From the NCBI GenBank assembly GCA_037189525.1, contig JBBCJC010000002.1, positions 1,280,001 through 1,344,000 of the forward strand: 64,000 nt of DNA. Reading direction: 5' to 3'. Under the pieces are notes generated by a model, which saw only the letters and a list, made by a program, of their open reading frames with translations, made no database searches and was not told the DNA's origin. Source of the stretch: Gemmatimonadales bacterium. GTDB taxonomy: Bacteria > Gemmatimonadota > Gemmatimonadetes > Gemmatimonadales > GWC2-71-9. Positions 1 through 64,000 of this stretch are shown here, one piece after another. Each line of letters opens with the position of its first letter. Position 1 is the first letter of the stretch. The translations under genes and the position numbers were made by a program.

Positions 1-110
1 GCCTTCGGTTGCAAAGTCCAATGGGAATCCGGTGACGAAACCCTGCAGTGAGTCGTGCAACGATATTGTAATGCGTTGGGAAACAACTGGTTACGTTCGT
101 TCTGATACCC

Positions 111-126
111 TGGCACCAACGTTGCT
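111..126 (+). promoter_or_regulatory. sigma-54 (-24/-12) promoter of the major pilin
   Basis: TGGCAC-CAACG-TTGCT with GG (112-113) and GC (124-125) in canonical register. IHF-like AAACAACTGGTTA at 81-93 (one mismatch to WATCAANNNNTTR). Confidence 0.85.
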
Positions 127-197
127 CTTTAGTTTGCCGGGACGAGCGACACCGCTTGGTTCAGGTAACCCCAAACTGTACCCCACTCGGAGGAAGT

Positions 198-581
198 ATG
201 TTCAATCGCAAGGGTTTCACGCTCATCGAGCTGCTGATCGTGGTTGTGATCATCGGCATCTTGGCCGCCATCGCAATTCCGAAGTTCGCGGCGACCAAAG
301 ACAAGGCTAAGCTCGCCTCGGTTCGGACCGACCTCCGGAACGTCATGACGGCTCAGGAGGCGTACTTCTCGGATCACGCCACCTACGGCACGTTGGCCCA
401 GCTGCAGGCCGCGAGCAACTTCACGCTCTCGTCCGGCAACACCGGCGGCGTCACGGGTGCGAGCAACGGCTACACCGCCACGTTCAACAACGCGACCATC
501 AGCACTGGTATCGACGAGTGCACCGTGCAGGTCGGGGCCGGCGCGGCCAGCACGCTCGACGGCGTGATCGTCTGTTCGTAA
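198..581 (+). CDS. pilA: type IV major pilin
   Basis: Prepilin motif KG|FTLIELLIVVVIIGILAAIAIPKF, C-terminal Cys pair, GGAGG RBS before ATG 198. Confidence 0.9.
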   Translation: MFNRKGFTLIELLIVVVIIGILAAIAIPKFAATKDKAKLASVRTDLRNVMTAQEAYFSDHATYGTLAQLQAASNFTLSSGNTGGVTGASNGYTATFNNATISTGIDECTVQVGAGAASTLDGVIVCS

Positions 582-597
582 GGCAGGTATGACGAAT

Positions 598-635
598 CGG
601 GCGTCCGCCGCACAATGTGGGGGGCGCCCGTTCTT
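598..635 (+). terminator. GC-rich hairpin between the two pilin genes
   Basis: CGGGCGTCC...GGGCGCCCG stem followed by TTCTT. Confidence 0.6.
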
Positions 636-677
636 CACCCACTGGTCACCATCGTCCAACAAGAAAGGAGGCAGGGT

Positions 678-1064
678 ATGCTGAGAACCAAACGATCCGG
701 CTTTACTCTGATCGAACTCCTGATCGTCGTGGTGATCATCGGGATCCTGGCCGGGATTGCCATCCCGAAGTTTGCGGCGACGAAGGACAAATCCAGGCTG
801 GCGTCGATCCGTTCCGATCTCCGGAACATCATGACGGCGCAGGAAGCCTACTGGGCGTCTCACTCGACCTTTGCGTCGCTCGGCGACTTGCAGGCGTCCA
901 CCAACTACACGTTCTCGCAGGGAAACGTGGCGACGATTTCCGCCACGGTCTCTGGCTACACCGCGACGATTTCCAATAGCGCGATCACGTCGACGCTCGA
1001 CGAATGCTCCGTCCATGTCGGCGGCGGCGCGGGCACACTCGACAGTCAGATCGTCTGCTCCTAA
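678..1064 (+). CDS. second type IV pilin, paralog of 198-581
   Basis: SG|FTLIELLIVVVIIGILAGIAIPKFAATKDK, colinear with the first pilin through ..DEC..IVCS; AGGAGG RBS. Confidence 0.9.
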   Translation: MLRTKRSGFTLIELLIVVVIIGILAGIAIPKFAATKDKSRLASIRSDLRNIMTAQEAYWASHSTFASLGDLQASTNYTFSQGNVATISATVSGYTATISNSAITSTLDECSVHVGGGAGTLDSQIVCS

Positions 1065-1091
1065 GCACGCGTCGCGCGATCAAGGACTGCC

Positions 1092-2420
1092 ATGCGGGTA
1101 CTGCTGCTCGACGCCGACGAATCACTCAAGCACACCGTTGCTCCGTATCTCGAAGACGTCGGATATGAAGTCGCGTTTCGGCGGGATCCGGACGCCGCCC
1201 TCCTGGAAGCCCAGGCCTGCGGCATTCGGCTGATCCTCTGCGATCTGGCCCTTCCCGGCGATGGCGGCCTGACCTTTCTGCGGCGCTATCGGGCCGGCGG
1301 CGGCACCGGCGTCGTGCTGGTCTCGGGCGGGCCCGGCGAATCGGCCCTGGCAAGCGCGGCCCTGCGGGAAGGCGCGGATGGCTTCCTGCGCAAACCGTCG
1401 CTCCCCGAAGAGGTGCTCCTCGCGCTCCGGCAGACCGAAGAGCGCGACCGGCTCCGACACGAAGTGGCCACCCTGCGCGCCACGATCGGCTCCAAGGGCC
1501 TCGAGCCCATGGTCATCGCCGAGGACGCGCGGATGCGGTCGATTCTGGAGGTCGCTGCGCGGGCCGCGGCGTCGGATCAGGCCGTCCTGATTACGGGCGA
1601 GCGGGGCACCGGCAAAGCGCTGCTGGCGCGGGCGATGCACCGGTTCAGCCGTCGCGGAGACGGTGCCTTCGTCGCCATCGATTGTCCGTCTACGCCCGAT
1701 TTCTTCGGGACCGATGACGCCGGCCTCAACCCCGCCGATCCGCAGAGCGTCTGGCGCTCGGCGAGTCGCGGGACCTTGTTGCTCGAAGAAGTGGAAGGTC
1801 TGTCGCCCGAGAGTCAGCGATCCCTGGTGAGTCGGCTGGGCATCCGGAACGGCCGTAACGGACGCCCCACCGAGCTGGTGGTCGCGTCCGAGAGCGATGT
1901 TCGTCTGATGGCTACGGCCGAGAAGCGGCTCGATCGTCTGGTGCACGAAGGGCTGATCCAGGTCGACCTGGCCGAGCGGATCGGCACCACCACGCTGGAC
2001 ATTCCGGCGCTGCGCGAGCGTCGCGACGACATCCCCGCGCTGGTGACTCACTTCCTGCAGCAGGTTGCGGCCAAGACCGGTCGCCCGATCAGCATCACGC
2101 CCCAGGCCATGGCGGCCCTGGTGTCGTACTCGTGGCCCGGCAATGTCCGGGAGCTCAGGCAGGTGGTCGAACGCGCCGCCGTACTGAGCAGCACGGGCAA
2201 GCTCGATCGGTCGGATTTCCCCGTGCTCGTGAGTACCGGCTCCTCAACCCGCACCGGCGGCACCGAACTGCCCCTCAAGGAGCAGGTCGAAGCGTTCGAA
2301 CGCGAGGTCATTCTCCGGGCCCTGGCCGCTTGTGGCGGGACTCGGCGGGAGGCCGCCAAGATGCTCCAGCTCAGCTTGCGGACCCTGTTCTACAAGCTCA
2401 ATCGGTACGGGCTCGCCTGA
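1092..2420 (+). CDS. NtrC/PilR-family response regulator (REC-AAA-Fis HTH) with degenerate AAA+ domain
   Basis: REC (CDLALP), Walker A GERGTGK, WPGNVREL, Fis HTH (AAKMLQLSLRTLFYKL). GAFTGA loop absent. Confidence 0.85.
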   Translation: MRVLLLDADESLKHTVAPYLEDVGYEVAFRRDPDAALLEAQACGIRLILCDLALPGDGGLTFLRRYRAGGGTGVVLVSGGPGESALASAALREGADGFLRKPSLPEEVLLALRQTEERDRLRHEVATLRATIGSKGLEPMVIAEDARMRSILEVAARAAASDQAVLITGERGTGKALLARAMHRFSRRGDGAFVAIDCPSTPDFFGTDDAGLNPADPQSVWRSASRGTLLLEEVEGLSPESQRSLVSRLGIRNGRNGRPTELVVASESDVRLMATAEKRLDRLVHEGLIQVDLAERIGTTTLDIPALRERRDDIPALVTHFLQQVAAKTGRPISITPQAMAALVSYSWPGNVRELRQVVERAAVLSSTGKLDRSDFPVLVSTGSSTRTGGTELPLKEQVEAFEREVILRALAACGGTRREAAKMLQLSLRTLFYKLNRYGLA

Positions 2421-2504
2421 GCCTTTCGCTGGTTCGCGTCGATTTCATCCTGATTGCGTCAAAACGGTTAGTGGCCTGACTGGGTCGCGCCGCATCTTGG
2501 CACC

Positions 2505-2873
2505 ATGTCCAAGACGCGCGCAGGGTTCAGCCTCCTCGAAGTGATGACCGCGGTCGCGATGCTCGCCATCGCATCGATCGTGGCGCTCAAAGCATCGGTC
2601 CAAACCGGCCATGCCGTCGCGATCGGCCGGCGCTGGACCGCCATGGCGCGAGCCGTCGACGCCGAGGTGGTTCGGCTGGAGCGCGCCTACCGGATGGCGC
2701 GGCCGAACTGTGTCACGCCTCCCTCCGGTTCCGATTACACGCCCGATGGTGTCGGCCTCGCCTGGTCGGTACGGGGTGACTCGGCGCTGATCGAACTGAC
2801 CATCGAAGCGCGCGCTCGAGCAGCGGGGCGGGTTCTCATCGATACCGCACGTACGACCCTGAGTTGCCGATGA
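2505..2873 (+). CDS. minor pilin (PilV-like)
   Basis: AG|FSLLEVM prepilin motif. Confidence 0.8.
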   Translation: MSKTRAGFSLLEVMTAVAMLAIASIVALKASVQTGHAVAIGRRWTAMARAVDAEVVRLERAYRMARPNCVTPPSGSDYTPDGVGLAWSVRGDSALIELTIEARARAAGRVLIDTARTTLSCR

Positions 2874-3700
2874 CCATGAGACGCGGCGTGACGCTGATCG
2901 AGCTCCTCGTGGCGGTGGTCGTCGCGATGGTGCTGCTGACCATGGCAATTCGGGTGCAGGCGACCGTCGAGCGGACCGGGCGGAGCCGGCTGGAACGTCT
3001 CGGAGCCACCGCCTCACTGCGTGCGGCGGCGAAACTGGTCCGTTGGGAGTGGGCCGGTTTCGGATTCGACTCGATGGCCGGCGCTGACTTTGCCGTGACC
3101 GGGGCAGGGCGGGTCAGCTATCGCGGTCAATCCGGTTTGCTGGCCGTCTGTCACGTGAGTGGAGATACGCTGTTCGTCGACCCTGCGCGTCTCGCGGCCT
3201 GGCGGCACCGCCTTCCCATTGCCGGCCGCGACAGTCTCCTCGTGTACCTCCCGGGCGATTCGGCGATCGGAATCGATGCCTGGCTACCGGCGTCGGTGGT
3301 CTCCGGCCCCGACCCTGGTGTCTGCCCGGGAGGCATTGCGGGTATCCGTTATCGGGTTGCCTGGACGGCGTATGCCGGTCCCGTTGCGGAGCAAACGGTC
3401 GCCCGAAGCTACGAGCCGCTCGAGTTGCGCGCCTACAACTCGGCCGGGTCCTGGCAGCTCGGCCAGGTCGGATTGGCGTCGGGAGGTGTGGTGCAGCCGG
3501 CGCTCGGACCGCTGGCGGCCGGCGGATTCGAGATCCTCCCGGTTAACGGAGCCGGCGTCGTCACCGGTGCAACCGGGGCTACGGGGCTCGAAATTCGGCT
3601 CAGGATGCTCACCGGTCGAGAGACCGCCGTCGGTCCCGGTCGGGTGCCTCGCATGGAGGACAGTCTCGGTTTTCGGATGCGGTTGGAGAACGTTCCATGA
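2870..3700 (+). CDS. minor pilin (PilW-like)
   Basis: RRG|VTLIELL prepilin motif; ATGA overlap with the previous gene. Confidence 0.8.
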   Translation: MTMRRGVTLIELLVAVVVAMVLLTMAIRVQATVERTGRSRLERLGATASLRAAAKLVRWEWAGFGFDSMAGADFAVTGAGRVSYRGQSGLLAVCHVSGDTLFVDPARLAAWRHRLPIAGRDSLLVYLPGDSAIGIDAWLPASVVSGPDPGVCPGGIAGIRYRVAWTAYAGPVAEQTVARSYEPLELRAYNSAGSWQLGQVGLASGGVVQPALGPLAAGGFEILPVNGAGVVTGATGATGLEIRLRMLTGRETAVGPGRVPRMEDSLGFRMRLENVP

Positions 3701-4128
3701 TCGTCGTTGCGCTTTCGTTGCTGGCAGGTCTGGCCCTCGTCGTCGGAATCGGGGCGCCGGCTGCATCCGCCGAGCTCCGGGCCGGCAGGATGGCGTTTAC
3801 GGAGCTGGTCGTTCGCCAGGCGGCCGAGGGTGAGTTGGCGCGGTGGTTCGAGGGGGATTGGGCCGCAGCGGCTCCGGCGATGTTACCGGGAGAAGGGCAG
3901 TCGTTTCCGAGTGATTCGGTCGATGCGCGGACGGTGGTCGAACGCCGGCTCGTTCGGGTGTCGCCGACGCTCTGGATGCTGCAGGTTCGGGTGGTTGAGC
4001 GCGACCTGACCGCGCGAGATCTTGCAGCGAGTTACCAGGCCCTCCTGGTCGGGCTCCGGCGGGAGGCCGGCGATTCGGTTCTCACCCGGTATCGAATTGC
4101 CCGTCCCTGGGTCCAGGCGCACCAATAG
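3697..4128 (+). CDS. PilX-like minor pilin
   Basis: Hydrophobic N-terminus, AAEG motif, ATGA-coupled third gene of the minor pilin set. Confidence 0.55.
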   Translation: MIVVALSLLAGLALVVGIGAPAASAELRAGRMAFTELVVRQAAEGELARWFEGDWAAAAPAMLPGEGQSFPSDSVDARTVVERRLVRVSPTLWMLQVRVVERDLTARDLAASYQALLVGLRREAGDSVLTRYRIARPWVQAHQ

Positions 4129-4277
4129 CGGTTCGCGGCGGCTAGTGGACTTTGCAGTGATTCCCGGCGGTGACCGGAAGTCGTCTCCCATAACCGGCTC
4201 GGCTTCTGACTCGTAACTTGTTGTCGAGAAATGGGATAGTGCGGGACATGCGGAGGATCGCACCGGGCTGCCACGGT

Positions 4278-4293
4278 TGGCATAACGGTTGCC
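4278..4293 (+). promoter_or_regulatory. candidate sigma-54 promoter upstream of pilM
   Basis: TGGCAT-AACGG-TTGCC, with GG and GC 12 bp apart. Confidence 0.6.
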
Positions 4294-4428
4294 CGCCACC
4301 ACATTACTTGTTTACACCAGCGGCTGGATGCCGCCTGATGGTCAAGGGCGGGGGCTCAGGGTGTCTAGTAGCTCTAAAGTGTTGATAAACAAAGACTTGA
4401 GTGACGAGACCGCGATCGGGTCGTCGGC

Positions 4429-4457
4429 TTGACAAAAGTTTGCACTATTCCTAGCGT
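4429..4457 (+). promoter_or_regulatory. sigma-70 promoter of pilMNOPQ
   Basis: TTGACA-17 bp-TAGCGT. Confidence 0.7.
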
Positions 4458-4489
4458 GACCGTCAACCATCTAGCCACTTGGGCGAGAC

Positions 4490-5533
4490 ATGGCACTGTT
4501 TAACCGCACCCGAACCACGGTCGGTCTCGATATCGGGAGCGGCCTCATCAAGCTCGCGGTGATCTCGCATGGCTCCGGTGAGCCGGTCCTGTCGAAGGTT
4601 GCCATGGCGACAGTCGTGGATGACGCGATCGTCGAAGGCGAAGTGATGGACCCTGGCATCGTGTCGGAGGCCATTCGCAGCCTCTTTGCCGAGGCCGGGA
4701 TCAAGCCGAAGAACGTGGTGACCGCGGTTGGTGGGCGCGACGTGATCATCAAAAAGATCCCGATGGACCGGATGAAGGAGAACGAAGCGCGCGAGCTGAT
4801 CCGCTGGGAAGCGGAGCAGCATGTGCCGTTCGACATGGACAACGTCGAACTCGATTTCCAGATCCTCGATCCGGAGTCGGAAGGTCTGCAGATGTCGGTG
4901 CTGCTGGTTGCCGCCAAACGGGAACTGGTCGAGACCAAGGTCTCGCTGCTCAAAGAAATCGGGGTCGACCCGTCGGTCATCGACGTCGACGCCTTTGCGC
5001 TCCATAACGCGTTCGAGGTCAACTACCCGGATGCGATGAAGGGTGTGGTCGGCCTGGTCAACATCGGCCACGAAGTCACCAACGTCAATATCCTCGACGA
5101 AGGCGTTCCGGTGCTGACGCGCGACCTGCCGATCGGGACTCGGCGGTTCCGCGAAGATCTGCAGCGGGAACGCGGTCTTTCGTCCGATGAAGCTGCCAAG
5201 TTGCTCCAGGGGTTCGAAGTCTCGGATGTGCTGACGCCCTTCCTCCAGAGCCGAGGCGAAGAACTCGCCGTCGGGATCGAGCGGGCCGCCGCCTTTCTGC
5301 AGACGTCCAGCCGTTCCACGGCCGGGTTGAGCCGGCTCTTTCTCTCGGGTGGTGGCGCGCGGATTCCCGGACTCGCCAAAGTCCTGGGCGATCGGCTCAA
5401 GATGCCGGTCCAGCTCGCCAATCCGATCGAACGGATCCAGGTGGCCGACGGAGTGTTCGATCAGTTGAACGTGGACGAAGTCGCCCCGCTGCTCATGCTG
5501 CCGGTGGGCTTGGCGCTGCGGCAGGCAGCCTGA
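4490..5533 (+). CDS. pilM: type IV pilus assembly protein PilM (actin-like)
   Basis: VGLDIGS, DVDAFAL and LSGGGA motifs. Confidence 0.95.
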   Translation: MALFNRTRTTVGLDIGSGLIKLAVISHGSGEPVLSKVAMATVVDDAIVEGEVMDPGIVSEAIRSLFAEAGIKPKNVVTAVGGRDVIIKKIPMDRMKENEARELIRWEAEQHVPFDMDNVELDFQILDPESEGLQMSVLLVAAKRELVETKVSLLKEIGVDPSVIDVDAFALHNAFEVNYPDAMKGVVGLVNIGHEVTNVNILDEGVPVLTRDLPIGTRRFREDLQRERGLSSDEAAKLLQGFEVSDVLTPFLQSRGEELAVGIERAAAFLQTSSRSTAGLSRLFLSGGGARIPGLAKVLGDRLKMPVQLANPIERIQVADGVFDQLNVDEVAPLLMLPVGLALRQAA

Positions 5534-5558
5534 TCGTAGAGGAGAGGGTTCGACGACG

Positions 5559-6275
5559 ATGATTGAAATCAATCTCAAACCGGGTGCGAAGCGAGCCCGC
5601 GCGGGGTCGCCCGTTGCGGGCGTACTCGCGCAGCTCAAGAGCGCCGGTCAGAAGATCAAGGATCCCACCCGGCTGGCGGCGCTCGCGTTGAGCGTCGCGT
5701 GGCTCGGCTATGTCGGTGTTGCCCAGCTCACGACGTCGAATGAACTGGCCAACCTCGAACCCAAGCTGGAACAGGCGCGCGCCGAGCATCAGCGGTTCCG
5801 GGCCTTCCTGGGCGAAAAGCGCCGACTCGAGTCCGTGCGTGATTCGATCCAGGCCCAGATCCGGACCATCAACACGGTCGACGGCGACCGCTACATCTGG
5901 CCTCGGATCCTCGACGAAGTGGCGCGCGCGGTTCCTCCGTACACCTGGCTCACCGACGTCCAGACCGTCTCGGTTACCGCGGCGGCGGCGCCGGCCGATA
6001 CCACGGCCCCGATTGTGCCGCCGGTCCAGATCTCCATCAGTGGCCGGACCGTCGATATCCAGGGCTACACGCGGTTGCTGCGCCAGCTCGAAGACTCGCC
6101 TTATCTGAGCGAGGTTACCGCCATCTCGGCCAATACGGTCCTCGAACGGGAGCGGGCGGTTACCGCCTTCGTCCTGCGGGCGACCTACCAGCGCCCCAAT
6201 GCGCCGTCGCGGGCCACCGGACAGGGTGAGGTGAACACTCCGGGCACCACCACCGTCGCGCAGCGGGAGGACTGA
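5559..6275 (+). CDS. pilN: PilN
   Basis: MIEINLKP N-terminus, TM helix, coiled coil, position after pilM. Confidence 0.9.
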   Translation: MIEINLKPGAKRARAGSPVAGVLAQLKSAGQKIKDPTRLAALALSVAWLGYVGVAQLTTSNELANLEPKLEQARAEHQRFRAFLGEKRRLESVRDSIQAQIRTINTVDGDRYIWPRILDEVARAVPPYTWLTDVQTVSVTAAAAPADTTAPIVPPVQISISGRTVDIQGYTRLLRQLEDSPYLSEVTAISANTVLERERAVTAFVLRATYQRPNAPSRATGQGEVNTPGTTTVAQRED

Positions 6276-6278
6276 GCC

Positions 6279-6917
6279 ATGGCATTACTCGACAATCCCA
6301 AAGCCGCTCCGTTGCTCGGCGTCGTATTTGCCGGCCTGATCGGATACCTCTTCTACTCCGGTGAAGCGGTCAGCGCCATCGGGGTGCAGGGCGTGCCCGC
6401 CAAGCAGGAGCAGGTCAAGATGGTGCAGGATTCGATCACCATGCTCGAGGCCCAGACCGATAGCGTCAAGCGTGATCTGGCCCGCGGCACCATCGAAGAG
6501 CTCAAGACGCGGATCGAATCGAACCGCAACACGCTCTCGCTGCTCCGGCAGCTGGTGCCGGAGCGGAATGAGGTGCCCAACCTGCTCGACGACATCTCGA
6601 CGCGAGCCAAGATTCGGGGCGTCGATCTGGCGCAGGTGGTGCCGCAGCCGGTGGTTGCAGGCCCGGCGCCGTTCGATACCTACAGCTACAACCTTGCGGT
6701 GGTCGGCCGCTATGACCAGATCGGCGAGTTCCTCTCGGATATCGCCAGCTTGCGCCGAATCATCGTGCCGTACGACGTGACCGTTGCTTCGGCGCAGGTC
6801 GCGCATGCCCGCGCGCTTGGTGACACCACCCGCGCGGTGCTCGAGGCTCGGTTTCAGATTCGGACTTACGTGAAGGGCCAGGCGGCGACGCCGGAAGGAG
6901 GCCACAATGGCCACTAA
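6279..6917 (+). CDS. pilO: PilO
   Basis: EVPNLLDDIS and GRYDQIGEFLSDIASLRRII motifs. Confidence 0.9.
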   Translation: MALLDNPKAAPLLGVVFAGLIGYLFYSGEAVSAIGVQGVPAKQEQVKMVQDSITMLEAQTDSVKRDLARGTIEELKTRIESNRNTLSLLRQLVPERNEVPNLLDDISTRAKIRGVDLAQVVPQPVVAGPAPFDTYSYNLAVVGRYDQIGEFLSDIASLRRIIVPYDVTVASAQVAHARALGDTTRAVLEARFQIRTYVKGQAATPEGGHNGH

Positions 6918-7461
6918 GACCCTGCTCGGCCTGGGAAGCGCGCTTGCGCTGGCCCTGACCGCATGCGGTGGCGATGACGACGGCGATGCCAAGCGGGCGG
7001 CGCTCACCCCTGCCACAGTTGCCGTAGCGGATTCCGCGACCGTTGCGGCCGCGACGCCTCCGGCGCCGGCTGCCGACTCCGCGGCTCTGCCGCTCGATTC
7101 GGCCGGTACGTCGGCCGAGTCCGTCGCGACGAACGAGGAAGAGACGCTCGGACGTGAAAGCTTCTCCTATGGCGGCGGGAGCCGCGACCCGTTCCAGTCG
7201 CTGCTGGCGACCAGCCGGGTTGGACCGGAGCTGCCGGATCTCATCCTCGTCGCGATCTACTACGACACGCGCTCGACCAGCGGCAGTGTGGTCGTGATGC
7301 GCGAAAAGGTCGGCAATCGGAAGTACAATCTCCGTCCCGGCGATCGCCTCGGACGGATGCGGCTTACCAGCGTTCGGCCCAAAGACGTCACCTTCACCAT
7401 CGATGACTTCGGAACGGAGCGTCAGGAAACCGTGTCGCTTCGCAAGCAGGAGGAGAACTAA
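6907..7461 (+). CDS. pilP: PilP-like lipoprotein
   Basis: Lipobox LTAC, RDPF motif, position before pilQ. Confidence 0.8.
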   Translation: MATKTLLGLGSALALALTACGGDDDGDAKRAALTPATVAVADSATVAAATPPAPAADSAALPLDSAGTSAESVATNEEETLGRESFSYGGGSRDPFQSLLATSRVGPELPDLILVAIYYDTRSTSGSVVVMREKVGNRKYNLRPGDRLGRMRLTSVRPKDVTFTIDDFGTERQETVSLRKQEEN

Positions 7462-9333
7462 ATGAGGTTCAGTTCCTGGTCGGTCATGGCGGCCGCCGTG
7501 TTGACATTGGGCGGCGTACCGACCTCTCGGGCAGCGGTGCCGAGTGGTGAAGTCCGCGCGGTCAGTCTGCGGTCGGTCGAAGGGGGTGCCGAGCTGGCAA
7601 TTCGGATTCAAGGAGCCGTGTCGGTCACCGACATGACCCTCGCGGATCCGGCCCGGATCGTCCTCGATCTTCAGGGCGCCACGCTTCCGTCGGACGTGCG
7701 CGATCAGTACGACGGCGTCAACCGCGCCGGCGTCATCGGCATGCGGGTGCGCCAGTTCAGCGACGAAGTCGTCCGGGTCGTGCTCGTGATGGATCGGATG
7801 AAGCCCTACACGGTCATTCGCGGCGACGACGAGATCCGGGTCGCCTTCGGAGCCGATCAGGCCTTCGTCGCATGGTCCACCGGTTCGCTGATGGCCTCGG
7901 CGCTGCCGCCCGTGGCGGCGACGCCGGCCGTCGGTCGTACGGTTGCCGCGCAGGTCGTCGAGCCGGCCGCTGAAGAAGTTCAGGTGCGTCCCGCCGTCGC
8001 GACTGCCGACGCCCCGGCCGAACGGACCCTGTCGCGCGTGGCGCGGCCGTCGGTCTTCTCGCCGGCGGTGATGCAGCAGGAGCCGCGGCTCACGGTCAGC
8101 TGGGACAACGCCACCATCCAGGACGTCGTCTCGGGCTTCCAGGCCATCAGCGGCCGCTCCATCATCCTCGGTAAGAACATCGACGCGCGGATCACCGCCG
8201 AAATTCGTGATAAGCCGTGGCCCGATGCGTTCAAGGCCATCCTGGGCGCGTACGGTCTGTCGGTGCAGGAAGTCGAAGGTGGCATCCTTCGGGTCGACGC
8301 GCCGGAAACGCTGGCGGCCATCGATTCCCTGGAGCCGCTCGAGACCGCCGTCGTCAAGATCAACTATGCCAGCGCCGGCGAACTGGTCGAGACCGTCAAG
8401 AGCGTGATGCCGATGGGGTCGCGTTCCCGGGTGGTCGCCGATACCGGCAGCAACTCGCTGATCATCACCGGCCCGCGTTCGACCGTGCCTAACGTGCGCG
8501 ACTTCGTGACCGGGCTCGACATTCGCCCGGCCCAGATTGCGATCCAGGCCAAGATCATCTTCGTGGATCGCACCGATGTCGAGCAGCTCGGCTTCAAGTA
8601 CGATCTCGGGTCTGGGTCGCAGTTCTACAACCGGCTGATCCAGCGTCCCGATCCGACCAAGGAAGGCGAGCCGTACGCCTCGGGCGTCAACATCGTCGAC
8701 CTGGGTGGTAACGCCATCTCGGCCATCGGTAATGCCGACGCGACGATCCAGTCGGCGGCGCTCGACCTGACGTACTCGATTGCTCTGGGTGGGTTTACCC
8801 TGACGAGCTTCCTCAACGCGCTCGAGCGGGTCGATCTGACCGACGTGCAGACCGAGCCGATCATCACCACCAAGGACAACAAGAAGGCCACCTTGCTGGT
8901 CGGTGAAGAAATTCCGGTCCGGGTTGTCGACGCGAGTTCGATCGGTGGCGGCGCAGGCCAGGCTCCGCGCGCCACGGTTCAGTGGAAGGAAGTCGGCATC
9001 AAGCTGGACGTCACGCCGCACGTGACCAACAACCGGCAGATCGTCCTCAACATCGAAACCGAACGTTCGGCTGTGAAACCGCTCTCGGCGGCGGACCTCG
9101 GCTTCAGCATCGACAAACAGTTCACCAAGAACGAAATCCTGGTGAGCGATGGCGAAACCGCGGTCATTGGCGGCCTCACGGTCACCACGGTGACCCGCGC
9201 CAAGACGGGGATTCCGCTCCTCTCGAGCCTGCCGCTCCTGGGCAGCTTGTTCAGCTTCACGTCGAACACCGAGAACCGGAAAGACCTGATCATCCTGGTC
9301 ACCCCGCGTATCGTGGACGACCAGGGCCGGTAA
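7462..9333 (+). CDS. pilQ: type IV pilus secretin with AMIN domain
   Basis: AMIN (PARIVLDL), secretin motifs VGIKLDVTPHV, DGETAVIGGL, GIPLLSSLPLLGSLF, LIILVTPRIV. Confidence 0.95.
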   Translation: MRFSSWSVMAAAVLTLGGVPTSRAAVPSGEVRAVSLRSVEGGAELAIRIQGAVSVTDMTLADPARIVLDLQGATLPSDVRDQYDGVNRAGVIGMRVRQFSDEVVRVVLVMDRMKPYTVIRGDDEIRVAFGADQAFVAWSTGSLMASALPPVAATPAVGRTVAAQVVEPAAEEVQVRPAVATADAPAERTLSRVARPSVFSPAVMQQEPRLTVSWDNATIQDVVSGFQAISGRSIILGKNIDARITAEIRDKPWPDAFKAILGAYGLSVQEVEGGILRVDAPETLAAIDSLEPLETAVVKINYASAGELVETVKSVMPMGSRSRVVADTGSNSLIITGPRSTVPNVRDFVTGLDIRPAQIAIQAKIIFVDRTDVEQLGFKYDLGSGSQFYNRLIQRPDPTKEGEPYASGVNIVDLGGNAISAIGNADATIQSAALDLTYSIALGGFTLTSFLNALERVDLTDVQTEPIITTKDNKKATLLVGEEIPVRVVDASSIGGGAGQAPRATVQWKEVGIKLDVTPHVTNNRQIVLNIETERSAVKPLSAADLGFSIDKQFTKNEILVSDGETAVIGGLTVTTVTRAKTGIPLLSSLPLLGSLFSFTSNTENRKDLIILVTPRIVDDQGR

Positions 9334-9486
9334 ACGTATCGAGGTTAGTTCCAGGGGATTCGCTCGTCCCGATCCCTAACGACCGCCGGGCCGTTCGTCT
9401 GAACGGTCCGGCGGTCACTTTTGTGGCCTCTCTCGGGGCGAAATCCCGGCGTCTCGGCCGTCCGTACGATTGGTTACTTTTCCGAG

Positions 9487-10686
9487 ATGCATTTTCGTTT
9501 TTCGACAGCAGGGGAATCGCACGGGAAGGCGTTCGTCGCCACCGTCGAAGGGGTGCCCGCCGGGCTCGAGCTCGAGGCGGGGTGGGTCAATCGCGACCTT
9601 GCCCGCCGGATGCAGGGCCATGGCCGCGGCGCCCGGATGAAGATCGAGGCCGACGCGATCGAGTTTCTGGCCGGTGTCAGGGCGGGGCAGACGCTCGGGT
9701 CGCCGATTGCGATGCTGATCCCGAACCGCGATTGGGACAACTGGGTCGATGTGATGGCGGCTGAGGGGACCGGTGAGGTCCGCCGGCGCCGGGTGACCCG
9801 GCCGCGTCCCGGCCATGCGGACCTGGTAGGTGTCCTCAAGTACGATCGGATCGACGCCAGGGACATCCTGGAGCGCGCCAGCGCCCGGGAAACGGTCGCG
9901 CGCGTGGCGGCGGGGGCGGTTGCCAAGCGGCTGCTGGACCAGTGCGGTATCCGGGTCGGCAGCCATGTGGTCTCGCTCGGCGGGATCAGGTGTACCGCGC
10001 CGGAACGGCTGCCCGAGGACCTCAATGCCGCGGCGGATGCTTCCCCGGTGCGGGTGCTCGATTCGGTGGCGGAACGCGAGATCATCGCCCGGATCGACGC
10101 CGCCAAGAAGGCCGGCGACACCTTGGGCGGTGAGGTCGAGGTGGTCGTGACCGGCCTCCCCGTGGGGCTGGGCAGCCACGTAGCCTGGGACCGCAAGCTG
10201 GACGGACGCTTGGCGGGCATTCTGATGGCCATTCCGGCGGTCAAGGGGGTTGAAATCGGGTTGGGCTTCGAAGCCGCCCGTCGGCCGGGTTCCGAGGTCC
10301 ACGACCCGATTGCAGCCCCCGAGCCGCGCCATGTCGATCGTCGCGGCGGATTCACGCGGGCCACGAACCGCGCGGGCGGGCTCGAGGGCGGGATCACCAC
10401 CGGTGAGCCGCTGGTCGTCCGGATTGCCAAGAAGCCGATTGCCACGCTGATGAGTCCGCTTGCTACGGTCGATCTGCTGACCGGCAAGCCGGCGCAGGCC
10501 GCCAGTGAACGTTCGGACGTGACGGCGGTACCGGCGCTCGGGGTCATTGCCGAGAGCATGGTTGCGGTCGTGCTGGCCGACGCGATGCTGGAAAAGTTCG
10601 GGGGCGACTCGATGGGCGAACTGGAACGGAACCTGGAAAGCTACCTGGCCGGGCTGGGCCGCCGCTGGTCGCCGCCGGATTCGTGA
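9487..10686 (+). CDS. aroC: chorismate synthase
   Basis: TAGESHG, PRPGHAD, ERASARET, ERSDV. Confidence 0.97.
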   Translation: MHFRFSTAGESHGKAFVATVEGVPAGLELEAGWVNRDLARRMQGHGRGARMKIEADAIEFLAGVRAGQTLGSPIAMLIPNRDWDNWVDVMAAEGTGEVRRRRVTRPRPGHADLVGVLKYDRIDARDILERASARETVARVAAGAVAKRLLDQCGIRVGSHVVSLGGIRCTAPERLPEDLNAAADASPVRVLDSVAEREIIARIDAAKKAGDTLGGEVEVVVTGLPVGLGSHVAWDRKLDGRLAGILMAIPAVKGVEIGLGFEAARRPGSEVHDPIAAPEPRHVDRRGGFTRATNRAGGLEGGITTGEPLVVRIAKKPIATLMSPLATVDLLTGKPAQAASERSDVTAVPALGVIAESMVAVVLADAMLEKFGGDSMGELERNLESYLAGLGRRWSPPDS

Positions 10687-10693
10687 GGCCGGT

Positions 10694-11212
10694 GTGGTCC
10701 ACGTGGTGTTGATCGGGTTGCCTGGCGCCGGGAAGTCGACGGTGGGTCGTCTCCTGGCCGACCGGCTCGGTACGCATTGGACCGACATCGATCCGTTGCT
10801 CGAGCTGGCGACCGGACAATCGGTCGGCGAGCTCTTCGCATCCGAAGGCGAGCCGGCCTTCCGGGTCAGAGAGCACCGGGCGGTGATCGAGGCGCTGCGG
10901 CTGCCGCCGCACGTCGTCACCCCGGGCGGCGGGTGGGCAGCTCAGCCCGGGAATCTGGCTTCAGTAGGCGGGCAGGCTTTCGTCGTTCACCTCGCGGTGG
11001 ATCCGGACGAGGCCGCGGCACGCCTGGCCGATGATCGCTCGCGCCCGCTGCTGGCCGGGGGCGACCGCCATGAGCGGCTCGCAGCTCTGGCCCGGCAGCG
11101 GCTGCCCTGGTACCGCCAGGCGGAGGCGGAGGTCGACGTGACCGGCGTCAGCGCGGAGTCGGTAGCGGACACGCTGCTCGGCATGGCCCGGGCGCAGGCG
11201 GGGTGGCCGTGA
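10694..11212 (+). CDS. aroK: shikimate kinase
   Basis: LIGLPGAGKSTVG, GEPAFR, GGG, RPLL. Start codon approximate. Confidence 0.9.
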   Translation: MVHVVLIGLPGAGKSTVGRLLADRLGTHWTDIDPLLELATGQSVGELFASEGEPAFRVREHRAVIEALRLPPHVVTPGGGWAAQPGNLASVGGQAFVVHLAVDPDEAAARLADDRSRPLLAGGDRHERLAALARQRLPWYRQAEAEVDVTGVSAESVADTLLGMARAQAGWP

Positions 11213-12510
11213 GTCTTCGCGCGACGGTCATCGGCGGCGGCCTTGCCGGGTCGGAAGCTGCCTGGGCGCTGGCCGAGCGGGGGGTCGCGGTCACCCTCCA
11301 CGAGATGCGCCCGGCCGTCCCGACTCCTGCGCACCAGACGGGTCGGCTCGCGGAACTGGTCTGCAGCAACTCCTTCAAATCGGTTGAAACGGCCAATGCG
11401 CACGGGCTGCTGAAGGCGGAGCTACGGTCGCTGGGCAGCTTGCTGCTGACCGCAGCCGATCTGGCCCGGGTGCCCGGCGGGGCGGCGCTGGTGGTGGACC
11501 GCGAGATTTTCTCCGGTGAAGTCGACGCGCGGATCCGTGCACATCCCAACATCACCGTTGTTGCCGGCGAAGCAACCGAGTTGCCTCGTCCGGGCATTGT
11601 CGCGACGGGGCCGCTGACCTCCGATCGGCTGGCTACCGCCATTGCTGAGGAACTGGGTACCGGTGCGCTCGCCTTCTACGACGCCATCGCCCCGATCGTC
11701 TCGGCCGAGAGCCTCGATCATGAGATGCTCTACGCCATGTCGCGCTACGGCAAGGGTGACGGCGATGACTATCTCAACGCGCCGATGACCGAGGAACAGT
11801 ATGGCGCGTTCCTCGCCGCGTTGAGTGGCGGCGACCAGTTTACCGCGCACGAATTCGATCAGGTGCCGTACTTCGAAGGGTGCCTGCCGGTGGAAGAGAT
11901 GGCCTCTCGGGGCCCGGAAACGTTGCGGTTCGGACCGATGAAGCCGGTCGGCCTGCGCGATCCGCGAACCGGCAGGATTCCCCACGCCGTGGTGCAACTG
12001 CGCCGGGAGGACCGGGCTGGCCAGATGTGGAATCTGGTCGGCTTTCAGACCCGGCTGCGTATCCCCGAGCAGCAGCGCGTCTTCCGGATGATTCCCGGAC
12101 TCGAGCACGCCGAGTTTCTCCGGTACGGGAGCATCCACCGCAACGCCTATGTCAACAGCCCAGGAGCGCTCGGACCCGGGCTGACCCGTGGTGCGGAGCA
12201 ACCGGTCTTCTTTGCGGGCCAGTTGACCGGGGTCGAGGGCTATACCGAATCGTTGGGCACCGGGATCATGGCGGGAATCAACCTCCACCGGGTCCTGACG
12301 GGGCAGCCGATTGCGGTGCCGCCGCCGACCACGATGTTAGGCGGTCTCTATCGCTACCTGGCCGAGGCGGACCCGAAGCACTTCCAGCCGATGAACGCGA
12401 ACTTCGGGTTGCTCGATCCGCTCGACGGCGCGGTCAAGAAGGCGGACCGCCGGGCGGCGTTGGTGACGCGGGCGGAACGGGATTTTGCCGCCTGGCGGGA
12501 GGCGCTGTGA
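11209..12510 (+). CDS. trmFO: folate/FAD-dependent tRNA m5U54 methyltransferase
   Basis: GGGLAGSEAA, AELVCSNSF, FGPMKPVGL, AGQLTGVEGY, FQPMNANFG. Confidence 0.97.
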   Translation: MSLRATVIGGGLAGSEAAWALAERGVAVTLHEMRPAVPTPAHQTGRLAELVCSNSFKSVETANAHGLLKAELRSLGSLLLTAADLARVPGGAALVVDREIFSGEVDARIRAHPNITVVAGEATELPRPGIVATGPLTSDRLATAIAEELGTGALAFYDAIAPIVSAESLDHEMLYAMSRYGKGDGDDYLNAPMTEEQYGAFLAALSGGDQFTAHEFDQVPYFEGCLPVEEMASRGPETLRFGPMKPVGLRDPRTGRIPHAVVQLRREDRAGQMWNLVGFQTRLRIPEQQRVFRMIPGLEHAEFLRYGSIHRNAYVNSPGALGPGLTRGAEQPVFFAGQLTGVEGYTESLGTGIMAGINLHRVLTGQPIAVPPPTTMLGGLYRYLAEADPKHFQPMNANFGLLDPLDGAVKKADRRAALVTRAERDFAAWREAL

Positions 12511-13421
12511 GCGACAACGCCACCCTGCTCACCGATTTCCTCGACCACCTGGCGCGAGAGCGCGACCAGTCGCCGCATACGGTTGCTGCGTATCGGCGCG
12601 ACCTGACGGCCTTTGCCAAGTTTGCGGGGCACTACTACGGCGAGTGGACCTGGGCGGCGGTCGATCGGCTCGGTGTGCGCGGCTACCTGGGTGATTTCGA
12701 GCGCCGAGGACTGACCCGCCGGTCCGCGGCGCGGGCGCTCTCCGCCCTGCGCTCGTTTTACACCTTTCTGTCCGTGCATCACGGCATCAGCAACGGCGTG
12801 GCGCGCGCGGCGCGGATCCCCAAGATCGAAAAGCGGCTGCCGACGCACCTGCGGCGCGAGCAGACCGAAGCGGTCTTCGCTGCGGCGGAAACGGGCGGCG
12901 CCGAGGGACGTTTTGGGCCGGTGCGCGACTGGGCCATGCTCGAACTGTTCTACTCGAGCGGATTGCGCCTCTCGGAGCTGGCCGGCGCCGACCTGCGCGA
13001 TCTCGATCTGCTCTCGAATCAGATCCGGGTGCGCGGCAAGGGCCGGAAGGAGCGGATCGTTCCGGTCGGCAGGCAGGCCGAGCGAGCCTTGCGGCAGTAT
13101 CTGGAATTTCGCGAGGCGCTCCTTCGCGAGGTCGCGGGCGATCGCCGCGCGTTATTTCTCTCCCGTCGGGGCACTCGGCTCGCGCCGCGGAGTGTGCAGC
13201 GCCGAATCCATGGCCTCTACCGGGCGGCGGGGGTCGAGGGGCAGCGGGTCCATTCGCTCCGACATACCTTTGCGACGGATCTGATGGATGCGGGGGCAGA
13301 CTTGAGGGCGGTCCAGGAACTGCTCGGCCATGCCTCACTCGGCACCACCCAGATCTACACGCATACCAGTGTCGAGCGGCTCAAAGATGTGTATCGCAAA
13401 GCCCACCCCCGGGCTGGCTAG
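12507..13421 (+). CDS. xerC: tyrosine recombinase XerC
   Basis: YSSGLRLSEL, GKGRKER, HSLRHTFAT, VQELLGH, TTQIYTH; conserved trmFO-xerC-hslVU context. Confidence 0.9.
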   Translation: MSDNATLLTDFLDHLARERDQSPHTVAAYRRDLTAFAKFAGHYYGEWTWAAVDRLGVRGYLGDFERRGLTRRSAARALSALRSFYTFLSVHHGISNGVARAARIPKIEKRLPTHLRREQTEAVFAAAETGGAEGRFGPVRDWAMLELFYSSGLRLSELAGADLRDLDLLSNQIRVRGKGRKERIVPVGRQAERALRQYLEFREALLREVAGDRRALFLSRRGTRLAPRSVQRRIHGLYRAAGVEGQRVHSLRHTFATDLMDAGADLRAVQELLGHASLGTTQIYTHTSVERLKDVYRKAHPRAG

Positions 13422-13433
13422 AAGGAATCCAGG

Positions 13434-13988
13434 ATGGGACATCCGATAGAATTTCACGGGACCACGATTGCCTGCGTTCGGAAGGACGGCCGTGTCGCGC
13501 TGGGCGGCGACGGGCAGGTGACGATGGGTGACACGGTCATGAAGGCCACCGCCAACAAGGTGCGCCTGCTCAAGGGCGGCCGGGTCGTAGCCGGTTTTGC
13601 GGGATCGGTGGCCGATGCGTTGACGCTGTTCGAGCGTTTCGAGGAGAAGCTCGATCGCTATCCGGCCAACCTGCCGCGGGCTGCCGTCGAGCTTGCCAAG
13701 GATTGGCGCGGCGACCGGGTCCTCCGCCGCCTCGAAGCATTGCTGCTGGCCGCGGATGTGGAGCACACCTTCCTGTTGAGCGGTTCGGGTGAGGTATTCG
13801 AGGCGGATGATGGCGTGCTCGCGGTCGGGTCCGGCGGCAACTTTGCGCTGGCCGCCGCGCGCGCCCTCCTGCCCGATCCCAGCAAGTCGGCGCGGGAGAT
13901 CGTCGAACGGTCGCTCGAGATCGCGGCGGAAATCTGCATCTATTCCAATCGTAACCTGACGATTCTCGAACTCCCGGTCCGGTCATGA
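13434..13988 (+). CDS. hslV: ATP-dependent protease subunit HslV
   Basis: [26 protein letters not shown]. Confidence 0.97.
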
Positions 13989-15466
13989 GCGAGTCCCGCA
14001 CCAATCCGCCCGTTGCCGCCGACAACCCCGATGCGCAGCAGCCGCTGCCGTGGCTCGAGGAAATGCCGCCTCGCCAGATCGTGGCCGAGCTGGATCGTTA
14101 TATCGTGGGCCAGCAGGCCGCCAAGCGGGCCATTGCGATCGCGGTTCGGAACCGCTGGCGGCGAAGCCAGGCGCCCGAGGGAATCCGGGACGAGATCACC
14201 CCGTCGAACATCATCCTGATCGGCCCCACCGGCGTCGGAAAAACGGAGATTGCCCGCCGGCTGGCGCGGCTGGCAGGAGCGCCGTTCGTCAAGGTCGAGG
14301 CATCCAAGTTTACCGAAGTCGGCTATGTCGGCCGCGACGTCGAAACCATGGTACGGGATCTGGTCGACGCCGCCATCAACCTGGTGCGGACCGAGCGTGA
14401 AGACGAGGTCTACGATCAGGCGGAGCGTAAAGCCGACGAACGCCTGCTCGACTTGTTGCTGCCTGCCGTACCCGCTCCGCCGCCGCCCGCGGCGACCCAG
14501 CCGTCCGAGACGCCGGGGGTCTTCGTCGTGTCGCCGACCGGATCGGTCTCGAAGGAAGCCGCTGAAGAAGATGACCGGCGGACGCGCTCACGCGAAAAGC
14601 TGCGGCAGCTCCTGATCGACGGCAAACTCGATGATCGCGAAGTCGACATCGAAGTCCAGGCCCAGAATTTCCCCTCGCTCGACATGATGCCCCAACCGCC
14701 TCAGCAGATGGAAGGCACCGACGTCAACTGGGGCGAGTGGCTGCAGGAAATGCTGCCCAAGCGGAAGAAGCGGCGGACGGTGCGGATCCCGGAAGCACGC
14801 CGGATCCTGACCGACGAAGAGCTGCGCCGCATGGTCGACATGGACGACGTAATCAACGAAGCTCTCGACCGGGTCGAGAACCACGGCATCCTGTTCATCG
14901 ACGAGATCGACAAGATCGCGGGCGAGCGCTCACGCGCCGGCGGGCCGGATATCTCACGCGAAGGGGTTCAGCGGGATCTGCTCCCGATCGTCGAAGGTTC
15001 GACGGTCCAGACGCGATACGGGTACGTGCGCACCGATCACGTGCTGTTCATTGCGGCCGGCGCGTTCCATGTATCCAAGCCGTCGGATCTGATTCCCGAA
15101 CTGCAGGGACGCTTCCCGATTCGCGTCGAGCTTACCTCGCTGGCCGAGGAAGATTTCATCCGGATCATGAAGGAGCCGGAGAATGCGCTGACCAAGCAGT
15201 ATCAGGCGCTGGTCGCGTCCGAGGGCGCCACGCTCGAATTTACCGATGACGGTATTGCGGAGATTGCCCGGATTGCGGGGCTGGCTAACGAGCGGATGGA
15301 AAACATCGGGGCTCGGCGGCTGCACACGGTGATGTCCACGCTGATGGACGAAGTGCTCTTCGAGTTGCCGGACTACGCCAGTCCGATCGTGATGACGGCG
15401 GAGAAAGTCAAAGAGCGCCTCGCCAAAGTCGTGGGCGACGATGATTTGCGGCGCTATATCCTGTAG
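13985..15466 (+). CDS. hslU: ATP-dependent protease ATPase HslU
   Basis: [38 protein letters not shown]. Confidence 0.97.
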
Positions 15467-15481
15467 AGAGTTTGTCCGCGC

Positions 15482-15922
15482 CTAACGTTTGGTGCGGACG
15501 TTGAGCAGATAGGACACGAGCGCCAGCCCGATGGTGATGTGGATGATCCGGATCCACCAGAGCGGGATGTAGTAGGCGCCGATGGCAAAGCCGACCACGA
15601 TCGCGCTGATGGCGATCACTTTGGTCCGGACCGTCATGGCCCGGTTGGCTTCCCAGTCGAGCAGGATGGGACCGAAGGTCCGGTGGCTCATCAACTTGCG
15701 GTGGAGCTTGGTGGAGCCCTTGCCGTAGCACGAGGCGGCCAGGATCAGGAAAATGGTGGTCGGCATGACCGGAAGGAACGCGCCGATGACGCCCAGGGCC
15801 ACAAACGTATGTCCTGCCATGACATACGCCCACCGGCGGCTCTGGCTGGTGGCCAGGGTTTTGTCTTCGGCCAGGTCGCCGGGGCCTGTTCCGTTCACGT
15901 AACCGCTCCACTCTCGACGCAA
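15482..15922 (-). CDS. YbaN/DUF454 family membrane protein
   Basis: GVIGAFLPVMPTTIFLILAASC and FGPIL..W motifs. Start uncertain. Confidence 0.85.
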   Translation of the reverse strand: MRREWSGYVNGTGPGDLAEDKTLATSQSRRWAYVMAGHTFVALGVIGAFLPVMPTTIFLILAASCYGKGSTKLHRKLMSHRTFGPILLDWEANRAMTVRTKVIAISAIVVGFAIGAYYIPLWWIRIIHITIGLALVSYLLNVRTKR

Positions 15923-15992
15923 TCAGCAGTATAATCGAAGGTTGTTCGCCCGGCACGGGTTGTTCATTCGCTTTCTACCCCAGGATATCCGC

Positions 15993-17429
15993 ATGCGTCT
16001 CGTTCCCTCCCTGTTCATTGCCGGCGCCGTGGGCCTGGCCGGCACGACCGCCGTTGCCGCTCAACGGCCGGCGCAGTTCGGTCCCGGCGCGCGCCAATTC
16101 ATTTCGGTCGACGTTCCGGCGGTCGCCTTCACCAACGTCCGGGTCATCGACGGTCTTGGTGGCGCCGCGCGCGACAATCAGACCGTGGTCGTGACGGGAG
16201 GGAAGATCACGGCCATCGGTGCCGCCGGGTCGGTTTCGGTGCCGGCAGGGGCGCGGACCTTCGACGGCAACGGGAAGACTCTGATGCCGGGCATGGTAGG
16301 GCTCCATGACCACAGCTATTACACCACCGCGGCCGGTCGGGCGGTCCAGTCGAACTTTTCCGCACCGCTCCTCTACCTCGCGAGCGGTGTGACGACGATC
16401 CGGACCACCGGCGCCAACAATCCCTACGGCGAACTCAACCTCAAGCGGTCGATCGAGTCGGGCAGCTTCCCGGGGCCGCGTCTCTTCATCACCGGTCCGT
16501 ACCTGACCGGCCAGCGGCTCGGCCTGGGCAGCACGATGATCGCGCTCAACAATGAGGACGAGGCGCGGCGCGTGGTGGCCTACTGGGCGCAGGAGGGCGT
16601 CAGCTGGCTCAAGTTCTACACGGGTGTGAGCCGGGCCGCCATGAAGGCCGCCATCGATGAAGGCCACAAGCATGGCATCAAGTTCACGGGCCACCTCTGC
16701 TCGGTGCCGTACCAGGAGGCCGTGGCACTCGGTATCGACGCGCTCGAGCACGGGTTGTTTGCCAATTCGGACTACGACAAGACCCGGAAGGCCGACGAGT
16801 GCTCGCCGAACCTCAACCAGAGCTTCATCGGACTCGACGTCAACAGCCCCGAGGTCAAGAAAACGTTCCAGACCCTGATCGACCGGCAGGTGCCGATGAC
16901 GTCGACGCTCGTGGTCTACGAGCTGTTCGTGCCGAATCGTCCGCCGCTCGAACAGCGGACCCTCGACGCCATGTCGGCCGATGCGCGTACCGAGTATCTC
17001 ACCTCGCGGGCGCGGATTGCCGAAACCAACGGCGGTATTCCGCTCGAAGTGTTCAAGACGGGGATGAAGTACGAGTATGCCTTTGCCAAGGCGGGTGGTC
17101 TGCTCGGCTCGGGCGTCGACCCGACCGGTAACGGCGGCGCCCTGTTTGGCTATGGCAACCAGCGCAATGTCGAGCTCCTGGTCGAAGCGGGCTTTACCCC
17201 GGTCGAGGCGATTCAGATCGCCACCTCCAACGGGGCCAAGGCACTCGGGATCTTCAAGGAGACCGGCTCGATCGAGGTCGGCAAGAACGCCGATCTGGTG
17301 CTCGTCACGGGCAACCCGGCTCAGAAGGTCTCGGACATCAAGAACGTCGAGATCGTCTTCCGGGACGGGGTAGGCTACGATGTGCCCAAGATGATCGAGG
17401 CGGTCCGCGGCCAGGTCGGCGTCCGGTAA
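15993..17429 (+). CDS. secreted amidohydrolase (paralog 1)
   Basis: Signal peptide, PGMVGLHDH, GVTTIRT, GSIEVGKNADLVL. Confidence 0.9.
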   Translation: MRLVPSLFIAGAVGLAGTTAVAAQRPAQFGPGARQFISVDVPAVAFTNVRVIDGLGGAARDNQTVVVTGGKITAIGAAGSVSVPAGARTFDGNGKTLMPGMVGLHDHSYYTTAAGRAVQSNFSAPLLYLASGVTTIRTTGANNPYGELNLKRSIESGSFPGPRLFITGPYLTGQRLGLGSTMIALNNEDEARRVVAYWAQEGVSWLKFYTGVSRAAMKAAIDEGHKHGIKFTGHLCSVPYQEAVALGIDALEHGLFANSDYDKTRKADECSPNLNQSFIGLDVNSPEVKKTFQTLIDRQVPMTSTLVVYELFVPNRPPLEQRTLDAMSADARTEYLTSRARIAETNGGIPLEVFKTGMKYEYAFAKAGGLLGSGVDPTGNGGALFGYGNQRNVELLVEAGFTPVEAIQIATSNGAKALGIFKETGSIEVGKNADLVLVTGNPAQKVSDIKNVEIVFRDGVGYDVPKMIEAVRGQVGVR

Positions 17430-17456
17430 CGAGCGTTCGTCTCGGATGCAGATAAT

Positions 17457-17495
17457 ACAGGCGCCCGGTATCCCTGAGGGGAATCGGGCGCCTGT
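17457..17495 (+). terminator. hairpin terminator
   Basis: ACAGGCGCCCG / CGGGCGCCTGT inverted repeat after the amidohydrolase. Confidence 0.6.
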
Positions 17496-17682
17496 GCTTC
17501 GAGTCCGGTCGGCGAATCCCTGTGAGGTGAGACGATCCGCGCCCTCCGGTATGGCCTGAAACCGAGCGCCACCCCGGATCGTACCGTTGTCCGGTCACCC
17601 CGATACGCAGTCCCCGGCGGTCCATCGCCAGCGAGCCGATGAGAGCAGGCTCGTTTTCCTCGTCCGTTCTCGGAGCGTTCTC

Positions 17683-20600
17683 ATGAAACGTTGGGCCGTT
17701 TTTCTCGGTCTCGTTGTGGCCGCCTGGCTGGTGCCGGCGCGTCTTGCGGCGCAGACCCTCCTGCTTCGCCAGCCGACCGTGAGCGAGCGTCACATCGCGT
17801 TCGCTTACGCCAACAATATCTGGATCGTCGATCGTGCCGGCGGTGATGCGCGGCGACTGACCAGCTTCCAGGGCGCGACCTCGAATCCGCACCTGTCACC
17901 CGACGGCAAACTGGTGGCGTTCACGGGCCAGTACGGCGGCAATCTCGACGTCTACGTCGTGCCGGTCGAAGGCGGCGAGCCGACTCGGCTCACCTGGCAT
18001 CCGATGCCTGACCAGGTGACGGGGTGGAGCCCCGACGGGCGGCGTGTCGTCTTTGCCTCGGGACGGAGTTCGGGGCCGGCCGGCATTTCCAAGTTCTGGA
18101 CCGTGGCGGTCGGCGGTGGTGCGGAGGAAGCGCTGGCCATTCCGCGCGGGTCGGAGGGCAGCTACAGCGCCGATGGTAAGCACTTCGCCTATGTGATGCC
18201 GAATTTCTGGGATCCCGAATGGCGCAACTACCGCGGCGGTCAGACTCGGCCGATCTGGATCTTCGACATGGCCAGCCATGACGTGGTCACGCCGCCCTGG
18301 ACCGATAGCCGCGACGTCAGTCCGGTGTGGGTCGGTGACAAGGTCTTCTTCCTGTCCGACCGCGACTGGGGCATGAACGTCTGGTCCTACGACATGCGCA
18401 GCAAGCAACTGGCGCAGGTCACCAAGTTGTCCGAGTACGACATCAAGACGATGAGCGCCGGGGGCGGCGCGATCGTCTTCGAGTACGGCGGCCGCATCCA
18501 TCTGCTCGATCCGGCCACCGGTCGCCACCAGCCCGTGCCGATCACGGTGCGCGGCGACTTCCCCTGGCTCACTCCGCAGTGGAAACCGGTCCAGAATCTG
18601 ATCTTCAACGCCGCCGTGTCCCCCACCGGCAAGCGGGTCGTCTTCGAAGCGCGGGGCGACATCTTCACGGTACCTGCGGAGAAGGGCGACTGGCGGAACC
18701 TGACCACGACCCCGGGCGTGGCCGATCGCAATCCGGCGTGGTCGCCCGATGGGCGTTGGATCTCGTACTTCAGCGACAAGAGCGGCGAGTATCGTCTGAT
18801 CATTGCGCAGGCCGACGGTACCGCGCCGCCGCGTGAGATCACGCTCCCCAAGCCGACCTTCTACTTCACGCCGGCCTGGTCGCCGGATTCGAAGAAGATC
18901 CTGTTTACCGATACAGGGCTCAACCTCTGGATCGTCGACGTCGCCACGGGCAAGGCCATCGAGGCCGATCGCGACCCGTACATGGTGCCGCAGCGGTCGA
19001 TGAATCCGGTCTGGAGTCCCGATTCGCGCTGGATCGCCTACGCCAAGCGGCTCGATTCGCAGCTGCACGCCATTTACATCTACGAAGTTGCCACCGGCAC
19101 GGTGCGGCAGGTGACGGACGGCATGGCCGATGCGGTCTGGCCAGCCTGGGACGCGTCGGGCAAATATCTCTACTTCCTGGGCTCGACCAACTTCGGTCTC
19201 AACACCGGCTGGCTCGAGATGCAGTCGTACGAACGGCCGGTGACGTGGTCGATCTACCTCGCCGTGCTCAGCAAGGGTGAGGCGTCGCCGCTGCTGCCCG
19301 AGAGCGACGAAGAGACCGTGGTCGACACCACCAAGGCCAAGCCGCCCGCAGCGGCCGGGGCGGTCACGGTCAACATCGACTTCGACGGTCTGGCCGGGCG
19401 GACCGTTGCGCTCGATCTGCCGGCCCGGGGCTACCACACGCTCCGTGCGGGCCCGGCGGGAACGATCTTCTTCCTCGAGCCGCTACCCGTGACCGGTGCC
19501 GCGGCGGGACCGCCTCCGGGCAACGCGCTGCATCGCTATCAGCTGCGCGAGCGTAAAGCCACCCCGTTCGTCTCCGGTGCGCAGACCTTCCAGCTCTCGG
19601 CCGACGGCAAGAAACTGCTCTACCGCACCCCGGGTCAGGCGGGCGGATGGTTCCTGGTCGACGCCGACAAGGCGCCACCGCCGGCCAATACCGGGCGACT
19701 CAACACCGCCGGGATGCGGATGCTGGTCGACGCCAAGGCTGAGTTCAAGCAGATGTTCGACGAGGGATGGCGGTTCCAGCGGGACTTCCTCTACGTGCCC
19801 AATCTGCATGGCGCGGACTACGTCAAGACCAAGGCGCTCTACGCGCCGCTGGCTGAGCATGTCCGGCATCGCGCCGATCTGGTCTATCTCCAGGACGTCC
19901 TGGGCGGTGAGGTCGCGGTCGGCCATTCGTTCGTGTCGCCCGGCGATTTGCCGGAAGTGCCGAATGCCAACACCGGTTTGCTTGGTGCGGACTTCGAGAT
20001 CGCCGGGGGGCGCTATCGGATCGCCAAGATCCTGACCGGCGAAAGCTGGAACGCCGGCCTCCGGTCGCCGCTTCATGCGCCGGGCCTCGATGTCCGGGTC
20101 GGCGACTACATCCTGTCCGTCAATGGTGCCGAGCTGGCGGCTGGTGACAACCTGTTCCGCCTGCTCGAAGGCACCGCCAATCGCCAGACCACGCTCCTCG
20201 TCAACGATCGACCGGTTGCGGACGGCGCTCGGCGGGTGGTCGTCGTCCCGGTGGGGAACGAGGTCGGCTTGCGGCAGTTCGACTGGGTCGAAGCCAATCG
20301 TCGCCGGGTCGATGAGCTGTCGCAGGGCAAGCTGGCCTATGTCTATCTCCCGAACACGGGTGGTGGCGGCTACACCTTCTTCAACCGCTACTTCTTTGCC
20401 CAGCAGCACAAGCAGGGCGTCGTCATTGACGAGCGCTTCAACGGCGGTGGCTCCGCAGCGGACTACATCGTCGACCTGCTGGCGCGCGATTACCACGGCT
20501 ACTTCAACAACCCCGTGGGCGACCGGCGCGTCTTTACGACGCCCCAGGTGGGCATCTGGGGGCCCAAGGTCATGCTGATCAACGAGAGCGCCGGCTCCGG

Positions 20601-20952
20601 CGGCGACCTCTTGCCCTACATGTTCCGCCGGATGAAGATCGGGCCTTTGATCGGCACCAAGACCTGGGGTGGCCTGGTCGGAATCTGGGATTCGCCGCCT
20701 CTGATCGACGGTGGCAACATGCTGGCGCCGCGCGGCGGCTTCTTCGACCGGGATGGTAAGTGGGCGGTCGAGAACGAGGGCGTTGCGCCGGATATCGAGG
20801 TCGAGATGACGCCCAAGGACGTGATTGCCGGGCGGGATCCGCAGCTCGAGCGCGCTGTGGGTGAGGCGCTGCGCATGCTTCGGGAAAACCCGGTGGTACA
20901 CAAGAAGGAACCGCCGCCGCCGGTCCGTTCTCGGCGCCCGGGCAGCCGTTGA
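17683..20952 (+). CDS. Tricorn protease homolog (S41 family)
   Basis: PD40 propeller repeats, PDZ, DERFNGGG, AGSGGD, ENEGVAPD, DPQLERA. Confidence 0.95.
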   Translation: MKRWAVFLGLVVAAWLVPARLAAQTLLLRQPTVSERHIAFAYANNIWIVDRAGGDARRLTSFQGATSNPHLSPDGKLVAFTGQYGGNLDVYVVPVEGGEPTRLTWHPMPDQVTGWSPDGRRVVFASGRSSGPAGISKFWTVAVGGGAEEALAIPRGSEGSYSADGKHFAYVMPNFWDPEWRNYRGGQTRPIWIFDMASHDVVTPPWTDSRDVSPVWVGDKVFFLSDRDWGMNVWSYDMRSKQLAQVTKLSEYDIKTMSAGGGAIVFEYGGRIHLLDPATGRHQPVPITVRGDFPWLTPQWKPVQNLIFNAAVSPTGKRVVFEARGDIFTVPAEKGDWRNLTTTPGVADRNPAWSPDGRWISYFSDKSGEYRLIIAQADGTAPPREITLPKPTFYFTPAWSPDSKKILFTDTGLNLWIVDVATGKAIEADRDPYMVPQRSMNPVWSPDSRWIAYAKRLDSQLHAIYIYEVATGTVRQVTDGMADAVWPAWDASGKYLYFLGSTNFGLNTGWLEMQSYERPVTWSIYLAVLSKGEASPLLPESDEETVVDTTKAKPPAAAGAVTVNIDFDGLAGRTVALDLPARGYHTLRAGPAGTIFFLEPLPVTGAAAGPPPGNALHRYQLRERKATPFVSGAQTFQLSADGKKLLYRTPGQAGGWFLVDADKAPPPANTGRLNTAGMRMLVDAKAEFKQMFDEGWRFQRDFLYVPNLHGADYVKTKALYAPLAEHVRHRADLVYLQDVLGGEVAVGHSFVSPGDLPEVPNANTGLLGADFEIAGGRYRIAKILTGESWNAGLRSPLHAPGLDVRVGDYILSVNGAELAAGDNLFRLLEGTANRQTTLLVNDRPVADGARRVVVVPVGNEVGLRQFDWVEANRRRVDELSQGKLAYVYLPNTGGGGYTFFNRYFFAQQHKQGVVIDERFNGGGSAADYIVDLLARDYHGYFNNPVGDRRVFTTPQVGIWGPKVMLINESAGSGGDLLPYMFRRMKIGPLIGTKTWGGLVGIWDSPPLIDGGNMLAPRGGFFDRDGKWAVENEGVAPDIEVEMTPKDVIAGRDPQLERAVGEALRMLRENPVVHKKEPPPPVRSRRPGSR

Positions 20953-21028
20953 CCTGCTTCGGATAGTTCGACAGGGCTCAGGGGCAGTCGTTAAACCTGC
21001 TCCGGATACGTTCGACGGCCCCGTCAGG
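20941..21028 (+). repeat. imperfect tandem duplication (42 and 46 bp units) spanning the Tricorn stop codon
   Basis: GGCAGCCGTTGACCTGCTTCGGATAGTTCGACAGGGCTCAGG followed by GGCAGTCGTTAAACCTGCTCCGGATACGTTCGACGGCCCCGTCAGG. Confidence 0.75.
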
Positions 21029-21048
21029 AGTCTCTCCTGGCGGGGCCG
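21016..21048 (+). terminator. hairpin terminator
   Basis: CGGCCCCGTCAGGAG-TCT-CTCCTGGCGGGGCCG. Confidence 0.65.
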
Positions 21049-21068
21049 ATCGATTTTCGGCTATGAAC

Positions 21069-21112
21069 TTGCCATTCAAGTAGAGTTGACTATAGTCAAT
21101 TACTATGGTCAA
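21069..21112 (+). promoter_or_regulatory. TA promoter/operator
   Basis: TTGCCA-16-TATAGT; perfect palindrome TTGACTATAGTCAA (21086-21099) plus a degenerate copy over the start codon. Confidence 0.75.
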
Positions 21113-21359
21113 TACTCCAGATTCAATCTCCATTTCCGAATTCAAAGCAACCTGCCTCGCGGTGCTGGAGCGGGTACGCCGGACGGGGCGTCCGTTGCTC
21201 ATCACCCGCCATGGCGAGCCCATCGCAGAGGTCTATCCCCCATCCCGGGCGGCAGAGAAACGGGGCTGGCTGGGTGCGATGCAGGGCAGTGCCGTCATCA
21301 CCGGAGATCTGGTCGCACCGGCCGGCGAGCCCGGTGAATGGGAGGCGTTGGGCGAATGA
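21105..21359 (+). CDS. Phd/YefM family antitoxin
   Basis: ISISEFKATCLAVLERV..TG.PLLITRHGEPIAEV. Confidence 0.92.
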   Translation: MVNTPDSISISEFKATCLAVLERVRRTGRPLLITRHGEPIAEVYPPSRAAEKRGWLGAMQGSAVITGDLVAPAGEPGEWEALGE

Positions 21360-21751
21360 ACCTCCTGCTCGACACCCATATCTGGATCTGGAGTCAGCTC
21401 GCCCCGGATCGTCTGACCGCTCCGGTCCGGGAGGCCCTCGATCGGCCGGACCATGAACTATGGCTGTCACCCATTTCGATCTGGGAATCGCTGGTCCTGG
21501 TCGAGCGGGGGAGGCTCCAGGTTAGCGGCGATCCCAAGGTGTGGATCAATCAGATGCTCAAGGCCTCGCCGATTCGGGAGGCACCGCTGACCTTCGAAGT
21601 GGCCATCGAAAGCCGCCGAATCGACCTCCCGCATCAGGACCCCGCCGACCGGTTCCTGGCGGCCACCGCGCAGGTTCAGGCGCTCACCCTGGTGACGGCC
21701 GATGAGCGCCTCCTCGCCGGGCGTGGCTATCACGTCCTTCCAAACCGTTAG
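21356..21751 (+). CDS. vapC: VapC/PIN toxin
   Basis: LLLDTHIWIW, SPISIWE, HQDPADRFL, LVTAD; ATGA coupling. Confidence 0.93.
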   Translation: MNLLLDTHIWIWSQLAPDRLTAPVREALDRPDHELWLSPISIWESLVLVERGRLQVSGDPKVWINQMLKASPIREAPLTFEVAIESRRIDLPHQDPADRFLAATAQVQALTLVTADERLLAGRGYHVLPNR

Positions 21752-21815
21752 TTCCTTCCGCGTCGCCGACTCGTCGTGTTATCTGGGGGTGGGTTTGACG
21801 AAACCATCCTGACGA

Positions 21816-21875
21816 TATGTCGTACGACATACCACAAGGTTCACTGTTGACCGAATAAATGCCGAATCGTATCAT
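21816..21875 (+). promoter_or_regulatory. 16-bp palindrome and sigma-70 promoter of the exporter operon
   Basis: TATGTCGTACGACATA (21816-21831); TTGACC-17-TATCAT (21847-21875). Confidence 0.7.
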
Positions 21876-21894
21876 CTAAGCCCCCAAGGGAGCC

Positions 21895-23115
21895 ATGATG
21901 ACGAGTCCGAAGCCCGATTTGAGTCGCCTCAAGATCGACCGTACCCAGCTGCCGCCTGACGATGGTCGGAAGCGCTGGTGGATTGTCGCGATCGTGCTGA
22001 TCGCGCTCTTGGCCGCGGTGTATTTCTTCTTCCGCGGTTCGTCCGCCGTCCAGGTACAGGTCGTTCGCGCCGAGGTGGTGGGCGGGGGAGGCAATGCGGC
22101 CGGGATCACCGCCAACGGGTATGTCGTAGCGCGGACACGGGCGTCGGTTTCGTCCCGAATTTCCGGCCGGCTGGCATCGCTTGGTGTGGAGGAGGGCTCC
22201 CGGGTCCGTCGCGGCCAGATCCTGGCTCGGCTCGAGAACGCCGACTACGAAGCTGCCGTGGCGCAGGCGGCGGCCGATAGCCTGCGGGCGGTTGCCGCAT
22301 TGGAGGAAGCTCAGGTCGCCCGAGATCAGATCGGTCGCGATCTGGCGCGCGCCAAGGAACTGCTGGCCCGGAACCTCGAATCCGCCAGCGCCATCGAGAA
22401 TCTCACTGCGCAACTCGACGGCGCCTCGGCGCGCGTCGGTGTGCAGCAGGCGCAGATCCGTGCTGCGCAGGCAGCGCTGGCCTTTGCCAGGGCCAATCTC
22501 GACAACACTTACATCCGCGCCCCGTTCGACGGCACGGTGCTGCGCAAGGACGCCGAAGTCGGCGAAGTCGTGGCGCCGGTTGCGACCGGAGGCGGCCTGA
22601 CACGCGGGGCCGTGGTGACCATGGCCGATCTCGGAACCCTGGAAGTCGAAGTCGACGTCAACGAGGCGTACATCGCTCAGATCAAGGACGAGCAGCCGGC
22701 CCGCATCACCCTCGATGCCTATCCGTCGGTGAATTTTGCGGGGCGGGTCAGGCAGATCGTGCCGACGGCCGACCGGCAGCGCGCCACGGTGCAGGTCAAG
22801 GTCGCCATTACCGATCACGATCCCCGCATTCTTCCGGAGATGGGCGCGCGGGTCGAGTTCTTCGATTCGACCGCAACCGATGCGGGCGCGCCGAGCCGAG
22901 TCTTCGTACCTGCCGACGCGGTGCGCAGCGATGGGCCGGACACCATCGTCTGGGTCGTCAGGGATGGCGTGGTGCGACGGACCGTGGTGCAGGCCGGGCC
23001 CGTGTCGGGCGGGCGACGTGAAATCCGGAGCGGGCTCTCCGGTGGAGAGAGCCTGGTCAACAAACCACCCGCAGGTCTCGAAGAGGGAGGTCGAGTCGAT
23101 GTCGTCACCCCATAG
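21895..23115 (+). CDS. periplasmic adaptor (MacA/HlyD-like)
   Basis: TM anchor, lipoyl halves, IRAPFDGTV, EVDVNE. Confidence 0.92.
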   Translation: MMTSPKPDLSRLKIDRTQLPPDDGRKRWWIVAIVLIALLAAVYFFFRGSSAVQVQVVRAEVVGGGGNAAGITANGYVVARTRASVSSRISGRLASLGVEEGSRVRRGQILARLENADYEAAVAQAAADSLRAVAALEEAQVARDQIGRDLARAKELLARNLESASAIENLTAQLDGASARVGVQQAQIRAAQAALAFARANLDNTYIRAPFDGTVLRKDAEVGEVVAPVATGGGLTRGAVVTMADLGTLEVEVDVNEAYIAQIKDEQPARITLDAYPSVNFAGRVRQIVPTADRQRATVQVKVAITDHDPRILPEMGARVEFFDSTATDAGAPSRVFVPADAVRSDGPDTIVWVVRDGVVRRTVVQAGPVSGGRREIRSGLSGGESLVNKPPAGLEEGGRVDVVTP

Positions 23116-23818
23116 TGCGCCGGTCGATCCTACGCAGGCGAACGGACGGGTCCTGGTCGAGATCCGCGACCTGGCCAAATCGTACCGGCGGGGCAGTGAG
23201 GCCATTCGGGTTTTCCAGGACGTCAACCTCGAGATCCGCGAGGGTGAGTTCCTGGCGCTGATGGGGCCTTCGGGCAGCGGTAAATCGACCCTGCTCAATA
23301 TCCTGGCCGGACTCGACACGCCCACCAGCGGCAGCGTCATGGTCGATGGGCAGGACATCACGCGGATGAACGCGCGCCAGCTCGCGGCATGGCGAGCCAC
23401 CCATGTCGGTTTCATCTTTCAGTTCTACAACCTGCTTCCGGTCCTGACGGCGGCGCAGAACGTCGAGTTGCCACTCCTGCTCACTAACCTGCCGAAGAAG
23501 CAGCGTCACGAGCATGTCATGACCGCGCTGTCCGTGGTAGGTCTTACCGATCGCGCCGAGCATTTTCCTCGGCAGCTTTCGGGCGGGCAACAGCAGCGGG
23601 TCGGCATTGCGCGCGCCATCGTGAGCGACCCCACCATCATCCTGGGCGACGAGCCGACCGGTGACCTCGATGCCGCGTCCGGCAACGAGATCCTGGCGCT
23701 CCTGGAGCGGCTCTCGGGTGAGTATGGCAAAACCATTTTGATGGTGACGCACGATGCGCATGCCGCGAGCCGGGCGCAGGCCACCATGCACATGGACAAG
23801 GGGGTGCTGTCGCGATGA
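23099..23818 (+). CDS. ABC ATPase (MacB/LolD-like)
   Basis: GPSGSGKST, LSGGQQQRV, DEPTGDLD, VTHD. Confidence 0.95.
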   Translation: MSSPHSAPVDPTQANGRVLVEIRDLAKSYRRGSEAIRVFQDVNLEIREGEFLALMGPSGSGKSTLLNILAGLDTPTSGSVMVDGQDITRMNARQLAAWRATHVGFIFQFYNLLPVLTAAQNVELPLLLTNLPKKQRHEHVMTALSVVGLTDRAEHFPRQLSGGQQQRVGIARAIVSDPTIILGDEPTGDLDAASGNEILALLERLSGEYGKTILMVTHDAHAASRAQATMHMDKGVLSR

Positions 23819-24954
23819 GCCTCCTCCGTCTGGTGTGGGCAAACCTCTTCCGGAACAAGAAGCGGACCTTCCTCACCGTCGCGAGCGTCCTGATCGCGTT
23901 CTTCCTGTTCGGGACGCTCCGGTCGGTCATCACCACGCTCGATGCCGCGGCTGAAGTGGGCAGCGAGGCGCGACTGATCACGTCGAGCGCATCGGGGATC
24001 ACCTTCGTGCTTCCCGAAGCGCACGCCAACCGGCTTCGGGCCGTCGAGGGGGTCAAGGGAGTCAGCTGGGCAAACTGGTTTGGCGGGTACTATCAGGATC
24101 CGCAGGACTTCTTTGCGCAGTTTGCCATCACGGCGGACACCTACTTGCCGATGTACCCGGAGATTCAGATCACGGCCGGAGACGTCGAGGCGTTCAAGCG
24201 GGAGCGTACAGCGGCGCTGGTGGGCGTTGGGCTGATGGAGAAGTATGGCTGGCAGGTGGGACAGACCGTCACGCTCAAGGGCACCATCTTCGCGGGTGAC
24301 TGGGAGTTCGTGATTCGCGCGGTATATACCCCCACGATTCCGAGCTTTGGGGATGAGGTGTTCTACTTTCACTACGCCTATCTCTACGAGCGCAGTAACG
24401 GGCAGATCAGCCCGGGTTGGTTTGCGCTGGAGCTCGATCGGCCGGATATCGCGGCCGACGTGGCGGCCACCATCGACGCGCAGTTCAAGAATTCGACTGC
24501 TCCGACCAAGACCGAAACGGAGCGCGCCTTTCAGGCCGGTTTTGTCACCATGTGGGGCAACATCGGCTTTCTGGTGAGCGCCATCGGCACGGCGGTGTTC
24601 TTTGCGATCCTCTTCGTGGCGGCCAACACCATGATGATGTCGGTGCGTGAACGGGTGGGAGAAGTGGCCGTGCTCAAGACGCTGGGTTTTCAGGAGGGGA
24701 CGCTCTTCGGTCTGGTGCTGGCCGAGTCGATTCTGATCACCTTGCTGGGCGGTGTGCTGGGGTTGGGGCTTGCCAAGCTTGCGTTCATGGGCAACAACCC
24801 GCTCAATGCGTTCTTTCCCGGCTTTGGGGTCACCGGCGGCACCTTCGCGGTCGGCATTGCGATGGCCATTGCTCTTGGGCTGGTCAGCGGAGCCGTCCCG
24901 GCCATCCAGTCCGCCAGGTTGTCGGTCGTCAACGCACTTCGGCGTGTGGCGTGA
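23815..24954 (+). CDS. ABC permease (MacB/FtsX)
   Basis: ANTMMMSVRERVGEVAVLKTLGF, four-TM layout. Confidence 0.92.
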   Translation: MSLLRLVWANLFRNKKRTFLTVASVLIAFFLFGTLRSVITTLDAAAEVGSEARLITSSASGITFVLPEAHANRLRAVEGVKGVSWANWFGGYYQDPQDFFAQFAITADTYLPMYPEIQITAGDVEAFKRERTAALVGVGLMEKYGWQVGQTVTLKGTIFAGDWEFVIRAVYTPTIPSFGDEVFYFHYAYLYERSNGQISPGWFALELDRPDIAADVAATIDAQFKNSTAPTKTETERAFQAGFVTMWGNIGFLVSAIGTAVFFAILFVAANTMMMSVRERVGEVAVLKTLGFQEGTLFGLVLAESILITLLGGVLGLGLAKLAFMGNNPLNAFFPGFGVTGGTFAVGIAMAIALGLVSGAVPAIQSARLSVVNALRRVA

Positions 24955-24964
24955 GGGGGGCATC

Positions 24965-26131
24965 GTGAAGATTCCGATCATCTACAACATCCGGAGCTTG
25001 CGCCAGCGACCCATTTCCACGCTGACGACTGCGTTGGGCATGGCCGTCGTGGTCGCGGTCTTCGTGGCAATGAACGCCATGGCCAACGGTTTCCGCTCGG
25101 CCCTGGTGAGCACCGGTTCGACCGAGAACGTGCTGCTGCTACGGAAAGGGGCAGGCGCCGAGATGAACAGCGGCCTCGGTCGTCAGGTGGCGAGCGTCGT
25201 GTCCGGGCTGCCATTTGTGGCGCAGAATGCGGCGGGTCAGCCGATGGTGAGTCCCGAGACCTTCGTGGTCGTTCCGATGGAGCGGGCGGGCGGGGGCGGG
25301 ATGGCCAACGTCGTGGTTCGCGGGGTCAGCGAACGGGCGCTCGAGGTGCGGAAGAATATCGAAGTCATCGAGGGACGACCGTTCCGCTCGGGTGCGCGTG
25401 AGGTCATCGTCGGTGCGTCCTATGCGAAGCGATTCCCCAATTCAGGGGTGGGCCAGGTCGTTCGGTTTGCCGAGCAGGACTGGACCATCGTGGGGCACTT
25501 TTCGGCTGGCGGCTCGTCGTTCGAATCCGAGATCTGGGGCGAGAACGAGCAGTTCATGCCCGTGTTTCGAGGCCAGGTCTTTCAGTCGATCACCTTTCGG
25601 ATGAAGGACCCGGCGGCGTTCGACGGTATCAAAGAAACGCTCGAAGCCGATGCGCGGCTGGTGGTCGACGCCGAGCGGGAGCTGGCGTTCTATGAGAAGC
25701 AGTCGTCCGGCGTGGCCACGATGCTCAGCTTCATCGCCGTCTTCATCGCATCGATCATGGCGGTGGGCGCGGTCTTCGGGGCGGTCAATACGATGTACGC
25801 GGCGGTCGCGTCCCGCGCGCCGGAGATCGGGGTGCTGCTCACGCTCGGGTTCCAGCCCAGGAGCGTAATGAGTTCGTTCCTGCTGGAGTCCGTTTTCATC
25901 GCTGTGGTGGGCGGGGCCATCGGTTGTCTGTTGGCGCTGCCGATCAACGGGCTCGTAACCAGCACCACGAATTGGGCGTCATTCAGCGAGATTGCGTTCG
26001 CGTTTCGGGTGACACCGGGGTTGTTGCTCAACGGGATGATCTTTGCGCTGGCGATGGGCTTCTTCGGTGGTCTCCTGCCGGCGCGGCGGGCAGCCAAACA
26101 GCAGGTCGTGGACGCACTCAGGGAGGCATGA
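24965..26131 (+). CDS. second ABC permease (MacB/FtsX)
   Basis: NTMYAAVASRAPEIGVLLTLGF, PARRAA. Confidence 0.92.
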   Translation: MKIPIIYNIRSLRQRPISTLTTALGMAVVVAVFVAMNAMANGFRSALVSTGSTENVLLLRKGAGAEMNSGLGRQVASVVSGLPFVAQNAAGQPMVSPETFVVVPMERAGGGGMANVVVRGVSERALEVRKNIEVIEGRPFRSGAREVIVGASYAKRFPNSGVGQVVRFAEQDWTIVGHFSAGGSSFESEIWGENEQFMPVFRGQVFQSITFRMKDPAAFDGIKETLEADARLVVDAERELAFYEKQSSGVATMLSFIAVFIASIMAVGAVFGAVNTMYAAVASRAPEIGVLLTLGFQPRSVMSSFLLESVFIAVVGGAIGCLLALPINGLVTSTTNWASFSEIAFAFRVTPGLLLNGMIFALAMGFFGGLLPARRAAKQQVVDALREA

Positions 26132-26178
26132 CGAGGCGAGACACCTGCTCTCGTGCCGATCGATTCCGGAGTTTGCTG

Positions 26179-26946
26179 CTAGCGCTCCCTCGTCCAGAGG
26201 AGCACGACTCCGCACTCGGTGCCCACGGCCTGGTACTCGATCGGCACCATCCCGTTGCTGCGATAGACTTCGATGGCCTCGAGTGAATGCACTTTGAAGT
26301 CGTCGATGTTGGGTGGTTCGGTCCGGCCCGGGGCCCAGATCAGAATGCCGTCGAGGTACACCGTACTGTAGCAACCGATCGGAAAGGGGCACCGCCCCCT
26401 TGGGGGAACATACAGGCTGGAGACACCGCGATTGGTGCCGAGGGCAAAACCGCCGCCGCAACGTTCTGGCCTGCGGATGGTATGAAGGCCGGTGGCGCGG
26501 AGCACGGTGCTCATGAGCGAGTGCTCCTGTTCTGCAAGCTCTGCACGCGTGAGAAACGTACCGATGCCTTTCTCCCGCCGCTCATCGAAGCCCGCCAGCT
26601 TGGCACTCCGTACGGCCGGCGCGTCGACCCGGGTCACGACTGAATCCATGACTTGTGCCATGCGCTGTAGCTCAAACTCGATGTCCACGATTGCCGAGTC
26701 GCGGACCTGGACATTGAGATAAATCGGATGGAACCCGACCGCCCTCGCCAGCACCACGCGGCGGCCGGCCGGCACCGAGAGAGAAAATTCGCCTGCAGCA
26801 TTGGTGCGACTGGAGAGGCGGAATTCTTCGATCAGGACCTCGACATCGCTGAGCGGACGTCCGCGATCTGTCACGATCCCCGTGACGGTACCCTGGGCAG
26901 CGAGGTCGGTTGCGAGCAGGGCGAGAGCGATGAAGAGGCGTGCCAT
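26179..26946 (-). CDS. secreted carboxypeptidase-regulatory-like + TonB plug-like protein with no barrel
   Basis: Signal peptide, GTVTGIVTD..TNAAGEF, YLDG..LEAIEVY..P.EY..CGVVLLWT. Confidence 0.7.
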   Translation of the reverse strand: MARLFIALALLATDLAAQGTVTGIVTDRGRPLSDVEVLIEEFRLSSRTNAAGEFSLSVPAGRRVVLARAVGFHPIYLNVQVRDSAIVDIEFELQRMAQVMDSVVTRVDAPAVRSAKLAGFDERREKGIGTFLTRAELAEQEHSLMSTVLRATGLHTIRRPERCGGGFALGTNRGVSSLYVPPRGRCPFPIGCYSTVYLDGILIWAPGRTEPPNIDDFKVHSLEAIEVYRSNGMVPIEYQAVGTECGVVLLWTRER

Positions 26947-27111
26947 CCTCTCTCCGTGGCCACTGGGCAGCGAAGAGCGATTGCTCGGGCTAGTGGCTCT
27001 CTAGAGCAGGCCGTAAGGAGGAAGCCCGCTGCCAGCAACAGGCCGATCCTGCAGGCGGGAACGAGGGCGACAACCATAGCTGCAACCTCGTTCCCCCTTC
27101 TCGTTCCGCAG

Positions 27112-27756
27112 TTACCAGATCAGTGGCGCCGCCGTCGATTCCTCGAGTTGCTCTTTGGTCCAGCCGGGCAGTAGTTCGACCACCCGAAGCCCGTCCGGGG
27201 TCACGTCCAACACGCACCGCTCGGTGATGATCCGGTCGACGCATCCTTCGCCCGTGAGGGGGAGGGTGCAGCGCTCGAGGATCTTCGGACTTCCCTTGGC
27301 GGTGTGCTCCATCACCACGATGACCCGCCGCGCGCCGGCCACCAGGTCCATCGCTCCGCCCATCCCTTTGACCATCTTGCCCGGGATCATCCAGTTGGCC
27401 AGGTCGCCGTTGGAGGCCACTTGCATGGCGCCCAGGAAGCACAGCGCGACATGCCCGCCACGAATCATTCCGAATGAGGTAGCGCTGTCGAAATAGCTGG
27501 TACCCGGCAGCTCGCTGACGGTTTCTTTGCCGGCATTGATCAGATCGGCGTCTTCCTCCCCGTCGAGCGGGTAGGGGCCGACACCGAGCATGCCGTTTTC
27601 CGATTGCAGTACGACCTCGACACCCGGGGGCACGTTGTCGGCAATCATGGTCGGAATGCCGATGCCGAGATTGACGTAAAAGCCGGTACCTTCATCGAGC
27701 GAGAGCAGTTCCTGCGCAGCCCGCTTGACGATGATCTGTCGGATCTCTTCGCTCAT
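27112..27756 (-). CDS. scoB: 3-oxoacid CoA-transferase subunit B
   Basis: [22 protein letters not shown]. Confidence 0.93.
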
Positions 27757-28448
27757 CGGGCCCTCACCGTCCGCCGTTCGATCAGCTTCTCGGTCGTCTT
27801 GCGAAGGAAAATTCGCTGGACGAAGATGGCGGGCGTGTGCACCTGATCGCCGTCGATCTCGCCCGGCTCGACCAGGTTCTCGACTTCCGCGATGGTGATC
27901 CGACCCGCCGTCGCCATCATCGGATTGAAGTTTCGGGACGTCTTGCGGAAGACGAGATTGCCGAAGCGGTCGCCCTTCCAGGCTCGGACCAGGGCAAAAT
28001 CACCGGTGATGCCGCGCTCCATGACGTAGCGGCGGCCGTCGAACTCGCGGACTTCCTTGCCTTCCGCTACCAGGGTGCCCACACCGGTCGGCGTGAAGAA
28101 CGCCGGAATTCCCGCGCCGCCCGCGCGAATCCGTTCGGACAGCGTACCTTGCGGGATCAGTTCGACCTCGAGTTCGCCCGAGAGCATCTGCTGCTCGAAG
28201 ACGGCGTTCTCGCCCACGTAGCTCGCCATCATTTTCCTGATCTGCTTGTTCTTGAGCAGATGGACTAGACCGTGGTGGGTGGTGCCGGCGTTGTTGCTCA
28301 CCACCGTGAGCCCATCGACGCCGAGTTCACGCACGGCGTCGATACACTCCTCGGGAACGCCGCAGAGCCCGAAGCCGCCCACCAGCAGCGTCGAACCGGC
28401 GGGAATGTCGGCGCAGGCTGCCCTGGCGTCGGAATAGACTTTATTCAT
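27753..28448 (-). CDS. scoA: 3-oxoacid CoA-transferase subunit A
   Basis: [27 protein letters not shown]. Confidence 0.93.
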
Positions 28449-28484
28449 GGCTGGTAAGGTAGGTGAATCCCGGATCGATGGTAA

Positions 28485-29315
28485 CTAGCTGATCCAGGGC
28501 CGCACGATGGCCGAGGCCTGTTCCAGGGCCGTCGGGTCGATCCCGGTCGATGCTCCAAATAAAGAGACCAGGGCCTGGGTTGCCACGTTGCCGGTTGCGC
28601 CCGGAGCGAAAGGGCACCCGCCGATCCCGCCCGCACTCGAATCGAACGCCGTGATCCCCATCTGATGAGCCCGCGCCGAGTTGGCGACGGCATGACCGAA
28701 GGTATCGTGGAAGTGCATGGCGAGGCGGTTAGCTCCCACCACGGGGAGCAGCAGGTCGAGCAGCCGGGCCACCTCGTCGGGTACCGCTTTGCCGATAGTA
28801 TCGCCGATCGACAGTTCGGTGCATCCCAGGGCCAACAGCGCCTCGCACACCGGCAGCACGGCCTCCGGCCGGATTGGTCCCTCATAGGGGCAGTGCCAGG
28901 CGGTCGACACGTAGCCCCGTACCGGCACCGGTGAGCGCTCCACCACCGGTCGGAATCGCTCGATCGACTCGGCGATGGTGGCGTTGATGTTCTTGCGGGT
29001 AAAGCTCTCGCTTGCCGCGGTAAAGACGGCAACTTTGTCCACCTGCGCCGCGATGGCCCGCTCCAGTCCCGCCTCGTTAGGCACCAGCGCCATGTACCGG
29101 ACTCCCGGCTTCCGTTCGATCCGGGCAAACACCTCGGCGGCATCGGCAAGCTGGGGCACCCACTTGGGCGAGACGAACGAACTGACTTCGATCTCGTCGA
29201 ACCCGGCGGCCGACAGCGCGTCGACGAAGGCGACCTTCACCTCGGTCGGGATCGTTTTGGCCTCGGTCTGCAGTCCGTCTCGCGGACCCACTTCGATCAG
29301 GCGAACCTGGCTCAT
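28485..29315 (-). CDS. hydroxymethylglutaryl-CoA lyase
   Basis: EVGPRDGLQ, HFHDT, GGCPFAPGATGNVAT. Confidence 0.95.
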   Translation of the reverse strand: MSQVRLIEVGPRDGLQTEAKTIPTEVKVAFVDALSAAGFDEIEVSSFVSPKWVPQLADAAEVFARIERKPGVRYMALVPNEAGLERAIAAQVDKVAVFTAASESFTRKNINATIAESIERFRPVVERSPVPVRGYVSTAWHCPYEGPIRPEAVLPVCEALLALGCTELSIGDTIGKAVPDEVARLLDLLLPVVGANRLAMHFHDTFGHAVANSARAHQMGITAFDSSAGGIGGCPFAPGATGNVATQALVSLFGASTGIDPTALEQASAIVRPWIS

Positions 29316-30313
29316 GGCTGGCTTCGGATGGCACGCCGAGCTTCTCGCTCGGCGGCACGGATCCGAGCAATCGCGTTCAGGTGCTCGGCGTAGGTTCTGG
29401 TAAAGACGTGTTTGCCGTCTCGGCCGGCCACGAAGAAGAGGTAGGGTACCGGGGCCGGATCGAGTACCGCTTCGATGCTTTTCACGCTCGGCGCACCAAC
29501 CGGGCTCGGCGGGATCCCCGGAATGAGGTAGGTGTTGAAGGGCGACTGGAACTGATAGTCGCGTTCGAAGAGCCGGTTTTTGCGCTGCCCGGTCGCGAGC
29601 TGGATCGCATACTGGACCGTCGGGTCGGCCTGGAGCGGCATCCCGATCCGCAACCGATTCAAATACACGGCGGCGACCAGGGCGCGATCCTCGTCGACCC
29701 GCGCTTCGCCTTCCACGATCGACGCCATCGTCACCAGGTCGCGGCGCGACAATCCCTTCTCGGCCGCGCGCGCGTCCCATTCCGGACGCCAGGCGCGCTG
29801 GAAATGGGCCGCCATCTCGCGAACCAGATTGCGCCCGGTGATCAGGCGGGAGACGAAGTACGTCTCGGGTAGCAGGTGGCCCTCGAGCGACTCACCGTCG
29901 ACGTTGAACTCGCGGAGCAGGGCGGTATCCTGGGTCGCGGCGCGGATCGAGTCGGCCGGGATGCCGAGCCGCGCTTCCGCAGCAAGCGCAATGTCGGTGA
30001 TGGTAAACCCTTCGGGCACCGTGAACCGCTGGGTTTTTTCGCTGCCCATGGCCAGGGTGCGAAGGATCCGCCAGGCGCTTTCTCCCTGGGGAATCTCGTA
30101 GTACCCGGCTTTGATCTTCCGGTCGTAGCGACCCAGCCGTCCCAGCGTCTTGAACCAGCCCTGGTTGGGAATCAGCCCATGCGCGGCGAGCGTATCGGTC
30201 ACGGCCCGGAAGGTCGAGCCCACCGGAATGAATACCGGTTCCACCGGCGCCCCCGTAGGCGCGCCGCCGCAGCCGGCCAGCAGCAGGGCAATCAACGCGG
30301 CGCGGGATTTCAT
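29312..30313 (-). CDS. mltG: endolytic transglycosylase MltG
   Basis: TVPEG, LEGHLLPETY, ASIVEGE, LQADPTV, SPFNTY. Confidence 0.95.
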   Translation of the reverse strand: MKSRAALIALLLAGCGGAPTGAPVEPVFIPVGSTFRAVTDTLAAHGLIPNQGWFKTLGRLGRYDRKIKAGYYEIPQGESAWRILRTLAMGSEKTQRFTVPEGFTITDIALAAEARLGIPADSIRAATQDTALLREFNVDGESLEGHLLPETYFVSRLITGRNLVREMAAHFQRAWRPEWDARAAEKGLSRRDLVTMASIVEGEARVDEDRALVAAVYLNRLRIGMPLQADPTVQYAIQLATGQRKNRLFERDYQFQSPFNTYLIPGIPPSPVGAPSVKSIEAVLDPAPVPYLFFVAGRDGKHVFTRTYAEHLNAIARIRAAEREARRAIRSQP

Positions 30314-30804
30314 CGCTGCGCTCGCCGCGCGTCGAGAAAATGCTGGAGGAAGATCGCCGCGGCGAGGGAGTCGACGTCTTCCTTGCGCCCCCGGGTCGAG
30401 CCGCCCTGTTCGCGAATGGCGGCGAGGGCGCGGGCGGTCGACATCCGTTCATCCCAGAGCAGCAGCGGAAGTCCGGTGCGCCGGCCCAGCAGGTCGGCCA
30501 TCTCGCGGGCTTCGAGTGCCGACGCGCCGTCGTTACCCGAGGAATCGAGCGGCAGGCCGATCAGCAGTCCGACCGGTTGCTGGGCATCGAGGTGGATTTG
30601 CAGGGCGGGCATCGGGAACCGCTTTCCGACCCGCCGCGTCAACGTCGCGAGCGGGCTTGCCAGGGTCTGCGTCTCATCCGTGACGGCGAGCCCGATCCGG
30701 CGCTCGCCCCAATCGACCGCCAGGAGGCGGCCGGACGACGGGAGGGTGTCGAGCGCGGGGCCCTCGGTCGGAGGGAACTCCGACCCGTCGGGCGCCAGGC
30801 TCAT
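30310..30804 (-). CDS. ruvX: YqgF/RuvX nuclease
   Basis: [34 protein letters not shown]. Confidence 0.93.
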
Positions 30805-32063
30805 TGCACCATCGTGGCGAAGAACTCCTTGTTGGTCTTGGTCCGCTTCATCCGTTCGAGGAGGAATTCCATCGCTTCGACCGGCGGCATGTCCGCCAGG
30901 AAGTTGCGGAGCAGGTAGACCCGGTTGAGCTCATCCTTGTCCATCAGGAGCTCTTCCTTACGGGTGCCGGACTTCTGGATGTCGATCGCCGGCCAGATGC
31001 GGCGGTCGGCCAGGCGCCGGTCGAGGACCAGTTCCATGTTACCGGTACCCTTGAACTCTTCGAAGATCACTTCGTCCATCCGCGATCCGGTGTCGATCAG
31101 CGCGGTCGCGATGATGGTGAGCGATCCGCCGCCGTCGATGTTCCGCGCAGCGCCGAAGAACCGCTTCGGCTTCTGGAGTGCGTTGGCGTCGACACCGCCC
31201 GAGAGGATCTTGCCCGAGTGCGGCACCACGACGTTGTGGGCGCGGGCCAGACGGGTAATCGAGTCGAGCAGGATGACCACGTCGCGGCCGTGCTCCACCA
31301 GACGCTTCGACTTTTCGATGACCATGTCGGCCACCTGGACGTGCCGGTCCGCCGGCTCGTCGAAGGTCGACGCAATCACCTCGGCGCGGACATTCTCTTG
31401 CATGTCCGTGACTTCTTCCGGGCGCTCGTCGATCAGCAGGACGATCAGCACCACTTCGGGGTGATTCTCGGTGATCGCGTTGGCCAGCTTCTGCATTAGG
31501 ATCGTCTTACCGGCCTTGGGCTGCGCGACGATCAGGCCGCGCTGTCCCTTGCCGATCGGCGAGAGCAGATCGACCACGCGCATCGAGATGTCGCCCTTCT
31601 TGCTCTCGAGCTTGATCCGCGCGTCGGGATAGCGGGGCCGCAGGTTGTCGAACGCGATCCGGTGCTTGGTCTTTTCGGGTTCTTCGTAGTTGACCCGCTC
31701 GACCTTGAGCAGCGCGAGGTAGCGCTCACCCTCTTTGGGCGGGCGAACCTGACCCATGACGGTGTCGCCGGTGCGGAGATCGAAACGCTTGATCTGGCTC
31801 GGGCTGACGTAGATGTCGTCCGGACCGTAGAGGTAGTTCCAGTCCTGGCTGCGGAGGAAACCATATCCTTCCGGCAGGATCTCGAGCACGCCCTCGCCCC
31901 GGATGACGGTATCCTTGTCGAGCAGCGACTGCTCGATTCGGAAGATCAAATCCTGCTTGCGCAGGCCCGAGTAGTTGGTAATGTTCAACTCTTGGGCCAG
32001 CTGATGCAGTTCAGCGACTGATTTCTGCTTCAGTTCTGATATATCCACGGGAGGGTGCCTCAT
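30801..32063 (-). CDS. rho: transcription termination factor Rho
   Basis: [46 protein letters not shown]. Confidence 0.98.
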
Positions 32064-32192
32064 GTCCGCCGTCGAAGCGACGGGGGGACGGGTGAAGATG
32101 ACAAAGTTGCCTATTCAAGAGCCCCAGAACCGGAGCGATATTGTAGTTGGCCGAGACGATGCTTTCGGGGGTTCATACCGGATGGATAAATC

Positions 32193-32221
32193 ATTTTAGC
32201 GAACCAACCTACCTCCGTCAA
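32193..32221 (-). promoter_or_regulatory. sigma-70 promoter of the rho operon
   Basis: Minus strand TTGACG-17-TAAAAT. Confidence 0.75.
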
Positions 32222-32228
32222 GACCGGC

Positions 32229-33362
32229 GTGGATCAATTCGAGCGGTTCTTTAGCGCCTGGCGTACCATCCGTTGCGGTTCCCGTGAAGCCATCGATGCT
32301 CTGGTGTTGCCGGCGCATACGGCCCCGTCGCCGGATCTCTCGGCGTTCCTGGCTGGTTGGCGGGGGGCCTACTACTGGGCCGACCGGCCAGCGGGCCATT
32401 TGGTCCTCATCCGCGCTGTAGAAAGAGACGTCCCGGTCCGGTGGATCACGCACGTCGTCCTCTTTCTCCTGACCCTGGTCTTTTCCCTGGCGGCCGGGGC
32501 CGCGATGGCGGGGGTTTGGTACCCGGTCGACAATCCGGGCTTTCTGGTCGGGCTCGGTCGGGACCTGGTCGATTTTGTCCGCGGGATCGCAGCCGGCGAC
32601 TGGAAGCTCTTCCTCGGCGGCTGGTCATTCGCGGTTCCCGCGATCGGGATTCTCCTGATTCATGAACTGGGGCACTATTGGGCCGCCCGCCGGTATCTGA
32701 TCGACGCGAGCCCGCCCTATTTTCTTCCGGTGCCTCCGTCGGTGTCGCCGATCGGGAGCTTCGGGGCGTTCATCCGGGTTCAGAGCCCGGTCATCGACCG
32801 GCGCCAGCTGGCCGACGTTGGCGCGGCGGGCCCGCTTGCCGGGTTCGTGGTGGCCCTGGGTGTGATGATCTGGGGGTACCTGACCTCGGAGCGGGTGGCC
32901 TGGGAGCCCGGGCTGGCCAAGAGCTATGTCGTTTTTGCCGGGCAGCTGATCCGGCTGGGCGACTCGCTGCTGACGTATTGGCTGCGGGAGTGGCTGCTCC
33001 CGGGGGGGACGGCCGTGCACCTGAGCCTGCCCGCCTTTGCCGGCTGGGTCGGGTGTTTTCTGACCGGCCTCAACCTGCTGCCGCTGAGCCAGCTCGATGG
33101 CGGCCATATCGCCTACGGATATCTCGGGAAGCGGCAGCACTGGCTGGCGATGATCACGGTCGCTGCGCTGCTCTTCCTGTCCCAGTACTCGTTCAGCTGG
33201 CTGATCTGGGTCGTGATGGCATTCGTGATCGGCGGCGGGCGCCTCTCGCATCCGCCGGTGGTGGTGCCGGATCGTCCCATTCCCGCCCGGCGCGCCTGGG
33301 TGGGCGTGGCATGCCTGATCGTGTTCGTGATAACCTTCGTCCCAATCCCCCTCGTCATGTGA
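32229..33362 (+). CDS. site-2 protease (M50 family)
   Basis: HELGH, AGPLAG, NLLPLSQLDGGH, multiple TM helices. Confidence 0.93.
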   Translation: MDQFERFFSAWRTIRCGSREAIDALVLPAHTAPSPDLSAFLAGWRGAYYWADRPAGHLVLIRAVERDVPVRWITHVVLFLLTLVFSLAAGAAMAGVWYPVDNPGFLVGLGRDLVDFVRGIAAGDWKLFLGGWSFAVPAIGILLIHELGHYWAARRYLIDASPPYFLPVPPSVSPIGSFGAFIRVQSPVIDRRQLADVGAAGPLAGFVVALGVMIWGYLTSERVAWEPGLAKSYVVFAGQLIRLGDSLLTYWLREWLLPGGTAVHLSLPAFAGWVGCFLTGLNLLPLSQLDGGHIAYGYLGKRQHWLAMITVAALLFLSQYSFSWLIWVVMAFVIGGGRLSHPPVVVPDRPIPARRAWVGVACLIVFVITFVPIPLVM

Positions 33363-33568
33363 GTCCGGATGTGAGCGACCCCGATGCGCTGTATACGCTC
33401 CGGCACGACCTGGCCAATCCACTGGCCGCGCTCTTGGCCGAGACGCAGTTGCTGCTGATGGAGCCCGAGAAACTGGACGAGGAGACGCTGACCTCGTTAC
33501 GGGAGATCGAGAAGCTGGCGATTCGGATGCGCTCGATCCTGCGCGGCGAGCACCGCAGTACTCAGTAG
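33359..33568 (+). CDS. stand-alone HisKA (DHp) mini-protein
   Basis: LRHDLANPLAALLAETQLL H-box and a two-helix hairpin only; GTGA overlap with the protease stop. Confidence 0.75.
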   Translation: MSPDVSDPDALYTLRHDLANPLAALLAETQLLLMEPEKLDEETLTSLREIEKLAIRMRSILRGEHRSTQ

Positions 33569-33605
33569 GCATCGCGGCAGGAACGCCGGTCTCTGTGGGG
33601 CGTTC

Positions 33606-34121
33606 TCAGGGCGATGTCGAATCTGTCGGATAAAGTACCAGCCGCACCGTGTCATAGACCGGTGGTTGGCCCAGCGGAGCCAGCGTGATTCGCTTGACGA
33701 CAGAGCCGCTGGCGAAGGGTAGAACCTTTTCCCCTATCACGATGACGTCCGGTTGGGCGGTCCAGGAGGCGGAGATCCGTACCGTTGCCGTATCCGGAGT
33801 CGTCTCCGGTTGGGCAAGGGTGCGGGTCACCTCGAGCTGAACCGGCTCGCCATTCAAGCGATGTACCTCGGTCATGGTCGAGACGCCACCCCGCTGGTTG
33901 ATGCCTGCCAGATGGACGGTCAACCAGCTGACCCGGCGCGGCAAGAGCTGGACGATGGGCCCACCGTCTTCCGTCGTCAGATAGACCACGATACGAGCGC
34001 AGCCCCAATTGCCGAACTCGTCCGTCATGCGGCACACCTCTTCGGAGGGACCTGATGCGCAGCCGCCGGATAGCAGAATGACCGCGAGGCTCGTCGCGCT
34101 GATGAAAGAAGGACGCTTCAC
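33606..34121 (-). CDS. hypothetical lipoprotein
   Basis: MKR..LAVILLSGGC signal/lipobox-like N-terminus. Confidence 0.6.
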   Translation of the reverse strand: MKRPSFISATSLAVILLSGGCASGPSEEVCRMTDEFGNWGCARIVVYLTTEDGGPIVQLLPRRVSWLTVHLAGINQRGGVSTMTEVHRLNGEPVQLEVTRTLAQPETTPDTATVRISASWTAQPDVIVIGEKVLPFASGSVVKRITLAPLGQPPVYDTVRLVLYPTDSTSP

Positions 34122-34136
34122 GGTTCGACCACGGGC

Positions 34137-34664
34137 TCAGCAGACCGGGTACTGGACGCCCGGTATCTGGGCCGAGGCCCAGAGATAGAGGGTGTCTGGC
34201 GGTTGTGCCGGGGCGGCCTCGAGCTGTCGAATGGCCACCTTGCGCTGCACCTCGGAACATACGAACCAACTGTACCGGTTGCGCAGGGCATGTACGCCTA
34301 CGAAGATCACATGTTTCCGCTCAACGGGAAGCGCGGCTGTGATCTGTGCGAGGGTGTCGCCGTTTGGGGTCACCAGCGCCACGGTGATCGGCCAGCCCGG
34401 GTTATCCGCCAGCGTGAGTGAACTGCTCCGGTAGTAGCTGCCATCCAGTTGGAAATCAGCGCCGCGCATCACGACCTGTCCGTCCGGGCCGCCGACGACT
34501 TGGAGATAGCTCGCCGGAAGCGTCGACGCGCCGAAGTACCCGACGTCGAGAATAGCCGGCGCCTCCTCCGGCTCGGAAGTGGAGGAGTGACAGCCACCCA
34601 GGCCAACCCAAGTCGCGGCGGCCAAGATCGAAAGGCCGAACCGGCGGGAGCGATCGATCTGCAT
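34137..34664 (-). CDS. hypothetical lipoprotein
   Basis: GGAGA RBS, MQIDRSRRFGLSILAAATWVGLGGC lipobox-like. Confidence 0.6.
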   Translation of the reverse strand: MQIDRSRRFGLSILAAATWVGLGGCHSSTSEPEEAPAILDVGYFGASTLPASYLQVVGGPDGQVVMRGADFQLDGSYYRSSSLTLADNPGWPITVALVTPNGDTLAQITAALPVERKHVIFVGVHALRNRYSWFVCSEVQRKVAIRQLEAAPAQPPDTLYLWASAQIPGVQYPVC

Positions 34665-34762
34665 GTCTCCAAGATGGGCCGTCGTCGCTCGTGGTGCAGT
34701 GACGGAGATCACCATTGGATTAGCGCCTGTCGGAGGGCGGTAGCCCGGTGTCGGGCGGCGGC

Positions 34763-37288
34763 CTAGCGTTCGTTGCGGAGCGCTTCGATCGGGTTGATTC
34801 GTCCGATCGGACGCGCCACTAGGTATGCACTGCCGGCCACGGCACCGGCAAGCATCGCGGCCGTGGTGATGAGCAGTACGGCACCGAATGCTTCTCCTCC
34901 GAATAGGAGGTGGTTGCGGGCGCCGAACAAGGCGCTGCTCAGGAGGCGTGACAGCCCCAGCGTCAGGCTGATCCCGATCACCCCGGCCAGCACGCCGATC
35001 ATGGTCGTTCGGAGCACCAGCCATCCCACCAAGCGCCTCGGGATGGCTCCCAGGGCCAGCCTGATTCCCATTTCCCGATAACGCGCCAGGACGACCTCGT
35101 TGACGGCGCTCGCGATGCTGGCGAGCGACAGTACCAGGCCGAGCATGGCGACCCACTGCATAGCCCGGAGGTTGAACCGGAGCCGGACCATGCCCCAGGT
35201 GTCGAGCGCCATGTCGTCGAACCGCTGAATTGCTTCGACCCGAAAGCCCGGCGCTGCCGACTCGATCGCGGTCACGAGTGCGCCGCGGGCGCGGCCGTCG
35301 AGCCGGTCGGTGCGCATTGCCACCGTTAGTGCTCCTGTCCATGGTATCTGATGCGGCGTTCGGTCGACGAACTGGCTGAGCGGCTGGAAGAAGGACGGAT
35401 AGAACTCGCCCGGGTACATCGCAGCGTATCGGTAGGCCTCCTGATTGACCGGGTGGGTGTTGGCGACGACGCCCACGACCGTGAGCCAAGGGTACGGAGA
35501 TGTGAGGCTTCCGATCTTGAATCGGCGCCCGATCGGGTTTTCACCTGGCCACCAGGCTCGGGCGGTCTGTTCCGTGACGAGCGCAACCGGCTCCGTACCG
35601 CGGCGGTCGGCGTCGGTGATATCGCGGCCGTCGATTACACGGAGGCCGATTGCGTTCACGAACCCCGGAAGGACACCCGTTGCGTTCAATGGCGCGGTGC
35701 AGTCCGTGGGATGGCGACAGTTGGCGATGAGACGTCGTTCGACGCCGGCGATCGTCACCCAGGGCTCACCGCGTTCGGCCATGACGCTGGGCGAGGCGGT
35801 GCGCCAGACGGTCGGGGTACGAACGCCTGCCACGCCCGCGATCCCGCGCGCGATGGCGTCCGCCGCCGCGTATCGGTCCGCATCGGACATCTGTCCGGCA
35901 TTTCGGGGCATGAGCGATGCCGCCACCAGGTCCTTCGTCTCGAAGCCGAGGTCGGCGTGGCGGACTCGGGTGAGCGACCGGGCCGGTGTTGCTGCCGTTG
36001 CCACGAGGACGACGGTGACAGCAAGCTGTGCAACGATCAGGCCAGTTCGTAGGAGGTTGCGCCCGCCACCGGCGACCGTGCCTACCGATCCGTCGGAACC
36101 GCCTGCCTGGAGATTCGATTCTCGTAAGGTCAGGATGCCTCCGATGGCACCCGCAACCGCGATAGTGCATCCGATCAGGAACGTGGCGCCGATGGCGCTC
36201 CAGTCGGGGCGCAGCTCGACGGCCAGCCCCAGTCGATGTTGAAGGAGAGGCCCTACGATCCGGAGGCTGATGAGCCCGGCGACGATCCCGAATCCGCTGG
36301 CGATCGCTCCGAGCACCGCTTGTTCGAGCAGTGCCACGGTGCGAAGCTGACTGCGTGAGGCGCCCAAGGCGGCCAGGATGGCAAACTCACCGGCCCGCCC
36401 CAACGTACGTCCGATGCCGATCAGCTGGAGCGTCAGGGCAAGTAGCGCCAGGATGGCCAGGTTGATCGTAATTGCCGTCCGGACCAAGTCGCTGTTACCC
36501 GTCTCGAGGTGGCTTGCGAGCGGGATGGCTATCAGTCCAGGACGCTCGTCTGTTGGCTGAGTAGCCGGCCACAGTTCGTCGGCCAGTACCCTCAACCGTG
36601 TGCGCAGCGCCGCGAACGCACCGGGCTCGGTGACCCGGACCAGGCCGCCGAAGAACCCCGTGCCGCTGTGCCGGTCCGCCTCGATGCCGTTAGTCAGGAG
36701 ATCGGTGCCCATCGGATACTCGGCTCCTGCCCGAAGCACCCCGACGATCTGGTACTGTTCACCGTCCAGATCGAGACGCTGCCCAATCACATCCGATGAA
36801 CGCGCGAAGTGCCTCCGCCATGCCGTTTCGGAGAGTAGCGCTACTCGAGGGGCTCCCGCGATGTCGTCGGCCGGCAGCAGCGGGCGGCCTGCGTGTACCG
36901 GACTGGTATGGAGCGCCGTGATTCGGCTCGAGGTTGCTGTGCCGGAGAACGTTCCGTGCCCATCGCCGTTCCGCCAATTGAAGCTGCGCATCCTAAAGGG
37001 AATGAACTCCGGCCCGACGACGTCACGGGCAATATGTTCCAGCGAGGCGCGGTCGAGCCAGTCGGGACAAAGGGTATCACATTGCCGATCGGTCGATGCC
37101 ATGACCACCGCGACCGAAGCGGGGTCGCGAAACTCGGCGAACCGAGCGTTGGTGGCATATTGGATCGACACAATGATCGTCGTCAGGGCGATGATCGGCC
37201 CCATGACGAGGACGAAGAACGCCGAGTGGGTGCGGGAGCGCCAAATCGAACGCAGCGATCGACGTATACCTGCAAGCAGCCATGTCAT
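34763..37288 (-). CDS. duplicated orphan ABC permease (ADOP/MacB-like)
   Basis: Two MacB_PCD-FtsX repeats, EFAILAALGAS and REMGIRLALGA, INPIEALR. Confidence 0.85.
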   Translation of the reverse strand: MTWLLAGIRRSLRSIWRSRTHSAFFVLVMGPIIALTTIIVSIQYATNARFAEFRDPASVAVVMASTDRQCDTLCPDWLDRASLEHIARDVVGPEFIPFRMRSFNWRNGDGHGTFSGTATSSRITALHTSPVHAGRPLLPADDIAGAPRVALLSETAWRRHFARSSDVIGQRLDLDGEQYQIVGVLRAGAEYPMGTDLLTNGIEADRHSGTGFFGGLVRVTEPGAFAALRTRLRVLADELWPATQPTDERPGLIAIPLASHLETGNSDLVRTAITINLAILALLALTLQLIGIGRTLGRAGEFAILAALGASRSQLRTVALLEQAVLGAIASGFGIVAGLISLRIVGPLLQHRLGLAVELRPDWSAIGATFLIGCTIAVAGAIGGILTLRESNLQAGGSDGSVGTVAGGGRNLLRTGLIVAQLAVTVVLVATAATPARSLTRVRHADLGFETKDLVAASLMPRNAGQMSDADRYAAADAIARGIAGVAGVRTPTVWRTASPSVMAERGEPWVTIAGVERRLIANCRHPTDCTAPLNATGVLPGFVNAIGLRVIDGRDITDADRRGTEPVALVTEQTARAWWPGENPIGRRFKIGSLTSPYPWLTVVGVVANTHPVNQEAYRYAAMYPGEFYPSFFQPLSQFVDRTPHQIPWTGALTVAMRTDRLDGRARGALVTAIESAAPGFRVEAIQRFDDMALDTWGMVRLRFNLRAMQWVAMLGLVLSLASIASAVNEVVLARYREMGIRLALGAIPRRLVGWLVLRTTMIGVLAGVIGISLTLGLSRLLSSALFGARNHLLFGGEAFGAVLLITTAAMLAGAVAGSAYLVARPIGRINPIEALRNER

Positions 37289-37373
37289 CCGATGGCCCCC
37301 GGCTAGAGGATTGGTCCTACTATGGCGTCGGCGCTGGGGAAGCGCGCGAGGTATGGTGAATCCGATCGCGAAG

Positions 37374-39611
37374 TCAGTGATCAGCGACGCGCGCGTTGCC
37401 GGCTGTTCCGTCGAGGACCTGGCGGACCCCGCGCGCGAGCGCGCTCATCCGATACGGTTTCTGGAGGAAGGCGTCCGCACCTGCCGCCAGCAGGCTTTGG
37501 ACCACTTCGTTCATTTCATACCCGCTCGAGATCATGACGCGCAGGTCCGGGCGCGCCGCCTTCAGGAACGGGAATGCCTCGGCGCCTCCAGCCAGGGGCA
37601 TGCCGAGGTCGAGGATGCAGAGGTGAAGCGCGCCGTCGTGCGTTCGCGCCGCTTCCACCGCCTCGACGCCGTCGCGGGCAACCACGACCCGATACTGGAG
37701 GCGCTCGAGTAGCGTTTTGGTGATGTCGAGGACGGCCTCGTCGTCGTCCACCAGGAGGATCGTTTCACGACCGGTCGGGAACGGCTGCGGTTCCGGAACC
37801 ACGGTAGCGGGCACCGAAGCAACCGCAGGGAAGTAGGCACTGAAGGTGGTGCCTTTGCCGAGGGTGCTCTCCACCCCGATGTAACCGCGGTGGTTCTTGA
37901 CGATCCCGTACGCGGCTGCGAGTCCCAGCCCGCGTCCCTGGAACTTCGTGCTGAAGAACGGCTCGAAGATCTTCGACAGCGCCACCGGTTCGATGCCGGT
38001 GCCCGTGTCGCTGACCTGAATCAGCACCGCCGGCCCCACGCGGAGCCCCGGCTTGTTACGGATGTCGTTGTCGGTCAGGCGAATCTGCCTGGTGCGCACG
38101 GTGAGCCGGCCCACGCCCGGCGTCGCTTCGGTGGCGTTGATGCACAAATTGGTCACGACCTGACCGATCTGGACCGGATCGGCATCGATTGCGGGGCTCG
38201 TCGGATCGAGATCGACCTCGAGTTGGACTCGCGGCGGCATGGCGTGCTTCTGGAGATGTAGCGCTTGGGTCACGATCTCGTTGACCGAGACGGCCGAGGT
38301 CTGGTACTTGCCTCCTCGGGCATAAGCGAGCAGTTGCTGGGCCAGGGCTCCGCCGCGTTTGGCGGAGTCGGCCACCTGGGTCAGACGCGAGGGCGCATCA
38401 GGAAATCCCGGGTCCGCCAGCAACAGCTCGGCATTGCCGAGGATCGAAGTCATCAGGTTGTTGAAGTCGTGCGCGACGCCCGCGGCGAGTGTGGCGGTTG
38501 CTTCCATACGCGAGGCGGTGCGCAGGATCTCCTCGGTGCGCATCCGCTCCGTGATGTCGCGCGTGATGCAGGTGATCGACGGCGCCCCGGTACTGGTTGT
38601 GGCTGCCTGCGCCGTCATCTCGCACCACAGAGTCGACTCGTCGGGTCGGAGCAAGCGAAAGGTCGTCAGCCGTTCGGCATCGCCGACGGAGGCTCGGGCA
38701 ATGGCCGTGGCGACGACCGCACGGTCTTCCTGATGGACCAGCTCCACCAGCGAGAGGCCGACCAGGCTCTCGGGTGATCGCTGCAGCAGCGTGATGGCGG
38801 ATTTGGACGCAAAGAGGAACTGTCCGTCGGGCGTGTGCTGCGAAATCAGATCGTGGCTACCCTCGGTCAGGCGACGAAACCGGAGCTCCGCCGTCTCGAA
38901 CTCGGCTTTGGTCCGGTGCAGCGCCGTCACGTCCTGGGTGACGACGAGCACCGAGGAGAGCGATCCGTCGGCGCGCTGTTCCGGCAGCGCCGAGCCCGCA
39001 AACCACCGGGTTCCGCCGCCCAGTTCCTGGGAAAAACCGAATCGCCGCGGGTTGGCGGACTGGACGACGTATTGCACCGCCTCGCTCCAGGCTTGAGCCG
39101 CCGCCTGTGACAGTCCGATGTCTGATGGGGTCCGGCCCAGCAGCCGGCTCGGGTGCGCACCGAAGACGCCATGCGCGGCGACATTGGCAAAGATCAGTCG
39201 CTGCTCGTGATCGAACCGGGCGACCGCAATCGGGAGTCGGTCGAGGGTCTCCGCCGGCGTCGGCGCGGTGCCGGTCAGGGTGGGCCGGAAGTAGGCGGCC
39301 GTCAGTCGCTGGTGCTCGAGCGGTACGGCGCGGAAGGCGACCGACAGGCGGAGGATGTGTCCATCGCGATGCCGGGCGACAAAGGTCGTGCTTTCGCCCA
39401 ATCCGGCGGCGGTGTCGTCCGCGCGGCTCGTCGGGAGGGTCGGAACGACTTCATGCAGGGGACGGCCCAGGAGCTCGACGCGACGGTAGCCGAAGAGCGA
39501 TTCCGCCGAGTGATTCACGATCACGATACGGTCCTGGTCGTCCGCCACGATCGCGGGATCGGGGGCGTATTCCAGGAATGAGACGAGCGAGTCGATCCCC
39601 TGGTCGGTCAT
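37374..39611 (-). CDS. multi-PAS hybrid sensor histidine kinase
   Basis: Three PAS-like domains, AHDFNNLM, FEPFFSTK, GLGL, C-terminal REC (LDLGMP). Confidence 0.93.
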   Translation of the reverse strand: MTDQGIDSLVSFLEYAPDPAIVADDQDRIVIVNHSAESLFGYRRVELLGRPLHEVVPTLPTSRADDTAAGLGESTTFVARHRDGHILRLSVAFRAVPLEHQRLTAAYFRPTLTGTAPTPAETLDRLPIAVARFDHEQRLIFANVAAHGVFGAHPSRLLGRTPSDIGLSQAAAQAWSEAVQYVVQSANPRRFGFSQELGGGTRWFAGSALPEQRADGSLSSVLVVTQDVTALHRTKAEFETAELRFRRLTEGSHDLISQHTPDGQFLFASKSAITLLQRSPESLVGLSLVELVHQEDRAVVATAIARASVGDAERLTTFRLLRPDESTLWCEMTAQAATTSTGAPSITCITRDITERMRTEEILRTASRMEATATLAAGVAHDFNNLMTSILGNAELLLADPGFPDAPSRLTQVADSAKRGGALAQQLLAYARGGKYQTSAVSVNEIVTQALHLQKHAMPPRVQLEVDLDPTSPAIDADPVQIGQVVTNLCINATEATPGVGRLTVRTRQIRLTDNDIRNKPGLRVGPAVLIQVSDTGTGIEPVALSKIFEPFFSTKFQGRGLGLAAAYGIVKNHRGYIGVESTLGKGTTFSAYFPAVASVPATVVPEPQPFPTGRETILLVDDDEAVLDITKTLLERLQYRVVVARDGVEAVEAARTHDGALHLCILDLGMPLAGGAEAFPFLKAARPDLRVMISSGYEMNEVVQSLLAAGADAFLQKPYRMSALARGVRQVLDGTAGNARVADH

Positions 39612-39750
39612 GGCCTTGCAATCGGAGACGAGATCTCGAAGGAGTCGAGATGCCCGAAATCTGATCGCAGCCGAGTGCGATTTCAACCGAACGGCAAGGA
39701 GGGACGACCAGGGCGTCAGCTGCGCTCGAATCGGACCCGGCCAGGCGGCA

Positions 39751-42036
39751 TCAGAAGTCCGCCCGCAGCGTGAAGGTCGGAATCGGCGGCAAATCGAAGA
39801 GGCGGCGATAGGGAAGCGAGTTGCCGGCCGGATCGGTGGCGTAGGCGCCCGCGGCCTGGCTCATGAAATCTCCGAACGGTGCCACCGCAGTGCCAAACAG
39901 GTTGATGATGGCGAGGCCGAGTGTAAATCGCCTCCGATTGGCGCCACCGAAGCTGTACTGGGTCCCGATATCGAAGCGGAAGGTTCCGCTGGTGGCCGCG
40001 CTATGTTCGGTGCCGTAGACGGGAGGCGTGGCGGCCCGCCCGCTGGCAGTCGTGCCCGGCGGGATGTCGGGTACGCCGGGCACGGGCAGCGTGTAGGCAA
40101 TCGGAGTGACCGGCAGTCCGGATGCGAGGTCGAACGCGCCCGACCAGGCCCACCCGCCGGTCCGAACCTGGGTAAAGGCGCGCAGATGATGGCGCCGATC
40201 CAGTGCCCAGGGCACCCAGTCGTCGTTCCAGCGACGCTCTGATCGCGACAGGACATAGCTTATCGACGCCGACTGCAGCGCACCGTCACTGTTGCGGATC
40301 GCAAGCTGCGCTTCCAGGCCGCTGGTTCGCGATTGCCCGAAACGGAAGAGCGCCTGCGATGTCGGACGCTGTGCGTGGCTCGGTCTCAACTCGCCGAGTC
40401 CATTGCCGGACGATCGATACAGAGACAGCCGAGCCACGACCGGTGAGAGATCGAGGCGCAGGTCAACGCTGCCGTGATCGACCACCGCCGCTGGAATCGA
40501 GTCGCCGCTGCTGAGCCAGAAGTCGAGGAAGTCGAACTCGGGTTCCGAGCGGGACTCGGAGAGCACGTGATAGAGCCGGCTGGTCCGTCCCACCGCCGCG
40601 CTCAACTCGACACGCGGCGCGGCAGCCCAGCGCGCATGGATACGCGGCTGGGTCGTCCGCTGTCCCGCTGCGGCATCGATGCGCACCGCGCCTTCGATCG
40701 TTATGGGTCCCAGCTGCCGGGCGAGATTCAGATAGGTGCCGAATTCCCACCGCTCAGCCGCAAGGTCGGCAGCGGGAAACTCGAACGGAGGTCGTTCCAT
40801 GCCGTCGGGAATCTCTACGGATTCGACGATCCGGTTGGTCACCGAACGCCATCCCAGGCTGAGGCCGAGCCCCAGTCGCGATATTGCGGAGGTGGCGACG
40901 AGATCGAGGCCGGCCGCCGAGCGGCTGAATTGGTTCCGAATGTCGGTGTTCGCGATACTGTAGAGTCCTGGAACATCCTCTCCACGTTGTGTGAAACGGG
41001 AAACCGAGGCGGACGCCTCGAGGCTCGCGGCCCCTTGGTCGAGGATCCGCCACCGGCCCCCCGTCATGAGATTGTCCCAATGCAGATAACTCCGCTGATC
41101 GATCTTGCCGGCCCGGTCTTGCGTAGCAAATACAGTGATCCGTCCGCGAGGGCGTTCCGGCGTGCCGAAGACGGCGCCGGCGTAGAGGTCTTCGAAGTGG
41201 TAGGGTACCTCGAGGTTGGGCACCAGATCGAGAGCCTTCCAGTAGAACATCCGGGTGTTGGCGAAGTATCGGATCCCGGGTCCGCCGCCGCCGGCGTACG
41301 CGCTGAGTGATCCATAGCTCCATCCCGCGCCGGCGTGCAGGCGATCCAGCTGTCCGGTTCGTCCGCTGATGTCGATGATCCCGGCAATGGAGCCGCCGTG
41401 GTTGGCCGGATAAGGCGCCGTCGAGACGGTGATCTGCTCCGCCGCGTCGGCGGGGAACGATGAAAAGACTCGACCCAGGTGGTAGAGATTGAGGATCTCG
41501 AATCCGTCGATCCGCGTGGTCACGTCCTGGGCGTCGTAACCTCGCATCGACGGGCGAGCGGACAGCGGGCTCGAGAACGTGACGGCCGGTACGAAGGCCA
41601 GGGCACGAAAGACATCGGTTTCGACGGCCGGAGGAATCGCGCGGGCATGGGCCAGCGGCATGGTCCACTGGCCGTGCTCCGCGAGGTCGAGCCGGCGGGA
41701 GGGCGCGGCGACAGCCAGGAGATCGGCCATGATCAGGACCGCCCGTGACAACCGGATGGTGAGCGCTTCGCTCGGCACTAAACCGATCGGCATCGTGTCG
41801 GGTTGCCATCCGATGGCGCTGACGACGAGGGTGTCGGGCAGGATCGACATCGTCAGTGTAAATCGCCCGAGCCGGTCACTGGCCGTCGCCTGCCTGCTGC
41901 GCATCGTCGTGAGCGTTGCGCCTGCGATCGGGGTGGCGCCCTCGACGGCCACGATCGTACCGCTGAGGGTCTGTGCCCCAAGATTCACCGGCGGCAGCAC
42001 ACCGGCAAGCAGAGTTGCGAGCAGGAGCCGGCTCAT
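39751..42036 (-). CDS. TonB-dependent receptor
   Basis: Carboxypeptidase-like N-domain, plug (DVFRAL..P.V, RG, IDG), barrel ending in F. Confidence 0.85.
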   Translation of the reverse strand: MSRLLLATLLAGVLPPVNLGAQTLSGTIVAVEGATPIAGATLTTMRSRQATASDRLGRFTLTMSILPDTLVVSAIGWQPDTMPIGLVPSEALTIRLSRAVLIMADLLAVAAPSRRLDLAEHGQWTMPLAHARAIPPAVETDVFRALAFVPAVTFSSPLSARPSMRGYDAQDVTTRIDGFEILNLYHLGRVFSSFPADAAEQITVSTAPYPANHGGSIAGIIDISGRTGQLDRLHAGAGWSYGSLSAYAGGGGPGIRYFANTRMFYWKALDLVPNLEVPYHFEDLYAGAVFGTPERPRGRITVFATQDRAGKIDQRSYLHWDNLMTGGRWRILDQGAASLEASASVSRFTQRGEDVPGLYSIANTDIRNQFSRSAAGLDLVATSAISRLGLGLSLGWRSVTNRIVESVEIPDGMERPPFEFPAADLAAERWEFGTYLNLARQLGPITIEGAVRIDAAAGQRTTQPRIHARWAAAPRVELSAAVGRTSRLYHVLSESRSEPEFDFLDFWLSSGDSIPAAVVDHGSVDLRLDLSPVVARLSLYRSSGNGLGELRPSHAQRPTSQALFRFGQSRTSGLEAQLAIRNSDGALQSASISYVLSRSERRWNDDWVPWALDRRHHLRAFTQVRTGGWAWSGAFDLASGLPVTPIAYTLPVPGVPDIPPGTTASGRAATPPVYGTEHSAATSGTFRFDIGTQYSFGGANRRRFTLGLAIINLFGTAVAPFGDFMSQAAGAYATDPAGNSLPYRRLFDLPPIPTFTLRADF

Positions 42037-42752
42037 CGGGTCACCAGGCTGCGCTCAACCGCGATCGCCGCGCCGACGACCCCGAATCCGCCGAAGACGT
42101 TGCTGGCCGGCGCGGGCATCCGATAGAGGTACTCGTCCAGGTCGCGATTGACCGCGACGATGCGGAGCTGCCGGATCGGGGTGCCAGCCCGCCGGCGGGC
42201 AACGATCATCTGTCCGATCGGGGCGCGGGTTGCCGGTTGCCCGGGCGGAAACCAGGCCGAGTCGACCACGAAGGCCGTGGCGCCGAAGGCGTGCCAGCGG
42301 TAGTCGATGGCGGTGGTCAGAGCGTCCCCGATGGGCGCAGCGAGGATGATGCTGTCGCCGGCGGGGGCGTCGATGATGAACTGCTCCGGCACCGTGGTGG
42401 AGGCGTGGATTGCGGCGTCCCCGATTCGCCCCGCGAGCCGATACCGATGGCCGGCGAGAATCGGGAGGGTCGCGACAAAGAGGGTGTCGTTGTGTGGCGC
42501 CAGGCGGCTCGACTGTCCGGTTGTTTCGTTCGCCAAGGTCAGGTCGACGGCCGTTGCAGGGGCCGGGATGTTCGTGCCCGGCAACTGGCGATCAAGCCAG
42601 CCGACTCGCACCGTGGTGGTGGCGAACCCCGCGATCAGGGCCGCTTCCACAAACGGGATCCGGGCCGGCTCGGCCGGCGGGTCCACGATGTGGCCGCAGG
42701 CGGTGATGCCAGCCATGACGATTGGAACGAGCTGCCTGAGCGGTGTCGCCAT
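42033..42752 (-). CDS. DUF4249-like lipoprotein partner of the receptor
   Basis: ITAC lipobox, SNVFGGFGVVGA C-terminal motif, coupled to the receptor gene. Confidence 0.7.
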   Translation of the reverse strand: MATPLRQLVPIVMAGITACGHIVDPPAEPARIPFVEAALIAGFATTTVRVGWLDRQLPGTNIPAPATAVDLTLANETTGQSSRLAPHNDTLFVATLPILAGHRYRLAGRIGDAAIHASTTVPEQFIIDAPAGDSIILAAPIGDALTTAIDYRWHAFGATAFVVDSAWFPPGQPATRAPIGQMIVARRRAGTPIRQLRIVAVNRDLDEYLYRMPAPASNVFGGFGVVGAAIAVERSLVTR

Positions 42753-42868
42753 ATGCCCCGTCGGGGTCCGGATATGACGAACTTACCGGCCGGTCTCAAC
42801 CGATCGTCAAACGGTGCGGGGCATCCGCGGCGGCTCCGGATTCGGCGCCGGCGCCGCCGCGGGATGGG

Positions 42869-43360
42869 TCAGGCTGGCTGGAGAGGGCGTGAACTTAGGC
42901 GTCCGCCCCGGACCGTGGCGCCGATGACGATCGCGGTGCTGATCAGGACCAGGTTCTTGATGATGTACTGGCCTTCCAGGGTCGGCGCAAAGGGTGTCAC
43001 GGTAAACATTTCGCCGGGAAACAGCACCAGGGGCACGAAGGTGCCGATCATCTGAAGGCAGAGCAGCAGCAAGGTGATGCGCAGAAAGCGACCGGTCAGG
43101 AGGCCAACGCCGATCAGGACTTCCCAGGCGGCCAGGATGGGCAGCCCCAGCCCCGGCTGTACCAGGCCGAAGCTGATCGTCGCAATGGTCCGGGTCGACA
43201 GGTCTTCGGCGGGACTCCATCCGGGGATGAATTTGATTGCGCCGAACCAGAGAAACACCAACCCGAGCGAGATACGCGCGAGGCTGACGCCGTGACGGGC
43301 CATCCATGCGGTGATGGAAGCGTCGATCGAGTCGATCGGAGGCGGAACGGGGTTCGTCAT
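42869..43360 (-). CDS. DoxX/DUF417-like membrane protein
   Basis: RISLGLVFLWFGAIKF, EGQYIIKNLVL. Confidence 0.8.
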   Translation of the reverse strand: MTNPVPPPIDSIDASITAWMARHGVSLARISLGLVFLWFGAIKFIPGWSPAEDLSTRTIATISFGLVQPGLGLPILAAWEVLIGVGLLTGRFLRITLLLLCLQMIGTFVPLVLFPGEMFTVTPFAPTLEGQYIIKNLVLISTAIVIGATVRGGRLSSRPLQPA

Positions 43361-43487
43361 AGTGTTCGGAAATTCGCACGAGAGCCGAGCCTGCACCAGC
43401 CCGGACCGCGGGTGCATCTGCCGTCCTGATCGGGTACATTTCCAGGCTGTTCATCCTCCTTGTTACTCGTTGCCCCGAGGGTCCTCC

Positions 43488-44933
43488 ATGATGATCCGTG
43501 CTGCGACCGGAACCGCCCTGCTGCTCGTCGTTGCGTCTTCACCGCTGATTGCGCAGCGAGCGTCCTCATTCCATGCGGACTTACGGCAGTATGTCGCGGT
43601 CGATGCTCCGGTCATTGCCCTTACCAATGCCACGCTGATCGACGGCACGGGCGCGGCGCCGCGGTCGGGGCAGACGATCATCATTTCCGGCAACCGGATT
43701 CAGGCGGTCGGGCCGAGCGGATCGGTGACCGTGCCGGCGGGGGCGCGTGTGGTGGATGCCGCGGGGCACACGGTGATTCCCGGCCTCATGGGCATGCACG
43801 ATCACATGTTCTACACCACCCAGGCCGGGATGGTGCAATCGCCGTATTCGTTTCCCCGGCTCTATCTGGGCACCGGAGTCACGACGGTTCGGACGACTGG
43901 CAGCTTTGCACCCTACGCGGAACTCAATCTCAAGAACAACATCGAGCGGAACCAGATGCCCGGCCCGCGGATGCATATCACCGGTCCGTATCTGATTTCG
44001 CAGGGCAACGATCTCCGGCTCGATCAGATGGGGATGCACAAGCTGGAAACCGAAGCCGCGGCACGGCGGGTGGTCCGGCATTGGGCCGAAGAGGGTGCGG
44101 AGTGGATCAAGGGATATACCCAGCTTTCGCGCGAGATCTTCCGCGCGGTGATCGATGAGGCGCACAAGAACGGCATGAAGGTGACCGGACACCTCTGTTC
44201 CATCAGCTTCACCGAAGCCGTCGAGCTCGGCATCGACAACATCGAGCACGGGTTCCGCACCAATTCGGACTACGATACCGCCAAGAAGCCGGATGAGTGT
44301 CCCCCGAGCCACTTCGAGACGCTGGGCCAGCTCGACATGAAGGATCCGCGCATCGGGCGGACCTTCAAGACCATGATCGACAACAACGTGCCGATGACGA
44401 CCACGTCGGTCAACGAACAGCTGGCGCCCAATCGCCCGGGGCCGGATGCGCGTGTCCTGGCGGTGATGGCGCCGTGGATTGCCGAGCAGGAACTCGACCG
44501 CCGGAAGCGTCTGGATGCGTCGGTGCCCGGTGGCGAGATCTATCCGAAGATGCGGGAGATCTACCCGCGGTCGTTGGCATATGAGTTGGCGTTCGTACGG
44601 GCAGGTGGTGTGCTGGCCGCCGGCGTCGATCCGGCGTTCGGCGCGGTGGCGGGATACGGCAACCTGCGGGTGCTGGAGTTGCTTCTCGAGGCTGGGTTCA
44701 CCACGCCAGAGGCCGTCAAGGTGCTGACCTCGAATGGAGCGGTCGTGCTTGGTGTGCAGAAGGATATCGGGACGGTCGAGCCTGGCAAGCTGGCCGACCT
44801 GATTCTCCTGCGCGGCAACTTGGCCAACGATCCGAAGGTCATCTATGAAACGGTCACCGTCTTCAAGGACGGCATCGGCTACGACTCCGCGAAGCTGATC
44901 GCGGATGTGAAGGGGCAGGTCGGCATCCGCTAG
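43488..44933 (+). CDS. secreted amidohydrolase (paralog 2)
   Basis: PGLMGMHDH, GVTTVRT, GTVEPGKLADL; colinear with 15993-17429. Confidence 0.9.
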   Translation: MMIRAATGTALLLVVASSPLIAQRASSFHADLRQYVAVDAPVIALTNATLIDGTGAAPRSGQTIIISGNRIQAVGPSGSVTVPAGARVVDAAGHTVIPGLMGMHDHMFYTTQAGMVQSPYSFPRLYLGTGVTTVRTTGSFAPYAELNLKNNIERNQMPGPRMHITGPYLISQGNDLRLDQMGMHKLETEAAARRVVRHWAEEGAEWIKGYTQLSREIFRAVIDEAHKNGMKVTGHLCSISFTEAVELGIDNIEHGFRTNSDYDTAKKPDECPPSHFETLGQLDMKDPRIGRTFKTMIDNNVPMTTTSVNEQLAPNRPGPDARVLAVMAPWIAEQELDRRKRLDASVPGGEIYPKMREIYPRSLAYELAFVRAGGVLAAGVDPAFGAVAGYGNLRVLELLLEAGFTTPEAVKVLTSNGAVVLGVQKDIGTVEPGKLADLILLRGNLANDPKVIYETVTVFKDGIGYDSAKLIADVKGQVGIR

Positions 44934-44978
44934 GTCCGCTCGAGGCGCGTCCGGTCGGCAGCGGCCGGGCGCACCTGA

Positions 44979-45392
44979 TCACACCGATGGGTTCTTCCGA
45001 AACCAGTCGACGATTCCCGGCATGTTGGCTTCGAAGCCGCCCGGGATGAACACGTTCAGGACGCCGGCGCGCCGGTCGGTCCGGTTCTCGAAATCGTGGA
45101 CGACCGTGGCGGGGATGCGCAGAAACGTTCCGGCCGGCGCGTTGACATAGCGATCCCCTGCTCGGAAGGTCATCGTTCCTTCGATCACATAGAACAACTC
45201 CTCATTGGCCTCATGCGCATGCGGTCCCGGACCGGGTTTGCCGGGCTCGACCCACCAGATCGACGCCGAGTAGCGATTGCCCGTTTCATCGCCGTCGGCG
45301 AGGAAGAGGGCGTGCATGGGTCCGCAGTCGTAGTGCCGGCCTTCTCCGGGGGGCAGGATGATCACGGCCTCCGGCAAACGGGTGGGGTCCAT
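44979..45392 (-). CDS. cupin domain protein
   Basis: PHAHEANEELFYVIEG, IPATVVHDF. Confidence 0.88.
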   Translation of the reverse strand: MDPTRLPEAVIILPPGEGRHYDCGPMHALFLADGDETGNRYSASIWWVEPGKPGPGPHAHEANEELFYVIEGTMTFRAGDRYVNAPAGTFLRIPATVVHDFENRTDRRAGVLNVFIPGGFEANMPGIVDWFRKNPSV

Positions 45393-45532
45393 CGTGCCTC
45401 CGGTCGAATGGCTGGGTTTCCCAATCTATCGGCTGGGCTTGCCCGGGGCGATGTCCGGTTTTCTCCAGGTTCTCCGCGTTATCGGATGGCGACCGAAATC
45501 GAACGGTCGAATGTCGAACCTGTGAGGAGAAT

Positions 45533-46048
45533 ATGATGCCCATCCGTCGTGCCGCCGGCTGCTTTGCTACCATCCTGTTTGCGTCGACTCTGGCCGCCTG
45601 CAACGGCGCGGGGGACTTGATTGGTCCGGAACCGTGGCAGCCGGGACAGCCCACCGATGGGCGCCAGTTCCACGGCATCTATCGCCTGGTGTCGATCAAC
45701 GGGAATGCGCTGTCCACGCCGTACGTCCAACATCATCTGGGGAACGGAACCTTCGGCAAGCAGTTCGTCACCGATGGCCGGCTGGAGCTTCGCAGTGATG
45801 GGACGTACACCCTGTTTCTCAACAAGGCGCTCCAGATCGGGAACGGCCCGCTGGTGATGGGGCCGCTCAATCGGACGGGCAACTGGATGTACCAGCCGGG
45901 GCAGGCAGGGGATATGAGTGGTCCGATTCGGCTCGACTACACCGGCGGGCACGACCTGGTCGATGCAACGCCGTACACGGTGACGGATCTGCGCCACCTC
46001 GATCCCTTCAGTGACGGATCCGAGCGGCTGGTCTACTCGAAGGAGTGA
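45533..46048 (+). CDS. hypothetical lipoprotein (lipocalin-like beta protein)
   Basis: LAAC lipobox, GIYRLVSING, L.SDGTY. Confidence 0.65.
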   Translation: MMPIRRAAGCFATILFASTLAACNGAGDLIGPEPWQPGQPTDGRQFHGIYRLVSINGNALSTPYVQHHLGNGTFGKQFVTDGRLELRSDGTYTLFLNKALQIGNGPLVMGPLNRTGNWMYQPGQAGDMSGPIRLDYTGGHDLVDATPYTVTDLRHLDPFSDGSERLVYSKE

Positions 46049-46053
46049 TGCGA

Positions 46054-46088
46054 CAGATGGCCCGCTCCCGATCGGAGCAGGCCACCTG
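46054..46088. terminator. hairpin between convergent genes
   Basis: CAGATGGCCCGCTCC / GGAGCAGGCCACCTG imperfect inverted repeat. Confidence 0.55.
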
Positions 46089-46096
46089 CTGCGGAG

Positions 46097-47284
46097 CTAC
46101 TGCAGTTTCTTGAGGGCGTCGGCGGCTCTCGTGTTGCCAGGATTGAGTTCCAACGATCGGCGGTAGTAACCGATGGCTTTCGCCTTGTCCCCCTTGGCGG
46201 CCCAGATGGCGCCCAGACGATCGTGGCTTCGCGGGCTGTTCGGATAGAGCCGGGTACCGATCTCGAAGAAGCCGATGGCTTTGGTCGTATCCTGTGAGAG
46301 GGCGATCTGTCCCAGCTGGTTGATGATCGCTTCCGATGGCGTGAACGGCGCGCCGAGCTTGGCCGAAATGGTCTCGTAGTGGGCGGTCAGCAGCGCGGGC
46401 GAGCCGAGCAGGCGTCCCAGGTCGAGCCGGTAGCCGTCGAAAATGAAGCGCAGCGCGTCGTAGGTGGTAATCAGCGGGACCGAGCCGTGGTCGTCGTCAT
46501 CGTAGTACTTGTAGCCGAACCGGAGCCCCGACTTGTTGTACGTCTGGGCCAGGCTGTTGAAGCGCACCATCGCATTGAAGTGCGGATTGGCAGTCGAGTC
46601 GTCCGGGTTGATCGTGTTGGCCTGGCCGAGATACAGCACCTTGTTGCGATAGTCGGCGTTCGACAGCCGCTCCTTGGTGGTTTTGAGCAGGACGGCATTG
46701 TCCCACCAGAGGCTCGGGTCGATCGCGACGTAGGCGTTGAACGTCTCCGGAATGGTAAAGAGCGCGTTGATGGTCGTGATGCCGCCCAGGGAATGCCCGA
46801 CGAAGATCCGATACGGTGTCGTTCGATACTTGGTGTCGGTGTCCGGGATCAGTTCGTTCTTGATGAACGACAGGAAGTTGGCCATGCCGCCACTGGTGCG
46901 GAACGCCTCGGTCGGTTTGCCGTCGAATCCGACGGTGACCTTGGTCGGCGTCATGTCACGGGTGCGATTCGTATTGGGAATCGCGACCACGATCATCTCG
47001 GGAACCGCGTAGGTCCCGTTGACGCCGGTGCCGAGAATCTGGGCCAGGCCGGTAACGGAGTGGAAATGGGCGTCGCCGTCGAGCAGGTACAGGACCGGAT
47101 ACCGTTGCGGGGCGAAGGTCGTATCGCTGTACGATGGCGGTGTATAGACCAGGAAACGCCGGGTCTCTCCGAGCGTCTGGGATCGGAGTGAGTCGCGCAC
47201 GCCGATCGTCAGCGGGTAGCGGCCTTGGGCCGTTGCGGTGCTGGAACAGATCAGCGCAGCCAGAACGAGCAGCAGGTATCGCAT
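46097..47284 (-). CDS. secreted alpha/beta hydrolase (IroE/Fes-like) with C-terminal TPR
   Basis: YPVLYLLDG, GHSLGG, DPSLWW, DHGSVP, TPR tail. Confidence 0.88.
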   Translation of the reverse strand: MRYLLLVLAALICSSTATAQGRYPLTIGVRDSLRSQTLGETRRFLVYTPPSYSDTTFAPQRYPVLYLLDGDAHFHSVTGLAQILGTGVNGTYAVPEMIVVAIPNTNRTRDMTPTKVTVGFDGKPTEAFRTSGGMANFLSFIKNELIPDTDTKYRTTPYRIFVGHSLGGITTINALFTIPETFNAYVAIDPSLWWDNAVLLKTTKERLSNADYRNKVLYLGQANTINPDDSTANPHFNAMVRFNSLAQTYNKSGLRFGYKYYDDDDHGSVPLITTYDALRFIFDGYRLDLGRLLGSPALLTAHYETISAKLGAPFTPSEAIINQLGQIALSQDTTKAIGFFEIGTRLYPNSPRSHDRLGAIWAAKGDKAKAIGYYRRSLELNPGNTRAADALKKLQ

Positions 47285-47395
47285 CGAATGTGTCGTGGGA
47301 GAGTGGACCTTCAAGTTATCACGCTGATTCACTCGTCGGCAGAGGCCGGTTACCTTCGAGGTATCGTAAGGGTAACCTCAACCGGGATTCGTGCC

Positions 47396-47680
47396 ATGGC
47401 TCGTCGGAAGACTACCTCCAAAGTTCGCACCACCGCCAAGGCTCGTCCGCGTCGTAAGGCGGCGCGTGACCTTGAGCGCACCTACACGCGGTCGCAGTTC
47501 ATCGCGAAGCTGCGTCGCTTTGCCGATGCGCTCGAAGAGCGCAAGCCGTTCGCGATCCAGATTGCCGGCGAACGTCTGCACATCCCGGCCAAAGCGCTCT
47601 TCAATATCGAGCATGAGCGGGCCGGCGGGCAGGACGAACTCGAGTTTCAGCTTCGCTGGGAAACGCCGCGGGTCAAGTAG
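47396..47680 (+). CDS. amphi-Trp domain protein
   Basis: KLRRFADALE..IQIAGERL..IEHE..ELEFQLRW. Confidence 0.8.
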   Translation: MARRKTTSKVRTTAKARPRRKAARDLERTYTRSQFIAKLRRFADALEERKPFAIQIAGERLHIPAKALFNIEHERAGGQDELEFQLRWETPRVK

Positions 47681-47727
47681 CTCCTCCACGAACGGAAGCC
47701 GATCGCCAACCCTGACGCCGAACGTCG

Positions 47728-48945
47728 ATGTCCACGACCACCGACGCAGGCAGCCCCGTCCGGCCGGGTTGGCGCGCCGTACCCGGGAACGTCTGGGCGC
47801 TCGGGTTTGTCTCGATGCTGATGGACATCTCCTCGGAAGCGATTCACGCCCTCCTTCCGATCTACATGGTCACCGTACTCGGCACATCGGTGCTGGCCGT
47901 AGGCCTGATCGAGGGGATTGCCGAGGCCACCGCCTCGGTGGTCAAGGTGTTTTCGGGGGCGCTCAGCGATCGGCTGGGTAAGCGGAAGCTCCTGGCCGGC
48001 CTGGGCTATGGCTTGAGCGCGTTGACCAAACCGGTCTTTCCGCTGGCCGGAACGTTAGGCTGGCTGGTCGGGGCGCGGTTCATCGATCGGGTAGGGAAGG
48101 GCATTCGGGGGGCGCCCAGGGATGCGTTGATTGCGGATGTCACGCCGCCCGACCTGCGGGGCGCGGCATACGGGCTGCGACAGACGCTCGATACCATCGG
48201 CGCCTTCGTGGGCTCGCTCCTGGCCATCGGGCTGATGTGGCTCTTTGCGAACCGTTTCCAGGCCGTGTTCTGGGTGGCCACGATCCCCGCGTTTCTCGCG
48301 ATAGCGGTGCTGTTGGTCTTCGTTCGCGAGCCTGACCATTCGTCGGTTTCCCGTCCTCGAGCCGTGCTGAATCGCGAAGCCCTGGTGCATTTGGGGGGCG
48401 ACTACTGGTGGATCGTCGGGGTCGGGGTCGTCTTCACTCTGGCTCGCTTCAGCGAGGCATTCCTGCTCCTGCGCGCCGTCGATGCGGGGTTGTCACCGAT
48501 GTGGGCCCCGGCGGTGCTGGTCGTGATGGGTGTCGCGTTCTCGCTGTCGGCTTACCCAGCTGGCGCCTTGTCGGATCGGGTCAGCCGGGTCACCGTACTC
48601 GCCATCGGTATGGGGTGCTTGGCGGCTGCGGATCTCGTGCTGGCGTTTGCGCCGGGGCTGGGTGGCCTGGCGCTGGGTGTGGTGCTCTGGGGCGTTCACA
48701 TGGGCTTTACCCAGGGAGTGCTTGGTGCGCTGATCGCGGATAGCGCACCTGCAGACCGGCGCGGCACGGCTTTTGGCGTCTTCCATCTGCTTACCGGCTT
48801 GGCGCTGCTGCTTGCCAGTGTGATTGCCGGCATGCTCTGGGACTGGATCGGATATCGGGGGACCTTCGTGAGCGGTGCCGGCCTGGCGATGCTGACGGTG
48901 GTCGGACTGGTCATGTTCCGATATCGTACCTCCCGATTGGCCTGA
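47728..48945 (+). CDS. MFS transporter
   Basis: GALSDRLGKRK, DRVGKGIRGAPRDALIAD. Confidence 0.93.
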   Translation: MSTTTDAGSPVRPGWRAVPGNVWALGFVSMLMDISSEAIHALLPIYMVTVLGTSVLAVGLIEGIAEATASVVKVFSGALSDRLGKRKLLAGLGYGLSALTKPVFPLAGTLGWLVGARFIDRVGKGIRGAPRDALIADVTPPDLRGAAYGLRQTLDTIGAFVGSLLAIGLMWLFANRFQAVFWVATIPAFLAIAVLLVFVREPDHSSVSRPRAVLNREALVHLGGDYWWIVGVGVVFTLARFSEAFLLLRAVDAGLSPMWAPAVLVVMGVAFSLSAYPAGALSDRVSRVTVLAIGMGCLAAADLVLAFAPGLGGLALGVVLWGVHMGFTQGVLGALIADSAPADRRGTAFGVFHLLTGLALLLASVIAGMLWDWIGYRGTFVSGAGLAMLTVVGLVMFRYRTSRLA

Positions 48946-49037
48946 CTCGGCCGCGCGGGATCGCTGGGCCGCCGAGCTTGGCAAGCGAGTACTGCGTACC
49001 AGGCGAAGACGCTTCGGTGGGCACGGCGTTTTCGTGG

Positions 49038-49115
49038 AGCAGCGTCGGGCGCGAAGGTGGCGACGAAGCGATCCGGTTCTTTACCGAGCCCAAGAGCGTT
49101 TGCATCAAGCTTCTT
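49038..49115 (+). pseudogene. 3' remnant of an aldehyde dehydrogenase gene
   Basis: Frame from 49038 reads SSVGREGGDEAIRFFTEPKSVCIKL, an ALDH C-terminal signature; no upstream ALDH body. Confidence 0.7.
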
Positions 49116-49127
49116 AGGAGCGCTCGA

Positions 49128-49673
49128 TCATCGCTGGTGCGCTAGATACTCGGTGACCTCGGTCTTGGCTGCTTCGATGAGGTCGGCTGGGGCCGCACCC
49201 ATGACGCGAAGTGCGCGGACGGCCACGCCGAACTCCGCGGCGCAGGCCGCCTGGAGCACATGGGCGCTCAACAACGGGCAACGGACGTCCTGCCTTTGGT
49301 CGTTTTCGACGATGGTGCGCAGCCGTTCCATCAACGCTTGCGCCGACGCTTGTACTCGATAGGCTTTGCCGGGAGACAGGGGGCGGGCCTCGTTCAGGTC
49401 GGCGTCGTGCGGAGCGTTGATGCCTAGGTTCTCTAGGGCGTCGCGGTATTGCTGCGCAATCGCATCCTGAAATCGTTCGGGGTCTGCCTGGATGCGGTGC
49501 AGGGCCTTTCGGGCCGTGCCGTCCGGCAACGCCAGGGCGGACAGTACCACATGCTCTGCCCCGGGTTCCTTCTGGCCATCGGCGTTGGCATAGCGCTCGG
49601 CGGTCAGCAGCAGCGCCTTGATGGTTCCCATATCGCGGATGCGCTGTCGGACGAGTCTGACGAACGTGAACAT
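49128..49673 (-). CDS. Clp N-terminal (repeat) domain-only protein
   Basis: Two ClpN-like repeats (AEHVVLSAL..A.KAL; SAHVLQAA..ALRVMGA), GAAGGAG RBS, no ATPase. Confidence 0.8.
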   Translation of the reverse strand: MFTFVRLVRQRIRDMGTIKALLLTAERYANADGQKEPGAEHVVLSALALPDGTARKALHRIQADPERFQDAIAQQYRDALENLGINAPHDADLNEARPLSPGKAYRVQASAQALMERLRTIVENDQRQDVRCPLLSAHVLQAACAAEFGVAVRALRVMGAAPADLIEAAKTEVTEYLAHQR

Positions 49674-49684
49674 CGATGGCTCCT

Positions 49685-49903
49685 TCAGGGAGTCGTCTTG
49701 GATTGCGGGTTGGCCAGCCGGCGGTGGGCGGCCTGCTTCGACACACCGAGCGCCTCGGCGATCTGGGACCAGGACCAGCCCTGGGCGAGGGCGCGGTCCA
49801 CGGCGTTTCGCTCCAGCTTGTCGGCGAGGATCCGAAGCGCCACGACGGCGGCGAGGGCTTCGGCCGGATCGTCCGGGGATGGGAGAGTCGCTGGATTGAT
49901 CAT
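49685..49903 (-). CDS. small HTH regulator
   Basis: ALAQGWSWSQIAEALGVSKQAAHRR. Confidence 0.85.
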   Translation of the reverse strand: MINPATLPSPDDPAEALAAVVALRILADKLERNAVDRALAQGWSWSQIAEALGVSKQAAHRRLANPQSKTTP

Positions 49904-49904
49904 C

Positions 49905-49950
49905 CGTCAACAATAGTTGACGATCCAAAGAATGTCAACAAAAGTTGACG
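49905..49950 (-). promoter_or_regulatory. two GTCAAC-N4-GTTGAC operators over a sigma-70 promoter
   Basis: CGTCAACAATAGTTGACG (49905-49922) and TGTCAACAAAAGTTGACG (49933-49950); minus strand TTGACA-17-TATTGT. Confidence 0.85.
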
Positions 49951-50081
49951 ATGAGATGGTTGGGGGGCGATGGGTTCGTCGCGCCGGGGTCTAATTCGTG
50001 TTTTCGATCGTTGCGGTCGAAATCCCGAGCACGGCTGCTGCTTTGGGAACCCGGGCCGGGGTTGATCCGAGCAGCCGTTCG

Positions 50082-51350
50082 TCAGCGCGTGGCGTGGAGG
50101 GTGGCGGTCAGCTGGCGATCGAGTCCGTAGATGTCCTGGTAGTAGCGTATGCCGCCCTCCGGGATGGCCTCCGCTGTCCCGTAGAACAGAATCACCATCG
50201 TGGGCTGAGTCACGGACATGATTCGGCGACTTGGTCCGGCCATGGCGCGTTCGGTGCTGTCCCGGTTCCAGCCCGGATGGTTCCCCAGACTCCATTCGGC
50301 CATTGCCGTCGGATCCGCCAGCCGGATGCAGCCGTGACTCAGATCGCGGCGCTCTCGGGAAAAGAGATTCTTGTCGGGCGTGTCGTGGAGAAAGATGCTC
50401 GACGGATTGGGGAACTCGAATTTGACGGCGCCGAGGGCATTCCGTTTGGTGGCCCGCTGTCGGATGCGCAGCTCGCCACGGCTCAGGCGGTCGAGTGTAT
50501 CGGTGTCGTAGGTGTCGCCGAGCACGGTGTCGCCCGGTCCGACGATTTCCATGTCGTGTTCGATCAGGTAGCGCGGATTCTTGCGCATGGCGGGCAGCAG
50601 TTCGCCCGCAAGAATGCTCTGGGGGACGTTCCAGAACGGGCGGAACTCGACGGTGCGCATTTGCGCAGCAAGCTGAGGCGTTCGGGTCGACCGGGCGCGC
50701 CCGACGATGACCGGCATGGTGAGTGCCGCGCTGCCCCCGAAGTCTGGGGAGTCGAACGCGGAGAGTTGGAATGCCGGGATGTTGACCAGGACGATCCGTC
50801 CCTCCACGCGACGAGGCAGCCAGCGGAGGCGCTCCATCGTGAGCCGGATCTTCTGGGTCGGTTCCGATGAATCCCTTGGGGCGCGCCGAAGCGCCTCGCG
50901 CAGTTGGCGATACTGCGGAAACGCCGGGGCCATGGCGTCGATCAATTCGGGGACGGTGTCCGCAGCGAGCGCGGTCCGGACGGCGGCGGCAATGTCGACC
51001 TGCTCGTTCTGGCGAGTGTTTGAATAGGGGTTGGGCCGGACCCGGCCGTACCGCAGGTCCTCGGCGAGGCGGATCAGGTTGATTGTGAGGGCGCTGTCCG
51101 CGGCGATCGGGTCGGTGCGGATCAACTGCTCGAGTCGCGGGAGGCCGTATCGCGCGGGTGGGAGTCCGTGCTCCTCAGCGGACCGGATCGCGGCCAGGGC
51201 CCGAGCGGCGCCGCGTTGTGCATCTGCCGATCCCGTCGGGGACAGCGATACGGCAACGAGGATGGCGAGAGATCTGATCCACGGTTGCTTGCGGGAGCGG
51301 GCTCGCTCCGGCGGCCTTGATGCGAGCAGGTCGTGCGTGCGATCTCTCAT
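50082..51350 (-). CDS. L,D-transpeptidase (YcbB/LdtD-like)
   Basis: VNIPAFQL, NALGAVKFEFPN, IFLHDTP, SHGCIRL, DIYGLD. Start approximate. Confidence 0.9.
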   Translation of the reverse strand: MRDRTHDLLASRPPERARSRKQPWIRSLAILVAVSLSPTGSADAQRGAARALAAIRSAEEHGLPPARYGLPRLEQLIRTDPIAADSALTINLIRLAEDLRYGRVRPNPYSNTRQNEQVDIAAAVRTALAADTVPELIDAMAPAFPQYRQLREALRRAPRDSSEPTQKIRLTMERLRWLPRRVEGRIVLVNIPAFQLSAFDSPDFGGSAALTMPVIVGRARSTRTPQLAAQMRTVEFRPFWNVPQSILAGELLPAMRKNPRYLIEHDMEIVGPGDTVLGDTYDTDTLDRLSRGELRIRQRATKRNALGAVKFEFPNPSSIFLHDTPDKNLFSRERRDLSHGCIRLADPTAMAEWSLGNHPGWNRDSTERAMAGPSRRIMSVTQPTMVILFYGTAEAIPEGGIRYYQDIYGLDRQLTATLHATR

Positions 51351-51417
51351 CGCTTCGTATGCGCCGGAGCGCCTTTGCGGCGTGGGCGCGTGTGAACCGG
51401 GCTGATCTAGTAGGAGC

Positions 51418-51452
51418 GAAGCCTCGTCGACGCCAATGGCCGACGAGGCTTC
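51418..51452 (-). terminator. hairpin downstream of tRNA-Arg
   Basis: GAAGCCTCGTCG / CGACGAGGCTTC. Confidence 0.65.
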
Positions 51453-51465
51453 GAGTTGTGACGAG

Positions 51466-51539
51466 CGGGCCCGGCGAGATTCGAACTCACGACCTCTTGC
51501 TCCGGAGGCAAGCGCTCTATCCAGCTGAGCTACGGGCCC
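51466..51539 (-). tRNA. tRNA-Arg(CCG)
   Basis: GGGCCCG acceptor, TAGCTCAGCTGGATAGAGC D-arm, CTTGC-CTCCGGA-GCAAG anticodon arm, GTTCGAATC T-loop; CCA not encoded. Confidence 0.96.
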
Positions 51540-51731
51540 TGATGCATGGCGTCGGAACAGCAGACCGGGATTGCTGCCGAATGAGCACCCGGTTTCCGGG
51601 CCCCCAATACTAATGACGCGGGCCGTTGGCGGTAGCCCTCGATCCCGGAGGCGGGCCCAGCCGGCGGCCACGGCGGTCGGGCGGAACTCGTTGAACAGCA
51701 CCATTTTCCGCGTTTCCGGGGCAGGCTCGAG

Positions 51732-52307
51732 CTAGTCGGCGCCCGGCCGGTCCCAGACTGCTGCCTCAGGCCGGCGGGGCGTCGGCTTCCCCTCGGGCCC
51801 GTAGCCCAGGCGGAGCACGAGTTGGGGTATTCCCCCGCCGGGAACCAGTTCCGCCAATCGCTGGCGCAACGTCGGGACTTCGACCGGCTGATTGAGAAAC
51901 GAGGCGCGGATCCCCGCCGCCGTGGCGAGCAGGAGTACCCGCGCCAGGGCTTGGCCGGACCGGATCCATGCGCCCGGATCGTCGCCGTCAGTGCTCAGGA
52001 CGGCCAGCACCGGCGACCCCCGCACCAATTCGGCGTTCCGCGCAGCGCGGCCGTTGCCCAGGTCGAAGGTCCGCACCACCAGCGGCGCCATGACCGCCGT
52101 CACCGGACTCATCTCGAGCGCATAGCCGGGCATGCCGTCGCCGGCCGAAGTCAGGCCGGAGCGGAGCCAACTGGAAAGCTCGACGCGGAAGTGTGGATCC
52201 GCCATCTGGATGCGGTCGCCGGCCATGACGAGATCGGCCAAGGGAGTACGGGCAGACTCGCCGAGGATCGAAAGCTGCGCACCTGCGCGCCTGGCCTCGA
52301 GCCCCGG
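51732..52307 (-). pseudogene. C-terminal half of an Acg-family nitroreductase
   Basis: GQALARVLLLAT..ASFLNQPVEV..PQLVLRLGY..TPRRP; frame closed by TAG at 52308-52310 and N-terminal half absent. Confidence 0.75.
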
Positions 52308-52410
52308 CTATGGTCTCCCGGACTGCCTCGACCTCCTCAAACTACCGGTCGGTTCCCGACGGGGAATGAACCAATTGTGAAGAGTTGCTTAGCTATGTTT
52401 GCCGAAGGTG

Positions 52411-53895
52411 TCAGGCCGGTATCGGCTCTCGCAGCGGCGCCCCGGCCTGCCAGACCAACTCGGCGTCGATGCCGGCGGGCGCGTCGACCTTGAGCCAGTC
52501 GAGCATGGTCGCGAACAGGTCGACTGTGCGAAGCGGCGTCGGGCCAAGGGGCTGGCTGCTCCAGAGCGGGACCTGCATGTGGGCGCGAAACAGGCTGCCG
52601 TGACCCGCCTTGTGCTCCGGAATTTCCCAGCGGTCGCGGAAGTCATACCCTTCTCGTCCGATCACGACGAGATCGCCGGTGCGCGGCGAGCGGAACTGGT
52701 CGAGTAACTGTACGGCGGCGTCCGGATAGACCTCGTCGAAGCTCCGGGCCAGCATTTCGCGCCGATCGGCCTCGAACGGGCCGGTGCCCAGCGGGTCCGC
52801 GCTCTCCGGGCGGTAGCTGATGCGGTCGCCGTGGTCGGTGATGACGGCTTCACCCTGCGCATCCAGCAGCCGGACCTGGCCGGGCCGGTCTTCCGCCGCG
52901 ACGAATGCCACCGCGGGTTCGCGGACCAGCGCAGCAACCAGATCCTCACTCGATCCGAAGGCTTCGCGAGTACGCAGCTTGGCCAGGGGCCATCGCTCGG
53001 TGCGCGGAACGCCGGGCGTGGCGTAGAGCATCGCGGAACCGTTGCCGGCCACCATCACGGCCACTCGAGGGTCGCGTTGCCAGAGTTCCGGGTGCGCCAG
53101 GGTGGGAATCCCACGCTCGCGGAACCAGCTCGCCAGGTCGAGGTGCTCACGTACCGTGGTCGCGCCGTGATCGCTCACCAGCAGAATCAGCGTTTCGTCT
53201 CGCTGCCCCTTCTGTTCCAGCAGGGCCATCGTGTCACCGATGGCGGCGTCGACCTTGTGCAAGGCGCGCAGAACCTTGGGGGCATCGGGAGTCGTCTGGT
53301 GCGTATACCCGTCGACCGCCGGAAACTGGGCAAAGAGGAAGCGCCAGTCGGGGTCGCGCCCGATCCAGTCCAGCAACGCCTTGGCCACGACGCCGTCGGC
53401 CGGCTGGTGCCAGAGGAGATAGTGGGAGATGGCACCCCAGAACTTCCGCGCACCTTGCGTCGGATCCCGTTCCGGCGTGAGGCCGCGGGTGATCATCGTA
53501 AAGAAGGCGGCGCTTTCCGGAACCAGCTGAAAGATGGTTTGGACATCGGGGGTGATATCGGCGTCCAGCATCCCGGCCTGATAGCCGCAGTAACTGCGGA
53601 CCGCATCACGCTCCTGCCACCAGCGTCCTGCGTAGGCGGCGCGATCGAGCCAGCGGATCGACGGCACGTTGCAGCGGCCCGGCAGGCACCCGGTCAGGAA
53701 GGGCAGGTAGGCGACGCTGGTAGTCGACGGGAACGCCGTGATGGCCCGGCCGCGCCCCCCGGCACCCGTCAGGCGGGCCAGGTTCGGCAGGCGTCCGGCT
53801 GCCACCTCACGCTCAGCGACGTCGGGGCGGAGGCCGTCGACCAGGATCAGCAGGCAACGGCGGGTCGAGCTACGGTCCGGGAGTGATCTCGTCAT
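52411..53895 (-). CDS. alkaline phosphatase superfamily protein (NPP/phosphodiesterase)
   Basis: VDGLR, FPSTT, DGYTH, SDHG, GHGS. Confidence 0.88.
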   Translation of the reverse strand: MTRSLPDRSSTRRCLLILVDGLRPDVAEREVAAGRLPNLARLTGAGGRGRAITAFPSTTSVAYLPFLTGCLPGRCNVPSIRWLDRAAYAGRWWQERDAVRSYCGYQAGMLDADITPDVQTIFQLVPESAAFFTMITRGLTPERDPTQGARKFWGAISHYLLWHQPADGVVAKALLDWIGRDPDWRFLFAQFPAVDGYTHQTTPDAPKVLRALHKVDAAIGDTMALLEQKGQRDETLILLVSDHGATTVREHLDLASWFRERGIPTLAHPELWQRDPRVAVMVAGNGSAMLYATPGVPRTERWPLAKLRTREAFGSSEDLVAALVREPAVAFVAAEDRPGQVRLLDAQGEAVITDHGDRISYRPESADPLGTGPFEADRREMLARSFDEVYPDAAVQLLDQFRSPRTGDLVVIGREGYDFRDRWEIPEHKAGHGSLFRAHMQVPLWSSQPLGPTPLRTVDLFATMLDWLKVDAPAGIDAELVWQAGAPLREPIPA

Positions 53896-54067
53896 GAGGC
53901 GCAAGATGCCTCATGGGCGTGACCTGTCTGTGGCCGGGCGACTGGCGCCGGCGGGCGATGCGAGAGCCGTCTCGAATGCGGGTCTGGAGGGTCGTCAGCG
54001 GTGCGTGGCACAGGGTAGAAAACTGGACTGGTGGGCGAGCCGGTTCAAGGCTTGGCGCGGTCGGCGG

Positions 54068-54184
54068 TCAGACGACGAAATCCTGCCCGGGTTCGGTTTG
54101 CGCCAGCAAGCCGGCCAGGATCGTCAATCCTGCCGTCACGCGCTCCCGATCCGTTTCATGGCCTAGGCAGAGTCGAACCGCACC
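54068..54184 (-). pseudogene. 3' remnant of a MocR/PLP-dependent aminotransferase-fold gene
   Basis: Reads GAVRLCLGHETDRERVTAGLTILAGLLAQTEPGQDFVV*. Confidence 0.6.
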
Positions 54185-54413
54185 CAAAAATACGTCGGCG
54201 ACAGCGCGAGGTCACTTCTGCTCACCTTGGGACCTCGACACTGGCAGTACCGATGCCTTTTCGCCCAGACCACGCCCCCCGCCCCGAAGGTCAGAACCAG
54301 ATCGAGCGTTAGGCCGTAATGTTCGCTGCGGGTCCCGGCATTCAGAGTGCCGTGCTGACGGATCGAGGCACTGTGGAGTATTTTTCGTATCTCAGAACTT
54401 AAAAGGTCTCGGA

Positions 54414-54854
54414 ATGATCGCCCCTGCGATCCTAGTCTTTCTCGGTGTCGCTGCAGGAGTCCAAGAGAAAGCCTTTCGGGAAGACGAGGTTGACACCCCT
54501 GCCGTGGTCACCCGTATGGCACAACCGCGGTACCATCCACTTCTCCTTCACGTCCACGTTGAGCCGACCGCCACTGTGACATTTGTGATCGATACAGCCG
54601 GTCGCATTGAGTCGGGGTCACTTGAGCTGAGTTTGTCGAACGAGCACATACGAGATGACGTTCGCGAGGCACTCCTTCAGTTTGCCTACAAACCGGCTTA
54701 CTTGGCCGGATCCCCGGTCCGGCAGAGGGCGAGTATGGAGATCCAGTTCATCGATTGCCGGCCGACCGAACCACTATGGCCCAAAAACAAAGAAATCTGT
54801 TCGAAGCACGCGGGACTGACAGCACTGTACTACAAACGGGAGATTCCGCGCTGA
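54414..54854 (+). CDS. TonB C-terminal domain-only protein
   Basis: Hydrophobic N-terminus, EDEVDTP, PRY, VTFVIDTAGRIE, YKPAYLAGSPVRQ. Confidence 0.7.
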   Translation: MIAPAILVFLGVAAGVQEKAFREDEVDTPAVVTRMAQPRYHPLLLHVHVEPTATVTFVIDTAGRIESGSLELSLSNEHIRDDVREALLQFAYKPAYLAGSPVRQRASMEIQFIDCRPTEPLWPKNKEICSKHAGLTALYYKREIPR

Positions 54855-54940
54855 CCCGCTGATTAACAGTCAGCTGCCTTAGGCGGTGTGGATCCTTCTG
54901 CCAGTCTGCGTGGGGGTGGAGTCGGAGCCGGCCGAAAACG

Positions 54941-54984
54941 ACGAAACCCCACCGAGCATAACGTTCGGTGGGGTTTCGTTTTTT
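54941..54984. terminator. strong intrinsic terminator next to the att site
   Basis: ACGAAACCCCACCGA / TCGGTGGGGTTTCGT followed by a T-run; A-run on the left side. Confidence 0.8.
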
Positions 54985-54990
54985 GATCAG

Positions 54991-55032
54991 TCGGGGCGCC
55001 GGGATTTGAATCCGGGACCTCTTGCTCCCGAA
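54991..55032 (-). other. att site: 3' half of tRNA-Pro(CGG)
   Basis: Minus strand TTCGGGA-GCAAG-AGGTC-CCGGA-TTCAAAT-CCCGG-CGCCCCG-A; no D-arm or 5' acceptor strand upstream. Confidence 0.88.
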
Positions 55033-55138
55033 TCGCAGCCGCCCGCTGATGGGCACCAGCCACCACCGAAAGATCGTTGATTTTCAACCACTTACGCCAG
55101 TGGACGCCGATCAGCAACAACCAGAAACGGGGGGATTT

Positions 55139-55159
55139 GTTACCCGGAACGTTACCCGG
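55139..55159 (+). repeat. GTTACCCGG direct repeat (candidate integrase arm sites)
   Basis: Copies at 55139-55147 and 55151-55159; IHF-like TTTCAACCACTTA at 55082-55094. Confidence 0.6.
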
Positions 55160-55395
55160 CGCTGACCACAGGTCATCCCAAACGACCGGCGGTCGTCCCA
55201 TAAGTGCGGGTTTAAGCTAGGGGTGAGAGTGTGGCATCTGTCTTGAGGAGATTCGCCGGAGGCGAACTGGCCGATCTGGCGGTCGACTCCATGTCAAGGT
55301 ACCTTCCCCCCCGCGATCGGGGCGCGGCCCCTTGATGTCTGGGAAGTCCTTGGTGGACAAACCCTTCCGATTACCGGATTCTCAATGATCCACCC

Positions 55396-56064
55396 ATGGT
55401 AGTTGAATCCGCGGTGATACCTGGCCAGTACCCGGCCGAGCACGTTCGCCGGGTCGAGGTATGGGCTTCTGCATCGATTGATGGCGAAACACACGAGCGA
55501 ATGTCGCCCATGTTGGACGACGACGGCGAGGTATTTGCTCCAATCATGATCAATGTATTGGGCGGTACAGTCGACGGAGCCGCTACGGTACGGTCGCTGT
55601 CTGACGAGCACGGACGAACGGTTCACAGGGCGCACATACGGCTGTGGTTTGAACCGTCTGAGCCTCTCGACCTTGGTGACTCCTTCCTTTCGAAGCAGGC
55701 CGAGCGGTGGAACAATGTGACGAGCGAGCTGGATTCGGCCTTCGCTGACGCATCGTGGTCGGTCTCGGCGATCTTTGGCTTGGAAACCGCGGCAGAGCCA
55801 ACGGTTGTTGAGCTTCCGATCGCTCTCGACGCGCGAACAACAAAGAGCTTCTCGGAAATTAGGGGGCTGCGGCTTGTCCAGCTTACCAGCGATCGATCGT
55901 CTGAGCTGTACTCGGTAGTAGTCGACCAGCAACCGCGAGGACTGTCTCTTCAGGTCGCGTCGACCATGCGGTCGAACGTCAGCTCGGGGATCCTAGCCAA
56001 GGCCATGCGTGAGGGTTGGAGAATCGCGCGCTTTGCGGTGCCTAGCTTGCCGGAGGCGGAATGA
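55396..56064 (+). CDS. hypothetical protein, gene 1 of the HEPN triad
   Basis: 222 aa ORF, ATGA-coupled to the next gene. Confidence 0.7.
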   Translation: MVVESAVIPGQYPAEHVRRVEVWASASIDGETHERMSPMLDDDGEVFAPIMINVLGGTVDGAATVRSLSDEHGRTVHRAHIRLWFEPSEPLDLGDSFLSKQAERWNNVTSELDSAFADASWSVSAIFGLETAAEPTVVELPIALDARTTKSFSEIRGLRLVQLTSDRSSELYSVVVDQQPRGLSLQVASTMRSNVSSGILAKAMREGWRIARFAVPSLPEAE

Positions 56065-56654
56065 CTCACGTTATCGATAGTCGCGGCGTTTGGCACAGAC
56101 TCGACGAAATCGAGTTCCAACGGCCAGGGCGCCATGACTCGGTCGAACTCGTTCAGCAGAGTCGGCGATACCTGGAACGTCAGGCCCAAGCAGACATTCG
56201 GTCCGCGACTCAGGATTCTATGTCGTCCCTCTTTGTTGCTCTCATTCAGGGAGCGGCGAAGAAGGGGGCGTCCGCGGTTCGGGCCGACCTGCTCGCTGAG
56301 GAGCTCAAGGACGCGAAGGCAACCATTGATCGGTTACTGGCCTTCGTTCCAGGACGGATGCCAACGCCAGACGTCGAGCGCCTCCGGACCATTTCCAGCG
56401 AGCTCATGCAAGCGGCCAAAGACGCCTTCGGACCTTTGGGTTGTAAGCAGTACAACGTGGTTGCGCTGCCCGAGGCGGATGACGATTGCGAGGCGGCCGT
56501 CCGGATCGTTCTGGACGTTCAGCTGACGCCAGAAGCGGTCGCGCAGTTCGGGGAGCACGCCTTCGCCGTTCACCGACGCTTTGTTGAGCTTACGACACCG
56601 ACCGAACGTCGTGCGATTCACCTTTCCGTGGGCTCGATTTCCGACCCGCTATGA
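56061..56654 (+). CDS. hypothetical protein, gene 2 of the HEPN triad (possible antitoxin)
   Basis: 197 aa, GGAGG RBS, ATGA overlap at both ends. Confidence 0.7.
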   Translation: MTHVIDSRGVWHRLDEIEFQRPGRHDSVELVQQSRRYLERQAQADIRSATQDSMSSLFVALIQGAAKKGASAVRADLLAEELKDAKATIDRLLAFVPGRMPTPDVERLRTISSELMQAAKDAFGPLGCKQYNVVALPEADDDCEAAVRIVLDVQLTPEAVAQFGEHAFAVHRRFVELTTPTERRAIHLSVGSISDPL

Positions 56655-57061
56655 ACCCCGGTGAGAACCTCCCTCTCGCCAAGCTGCTTGCGAAGCCGTT
56701 GTCAGGCTGTTTGGACGAGGCGGCTTGGCGAGGAGCCGTAGGTCGTGCTTACTACGCCGCTTTTTGCGCCTCCAGAGATGCACTTGCCGCTGCGTCGATA
56801 GAGGTTCCGAGGACTAGAGATGCCCACGGGGATGTAGCGCAAAAGCTAGGGGAGTCGAGCGACTCGGTCGTTGCGGCTTGTGGCTCGATGCTTAATGACA
56901 TTCGACGCGACCGCCGAGCGGCGGACTACGACGTAGGCCGTCAGCTGCCGAAGCGTCATCACGAGTGGAGGACGATAGCTGCACTTTCCATAGGTAAGGC
57001 GGAACAGGTCGTCGAAGGACTGGCGAAGATTTCATCGGCCGAACTTAAGCGCAGCTTCTAG
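56651..57061 (+). CDS. HEPN domain protein (UPF0332/COG1895-like)
   Basis: RAYYAAF, central His (DAHGDV), RRAADYD. Confidence 0.85.
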   Translation: MNPGENLPLAKLLAKPLSGCLDEAAWRGAVGRAYYAAFCASRDALAAASIEVPRTRDAHGDVAQKLGESSDSVVAACGSMLNDIRRDRRAADYDVGRQLPKRHHEWRTIAALSIGKAEQVVEGLAKISSAELKRSF

Positions 57062-57105
57062 GGTTTGCCCCCCCCATTGACCTTCCCGCCCCATCGTGGG
57101 GGCAT

Positions 57106-57448
57106 CTACACCTTCCGTGAGCACATGCTGGCCGCCGTCCTCAGTGGCCGGGACCGCCTCCGCCGCCTATACCCCTGCTGGACGAACTCGATCTCCCGCC
57201 CGATCTCGGCATCGGTGGGCCACCCCAAGTCCTCGCTCTTGTTCGAGTTCATGTCGAATGCTCCGAGTAGGCTGAGGCGCCAGGTGCCGTCATAGCCCTT
57301 AGTGGCAGGTCCAGCCGACGAGTCATGGTCGACCTCGGCCGCGGACCATGTCCTCGAGCTGGGCGACCGTCAGGCGCATCCGCCGGGCAGCTTCCGCCAG
57401 GGTGTAGTAGTTCGCGTCGGTGGGGAATTGGAACCGCCAGTTCGGCAT
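57106..57448 (-). pseudogene. frameshifted Xis/MerR-like HTH gene
   Basis: MPNWRFQFPTDANYYTLAEAARRMRLTVAQLEDMVRGRGRP* (57323-57448); the +1 frame continues ..PATKGYDGTWRLS.. to TAG at 57106. Confidence 0.5.
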
Positions 57449-57632
57449 TGGGCCAAGATAGCAGGCCCGGCATTCCTAGTGTCGCGATTCCTGAGAGCGC
57501 ATGGATGGCCGACCTACGGTTGGGCCCAGTACGCCCCTGAGCGTCCGTAGCCCGCGGATCGGCCAGCGGGCGAGCCCCCTTGTTCTTAACACCGGCTCCG
57601 GCCTCACGCTTATCAGACGTGCGGCCTCAGTC

Positions 57633-57872
57633 TCAATCGGGCACTTGCCCCCGTTGCGCTCGATAAGCAGCGACAAAGTCGGCTGCCAATTGGCTGGGCA
57701 GCCTGGTGCCTAGCCGATGCGTGAACTCCCAGACAAATTGGGAACCATCTGGGTTTGGAATACCAACCGACATGACGGCGGCCGTGCTCACCGTCATCAG
57801 GTTGGGATCCGGCCCGCGTTCACTGAGCTCCCACTGAATCGCGGCAACGACCTTCGCGAATTCCTCACTCAT
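57633..57872 (-). CDS. small hypothetical protein
   Basis: 79 aa, 4-bp overlap with the upstream gene. Confidence 0.6.
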   Translation of the reverse strand: MSEEFAKVVAAIQWELSERGPDPNLMTVSTAAVMSVGIPNPDGSQFVWEFTHRLGTRLPSQLAADFVAAYRAQRGQVPD

Positions 57873-58942
57873 TGTGTCGAGTTCTCCGTGTCGGTGTGAT
57901 CAGGACCGGGTTCGTTGGCGAAGCTATCGCCGTCAACGTCCTGTGGTACTTCACCACTGGTCCGACGTTGCCTCGGTTTCGAGGTTAGTCGATGCACAGC
58001 GGCCTTGAGTTCTCCATCGTCGCGAATCGCGAGGTCCATCCGCTCAACGAGGTCGACCAGGACAAGGCGGAAGTCGGTCGCATTGGCCAAGAATTCCTCG
58101 TCTGTGCCGTCGTGAAGATCCGCGCTAATTGCTTGGTGAAGGAGCTGCAGAGGACTGTGCCCATTGATGCGCAGGATCTCGGGAATCGCCGATTTTATCG
58201 AAGCGATGGCGTTGGCGAACTGCGTCTGACCCTTAGCCTCTGTTAGTTCGGCAACGAGGTCGTCGTGACCCGGAAGTACGGATGCGACCTTGATCATCCT
58301 GTCGAAGATTCTGTCCTTTTGCCGTTCGACGACCCGGCGGTAGTAGGCGGCCGCGCCCAGTCCGAATCCCTCCTGCTCCGCTCGATACCCAAGCAGGAAC
58401 AGCTTTCGATCCTTCTGGAGGAGTCGCTCCACTCTGGCGGGAGGCTTCTGACCGTACTGCGGCCACTCACCGATTTTCCAGATGCGAAGGGAGAGGTCTT
58501 CCTTTGCGGCGTCATGTGGCCGCGCATGTACCTCGAGCCGATTGCCTGACTGCGATTTCCAGGCGTGGTACTTGGGTGGCGGGGTGCATCCAAGAGCAAA
58601 CGTCTTATGGCTTTTGTTGCAGTTCTGGCATCGGTACGACGCGATACCGAACCATGGGAAATCCAATAGGCATTCTCCTACCGTTTGCCCGAGGTGAGAG
58701 ATAGGGCCAAACCATCGGACTCCATCACACTCAGGACAGTGCAGCTGAATGCGGGGAAGGGTAACAACAACGAGGGCTGCTCCCGAGGTGGCGGGCGACA
58801 CCGACGGGGCCACGGTCCACCTCAGCAGCGAGATTGCCGTGCCGGGTGGCATCCTCCCCAAGAGAATGGCGATGTCCATGTCTGTCGCCGGAGTACTTTC
58901 CGAGGTCAACGAAGGGTCGGGCCCTTGGCCTTCATTCGTCAT
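57869..58942 (-). CDS. Zn-ribbon + DUF4145/HEPN-like protein
   Basis: CPEC and CQNC pairs, GAAAYYRRVVE, LHQAISADLH; GGAG RBS before ATG 58942. Confidence 0.6.
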   Translation of the reverse strand: MTNEGQGPDPSLTSESTPATDMDIAILLGRMPPGTAISLLRWTVAPSVSPATSGAALVVVTLPRIQLHCPECDGVRWFGPISHLGQTVGECLLDFPWFGIASYRCQNCNKSHKTFALGCTPPPKYHAWKSQSGNRLEVHARPHDAAKEDLSLRIWKIGEWPQYGQKPPARVERLLQKDRKLFLLGYRAEQEGFGLGAAAYYRRVVERQKDRIFDRMIKVASVLPGHDDLVAELTEAKGQTQFANAIASIKSAIPEILRINGHSPLQLLHQAISADLHDGTDEEFLANATDFRLVLVDLVERMDLAIRDDGELKAAVHRLTSKPRQRRTSGEVPQDVDGDSFANEPGPDHTDTENSTQ

Positions 58943-59030
58943 TGTTGCTCTCCGCAAAAATGAGCAGTGTTGCGGTGTGCTGGGATGAACGGGCAGACTC
59001 AGCGCCGCCGATTGCGCGAATTTCGTCGAA

Positions 59031-59963
59031 CTAATCTCCGAGCTGCGCCTCGGTCGGGAGTGTCGCGCGAATGATTACGGTTAGCTCATCGCCAGCCTTG
59101 TCGAGGTTCGCAGGTTCCCAAATCACGGTCAGCTGGTGGCTGGTGTCGAAGTGGATATCGTTAAAAACGTCGCGACGGCATGTGTAGATGACTGGAAGCC
59201 CAACGCCTTCAGCGAAGCCTGCCTCCCAATAGGCGCCGCGATTTCCATGGGATAGATCAGCAATAAGGAACCGGCTCCGCCGGATCTCCACTCGTAGCCG
59301 GTCGTCGATCAGCCCGGCTTCGGGTTCGTCGTCGAGGCGGCGGAGATCAAAGCCGGCGCGCAAGACGGCAGGTTTGAAGGTGCTGTGGACAACGTTGTCC
59401 AGTTCCTCGTCTCCGAAGGGCATTGCCATGAAGGCGCGCTTACTAGATCTGAACGTTGAGTTCCGTAGTTGGCGGACGCTGTCCCAGCCCTTGAGCGTCA
59501 ATCCGACATCTCCCCCACTTCGTGGATACACCTTTCCATGGAGGAGCCCGCTATTGACTAACTCTCCAACGAGGTAACCGACACTCTCCGTTGTTGCACA
59601 CCCTACCAGGGCCTGGTGGGGAGGTGCATGAACAGTGATCCGATCTCCAACTGCCTCCGTGTGGTCGCTTACGAGGAAAAGGATGTTGGCTGCTTGCTCG
59701 TCAGGCGATGGAAGTGAGACGTTCTGGACAAGGCTCTCCCACAGGTGGGTCGTCAGCTTGGGTACTGTCCTGTTTTTAAGCCCGCAGAGGCGGCGGATCC
59801 CGTAGCTAAGGGCTGGGCTTCCCTTGGCGGTGCCCTTCATGAAGAGTGCAACCAGGGATCCTGTCATCTCGTAAGTACCGCACCTTGGGCACTCATAGCG
59901 CGTGACATGGCCGTTTGCCTCCGTCCGGCACTCAAGCGAACATACATGGCAGGACTCGTTCAC
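59031..59963 (-). CDS. Zn-ribbon/wHTH + nucleoside 2-deoxyribosyltransferase (TIR-like) domain protein
   Basis: CHVC..CPRCG, LTLKGW wing, AFMAMPF, IADLSHGNRGAYWEAGFA, IHFD; AAGGAG RBS. Confidence 0.8.
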   Translation of the reverse strand: MNESCHVCSLECRTEANGHVTRYECPRCGTYEMTGSLVALFMKGTAKGSPALSYGIRRLCGLKNRTVPKLTTHLWESLVQNVSLPSPDEQAANILFLVSDHTEAVGDRITVHAPPHQALVGCATTESVGYLVGELVNSGLLHGKVYPRSGGDVGLTLKGWDSVRQLRNSTFRSSKRAFMAMPFGDEELDNVVHSTFKPAVLRAGFDLRRLDDEPEAGLIDDRLRVEIRRSRFLIADLSHGNRGAYWEAGFAEGVGLPVIYTCRRDVFNDIHFDTSHQLTVIWEPANLDKAGDELTVIIRATLPTEAQLGD

Positions 59964-60087
59964 CGGTTTTAGCTCCTTGTTTGAGGCCCGCTCTGTTGAC
60001 TAATGAGGTCAATCTGTTCGCTATGAAGAGCTCGACCTTAACGCCCCCGGTGAGGAGGAGAGTGGAATCGCTCTACGGCTTCAGCTC

Positions 60088-60852
60088 TCAGCTTCTCTTG
60101 TCGCGCGCACCATCGATTCTGATCCAGTCATGAAACCGCCGTCCCAGATCGTTGATACGGACCATCTTGTTGGTCGATTTGGGATCTTGCGTTGAGGCAT
60201 CGAAGATCGTGATCAGGCCAAGGGCTTGGAGACGCAGCAGCCGAGCTCCGTAGAGTTCGTTTGGCGGGTACTTGAGTCGATCGAGGCTTGTCTCGGATCG
60301 ATAGCCCCAGAACATGTCTAGGCTGAGGGATCTCGGGAGGTCGCTTACGTTGGCTAAGGCCTCGATGTGCTCGTACTCGAGTTGGTCGAGAATTATGGCC
60401 ATCGTTCGGCCTTCATCCCGGTCGGCGGGTGCTTCGTGTCGAAGGCCATTTGCAAGGAGGGCGCCGAACGCCTCACGCTTCTTCTCGGCGCGGGCTCGCA
60501 AAGCCATGGGAAGCACCGTCAGAACGAGTTCACCCCAATCCGCTACATCCGGACGAGCCTCGGGCTCGATCGCCATCCGGTCGATGGCGTCGACGAGCCA
60601 CCAGAGGATGTGCTCTAGTCGCTCTCGGTAGCGCTGTTGACCGAACTCGCCTAACCATGGAGCAACCGCGTCGACGAGCAGCGTTAACCCAGTACTCGTC
60701 GGGGAAACCGCAGCAATGCTCGCGAGAACGCTGGCAATTCGTCCATCGCTCGTCCCTTCGAGCTCGACGAGTAGCTCGCGGATGCGTTCAGTCGGGGTTT
60801 CCGGGGGCAACCTGGCCGGGAACGGGCCATCGGGCGTACCGGGACTGCTCAC
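60088..60852 (-). CDS. Abi-alpha/DUF4393-like protein
   Basis: KREAFGALLAN, ILDQL, RLQALGLI, INDLGRRF winged-helix tail; 4-bp overlap with the repressor. Confidence 0.5.
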   Translation of the reverse strand: MSSPGTPDGPFPARLPPETPTERIRELLVELEGTSDGRIASVLASIAAVSPTSTGLTLLVDAVAPWLGEFGQQRYRERLEHILWWLVDAIDRMAIEPEARPDVADWGELVLTVLPMALRARAEKKREAFGALLANGLRHEAPADRDEGRTMAIILDQLEYEHIEALANVSDLPRSLSLDMFWGYRSETSLDRLKYPPNELYGARLLRLQALGLITIFDASTQDPKSTNKMVRINDLGRRFHDWIRIDGARDKRS

Positions 60853-61073
60853 CCCTTCTTCCCCTTCTTCGGTTCCCGCACGATCAGGTCGCCCGGCTCG
60901 ACGCCGAGGGCCGCGGCGAGTCGTTCGATTAGGTCGAGCTCGATTCGCTTTGCCCGGTTGTTCTCGAGGTCGCTAATCGTTGCTTGGCGGGTGCTCGCCT
61001 CGTCGGCTAGGCGGACCTGCGACCAGCCTTTGGCTTCACGTAGTTCCCGGAGGCGGAGGCGAATTGGTGACAT
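60849..61073 (-). CDS. Cro/CI-type (XRE) repressor
   Basis: LRELREAKGWSQVRLA..QATISDLE..LAAALGVEPGDL. Confidence 0.92.
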   Translation of the reverse strand: MSPIRLRLRELREAKGWSQVRLADEASTRQATISDLENNRAKRIELDLIERLAAALGVEPGDLIVREPKKGKKG

Positions 61074-61078
61074 ACTAC

Positions 61079-61126
61079 ATGATACGGGAAACGTATATTG
61101 ACGGCAATACGCTAGGCGTATAGCCT
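61079..61126. promoter_or_regulatory. divergent promoters with two ATACG-N5-CGTAT operators
   Basis: Operators at 61082-61096 and 61107-61121; rightward TTGACG-17-TAGCCT; leftward TTGCCG-17-TATCAT. Confidence 0.85.
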
Positions 61127-61257
61127 GGGGTCAAGAACAACGCGCCAGCCGGCTATCTCTTGGCGGAGACCGGTCTGGCGCGTGACACCAATCCCCGAAG
61201 GGTCGGCGACCGCATTCTAGCGGCGGCCGATCCGGAGGACAACACCGGAGGTGCGCC

Positions 61258-61632
61258 GTGATTCTGCAGCAAATCGCATTTCTTGGGTCGCTTTCGAGGA
61301 CCCGGCTGGTGCTAGTCGATCTGACGAAGCAGCCCGTCACCATTGATGAGCTCCGCCAAGCCGCTGCCGCCATCCGATCAGCTCGAGGTGAAATCCTCTC
61401 CGTGCCCGATATCGTTGGGTGCGAAGTCTTGATGCGCATGCGTTCCGAGGGGGTCGGGCAAGTCCTTCCGCTGGTTGATCGCATGCTGGCGACGGCGGTT
61501 CAACTGGCGCCGACGCCAAAGAGAAGGCCTCAACTACGCCGTCTCCGGGACTTGGTTGGCCGGGCGATTGAGTTTGGTCTTTGCACTGAGGAAGCCGAGG
61601 CGCAGGAGTTCCTGCGAAGCCGTCATGGCTAA
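61258..61632 (+). CDS. hypothetical early gene
   Basis: GGAGGT RBS before GTG; first ORF after the rightward promoter. Confidence 0.65.
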   Translation: MILQQIAFLGSLSRTRLVLVDLTKQPVTIDELRQAAAAIRSARGEILSVPDIVGCEVLMRMRSEGVGQVLPLVDRMLATAVQLAPTPKRRPQLRRLRDLVGRAIEFGLCTEEAEAQEFLRSRHG

Positions 61633-61903
61633 GGCAAAGCAGTCTTCGCAGGTCCAGCGCATCTATCGGATCGATCGCCCCATACCTGGGGTCGTTGGCG
61701 GTTACGACGACTACGTCGTCTTCGATCCGAAGGGTAAGGTCACCTTTACTATCTGTGTTGCCGTCGAGCGAGACCTTGAACCGGTTATTCGAGCGGCCAT
61801 CGCCAGGGGGGCATTCTCGGAAGTGATAGTAGATGACCAGCAAGAGCCTGCAGCGTCGCCGACCGCTTCGAAGAAGCCACGTATCCTTCAGATAGTTCGC
61901 TGA
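61625..61903 (+). CDS. hypothetical early gene
   Basis: 92 aa from ATG 61625, overlapping the previous stop. Confidence 0.6.
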   Translation: MAKAKQSSQVQRIYRIDRPIPGVVGGYDDYVVFDPKGKVTFTICVAVERDLEPVIRAAIARGAFSEVIVDDQQEPAASPTASKKPRILQIVR

Positions 61904-62122
61904 CCCGTGATGCCGCTGTCACTTTGCGCGGTCGTGCAGGTACGCTCGGAGATTGACCACCGGGTATCGGATCGTTCGGTGGCCTATCCGAACTTACGGA
62001 ATCGGAAGCCGTTTGAGCTGTTTCACCGTGATCGAGAGCATTCGCGCTGCGACGTCCGGTGGGACGGCCAGGACGTCGTTCGCTGGATTGTCAGAGGTTT
62101 TAGTCGAAGTCATTCGATGCTC

Positions 62123-63205
62123 CTAACGTGGTATACTCGTTCGCTTCCGAGATTCGGCCTTCAGGATCGTATTTCGGGATCGCCTGCATGCCTCGCTGCA
62201 AAGGGTTGCTTGACCACGCTTAGGAGCACGACTTCTCGAGATGAAGCGGCCGCATTGGTCACAGGCCGCGGAACTTCCGATTCCCCCAACGATTTGAAGC
62301 AGGCCGTACCCGATTGCTGCCCAAGGACCTCCAGTGTAGGCAATACGAAGCTTCGTTGGCTTGTCTTTGGTCATCGCAAGGACAGGGTAGCAACGTCCAG
62401 CTTCCATCCACCAATTGACGAAGGGTACGAGAATTTCCGTTACTTGAAGGTGGCTGCGCAACTCTGTCATGCCGGAAGTCAGCAACTTCTCCATCGTCAG
62501 GTCCATCGCGTTGGTAGTTCGTGGCGAATCCTTTCCGAAGGCGATTGCCCGCCAACGATCGATGCCTGCCTCTCCAACGGATTCTGGTATTCCATCGACG
62601 TAGACCAGGTCCCTCTCCTTTGCGACCCATCGTCCCAAGAACCGCCCCCAATGAGCTTCCAAAGGCGCAAGGTCCTTGGCGATCGCCCGGCGGGCTTGCG
62701 TGCTCAGGGTTGTATGCTCGCGCAGGTACTCCGCTCCTCGAACGACGGCCCAAGCAAGAGCAGCATAGCGGTAGTACGCGGAGCATGGTTCCCCAGTAAT
62801 CTCAGTTATGGTGCCGTCCTTACCCTCCACTCCTTTGAGCTGTTGATGCTGAGCCCAGCCGGCCGGCCACTCGTTGTCGTCCAAACCCAAGTATCCGTAT
62901 CGGCTTACGAACGAGCGGATTGTCTCACTTTGGCCGCCGTGGATGCCGAGAAAGTCGCGAAGAATGTTCCTGGTTGTAACCGACTGGCTGCTCCTGTCGA
63001 TCAGCACACGCTGCAAGTCCTCAATCGACGGTGCGTCCGGATGTCCGGATGCATCGAAATTCATCGAACGATATCGAAGATGAACGCGCTGCTCCCTTTG
63101 TCGGAGCTCGGCTCCAATTGGGGGGCCGGCTGCCCCTCGTACGACAATGGAGGCTCCGATATCGATGCCCATGCATCGCTTCAGTATCTGCTTTCGTGTT
63201 GGCAT
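62123..63205 (-). CDS. CGNR-like zinc-finger protein
   Basis: IRSFVSRYGYLGL and C-terminal CDQCGRF..LCSEACR. Start uncertain. Confidence 0.65.
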   Translation of the reverse strand: MPTRKQILKRCMGIDIGASIVVRGAAGPPIGAELRQREQRVHLRYRSMNFDASGHPDAPSIEDLQRVLIDRSSQSVTTRNILRDFLGIHGGQSETIRSFVSRYGYLGLDDNEWPAGWAQHQQLKGVEGKDGTITEITGEPCSAYYRYAALAWAVVRGAEYLREHTTLSTQARRAIAKDLAPLEAHWGRFLGRWVAKERDLVYVDGIPESVGEAGIDRWRAIAFGKDSPRTTNAMDLTMEKLLTSGMTELRSHLQVTEILVPFVNWWMEAGRCYPVLAMTKDKPTKLRIAYTGGPWAAIGYGLLQIVGGIGSSAACDQCGRFISRSRAPKRGQATLCSEACRRSRNTILKAESRKRTSIPR

Positions 63206-63225
63206 GTCACGATTAGTCACGAATA
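63206..63225 (+). repeat. 10-bp tandem repeat GTCACGAWTA x2
   Basis: GTCACGATTA-GTCACGAATA in the divergent intergenic region. Confidence 0.55.
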
Positions 63226-63301
63226 GATGAGAACGACACCTTTGCCCAACGCAAGATAGGTGATGTAGTGTCTGTGTGTACATATACAGCTTGAGGGAAC
63301 G

Positions 63302-63487
63302 ATGGTGGAATTGCGATTTATCCCGGCGCCGGAAGCGGCAGTAGCGGCGAGCATCTCCCGTGAACGGATCATCCGCCTGGTTCAGCGGGGCGAAATCAAT
63401 GGGCGGCTCGTCAGTGGCAGATGGCAGGTCGCCGAGGGCGAGGTCGAGCGGTTGCGTCAGCGCGCTGCCCAGGCTGCCGACACATGA
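63302..63487 (+). CDS. excisionase-like HTH protein (HTH_17)
   Basis: EAA..SISRERIIRLVQRGEINGRLVSGRWQV..EVERL. Confidence 0.8.
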   Translation: MVELRFIPAPEAAVAASISRERIIRLVQRGEINGRLVSGRWQVAEGEVERLRQRAAQAADT

Positions 63488-64000
63488 AATCCCGCGCCTC
63501 AGTTGCCGAATCGACCGTGGTACATACAACTGCCGCGCCGCCTAGGCGGGTCGATTTCGTCCGGGTTTTCGATGCGGCGCGTGCGATTGGTGTTCCATTC
63601 GATGGAGGTCCGGGTGAGGACTTGACCATACGTCGAAACTGGGATGTGATCGACCTTGCCGGGATGGCGGTTGTGCGACGCGCCGTTCTGGTCGAGCGCG
63701 GCCTCGAGCCCGAAACACGCCTCATTCTCTCAATCGATGAAAGTTGGTTGTCGCCGGTTCCGGATGACTTGGTTGCGCGCCAAACACCCGGTCCAGTCGG
63801 TCGCGACGTCACCTTCGGGGGCGGCGCAAGCGTTCCTCGGGGGACGATCATCGTCGACCGTGACGGATTTTTTGAGCCTCTGGCAGTCGCAGATGACCTC
63901 GCGTTTGTTCGCGGCGTCCTCCTCCGAGAGCTGCCGTCACTGGAATCATTGCGGCCGGCGACTGTCATCGTTCGGGGGGGCGTAAACCGTCATGCGCTCC
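63484..64000 (+). CDS. hypothetical protein, partial (runs off the window)
   Basis: ATGA-coupled to the Xis-like gene; frame MKSRASVAES.. stays open to the window end. Confidence 0.6.
   Translation, partial: MKSRASVAESTVVHTTAAPPRRVDFVRVFDAARAIGVPFDGGPGEDLTIRRNWDVIDLAGMAVVRRAVLVERGLEPETRLILSIDESWLSPVPDDLVARQTPGPVGRDVTFGGGASVPRGTIIVDRDGFFEPLAVADDLAFVRGVLLRELPSLESLRPATVIVRGGVNRHAL

Follow-up and report, generated by a model that had tools for sequence, protein, structure and literature searches.

A probable variable cargo slot behind a small repressor gene of a tRNA-integrated, satellite-like element in a Gemmatimonadales bacterium, with two candidate single-gene defence genes

Genes that lie behind the repressor gene of an integrated element raise the question of whether they form one defence system or several independent ones. 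Here, the question concerns five co-oriented minus-strand open reading frames, designated A to E, in a 64,000-nucleotide stretch of DNA (the window) from the genome of a Gemmatimonadales bacterium (4.65 Mb, 65% GC). The original prediction, made from the sequence, saw in them a candidate new multi-gene anti-phage system expressed in a lysogen and offered several independent single-gene systems as a fallback.

Gene order and the integrated element

The predicted layout was confirmed throughout: A overlaps B and D overlaps E by 4 bp each, and gaps of 124 and 88 bp separate B from C and C from D, respectively. Genes A to D are real genes (25 homologs were found for B, 2,340 for C, and 47 for D), with E as the possible exception. 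E (57633..57872, minus strand), a 79-aa orphan ORF call, overlaps the stop codon of D; its match to DUF7423 (E 0.0017) falls below the cut-off, a search of 301 genomes returned chance-level matches only, and no E homolog was found beside any D homolog (best 80 of at least 379 D loci). Of the coupled 79-aa ORF originally proposed, the reading frame and its overlap with D stand, but the search for a homolog gave nothing convincing.

The five ORFs are part of an element of 17.7 kb at tRNA-Pro(CGG), the bounds of which are set by the duplicated 3' end of the tRNA gene (blastn and ARAGORN on the genome). A 53-bp copy of that 3' end, 96% identical, at 54980..55032 (minus strand) forms the distal boundary of the element and bears out the tRNA-Pro island; the second att copy (G000:C2:1352643-1352695) and the intact tRNA-Pro(CGG) gene (G000:C2:1352653-1352727) lie beyond the window, within which ARAGORN found no tRNA-Pro. 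The element encodes a tyrosine integrase, an excisionase, an AAA_25 helicase, a tape-measure-like protein, and a head-decoration-like protein, and no capsid, portal, or large terminase match was found among the 27 island ORFs scanned against PHROGs. Att repeats, an integrase, an excisionase, and a replication gene without a complete virion module are the gene content of (PICI-like) phage satellites, and, judging from its sequence, the element looks like such a satellite integrated at a tRNA gene, not like the full prophage implied by the earlier comparison with a lambda lysogen. Neither an excision nor a deletion joint was found in two DNA runs, one of which contains the element; one contig was identical to the window, its run possibly being the source of the sequence. 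The tape-measure-bearing satellites known as EPIPs (PMC12822802) are likewise small integrative elements with a tape-measure-like gene and without a complete virion gene set; they have a serine integrase, whereas the present element, seen from its genes alone, has a tyrosine integrase, a head-decoration-like gene, and no known helper.

The repressor gene and its predicted promoter

Gene A (60849..61073, minus strand) encodes a 74-aa XRE/Cro-CI helix-turn-helix repressor (Pfam HTH_3, E 5.5e-13), and homologs are found in 22 of 351 genomes, its own included. Its GC3 (0.75) is like that of the integrase, and those of B to E range from 0.64 to 0.67; judged from sequence, the XRE gene is a backbone gene of the element family and not part of the cargo. 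A PADLOC match of this protein to CapH of CBASS (E 9.6e-12) was rejected as a generic HTH match without a cyclase.

A sigma-70-like promoter, TTGCCG-17-TATCAT (61079..61107, minus strand), agrees with the consensus at 9 of 12 positions and ends 5 nt before the XRE ATG; the promoter scan on its own is near chance, with 2 sites found vs 1.0 expected. Motif searches placed two operator-like palindromes, neither assigned to a strand, over this promoter: the first (ATACG-N5-CGTAT, 61107..61121) abuts the -35 box, and the second (61082..61096) overlaps the -10 box. The whole genome (4.65 Mb) has two exact copies of the motif, both at the XRE promoter, against ∼0.94 expected genome-wide. The form ATACG-N5/6-CGTAT (at most 1 mismatch) precedes 11 of 24 XRE homologs and is present in 0.1% of windows drawn at random from the genome. 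No Shine-Dalgarno sequence precedes the XRE gene, and its transcript is predicted to be leaderless. The repressor is likely autoregulated through these two putative operators: XRE dimers would bind both palindromes and keep the leaderless transcript low and steady, and the purine-rich 3' end of the XRE gene could serve as the ribosome site for the next captured gene, here B.

Accessory genes that follow and overlap a repressor gene are described for lambda cI-rexAB, 434 cI-hex, and the 933W kinase (PMC3564112). As in that type, the cargo of the present element directly follows an overlapping, likely autoregulated repressor gene and is predicted to be made in the integrated state; the 4-bp XRE-B overlap and the paired palindromes over the predicted promoter agree with the repressor-led arrangement as it was first proposed. 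The differences are the missing capsid, portal, and large terminase matches, a cargo that has no kinship with Rex or Hex and changes from one relative to another, and a co-transcription that is predicted.

A different arrangement, which we regard as unlikely although it is the strongest of the alternatives, would have only B on the XRE promoter, with C and D transcribed from promoters of their own and the cassette being a mere neighbourhood. Genes C and D each have a ribosome site of their own behind the 124- and 88-bp spacers, and an inverted repeat, TTGAC-N7-GTCAA, is present between B and C. Homologs of C and D are also solitary in most cases, which means that they have to carry promoters of their own. 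However, a scan of both gaps, of low sensitivity at the 65% GC of this host, revealed no sigma-70-like or terminator-like site. In the reading preferred here, each cargo gene would be expressed from the repressor transcript while the element is integrated and would shield the host and the element from non-helper phages.

The cargo proteins

Gene B (60088..60852, minus strand), whose GTG start overlaps the XRE stop, encodes a 254-aa helical protein that is remotely, and weakly by sequence, Abi-alpha-like. The Pfam Abi_alpha profile matches 3 of 26 aligned members of the B family at E 0.01 or better (best E 1.1e-4) and not B itself, and in a language-model comparison (Atlas), B shares 200 features with a cluster that is 25% PF14337 (likeness 0.92); the Abi-alpha-like label first given to B is thus retained as a remote likeness, below the Pfam family threshold. 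An alignment-based sequence search of the PDB returned nothing significant for B, no plasmid match was found, and no PADLOC model claims it. Abi-alpha itself (DUF4393/PF14337; PMC6356687) is similar in size (272 vs 254 aa) and stands in a prophage-type setting. If the likeness holds, B would hasten lysis, as Abi-alpha does.

Gene C (59031..59963, minus strand) encodes 310 aa that are modelled (pLDDT 92) as a Cys4 Zn ribbon (residues 1 to 35), a winged helix (86 to 174; MarR, Z 10), and an NDT/TIR-fold domain (172 to 305). The last domain has the fold of NDT (7o62; Z 13.8, rmsd 2.7, 121 aligned residues), which confirms the NDT-like label given to C at the outset, and also matches TIR domains (Z 12 to 13; SARM1 TIR, Z 12.5). 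Residues D220, E247, H271, D273, and H276 are invariant among 116 alignment rows; E247, present in all 116, would correspond to the NDT/TIR nucleophile by its position in the motif rather than by residue superposition. In the PDB, the sequence search gave nothing significant and Foldseek nothing within E 0.001, and Pfam shows no DUF4062 at E 0.1 (0.1% in a profile comparison with one DUF4062 protein). Assignment of C to the Zn/DUF4145 proteins (92% global profile match) was rejected, as shuffled controls that kept the Zn ribbon reached up to 80%.

From its model, C is predicted to be an N-glycosidase/NADase effector, with the Zn-ribbon/winged-helix and glycosidase-fold layout of a sensor-effector design: the former part would sense a phage product or DNA upon infection, and the NDT/TIR domain would cleave NAD+ or nucleotides via E247. 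The closest parallels are Swarozyc, a DUF4062 TIR-like NADase (10.64898/2026.05.01.722283), and the NDT-wHTH effector of retron Ec86 (10.1101/2023.08.16.553469), both of which combine an NDT/TIR fold that carries a conserved Glu with an accessory domain. By analogy, the shared mode of action would likely be abortive defence by nucleotide or NAD+ cleavage. Unlike these systems, C shows no DUF4062 likeness, carries its enzyme domain last, and has no reverse transcriptase or cyclase (CD-NTase) partner of the retron II-A or CBASS kind among the scanned ORFs of the element.

Gene D (57869..58942, minus strand) encodes 357 aa from the ATG at 58942 (362 aa from an alternative TTG at 58957), modelled with pLDDT 81 as a beta/Cys4 Zn-ribbon N-terminal domain and a HEPN-like helical domain (residues 163 to 320). 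D matches phrog_25239 (E 7e-41), and the motifs of the helical domain are YYRRVVE and H269-x3-S273-x3-H277. The fold search lists the HEPN protein AF0298 (2hsb; Z 7.7, rmsd 3.5, 115 aligned residues), RnlA (Z 7.0), LsoA, Csm6, and SO_3166, with rhodopsins and a designed bundle tying with these. The DUF4145 label of the original prediction did not hold at the sequence level: there was no Pfam match in D, PF13643 found nothing in its own genome, the hhalign value was 0.4%, and no PADLOC PD-T7-4 match was obtained for D or 10 homologs, which leaves a middling HEPN-like fold. The Zn ribbon, a generic motif, matches those of 9 Zn/DUF4145 proteins locally (91%). For D, a sequence search of the PDB returned nothing significant and a Foldseek search of the PDB nothing within E 0.001, and no PADLOC model claims D. 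Two side observations concern the same protein: an Atlas likeness of 0.89 to DUF4145, which is a lead only, and one unnamed Foldseek match in a viral structure library.

D resembles RAZR/PD-T7-4 (PMC13017515) as a single gene with an N-terminal Cys4 Zn ribbon (conserved C69, C72, C105, and C108 in D), a C-terminal HEPN-like helical domain, and a conserved His that lies 8 positions beyond another conserved residue. This comparison rests on that description and on profiles rather than on superposition: no RAZR structure was found among the fold matches of D, and a Zn/DUF4145 protein found no PDB sequence. D differs in lacking a DUF4145 or PADLOC match (0.4% for its helical half against the Zn-ribbon/DUF4145 profile), in size (∼290 to 357 aa vs 25 kDa), and in the absence of the catalytic Arg...His pair, as RAZR has Arg146 where D has His269. 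Position 269 is His in 40 of the 47 D homologs (Tyr in 5, Asn in 1), and H277 is found in 45. The model points to D as a predicted HEPN-like RNase effector that would dimerise through this domain and cut RNA in the manner of RAZR, with a His-Ser-His site.

Genomic surroundings bear on whether these proteins are defence genes at all. Of 113 genes that adjoin C homologs, 13 belong to defence families, compared with 1 of 87 genes at distances of 4.5 kb or more (Fisher p 0.004), with neighbours classed by eye on in-house gene calls and loci that are not independent; this enrichment is what the proposed neighbourhood check had looked for. Reverse transcriptase accounts for 1 of the 113, and one homolog of C is flanked by SEFIR and methyltransferase genes. 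C and its homologs also give weak but repeated matches to a defence TIR effector model of PADLOC (E 1e-3 to 2e-13), and 17 viral loci contain homologs of D, in several cases as solo antisense genes, such as the one next to the capsid gene in a temperate Rhizobium phage. It is nevertheless conceivable, although rather improbable, that C, and perhaps D, are not anti-phage proteins but toxins, selfish or stress-related, or enzymes of nucleotide sanitation, which travel with mobile DNA and aid maintenance of the element. In fold, C comes closest to enzymes of nucleotide salvage or sanitation (NDT, DNPH1, and MilB), most of its homologs stand alone among housekeeping genes (e.g., inside an etfB-etfA operon in Phycisphaerae), 8 of the 113 neighbours are toxin-antitoxin genes, a search of 50,697 phage records found nothing that matches C, and D lacks the HEPN Arg. 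The sensor-effector layout of C, the matches to the TIR effector model, the defence neighbours, and the viral D loci all argue against this explanation and are consistent with defence.

A variable slot without conserved linkage

One sister element was seen at the same att site (in genome G005), with an integrase that is 83% identical in amino acids. Its XRE gene is a broken remnant, and its similarity to the present element ends at the XRE stop codon; the cargo beyond differs and lacks B, C, D, and E. Similarity resumes at 57202..57433 (minus strand; 75% nt identity), a segment with a small ORF, frameshifted here, that forms the far edge of the slot. The slot, from the XRE stop to this shared ∼235-bp segment, spans 3.2 kb, within the 1 to 5 kb of variable content typical of defence hotspots, as judged from one sister. 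Behind other XRE homologs, the next gene is never B, C, or D: a DUF2971 gene is coupled to one and a HEPN gene to another, and those in genomes G310 and G025, labelled by eye, are presumably AbiU2-like and nuclease-like and have no plasmid match.

C and D occur together in 1 of 182 loci of the two families, 3.7 kb apart and on opposite strands, and this locus, 1 of 22 viral loci, lies beside a PICI-like element. Another of B, C/D, or E was found in 0 of 80 C loci (best 80 of 491) and 0 of 80 D loci (best 80 of at least 379), with at least 1 kb of flank available downstream in 72 of the C loci and upstream in 44 of the D loci; as the sampled loci are all at most 44 to 47% identical, a young, local linkage would escape notice. 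Neither C nor D was found in 3 B loci, the B-C-D-E unit is absent from 4 annotated records, and profile comparisons showed no kinship among B, C, and D.

That the four genes make up one cooperating new anti-phage system under XRE control, for which co-orientation, the two 4-bp overlaps, short gaps without a terminator-like site, and similar GC3 across B to E would speak, is very improbable in view of the single, non-adjacent C-D pair, the different genes behind XRE homologs, the sister element without all four, and the lack of E homologs beside D. The claim of a multi-gene system is not supported, and its fallback, several independent single-gene systems, agrees with the linkage data.

The reading that we favour, and consider fairly probable, is that the locus is where a satellite-like element, integrated at a tRNA gene, keeps a variable cargo of independent putative abortive-infection genes behind a likely autoregulated repressor. 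By sequence, it is a locus of a known kind, a repressor-linked defence hotspot, with two candidate single-gene defence genes, C and D. Antiviral hotspots, one adjoining cI, are reported for P2 phages, P4 satellites, and K139-like prophages (Rousset 2022, PMC9122126); like these, the present slot is a variable locus of 1 to 5 kb with several unrelated defence-like genes between conserved element sequences. It differs in belonging to another family of elements, which integrate at tRNAs by a tyrosine integrase and carry an AAA_25 helicase and a tape-measure-like gene, and in its anchor, a small XRE gene with conserved palindromes. More tentatively, C might represent an undescribed, widespread stand-alone anti-phage family, D an undescribed RAZR-like His-Ser-His RNase, and the XRE 3' end a slot where defence genes generally dock in satellites that bear a tape-measure gene and form an undescribed family.

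Implications

With the would-be multi-gene system removed, two single-gene defence candidates remain, C (E247) and D (H269/H277), neither of which is claimed by the Pfam, NCBIfam, and PADLOC copies scanned, apart from the weak PADLOC matches of C. The small XRE gene with its conserved palindrome pair provides an anchor for mining further cargo in a group of bacteria that has received little study. HEPN chemistry would be widened if D works with a His where HEPN proteins have the Arg, and, if C defends, reassignment would follow for a family of more than 2,000 clusters that currently bear the label "hypothetical" or nucleoside deoxyribosyltransferase.

Satellite-like element and its gene run

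The five codirectional minus-strand ORFs of the original prediction were all recovered by ORF calling in the window: the XRE repressor gene A (60849-61073), followed by B (60088-60852), C (59031-59963), D (57869-58942), and E (57633-57872). A and B overlap by 4 bp and the B-C and C-D gaps measure 124 and 88 bp, as had been claimed; D and E are likewise coupled by a 4-bp overlap. The GC content of the window falls from ∼0.66-0.68 to 0.57-0.62 from 54 kb onward. The proposed tRNA-Pro island stands in that positions 54980-55032 repeat the 3' end of tRNA-Pro(CGG) over 53 bp, with the intact gene, absent from the window, 17.7 kb off in the genome. Beyond the window, the element encodes a tyrosine integrase, an excisionase-type HTH protein, a small-terminase-like HTH protein, an AAA_25 helicase, a head-decoration-like protein (E = 4.6e-8), and a 963-aa protein with a weak tape-measure match (E = 0.0017). 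A PHROGs scan of 27 island ORFs turned up no capsid, portal, or large terminase, and by its predicted genes the 17.7-kb element reads as satellite-like, not as a full prophage. Integrases related to its own are found in 31 of the 301 genomes of the order. The integrase ORF (17271-18734 of the own-element locus L001) reads across the att site and through the tRNA-Pro gene, which lies on the other strand, as it also does in the same-genus genome G005, so the C terminus of the protein would differ after excision.

A second, convergent run of three plus-strand genes with 4-bp overlaps (55396-57061; 222, 197, and 136 aa) is possibly a further toxin-antitoxin or defense module; its last product is HEPN-like (Pfam E = 0.043; phrog_5176 E = 4e-9). 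Upstream of the XRE gene, an orphan of 361 aa whose C terminus holds a cluster of cysteines (62123-63208, minus strand) has no family match in Pfam or PHROGs and the lowest GC3 of the island (0.60).

XRE backbone and cargo genes

G005 carries a 19.4-kb sister element at the same tRNA, with a 54-bp exact repeat and an 83% identical integrase. Its XRE gene is a broken remnant (84% nucleotide match) whose likeness stops at the XRE stop codon; between it and a 235-bp segment matching positions 57202-57433 of the window lie different genes, none of them B to E. XRE homologs were located at 25 other places, where the first downstream ORF, the only one compared, was never B, C, or D. In 9 of 24 homolog loci (a set that leaves out the own locus, two duplicates, and the broken G005 copy and takes in two further loci), an ORF of 90 aa or more begins within 35 bp past the XRE stop; two of these coupled ORFs could be named, as DUF2971 and HEPN. 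Codon GC3 is 0.75 in the XRE and integrase genes and 0.64 to 0.67 in B to E. The other genes downstream of XRE homologs, the G005 cargo slot, and the GC3 split make the XRE gene, on sequence comparison, element backbone and B to E its cargo.

The G005 slot encodes a 308-aa protein (locus L202:14864-15790), by eye a wHTH-HEPN fusion with an Arg-x4-His motif, that has no match in Pfam or PADLOC. A small ORF of the window (57202-57450, minus strand) is frameshifted, with identical letters in the one DNA run containing it; its G005 counterpart is intact (100 aa).

Proposed expression from the repressor promoter

The 4.65-Mb genome has just two exact copies of the palindrome ATACG-N5-CGTAT, at 61082-61096 and 61107-61121, and both overlie a sigma-70-like promoter, weak by itself, whose -10 box ends 5 nt ahead of the XRE ATG. 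When 5 or 6 spacer bases and a single mismatch are allowed, the motif is present in the 100 bp preceding 11 of 24 XRE homologs; the background rate is 0.1% for windows drawn at random from the genome and 1.6% for windows within the same loci. We infer from these motifs a leaderless, autoregulated XRE transcript. The arrangement belongs to a known type (PMC9122126, PMC3564112), exclusion genes cotranscribed with a repressor, such as rexAB and hex, having been reported (PMC3564112).

We consider it probable that the cargo comprises independent abortive-infection genes lined up behind that of the repressor, which would act singly and be made while the element is integrated. Independent genes that each use their own promoter seem an unlikely arrangement. 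Scans of the B-C and C-D gaps found no internal promoter and no terminator, but C and D each carry a ribosome site and may have promoters of their own. A TTGAC-N7-GTCAA inverted repeat upstream of the ribosome site of C (B-C gap, 59964-60087, minus strand) may serve as a promoter or operator within the run.

Predicted activities of the cargo

Gene C has 2,340 homologs, none in any INPHARED phage. In its structure model (pLDDT 92), a Cys4 ribbon and a winged helix (MarR, Z 10) precede an NDT/TIR-fold domain, and the match to NDT (Z 13.8, rmsd 2.7) and to SARM1 TIR (Z 12.5) bears out the NDT-like part of the earlier Zn-ribbon/wHTH/NDT-like assignment. Residues E247, D220, H271, D273, and H276 are unchanged across 116 aligned rows. 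The PADLOC TIR effector model matches weakly (C, E = 1e-3; 7 of 12 homologs, lowest 2e-13). The C protein would cleave NAD+ or nucleotides. A DUF4062 identity was ruled out by Pfam and profile comparison. In Phycisphaerae/Planctomycetota, C homologs occur immediately 3' of etfB (L020, L027, L046, L047, L053, L057, L059, L061, and L077), mostly within an etfB-etfA-acyl-CoA dehydrogenase operon.

Among 113 scanned of 151 called genes adjacent to C homologs (very short ORFs and repeats of one Phycisphaerae locus excluded), 13 belong, by our own judgment, to defense families (HsdS twice, EcoO109I, DUF4365, MTES helicase, RT, Schlafen, TIR, DUF4062 twice, SNF2/NOV, KAP, and DUF499) and 8 to toxin-antitoxin families. 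Control genes at least 4.5 kb off in the same loci gave 1 of 87 (Cas9; 2 including a WYL regulator) and 2 of 87, respectively (Fisher P = 0.004 for defense, 0.015 with WYL; 0.0009 for defense plus toxin-antitoxin), so that on the neighborhood check suggested originally, defense genes are commoner beside C homologs. Most C neighbors are housekeeping genes or without known function, which counts against a defense role, as does the lack of C in INPHARED phages. It is improbable that the cargo genes are selfish or non-defense.

Gene D (47 homologs by word search) matches phrog_25239. Its model (pLDDT 81) joins a beta/Zn N-terminal domain to a helical bundle whose compact fold matches are HEPN (AF0298, Z 7.7; RnlA, 7.0), level with rhodopsins, so that HEPN is a candidate fold; of the Zn-ribbon/DUF4145-like label, the Zn-type domain is retained and DUF4145 is not supported by sequence. 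The conserved H269-x3-S273-x3-H277 is spaced as R146...H154 of RAZR (PMC13017515), with His in place of the Arg; fusions of DUF4145 with Zn ribbons have been described, as has a family that keeps the His and lacks the Arg (PMC3710099). The D protein would cut RNA. Matches among 140 scanned neighbors at positions 1 and 2 (no control set) include Mrr (twice), DUF4062, DUF4145, Swt1-HEPN, SIR2, N6-methylase, and OLD-type ATPase. One D homolog is a solo antisense gene adjoining the major capsid gene of a temperate Rhizobium phage of the Autographiviridae, which was obtained by induction of a lysogen (L167 = MW023914.1; L176).

For gene B (25 homologs), the Abi-alpha-like label is a weak one: Abi_alpha matches 3 of the 26 family members, at E = 1.1e-4 at best, but not B; in Atlas, B scores 0.92 to a cluster with an Abi_alpha share of 25%. 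Abi-alpha reportedly causes premature lysis (PMC6356687), and B would disturb lysis timing. E is an orphan.

Linkage of the cargo genes

Profiles of B, C, and D plus the A and E sequences were run over three sets of loci: for C, the 80 best of 491 in genomes; for D, the 80 best of at least 379 in metagenomes; and all viral loci (17 plus 5, 22 in total). B, E, and the other of C and D are absent from all 160 cellular loci, whose flanks reach 1 kb or more downstream in 72 of 80 C loci and upstream in 44 of 80 D loci; one locus has a generic XRE gene 5.5 kb off and one a second C-type domain. C and D co-occur in 1 of 22 viral loci (L186), on opposite strands and 3.7 kb apart; the cargo region around them, which includes a PDC-S28 helicase, adjoins a PICI-like element. 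Three B loci, covered over 18 kb, lack C and D, one lying within a defense island with a DpdB-like gene. Conserved linkage, as expected of the single multigene antiphage system first proposed, is thus missing, and one cooperating system is very improbable, even if a young local partnership would escape a test on homologs this distant (at most 47% identity). By labels assigned by eye, the PICI-like element of L186 (27-16419) encodes terminase, HNH, AAA_25, AlpA, and integrase; a defense-like cluster follows, with the D and C homologs, the helicase, and a resolvase.

A literature search returned no description of the C or D families in the accessible text, PMC13092281 and PMC13069673 included, and supplementary lists may hold them. 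The nearest mechanistic kin of the cargo are Swarozyc, the Ec86 effector, and RAZR.

Elements with tape-measure-like proteins

The present element and four relatives in the same order, likewise integrated at tRNAs, each encode a long, helical, tape-measure-like protein: 963 aa here (L001:9421-14234, or 1343421-1348234 of the window's contig, G000:C2) and up to 1417, 1072, 1010, and 492 aa in the relatives (L202:6532-10785, L217:7459-10677, L218:10034-13066, and L209:9694-11172). The proteins of the four relatives are connected by homology (E = 1e-14 to 1e-55); the 963-aa protein has no detectable kinship to them. No capsid gene was noticed in any of these elements. EPIPs offer a published parallel. 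The five may constitute an undescribed family of tape-measure-bearing satellites, and this family may be a greater novelty than the cargo cassette.
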